A stretch of DNA of 9,879 bases from Candidatus Methylomirabilia bacterium (GTDB lineage: Bacteria > Methylomirabilota > Methylomirabilia > Rokubacteriales > CSP1-6). This document shows positions 1-9,879 of the stretch, in pieces. The notes beneath the pieces are model-generated. The model had not been told where the DNA came from, did not search any database, and saw only the letters and a program-made list of their open reading frames with translations. The stretch spans positions 1 through 9,879 of the forward strand of contig JBGQHJ010000171.1 in NCBI GenBank assembly GCA_041497895.1, given 5' to 3'. The position numbers and the translations under genes were made by a program. How positions within the stretch are numbered: the stretch's first letter is position 1; each line of letters starts with the position of its first letter.

Positions 1-1
1 C

Positions 2-814
2 TACGTCGATCACCTCCAGCGCGTGCCGTGGGTCGCGGGCAAAGCGCCCTCGACGGCCGCGCCCGTGGTGCCCCACGCCGACGCGGCGGAGCGGCTGATG
101 GCGGAGACGCCGTCGCGCCTCTCCTCGGACACTCACATGATCGGCGTGCTGCTCGCGCCCCCGCTCAAGCACACCGCGCTCGACCGCATCGAGCTGGTGG
201 CGCTCGACGAGGAGCGGGCCCTTGCGGTCCTCGTCACCGAGACCGGCTGGGTGACCGCCCGCCCTCTGACCGTGTCGCCCCGCGGGGGCGGCGAGGAGCT
301 GCGCGAGACCGGCCGGGCCCTGACCCGGCGGTTCCGCGGCAAGACGTTCCAGGAGATCCTCGACGAGCTGGCCGCGCCCGCGGATCCACTCGATCCGCTG
401 TGGACGCGGAGCCGTGGGCTGCTCGAGGAGGTCGTGGCCCTGCTGCGCGACCGGACCCTCTACGTGAGCGGCGCCACCAACATGCTCGACCACCCCGACC
501 TCTCGGACACCGCCACCCTGCGGTCGATGCTGCGGGCCTTCGAGGACAAGGTCCGGCTCGTCGACCTGCTCTCCCGCATGGCCGAGGAGCGCGGGTTGCA
601 CGTCGTGATCGGCAGCGAGAACCCGGTCGAGGACATGCGCGGATGCAGCCTGATCACCTCCACCTACACCTACCGCGACCAGGTCCTGGGGGTGCTGGGG
701 GTGGTGGGACCCCGACGCATGCCGTACTCCGAGGTCATGGCAGTCGTCGACGAGACGGCGCGCATCGTCTCGAGCTCGCTCTCCCGGGTGCGCCAGCAGC
801 TCTACCTGCCGTAG
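2..814 (+). CDS. hrcA: Heat-inducible transcription repressor HrcA (5'-truncated by window edge)
   Basis: Frame is open from base 2 (YVDHL..., the motif that follows the HrcA HTH). C-terminal HrcA motifs are present: G(A)TNMLDHPD, VVIGSEN, CSLITSTY, GVLGVVGPRRMPY. Lies directly upstream of grpE. Stop TAG 812-814. Confidence 0.93.
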   Translation, partial: YVDHLQRVPWVAGKAPSTAAPVVPHADAAERLMAETPSRLSSDTHMIGVLLAPPLKHTALDRIELVALDEERALAVLVTETGWVTARPLTVSPRGGGEELRETGRALTRRFRGKTFQEILDELAAPADPLDPLWTRSRGLLEEVVALLRDRTLYVSGATNMLDHPDLSDTATLRSMLRAFEDKVRLVDLLSRMAEERGLHVVIGSENPVEDMRGCSLITSTYTYRDQVLGVLGVVGPRRMPYSEVMAVVDETARIVSSSLSRVRQQLYLP

Positions 815-839
815 CCCTCCCCCGCCACCCTGGCCCCCC
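815..839 (-). other. C-tract cluster; G-quadruplex consensus on the - strand (or C-rich Rho utilisation site on the mRNA)
   Basis: CCC(815-817) T CCCCC(819-823) GCCA CCC(828-830) TGG CCCCCC(834-839); - strand reads GGGGGG-CCA-GGG-TGGC-GGGGG-A-GGG. Function is inferred. Confidence 0.35.
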
Positions 840-868
840 GAGGCGTGCCGGAGCCCCGGCGGGCCGTC

Positions 869-877
869 TGCTATAAT
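869..877 (+). promoter_or_regulatory. Extended -10 sigma70-type promoter element (TGnTATAAT) for grpE
   Basis: TG(869-870)-C-TATAAT(872-877), a perfect consensus in GC-rich DNA, 11 nt before the grpE ATG. No recognisable -35 element or Shine-Dalgarno. Confidence 0.7.
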
Positions 878-888
878 TACCTTCTGCC

Positions 889-1431
889 ATGGCTGATTCC
901 TTCTACGACGGGCCGATCGCGGACGACAGGGGCGAGGAGAACCAGCGTCTCCGGGAGGCCCTCGAGGCCAAGACCCGGGAGCTCGAAGCCCAGCAGGACC
1001 GTTATCTTCGAACCGTCGCCGAGTTCGACAACGTGCGCAAGCGCGCGGCCCGGGAACGGGAAGAGTACACGCGCTACGCCAACGAGTCGGTGCTGCGCGA
1101 TCTCCTGCCGGTGCTCGACAATCTCGACCGGGCGCTGCTGGCGGCCCGCTCGGAGCCGGCGGCCGCGGTCACGACCGGGGTGGAGCTGATCCAGCGGGAG
1201 CTGCTGCGCGTGCTCGAGAAGTTCGGCCTCACCCCGTTCAGCTCGGTGGGGCAGCCGTTCGATCCCGAGCGGCACGAGGCGGTGGCCCGGGTGCAGCGTC
1301 CGGACCTGCCGGAGATGACCGTCGCGGACGAAACCGGGCGCGGCTACCTGCTCAACGGCCGCGTCCTGCGCCCGGCGATGGTCACGGTGGCGATGGCGCC
1401 GGACGAGCGGGACCAGGCGGCCGACTCGTAG
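889..1431 (+). CDS. grpE: Nucleotide exchange factor GrpE (180 aa)
   Basis: Motifs YLRTVAEFDNVRKR, LLPVLDNLDRAL, GQPFDPERHEAV, GYLLNGRVLRPAMVTV; position between hrcA and dnaJ. Confidence 0.97.
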   Translation: MADSFYDGPIADDRGEENQRLREALEAKTRELEAQQDRYLRTVAEFDNVRKRAAREREEYTRYANESVLRDLLPVLDNLDRALLAARSEPAAAVTTGVELIQRELLRVLEKFGLTPFSSVGQPFDPERHEAVARVQRPDLPEMTVADETGRGYLLNGRVLRPAMVTVAMAPDERDQAADS

Positions 1432-1432
1432 C

Positions 1433-2524
1433 GTGGCGGCCAAGGACTACTACGGGGTCCTCGGGGTCCCCCGCGACGCCGACGACGCGGCGCTGAAGAA
1501 GGCCTACCGCAACCTCGCCCGCGCCTATCACCCCGACCGCAACCCGGGGGACAAGAAGTCCGAGGATCGCTTCAAGGAGATCAGCGAGGCCTACGGTGTC
1601 CTCTCCGACCCGGAGAAGCGGGCCCAGTACGACCGCTTCGGGACGATCGGAGGCGGGATGGGCGAACCCGGATTTGGGACCATCTTCGAGGACCTGTTCG
1701 AGGGATTCTTCGGCAGCGGCGACCGCGGGCGCGCGCGCAACCGAGCGCGCCGGGGCGACGATCTCCGCTACGACCTCGAGATCTCGCTCGAGGAGGCGGC
1801 CCAGGGGATCGAGACGAAGCTGCAGGTCCCCCGCCTCGAGGCCTGCGAGACCTGCCGCGGCTCGGGCGTCGAGCCGGGCAGCCACCCCGAGACCTGCGCC
1901 ACCTGTCGCGGCCAGGGCCAGGTGCGCTTCTCCCAGGGCTTCCTCACGGTGGCCCGCCCGTGCCCACAATGCCACGGCGAGGGCCGGATCATCCGGAATC
2001 CCTGCGCGGCGTGCCGGGGCCAGGGCCGCATCTCGCGCGAGCGGCTGCTCAAGGTCACCATCCCGGCGGGCGTGGAGCACGGCAACCAGCTCCGCCTGAG
2101 CGGAGAAGGCGAGAGCGGGCTCCTGGGAGGCTCTCCCGGCGATCTCTACGTGGTGCTGCATCTGCGCCCGCACGAGATCTTCGTGCGCGACGGCGCGCAC
2201 CTCGTCTGCGAGCTCCCGCTCACCTTCGCGCAGGTGGCGCTGGGAGACGAGATCGAGGTCCCGGTGCTGGACGGCACCGCGCGCCTGAAAATCCCGGCCG
2301 GGACCCAGCCGGGCCAGCGGCTCCTGCTCAAGGGCAAGGGCATGCCCCACCTGCGCGGGCGGGGCCGGGGCGACGCGGTCTACGAGGTCATCGTCGAGGT
2401 GCCGACTCGCCTGACCGCCCGCCAGCGCGAGCTGCTGGAGGAGTTCCGCGGCGCCCACGACGGCGATTCGAGCCCGCGCGTGTCCAAGTTCCTCGAGCGG
2501 ATGAAGCAGCTGTTCGGCAGTTGA
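1433..2524 (+). CDS. dnaJ: Chaperone DnaJ, class A (363 aa, GTG start)
   Basis: J domain (KDYYGVLGV...YHPDRN...RFKEISEAY), short G/F region, four CxxCxGxG zinc repeats (CETCRGSG, CATCRGQG, CPQCHGEG, CAACRGQG) and C-terminal IPAGV/GDLYV/IPAGTQPG motifs. Confidence 0.98.
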   Translation: MAAKDYYGVLGVPRDADDAALKKAYRNLARAYHPDRNPGDKKSEDRFKEISEAYGVLSDPEKRAQYDRFGTIGGGMGEPGFGTIFEDLFEGFFGSGDRGRARNRARRGDDLRYDLEISLEEAAQGIETKLQVPRLEACETCRGSGVEPGSHPETCATCRGQGQVRFSQGFLTVARPCPQCHGEGRIIRNPCAACRGQGRISRERLLKVTIPAGVEHGNQLRLSGEGESGLLGGSPGDLYVVLHLRPHEIFVRDGAHLVCELPLTFAQVALGDEIEVPVLDGTARLKIPAGTQPGQRLLLKGKGMPHLRGRGRGDAVYEVIVEVPTRLTARQRELLEEFRGAHDGDSSPRVSKFLERMKQLFGS

Positions 2525-3414
2525 TGGCGTTCTGGCAGCTCACCGTTCCCGCCGCCGCCGAGACCTCCGACGCGCTGACCAACTTCCTCTGGGAGCAGGG
2601 CGCCCTGGGCGTCGTCGAGGAGGAGGCCCCCGGAATCCCGCCGCGCCTGCGCGCCTTCTTCGCCGAGTCGAAGTCGTCCACCGCGCTCCTGGCCGCGGTG
2701 GCCGCCTACCGCGCCTCGCTCCGCGCGCTCGGCTTCTCGCAGGCCGGTGACGCCGAGATCGCGCCGCTGCTCGACGAGGCGTGGGCGAGCGCCTGGCAGC
2801 AGTCCTTCCCCGCCCGGCTCGTGGGGCGCCGGCTGCGGGTCCTGCCGCCCTGGCTCGACGGCGCGGAGCCCGGGATCGCGCCGGGCGCCGACGACCGGGT
2901 GACCGTGGTCATCGAGCCGGGGCGCGCGTTCGGTACCGGTCACCACGGCACCACCGAGGGGTGCCTCGTCCTCCTCGAGGAGGCCCTCGCCGCCGCGCCC
3001 GGCGCCGCGGTGCTGGACATCGGGACCGGGACCGGCATCCTGGCCATCGCGGCGCTCCGGCTCGGGGCGCGGTCGGTGCTCGGCATCGACGTGGACCCCG
3101 ACGCGATCGCGGCCACCACGGTCAACGCGGAGCGGAACGGCTGCCGCGGTCTCAGCGCGCGGCTGGCCGAGCCCCAGGACGTCTCCGAGCCGGTGCCGAT
3201 CGTGCTGGCCAACCTGCTCACCCACACCCACCTGGCGCTGGCCTCCCACTACGCGCGTCTGGTGACGCCGGGTGGACAGCTCGTGCTGGGCGGCATGCTC
3301 GACAACGAGGACGACCGGGTCAGCGAGGCGCTGGCCACCAGGGGCTTCGAGCGCCGATCGCGCCTGGCCCTCGAGGGCTGGGCCTCGCTGCGCCTGGCCG
3401 CGCCGACGCGGTGA
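2524..3414 (+). CDS. prmA: Ribosomal protein L11 methyltransferase PrmA (296 aa)
   Basis: ATG 2524 overlaps the dnaJ stop (TGATG). Motifs IEPGRAFGTGHHGTT, SAM-binding VLDIGTGTGILAIAA, DVDPDA, VLANL. The ORF-track start at 1960 is an over-extension. Confidence 0.93.
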   Translation: MAFWQLTVPAAAETSDALTNFLWEQGALGVVEEEAPGIPPRLRAFFAESKSSTALLAAVAAYRASLRALGFSQAGDAEIAPLLDEAWASAWQQSFPARLVGRRLRVLPPWLDGAEPGIAPGADDRVTVVIEPGRAFGTGHHGTTEGCLVLLEEALAAAPGAAVLDIGTGTGILAIAALRLGARSVLGIDVDPDAIAATTVNAERNGCRGLSARLAEPQDVSEPVPIVLANLLTHTHLALASHYARLVTPGGQLVLGGMLDNEDDRVSEALATRGFERRSRLALEGWASLRLAAPTR

Positions 3415-4151
3415 CCCGGTTCCATCTGGCCCCGGGCGCGGTCCAGGGAGACCGCGTGACCTTCGACGCCGCCGCTGCGCACCACCTGGGCCGGGTCCTG
3501 CGCGCCGCGGTGGGCGACCTGGTCCAGGCGGTGGATCCTCACGGCGAGCTCCTGTCCGTACGGCTCACCGCCATCGCACCCCGGCGGGCCGAGGGCCTCG
3601 TCGTCGCCCGGGCCCGGCTCGATACCGAGTCGCCGCTGCGCCTGACGCTGGCGCAGGCCGTGCCCAAGGGCGACAAGATGGAGGGCATCGTCCGCATGAC
3701 CACCGAGCTCGGCGTCACCCGCGTCATCCCCCTGTTGACCGAGCGCGGGGTGATCCGGCTCGAGCCCGACCGCTGGAGATCGCGACTCGCCCGCTGGCAG
3801 CGGGTGGCCCGCGAGGCCGCCCAGCAGAGCGGCCGGGCCGCGGTGCCCGAGATCGCGCCGCCCCGCGCGCTCTCGGGCTGGCGTCCCGACCCGGAGGGCG
3901 ATGGCCTGCTCATCTGCCTGTGGGAAGACGAGCCGCGCGGGCTGTCCGGCCTGCTGCCCCCCGGGCCGTGCCAGGCCGTCACCGTGATCGTGGGACCGGA
4001 GGGCGGCCTCAGCGCGGAGGAGGTCCGCGGCCTCGCGGAGGCCGGCGCGCTCATCGCGGGCCTGGGCCCGCGCGTCCTGCGGACGGAGACCGCGGGCGCG
4101 GTGGCGGTGGCGCTCCTGCAGGCCCGCTACGGAGACCTGGGGCGCGCCTGA
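3411..4151 (+). CDS. rsmE: 16S rRNA m3U1498 methyltransferase RsmE (SPOUT; 246 aa, GTG start)
   Basis: GTG 3411 overlaps the prmA stop (GTGA). Motifs HHLGRVLR, KGDKMEGIVRMTTELGV, EAAQQSGR, IVGPEGGLS, LGPRVLRTETA; canonical dnaJ-prmA-rsmE synteny. Confidence 0.95.
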   Translation: MTRFHLAPGAVQGDRVTFDAAAAHHLGRVLRAAVGDLVQAVDPHGELLSVRLTAIAPRRAEGLVVARARLDTESPLRLTLAQAVPKGDKMEGIVRMTTELGVTRVIPLLTERGVIRLEPDRWRSRLARWQRVAREAAQQSGRAAVPEIAPPRALSGWRPDPEGDGLLICLWEDEPRGLSGLLPPGPCQAVTVIVGPEGGLSAEEVRGLAEAGALIAGLGPRVLRTETAGAVAVALLQARYGDLGRA

Positions 4152-4153
4152 CC

Positions 4154-4558
4154 GTGGAGCTGACCGCGACGGGCGCCACGCTCTCCGAGGCCTTCGCCCG
4201 CATCGCCCTCGCCCTCTTCGCCGCCGCCGTCGATCCGGCCACCGTCGGTGACGGCGACACCCGCGAGGTGCGCGCCCATGGTGTCGGCCCCTCCGCCCTG
4301 CTCCAGGCGTGGCTGCAGGAGTGCCTGTACGTGCACGAGGTGGAGGGGTTCGCCTGCCGGGCGATCGAGTTCGCGGTGTTCGAGACCACGCCGGCGGCCG
4401 GAGGCGAGGCGCTCCGCCTGCACGCCATCCTGCGGGGCGAGGAGATCGATCCCTCCCGCCACCCGATCCGGACCGCCATCCGCAACGTCTCGGGCCGCGG
4501 GCTCGCGGTCGAGAACGAGGCCATCGGCTTTCGCGTGAGGGCGATCCTGGATGTGTAG
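4154..4558 (+). CDS. Archease-like protein (SHS2 fold), apparently degenerate (~134 aa; start GTG 4154 or CTG 4148)
   Basis: Pattern G-x-TLSEAF...ALALF...LLQAWLQECLY...LRGEEIDPSRH...ILDV-stop matches the archease family layout. The N-terminal (D/E)HTAD and the KAxTYH motifs are absent. Start codon uncertain. Confidence 0.75.
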   Translation: MELTATGATLSEAFARIALALFAAAVDPATVGDGDTREVRAHGVGPSALLQAWLQECLYVHEVEGFACRAIEFAVFETTPAAGGEALRLHAILRGEEIDPSRHPIRTAIRNVSGRGLAVENEAIGFRVRAILDV

Positions 4559-4559
4559 T

Positions 4560-4609
4560 GTTGCGAAACTGACACAGCGCAAAGTCCGGGGGTGTGTCTT
4601 TCTTGCAAC
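4560..4609. promoter_or_regulatory. Putative upstream activator sequences (paired inverted sites) for a sigma54 enhancer-binding protein
   Basis: GTTGC-N6-GACACA (4560-4576) and its inverted copy TGTGTC-N6-GCAAC (4593-4609), centres 33 bp apart, about -152 to -103 from the predicted sigma54 TSS. Confidence 0.55.
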
Positions 4610-4655
4610 GAATTACATAGCGTCGGCCTTGCGCTCTGGCCATAAATGACCAACA

Positions 4656-4668
4656 AAACAATTACTTA
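4656..4668 (+). promoter_or_regulatory. IHF-like binding site
   Basis: AAACAA-TTAC-TTA versus consensus WATCAA-N4-TTR (one mismatch), within a 30% GC tract (4641-4680), at about -56 to -44, between the putative UAS and the -24/-12 element. Confidence 0.55.
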
Positions 4669-4685
4669 TCTATCTGTGTGCCCAG

Positions 4686-4701
4686 TGGCATCTGGCTTGC
4701 C
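4686..4701 (+). promoter_or_regulatory. Sigma54 (RpoN) -24/-12 promoter of lpxC
   Basis: TGGCAT-CTGGC-TTGCC versus consensus TGGCAC-N5-TTGCW. GG(4687-4688) and GC(4699-4700) are exactly 10 nt apart. Predicted TSS ~4712. Confidence 0.8.
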
Positions 4702-4717
4702 TACTATAGCCACGGCT

Positions 4718-5638
4718 ATGGATCTCCAGCAGACCCTGAGACAGCCGGTCACCCTCTCCGGGATCGGTCTCCATTCGGGTGAGCCGGCCGACATGACGGT
4801 CTCTCCGGCCGGGGCCGACACGGGCATCCTGTTCCGCGCCGCCGACGGCACGCTAATCCCCGCCAATGCCGACCACGTGGTGGACACGAACTCCGCGACC
4901 ACCGTCGGCGCCTTTGGCGTGCGGGTCCGGACCATCGAGCACCTCATGGCGGCGGCCGCGGCTCTCGGCATCGACAACGCGGTGGTGGACATCCGAGGCC
5001 CGGAAGTGCCGGCGGCCGACGGGAGCGCCAAGCCGTTCGTGGACCTGCTGCGCTCGGGGGGACGCGTCACCCTACCCGCGCCGCGCCGTCCGATCGTGGT
5101 GACCGCGCCGATTCGCGTGGGGACCGAGAGCCGCTGGCTCGAGGTGCTGCCGGCGGACTCGCTGCGGGTCAGCTACACGCTCGACAACAACCACCCGGTC
5201 ATCGGGCTGCAGGCGGGCACCTACGGGATCACCGAGGACGTGTTCGCCCAGGAGCTGGCCGCGGCGCGGACCTACGGGTTCCTGCGCGACGTGCCCGCGA
5301 TGCGGCAGAACGGCTTGGCCCGGGGCGGCTCGCTGGAGAACGCGGTCGTGGTAGGCAAGCGCTCGGTCCTGAACGAGAGCCTGCGCTACCCGGACGAGTT
5401 CGTGCGCCACAAGATCCTCGACCTGGTCGGGGACCTGTTCCTGCTGGGGCGCCCGCTGCGGGCGCTGGTGGTGGGGCGCAATGCCGGCCACGCCCTGAAC
5501 TACCAGCTGGTGGCGGCGATCCAGAAGGCGGTCGCCGCGGACCGGCGCCGCGTCGTCGCGCGGGTCATCCGGCCCGCCGCTCCCGCGCCGGTGATCAGCA
5601 CCGGTGACGGCTTCCTCCCGGGTGTGGCGGCCCTCTAG
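4718..5638 (+). CDS. lpxC: UDP-3-O-acyl-N-acetylglucosamine deacetylase LpxC (306 aa)
   Basis: Motifs QQTL...GIGLHSG, TIEHLMAA, EVPAADGSA, ARTYGF, GGSLENAVV, zinc-binding FVRHKILDLVGDL, GHALN. ATG 4718 matches the family N-terminus; the ORF-track ATG 4646 lies upstream of the promoter. Confidence 0.96.
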   Translation: MDLQQTLRQPVTLSGIGLHSGEPADMTVSPAGADTGILFRAADGTLIPANADHVVDTNSATTVGAFGVRVRTIEHLMAAAAALGIDNAVVDIRGPEVPAADGSAKPFVDLLRSGGRVTLPAPRRPIVVTAPIRVGTESRWLEVLPADSLRVSYTLDNNHPVIGLQAGTYGITEDVFAQELAAARTYGFLRDVPAMRQNGLARGGSLENAVVVGKRSVLNESLRYPDEFVRHKILDLVGDLFLLGRPLRALVVGRNAGHALNYQLVAAIQKAVAADRRRVVARVIRPAAPAPVISTGDGFLPGVAAL

Positions 5639-5657
5639 GCCGCCGGCCCGCGTCGCG

Positions 5658-5681
5658 CCCTCGCTCCCAGGCCCCCGCCCC
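5658..5681 (-). other. C-tract cluster; G-quadruplex consensus on the - strand (or C-rich Rho utilisation site)
   Basis: CCC(5658-5660) TCGCT CCC(5666-5668) AGG CCCCC(5672-5676) G CCCC(5678-5681), flanked by the 9-bp inverted repeat GCCGGCCCG(5642-5650)/CGGGCCGGC(5692-5700). Confidence 0.35.
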
Positions 5682-5731
5682 TCCGGCTCGCCGGGCCGGC
5701 TCCGAACCCGCGTCCCCGCTGGGCCCGACGC

Positions 5732-5737
5732 TATAAT
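5732..5737 (+). promoter_or_regulatory. Sigma70-type -10 hexamer (TATAAT) for the DUF4390-ntrY-ntrX unit
   Basis: Perfect TATAAT 12 nt before ATG 5750 and 6 nt before in-frame TTG 5744. No Shine-Dalgarno and no clear -35. Confidence 0.6.
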
Positions 5738-5749
5738 GACGTCTTGGCC

Positions 5750-6346
5750 ATGGGAACCTGCCGCCGCCCGCTCGGGAAGGTCCTGCTCGGCGCGAGCCTG
5801 CTCGCCGGCCTCTTGCTCGGGCTGCCGTCCGGGCCCGCGCCGGTGGGCGCCGAGGTCCGGATCAGCAACCTGTCCGTCTTCCTCAACGACTACGACGTCA
5901 CGGTCACGGTGGTGCTCTTCGGCGCGGTACCCGACGCGCTGCACGAGTCCATCCACACCGGCATCGCGGCCCACGTACGCTACTACGTCGAGCTGTGGCA
6001 GTACACCCGCTGGGGCGTGGACCGGCGTCTGCAGGCGCGCACGGTGGAGCGCCAGCTCACCTACAACGTGCTGACCAAGGAATATAAGGTCGCCGCGCTC
6101 AAGGGTGAGACGCGCGAGCCGATCCTCACCAAGGACCTGCGCGAGGCCCAGCGCGTGATCTCCGAGCTGCGGGTGGGCCAGCTCGCCCCGGTGGCCGCGC
6201 TCGACAAGCAGGAGCTCTACTACGTCCGGGTGCGCTCGGACGTGTCGCTCGGCGGCGTCAACTCGTGGTTCGCCCGCATGACCGGCGAGGCGGAGGAGAC
6301 GCCGTGGGTGCAGTCGGGCCTCCTCACCCCGGTGCGCAACCAGTGA
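5750..6346 (+). CDS. Exported/periplasmic DUF4390-like protein (198 aa; alternative TTG start 5744)
   Basis: Signal-peptide-like N-terminus (RRPLGKVLLGASLLAGLLLGLP...VGA|EV). Pattern 'L..SIHTGI...YYVEL...RQLTYNVLTKEY' resembles DUF4390, a family known to precede ntrY-like kinases. Stop overlaps the kinase start (TGATG). Confidence 0.75.
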   Translation: MGTCRRPLGKVLLGASLLAGLLLGLPSGPAPVGAEVRISNLSVFLNDYDVTVTVVLFGAVPDALHESIHTGIAAHVRYYVELWQYTRWGVDRRLQARTVERQLTYNVLTKEYKVAALKGETREPILTKDLREAQRVISELRVGQLAPVAALDKQELYYVRVRSDVSLGGVNSWFARMTGEAEETPWVQSGLLTPVRNQ

Positions 6347-8586
6347 TGCCGCTCACCCGCCGCCCGGACCGGCTCGACGAGCAGGAGAAGCGAAAGCGCA
6401 ACCTGCTCATCATCGCGGGCATCCTGATCCTGCTCGTGGTGGCCACCGTGTTCGAGGTGGGCATCCGCGCGCCCCAGATCCCCTTCGCCTCGAACCTCAT
6501 CGTCTTCTTCCTCTTCAACCTGAACCTGATCGTCTTCCTGCTGCTGCTGGTGCTGCTGTTCCGCAACCTGGTCAAGCTCTCCTTCGAGCGCCGGCACAAG
6601 ATCATCGGGTCCCGCTTCAAGGCCAAGCTCGTCCTCACCTTCCTGGCCCTGGCCCTGGTGCCCGGCATCCTCATCTTCCTGATCGCGTCCAACTTCATCA
6701 CCACCTCGATCGAGGGCTGGTTCAAGCCCCAGGTGGAGCGGCCGCTCGACCAGGCGATGGAGGTGGCCCAGACCTACTACCAGGGGCTCGAGGGCACCGC
6801 CCTCCGCCACGGGCGCTACATGTCCAAGGTGATCGAGCGTGAAGGGCTGCTTGCCGAGAGCAAGCGCGAGAGCCTCGCCGGCTATCTGGCCGAGCAGCAG
6901 GATCGGCTCGGGGTCGCCGCCATCACCATCTTCAACCGCGAGGGGCAGGAGCTGGTCCACGTCAAGAACCCGGTCCTGGCCAAGGTCCCGACCCGCGAGG
7001 CCAACAGCGAGCACGTGAAGCAGGCGCTCGGCGGACAGGAGATCACCACCGTCCACGAGCTGGACAACGGGGACATGATCCAGGCCATGGTGCCGATCCG
7101 CGACGGCGAGCAGGTCGCCGCCGCGATGGTGGTGGCCATCCACGTGACCCAGCGCCTGGAAGCGCGGCTGCGCAACATCACCCAGGCCTTCCAGGAGTAC
7201 AAGCAGCTCCGGCTCCTCAAGAACCCGATCAAGGGCATCTACATCCTGCTCTTTCTCCTGATGACCCTGATCATCGTCTTCTCGGCCACCTGGTTCGGGC
7301 TCTACCTGGCGCGCGGGATCACCGAGCCGATCCAGATGCTGGCCGAAGGGACGAGAGAAGTCGCGGCGGGCAACCTCGCCTACAAGGTGGAGGTGCGCGC
7401 CGACGACGAGATCGGCATCCTGGTGGATTCCTTCAACCGGATGACCGGCGACCTGGCCGCCTCCCAGTCGAAGCTCGAGGAGACCTACCGGGACCTGCAG
7501 GCCAAGCACACCGAGATGGAGGAGCGCCGCCGCTACACCGAGACGGTGCTGGAGGCGGTCGCCACCGGCGTGGTCTCGCTCGATCCGGACGGCCGCGTCA
7601 CCACCATCAACGGCGCCGCCGAGCGCCTGCTCGGGCTCCACGCCGCGGAGGTCCAGGGCCGCCCCGCCACGGGGGTGTTCCGCTCCCCCGAGTACGTGGA
7701 GATCGACGCGCTGATCCAGCGCATGGGCCGGGTGCGCGAGGGCATGCTCGACCGCGAGGTGCACCTGCGGCGGGACGGCCAGGCGGTGGCCCTGCTGGCC
7801 TCGGCCACCGCGCTGCGCGGGCCGGACGGCGGCTACGTGGGCATGGTGCTCGCCTTCGACGACCTCACCGAGCTGCTCAAGGCGCAGCGGCTGGCCGCCT
7901 GGCGCGAGGTCGCCCAGCGGATCGCGCACGAGATCAAGAACCCGCTCACCCCGATCCAGCTCTCGGCCCAGCGCCTCAGGCGGCGACTCGCCTCCGATCG
8001 GAGCCCGGAAGAGAAGCGACTGCTCGACGAGGCCACCGGCACCATCATCCAGGAGGTCGACGGGCTACGGCAGCTCGTGGACGAGTTCTCCCGCTTCGCG
8101 CGCATGCCCGCGCTCACCCCCAAGCCGACCGATCTGGCCCGGCTCCTGGAGGGCGTGGTGGTGCTCTACCGCGAGTCGCATCCGAGCCTCGCGATCCGCG
8201 CCGTGTTCTCGCCCGACCTGCCACCCATCGAGGTGGACCCGGACCAGATCAAGCGCGCGGTTCTCAACCTGGTGGACAACGCGGTGGAGGCGGTGGGCGG
8301 CACCGGCGAGGTCGTGGTGCAGACGGTCTGGCTCCCCGAGGCCCACCGGGCCCGCATCGTGGTGGCCGACGACGGGCCCGGCATCTCGCCCGACGACCGC
8401 GACCGGCTCTTCGTGCCCTACTTCTCCACCAAGGTCACCGGCATGGGGCTGGGGCTCCCCATCGTCCACCAGATCGTCTCCGACCACGGCGGCACGATCC
8501 GGGTCGAGGACAACGCGCCACACGGCAGCCGCTTCGTCGTCGAGCTGCCCGCCGGGCGCCCGGTGGCCGCGCCGGTGCAGGCCTGA
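6346..8586 (+). CDS. ntrY: NtrY-like membrane sensor histidine kinase (TM-periplasmic-TM-HAMP-PAS-HisKA-HATPase; 746 aa)
   Basis: Three N-terminal hydrophobic helices, a periplasmic domain and a fourth TM. HAMP (ITEPIQMLAEGTREVAAGNL...DEIGILVDSFNRM), PAS (VLEAVATGVVSLDPDGRVTTIN), NtrY-type H-box AWREVAQRIAHEIKNPLTPIQLSAQRL, and N/G1/F/G2 boxes (NLVDNA, DDGPG, FVPYFSTK, GMGLGL). Confidence 0.9.
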   Translation: MPLTRRPDRLDEQEKRKRNLLIIAGILILLVVATVFEVGIRAPQIPFASNLIVFFLFNLNLIVFLLLLVLLFRNLVKLSFERRHKIIGSRFKAKLVLTFLALALVPGILIFLIASNFITTSIEGWFKPQVERPLDQAMEVAQTYYQGLEGTALRHGRYMSKVIEREGLLAESKRESLAGYLAEQQDRLGVAAITIFNREGQELVHVKNPVLAKVPTREANSEHVKQALGGQEITTVHELDNGDMIQAMVPIRDGEQVAAAMVVAIHVTQRLEARLRNITQAFQEYKQLRLLKNPIKGIYILLFLLMTLIIVFSATWFGLYLARGITEPIQMLAEGTREVAAGNLAYKVEVRADDEIGILVDSFNRMTGDLAASQSKLEETYRDLQAKHTEMEERRRYTETVLEAVATGVVSLDPDGRVTTINGAAERLLGLHAAEVQGRPATGVFRSPEYVEIDALIQRMGRVREGMLDREVHLRRDGQAVALLASATALRGPDGGYVGMVLAFDDLTELLKAQRLAAWREVAQRIAHEIKNPLTPIQLSAQRLRRRLASDRSPEEKRLLDEATGTIIQEVDGLRQLVDEFSRFARMPALTPKPTDLARLLEGVVVLYRESHPSLAIRAVFSPDLPPIEVDPDQIKRAVLNLVDNAVEAVGGTGEVVVQTVWLPEAHRARIVVADDGPGISPDDRDRLFVPYFSTKVTGMGLGLPIVHQIVSDHGGTIRVEDNAPHGSRFVVELPAGRPVAAPVQA

Positions 8587-8600
8587 GGCCGAGGGAACCG

Positions 8601-9878
<1,278 letters not shown>

Positions 9879-9879
9879 A

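Follow-up and report, generated by a model that had tools for sequence, protein, structure and literature searches.

LpxC is an antibiotic target and sets the flux into lipid A, and its textbook control is proteolytic. Transcriptional, signal-dependent control of lpxC is little known and documented only in Desulfovibrio. Control of the gene by sigma-54 and an activator has been published for Desulfovibrio vulgaris and D. alaskensis (PMC3333781, PMC4045070, PMC4641369; Rajeev 2011, Kuehl 2014, Kazakov 2015) and predicted for Leptospira, so that the claim of a preliminary description of the locus studied here, that sigma-54 control of lpxC is undescribed, does not hold. The first report gives lpxC as the single binding target of the activator DVU2934, confirmed by gel shift (Rajeev 2011, PMC3333781), places the activator operon, DVU2931-2934, away from lpxC (DVU2917), and describes lpxC as essential and LpxC excess as toxic; in S. 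fumaroxidans, according to the same report, an lpxC gene lies directly upstream of the orthologous regulator operon, an adjacency read by Rajeev et al. as regulator linkage (PMC3333781). For D. alaskensis, the lpxC start has been mapped and a sigma-54 site reported immediately upstream of it, together with an increase of lpxC in a kinase mutant and a Dde_3003 site centered at -101 (PMC4045070).

Links between these regulators and lpxC have also appeared in other bacteria. In Leptospira, a sigma-54-type promoter upstream of lpxC has been predicted in silico, and the same review lists LIC_11549 as the NtrC-like activator EbpB without tying it to lpxC (PMC12655853). In Rhodobacter sphaeroides, deletion of ntrYX raises lpxC 8.8-fold, and this negative effect of NtrYX is indirect, since no NtrX site lies upstream of lpxC (PMC7240162). 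Lipid A, lipopolysaccharide and "lpx" are not mentioned in a 2025 comparison of sigma-54 regulons (PMC12316311), nor are lpxC and lipid A in Francke 2011, which argues for a general link between sigma-54 and LPS only.

Analyzing a 9,879-nt stretch of DNA (the window) from a metagenome-assembled genome (MAG; 86.8% complete, 7.2% contamination) of Rokubacteria, an uncultured soil lineage, we found what appears to be the same control route with a kinase and a regulator attached to lpxC, which would add another case to control of the DVU2934/Dde_3003 type. Our explanation as a whole, to which we give a probability of about 0.78, is that the spacer at 4559-4717 (Table 1) acts as an enhancer-dependent sigma-54 promoter for lpxC, tuned by an NtrY/NtrX-like pair. 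Like the Desulfovibrio systems, the window combines a two-component sigma-54 activator containing GAFTGA with a -24/-12 site just upstream of lpxC and a candidate activator site ~100 bp upstream of similar build (TGTGT...T-rich...ACA(C)), and the step controlled would again be the one that commits to making lipid A. Unlike in DVU2934/Dde_3003, for which one site is reported, the window, known from sequence alone, has two inverted sites, and its lpxC is the first gene of a kinase-regulator cluster with a DUF4390 gene in between, whereas in Desulfovibrio, a member of another phylum, the regulator operon lies elsewhere and includes an HD-GYP regulator. With the NtrY/NtrX systems of Alphaproteobacteria the window shares an NtrY_N-HAMP-PAS kinase and a receiver-AAA+ regulator whose best NCBIfam match is NtrX, and with that of R. 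sphaeroides a connection with the cell envelope and with how much lpxC transcript is present (PMC7240162); in contrast to the latter, it has candidate sites and a sigma-54 promoter at lpxC itself, and its regulator keeps GAFTGA. FtsH proteolysis in E. coli and Pseudomonas concerns the same enzyme and the same lipid A flux balance but works through protein stability, whereas control in the window would be exerted where transcription begins, by way of a sigma factor that depends on an activator. The resemblance to Leptospira lies in the predicted sigma-54-type promoter upstream of lpxC and in the window's kinase, whose best NCBIfam match is the LIC_11548 family; however, the Leptospira promoter is an in silico prediction, and the kinase match, at 299 bits, is far below the family cut-off of 750.

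Table 1. Features of the lpxC region, in window coordinates
Feature	Position	Strand	Basis or remark
Archease-domain protein gene	4157..4558	+	Exact start uncertain; stop TAG 4556-4558
Candidate activator site 1, TGTTGCGAAACTGACACA, 18-bp imperfect palindrome, TGTKK-N8-MMACA	4559..4576	.	Inverted-repeat arm, conservation
Candidate activator site 2, TGTGTCTTTCTTGCAACG, inverted copy of site 1	4593..4610	.	Inverted-repeat arm, conservation
IHF-like box, AAACAATTACTTA, weak element	4656..4668	+	One mismatch to WATCAANNNNTTR
Sigma-54 -24/-12 element, TGGCAT-N5-TTGC (TGGCATCTGGCTTGC)	4686..4700	+	Exact match; GG 4687-4688, GC 4699-4700
lpxC (UDP-3-O-acyl-GlcNAc deacetylase), 306 aa	4718..5638	+	Pfam, NCBIfam
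DUF4390 protein gene	5744..6346	+	Start uncertain; Pfam DUF4390 E 7.7e-17
NtrY-like sensor histidine kinase gene	6265..8586	+	Start uncertain; NtrY_N, HAMP, PAS, HisKA, HATPase (Pfam)
NtrX-like response regulator/sigma-54 activator gene	8601..9878	+	Receiver, AAA+ with GAFTGA, lid

The elements named in the preliminary description, namely the AT-rich spacer, the inverted arms, the IHF-like box and the sigma-54 element, all lie where it placed them. Its view of the spacer as the sole such stretch in the window is borne out by base composition: 4561-4720 is the lowest 160-nt window with a GC of 0.494, and the next lowest has 0.588. The sigma-54 element TGGCATCTGGCTTGC, which conforms to GG-N10-GC and the TGGCAC-N5-TTGC consensus, is on the lpxC strand, its end 17 nt from the lpxC ATG, and predicts a transcription start at about 4711-4713 (~4712). 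Judged within the window alone, this match is no more than chance: 0.63 matches with at most one mismatch are expected, and 93 of 200 shuffles of the window had at least one. Among relatives, by contrast, TGGCAY-N5-TTGC occurs exactly, on the lpxC strand and upstream of lpxC, in 28 of 28 loci (17 from congeners and 11 from four other families, five families of the order in all), the conservation whose absence was to have refuted the promoter. The distance from motif to ATG is 17 nt in the congener loci (16 in one locus) and 31-50 nt in the other families' 11 loci. When both strands are counted, 40 Methylomirabilota-type loci (1.7-7 kb) have a single exact motif apiece, and in an alignment of 18 genus rows the element is invariant while the neighboring DNA drifts. 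Moreover, the genome contains 62 copies of TGGCAY-N5-TTGC, compared with 1-7 for the controls: wrong spacers of N3, N4, N6, N7 and N8 gave 4, 2, 1, 2 and 2 matches, the reversed string 4 and the swapped order 7. Because of this conservation and the genome-wide enrichment of the exact spacing, the match goes beyond chance, and a coincidental match with no function, which the window shuffles alone would allow, is scarcely credible given also the 32 of 64 loci of other phyla described below.

Together with the conserved footprints upstream and a GAFTGA activator encoded downstream, the conservation of the motif thus supports, on comparative evidence, a genuine enhancer-type sigma-54 promoter directed at lpxC, as had been proposed. 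No second sigma-54 promoter was found ahead of DUF4390 or ntrY, either in 4300-6500 or in the 40 related loci. A genome without rpoN had been named as grounds for rejecting the promoter, and indeed neither Sigma54_DBD nor Sigma54_CBD (Pfam) was found in this 86.8%-complete MAG; rpoN is found in 17 of 18 congeners, and the genome itself holds, besides its 62 motifs, ~15 full-length sigma-54 activators.

The two candidate activator sites are centered at about -144 (site 1) and -110 (site 2) from the predicted start, 34 bp center to center. Site 1 follows directly after the upstream stop codon, and the inverted arms within the two sites (4560-4576 and 4593-4609, 17 nt each) are 76% complementary. 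Across the 18 rows of the genus alignment, both palindromes and the -24/-12 element stand out as invariant blocks separated by variable DNA; within site 1 the outer blocks are fixed and the center is variable, and GTGTGTC.TTC.TGCAAC of site 2 is nearly invariant in all rows. Of 17 congener loci, 16 have the pattern TGTKK-N8-MMACA upstream of lpxC, whereas control DNA totaling 573 kb gave 6 matches. Only 1 of 11 loci from the order's other families has this strict pattern; a related TGTTnC-N6-GnAACA is seen there by eye, so the site has drifted. Site 2 shares 12 of 16 positions, on the opposite strand, with the site published for Dde_3003, a score reached by 35 of 2000 dinucleotide shuffles.

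The inverted repeat at 4560-4609 also folds as an RNA hairpin (-26.4 kcal/mol, z -3.0; 2 of 200 shuffles fold as well) and starts one base past the stop codon, features that would suit a structure mainly ending or stabilizing the transcript of the upstream operon instead of a protein-binding enhancer. However, no U tract follows the repeat; among congeners, substitutions in the middle of each arm are uncompensated, but the outer GTTGC/GCAAC and inner GACACA/TGTGTC blocks do not change, as is typical of a protein site; and other phyla have single 18-bp palindromes at enhancer distance with no partner arm. A primary role as a hairpin is therefore very improbable. A search of 4450-5800 against Rfam (E<=1) gave no match.

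Between the palindromes and the -24/-12 element lies the IHF-like box, which is present as described but is statistically weak and the weakest element of the promoter region. It is the sole match with at most one mismatch in the window, where 0.22 are expected and at least one occurred in 40 of 200 shuffles. In 12 of 18 genus rows the best IHF match has this same position, but per-sequence shuffle fractions are only 0.01-0.4, and no consistent box was seen in the other families of the order. The genome has five HU/IHF-family genes.

LpxC was identified with Pfam at E 5e-96 and with the NCBIfam model lpxC at 276.7 bits, for a cut-off of 187, and a search of the assembly for a second lpxC found none. 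We take ATG 4718 as its start; the residues M1, Q4, R8, G15, G17, H19 and G21 do not vary among 10 LpxC sequences of the order. An in-frame ATG at 4646 was rejected because it precedes the promoter and the sequence around it is freely variable in congeners. The predicted leader, ~6 nt with no Shine-Dalgarno sequence, is unusual; leaders are longer in other families of the order, several with GGAGG. The genes preceding lpxC are grpE-dnaJ-prmA-rsmE-archease. The archease domain (Pfam E 2.7e-22) occupies residues 296-428 of a long ORF, 3272-4558, which overlaps the rsmE-like gene in a different frame, and most relatives show the archease part in synteny, on the upstream side of lpxC. One terminator-like site, the only one in 4300-6500, lies inside lpxC on the minus strand and was judged to be chance.

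The only copy of lpxC found is presumably essential. Its basal expression could come from read-through out of the upstream genes or from an unrecognized housekeeping promoter, with sigma-54 adding a regulated boost, an alternative that partly overlaps our preferred explanation and that we consider possible, if distinctly the less probable course. Consistent with read-through, no plus-strand terminator was found in 4300-6500, including after the archease gene, and contigs from one RNA library reach into the spacer from both sides. This library is one of four RNA runs, each from a different study of soil or sediment, matched at a likeness of at least 90%, which consist of assembled contigs of relatives and from which start, strand and level are not readable; 24 runs share 0.11-0.18 of the window's sampled words. 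All four runs cover lpxC-like sequence. In run X3 (soil), a relative's contigs span 4300-4647 and beyond, and another, of similar depth, spans 4685-5358 and carries 14 further letters ahead of that span; this cover is what upstream read-through, or a library containing DNA, would give. Runs X1, X6 and X10 have no cover at about 4516-4677, a gap that does not argue for a start at 4712. Against basal expression of this kind, DNA can be present in RNA libraries, no sigma-70-like promoter was found in 4300-6500 (by an E. coli-type consensus), the -24/-12 element is invariant amid drifting DNA, and the lpxC start mapped in D. alaskensis is at the sigma-54 site.

The single copy and presumed essentiality of lpxC also bear on the kind of control. 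The preliminary description had LPS flux "switched" by sigma-54; transcriptional control by sigma-54 is supported, but "switched" is overstated, since the promoter of such a gene must be on during growth, and tuning of lpxC is more likely than on/off control. For the same reason, a strictly activator-dependent promoter on an essential single-copy gene demands an activator that is constantly active, which counts against our explanation.

Downstream, lpxC heads a conserved lpxC-DUF4390-ntrY-ntrX cluster, and DUF4390 is syntenic after lpxC across the order. The order lpxC-DUF4390-ntrY is found by tblastn in 26 of 29 relatives' loci, and two of the other three end before the region; in 13 further loci (L036-L048), the downstream genes follow lpxC in 12, mostly with ntrY, DUF4390 being unmatched in L046. 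Altogether, lpxC is followed by these genes in 38 of 42 Methylomirabilota-type loci. Every Pfam domain of the kinase is above its cut-off. The regulator, three genes downstream of lpxC, matches Sigma54_activat (E 7e-71) and Response_reg (E 5e-33) in Pfam, and GAFTGA is intact in its translation. The contig stops short of its 3' end, leaving out the DNA-binding domain, and this truncated query scores 473.2 bits against NCBIfam NtrX, under the equivalog cut-off of 600, so we call it NtrX-like and not NtrX.

This NtrX-like protein is likely the activator of the lpxC promoter. Alternatively, the promoter is real and another of the ~15 enhancer-binding proteins activates it, the NtrY/NtrX-like pair being merely co-transcribed or separately expressed. 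Desulfovibrio, with its activator operon away from lpxC, offers a precedent, many loci of Acidobacteriota, Nitrospirota and Myxococcota have a promoter-like site with no ntrYX within 3 kb downstream, and the specificity of the window's activator is unreadable from a sequence without its DNA-binding end. However, the retention of the downstream genes in 38 of 42 loci, the recurrence of gene order plus promoter in other phyla and the linkage drawn by Rajeev et al. from S. fumaroxidans favor the neighboring regulator, and we consider another activator unlikely.

Under our preferred explanation, sigma-54 RNA polymerase would sit on TGGCAT-N5-TTGC as a closed complex, and dimers of the NtrX-like activator would bind the two 18-bp palindromes, ~145 and ~110 bp upstream of the start. 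The receiver-AAA+ protein would be phosphorylated by the NtrY-like kinase. The AT-rich DNA between would loop, possibly bent by IHF at its box, and the activator ATPase would open the promoter, transcription starting from near 4712, ~6 nt before the ATG. Moreover, lpxC, DUF4390, ntrY and ntrX probably form one transcript, in line with the lack of a second promoter-like site or plus-strand terminator in 4300-6500, in which case the system would act back on its own expression. The outcome would be two-component tuning of lipid A flux at its committed step, a circuit like that of DVU2934/Dde_3003 on lpxC.

The cis-elements recur upstream of lpxC in several further phyla. Sigma-54 sites scoring at least 9 on the lpxC strand are present upstream of the gene in 32 of 64 loci of other phyla, against 0, 0, 0 and 1 in four controls, and TGTKK-N8-MMACA is present in 27 of the 64, repeatedly at about -105 and about -140 relative to the -24 element. 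We found no description of this multi-phylum breadth in the papers that we located. Tentatively, and with the odds against it, we suggest that sigma-54 and an NtrX-like activator on lpxC constitute a cis-regulatory module of ancient origin (the -24/-12 element together with two palindromes at ~-105/-140), full in Methylomirabilota, Acidobacteriota and Desulfobacterota and retained at least as the promoter in Nitrospirota and Myxococcota. To our knowledge, Myxococcus xanthus and Geobacter sulfurreducens do not tolerate deletion of rpoN, for reasons that have so far only been guessed at. Since lpxC is essential, its wiring to sigma-54 would, on the ancient-module reading, contribute to or explain this. 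Which envelope signal the NtrY-like kinase senses and whether sigma-54 is indispensable through lipid A synthesis can be tested in cultured bacteria with these elements, for example Geobacter, Myxococcus and Acidobacteria. Promoter and palindromes are found together upstream of lpxC in loci of Acidobacteriota and Desulfobacterota, and promoter-like sites alone in loci of Nitrospirota and Myxococcota; lpxC followed by ntrY-ntrX homologues is also found in loci of Acidobacteriota, Geobacteraceae, Desulfuromonadales and Desulfobacterales.

Nowhere in the window is GC content lower than in the spacer ahead of lpxC (4561-4720; 0.494, against 0.588 for the next lowest). The paired inverted sites, IHF-like box and -24/-12 element that the preliminary description placed there, reading them as a sigma-54 enhancer-promoter, were all located on re-inspection (see table). 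Judged on the window by itself, the sigma-54 match is without significance: with one mismatch allowed, 0.63 matches are expected, and at least one occurred in 93 of 200 shuffles. Comparison with relatives nevertheless supports the sigma-54 reading well, and three independent lines, genome-wide motif use, orthologous regions and footprinting, argue that the predicted promoter is real.

Features of the window around lpxC; every gene lies on the plus strand
Feature	Coordinates	Strand	Remarks
ORF before grpE	1-876	+	open at 5' end; no Pfam match
grpE, dnaJ, prmA	grpE-dnaJ within 1-2524	+	upstream of rsmE-like gene
rsmE-like methyltransferase gene	between prmA and archease	+	
archease gene, small	ends 4558	+	
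Site 1	4559-4576		18-bp imperfect palindrome TGTTGCGAAACTGACACA; centre ~-144 from predicted start
Site 2	4593-4610		18-bp imperfect palindrome, inverted copy of site 1; centre ~-110 from predicted start
Inverted arms	4560-4576, 4593-4609		
Direct repeat	4611-4619, 4660-4668		AATTACATA / AATTACTTA, 49 nt apart
IHF-like box	4656-4668		one mismatch to WATCAANNNNTTR
-24/-12 element	4686-4700		TGGCATCTGGCTTGC, exact TGGCAY-N5-TTGC; 17 nt between its end and lpxC ATG
lpxC	4718-5638	+	
DUF4390 gene	5744-6346	+	without NCBIfam match
NtrY-like kinase gene	6265-8586	+	
NtrX-like receiver/sigma-54 activator gene	8601-9878	+	cut by contig end

The window is one complete contig, 9,879 nt long, from a metagenome-assembled host genome (5.11 Mb in 280 contigs, 86.8% completeness, 7.2% contamination). 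The genome holds 62 TGGCAY-N5-TTGC sites, against 4, 2, 1, 2, and 2 for spacers of 3, 4, 6, 7, and 8 nt, 4 for the reversed string and 7 for the swapped order, indicating that the exact N5 spacing is under selection and that sigma-54 promoters are in use. It also encodes about 15 full-length sigma-54 activators. Neither the DNA-binding nor the core-binding Pfam domain of RpoN was found in this assembly; among congeners, 17 of 18 have rpoN, and over all genomes searched the count is 28 of 31. Given 87% completeness and 62 motifs, we read the missing rpoN as a probable assembly gap.

Thirty relatives were searched for LpxC, and upstream DNA was taken wherever the locus held the N-terminus (28 loci), leaving out L022, a relative's contig that stops within lpxC, and three partial matches without an assigned locus. 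The motif has an exact match on the lpxC strand in 28/28 loci. From motif end to ATG, the distance is 17 nt in the 17 congener loci (16 in one) and 31-50 nt in 11 loci belonging to four further families of this order, where LpxC identity is only 52-58%. Another 12 loci of Methylomirabilota type, taken from named records and some of them possibly duplicate contigs, brought the set to 40, with L037 left out since its contig likewise stops within lpxC; in 40/40, the exact motif occurs once, counting both strands, and always just ahead of lpxC. At one congener locus (L023/L041), LpxC matched in three pieces in different frames, a pattern due to frameshifts or to errors in assembling a long-read contig.

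In an 18-row genus alignment, both inverted-repeat arms and TGGCA(C/T)-N5-TTGCCT are invariant, and the DNA between these blocks has freely diverged. Sites 1 and 2 lie 34 bp apart, and as RNA the inverted repeat has a predicted fold of -26.4 kcal/mol (z -3.0). Across congeners, however, arm centres vary without compensation in the partner arm and the outer and inner blocks are constant, so that the alignment favours protein-binding sites over an RNA stem. Strict matches to TGTKK-N8-MMACA occur in 16/17 congener loci and 1/11 loci of the order's other families, in which a related TGTTnC-N6-GnAACA can be seen by eye at the same place. Site 2 agrees with the published D. alaskensis site of Dde_3003, a sigma-54 activator of lpxC, at 12 of 16 positions, a level that 35 of 2,000 dinucleotide shuffles of the spacer also reach. 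No element is weaker than the IHF box: its best match falls at a common position in 12 of 18 genus rows with shuffle fractions of only 0.01-0.4, and no consistent box was found in the order's other families. Five HU/IHF-family genes are present in the host genome. The second direct-repeat copy overlaps the IHF-like box, and TTACATAG, 3' of site 2, is semi-conserved within the genus.

The predicted lpxC leader is about 6 nt and has no Shine-Dalgarno sequence, with spacing constant in the genus, so that lpxC translation would have to be of the short-leader kind. Only 13-17 nt separate the end of the -12 element from the lpxC start in the genus, other Rokubacteria families and several Nitrospirota loci (short-spacing loci L042-L046, L049, L050, L058, and L091, the distant start codons coming from tblastn alignments only), which would yield nearly leaderless lpxC mRNAs from the predicted promoters. 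Since lpxC is presumably essential and only one copy was found in the assembly, an activator-dependent promoter would call for constant activation or a second transcript source. In one RNA-library run, contigs of a relative extend into the spacer from upstream and from downstream, with similar depth, which fits read-through or DNA carry-over.

Sigma-54 control of lpxC had been believed undescribed; this was mistaken, as passages of three Desulfovibrio papers show it (PMC3333781, PMC4045070, PMC4641369). There, the D. vulgaris sigma-54 response regulator DVU2934 has lpxC (DVU2917) as its single target, with the motif confirmed by gel shift and the validated motif reported ahead of lpxC in only two other Desulfovibrio; in S. 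fumaroxidans, the orthologous regulator operon lies directly 3' of lpxC (Rajeev et al. 2011, PMC3333781). The mapped D. alaskensis lpxC start has a sigma-54 site just upstream and an activator site centred at -101, and lpxC is the sole strongly up-regulated gene in a kinase mutant (Kuehl et al. 2014, PMC4045070). DVU2934, with GAFTGA, is likewise assigned to DVU2917 and lipid A biosynthesis (Kazakov et al. 2015, PMC4641369). In Rhodobacter, the effect of NtrYX on lpxC is described as only indirect in the relevant passage of PMC7240162. The window's predicted circuit is of the kind already shown in Desulfovibrio, but belongs to a phylum new for it and has its genes more closely arranged.

The likely activator, a receiver-AAA+ protein with intact GAFTGA, is encoded three genes 3' of lpxC; its top NCBIfam match is NtrX, under the cut-off with a query lacking the C-terminus. 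The order lpxC-DUF4390-ntrY was found by tblastn in 26/29 relatives' loci, a set in which L030 matched lpxC only, L029, L031, and L034 gave no archease match, and L022 and L035 stop short of the relevant side. Among further loci L036-L048, downstream genes follow lpxC in 12/13, mostly with ntrY (L039 stops within DUF4390), and ntrX comes next after ntrY where the DNA extends far enough (L040, L046). The DUF4390 gene sits between lpxC and ntrY throughout the order, except in L046, which has ntrY-ntrX with no DUF4390 match. Homologues of ntrY-ntrX also follow lpxC in Acidobacteriota (L052), Geobacteraceae (L061), Desulfuromonadales (L090), and several Desulfobacterales or 'Deltaproteobacteria' loci. 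Because no second sigma-54 motif, sigma-70-like site, or plus-strand terminator was found within 4300-6500, lpxC-DUF4390-ntrY-ntrX probably form one transcript that would feed back on itself.

The top NCBIfam match of the NtrY-like kinase is the Leptospira LIC_11548 family sensor histidine kinase (299 bits, cut-off 750). Passages of a Leptospira review identify LIC_11549 with EbpB, an NtrC-like activator, and cite a predicted sigma-54 promoter for lpxC (PMC12655853), so spirochaetes may have the same kinase-activator-lpxC link.

On the other side of lpxC, archease is immediately upstream in most of the order. In the window, its domain is confined to the final 133 codons of an ORF of 428 codons (3272-4558). 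The 5' part of this ORF overlaps, in a different frame, the rsmE-like gene, and the true archease gene probably has about 135 codons. Farther upstream, dnaJ directly follows grpE, with no dnaK between.

Outside Methylomirabilota, 64 loci with a gene start remained among the best 80 of 594 relatives in the LpxC alignment. Within 320 nt upstream of lpxC on the gene's strand, 32/64 of these score at least 9 of 10 for the motif, against 0/64 on the opposite strand, 0/64 in each of two windows within lpxC, and 1/64 at 680-1000 nt upstream. The palindrome pattern precedes lpxC in 27/64, compared with 6 matches in 573 kb of the rest of all loci; in Acidobacteriota, palindromes are often paired, with centres ~140 and ~105 nt upstream of the -24 element.

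Sigma-54 motif and palindrome ahead of lpxC in the 64 loci (taxon labels transcribed from record titles)
Group	Sigma-54 score at least 9	Palindrome
Acidobacteriota	11/19	16/19
Desulfobacterota / 'delta'	11/15	9/15
Nitrospirota	6/8	1/8
Myxococcota	4/5	0/5
Hydrogenedentota	0/5	0/5
Other loci	0/12	1/12

These counts suggest that the cis-module is far wider than the Desulfovibrio papers found, and none of the titles listed by a full-text literature search on lpxC and sigma-54, taking in a minority of subscription journals, points to this breadth. One tentative and rather unlikely reading is that rpoN is essential in Myxococcus and Geobacter partly owing to an ancient cross-phylum lpxC module; no mention of this was found in the paper on the Geobacter regulon or in that paper's supplements. 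The five Myxococcota loci (L070, L086, L089, L105, and L115) carry sigma-54-like motifs scoring 8.5-10 at 79-120 nt ahead of lpxC, and TGTKK-N8-MMACA was not found upstream of the gene in them. If these motifs are real, Myxococcota would use a different activator site.
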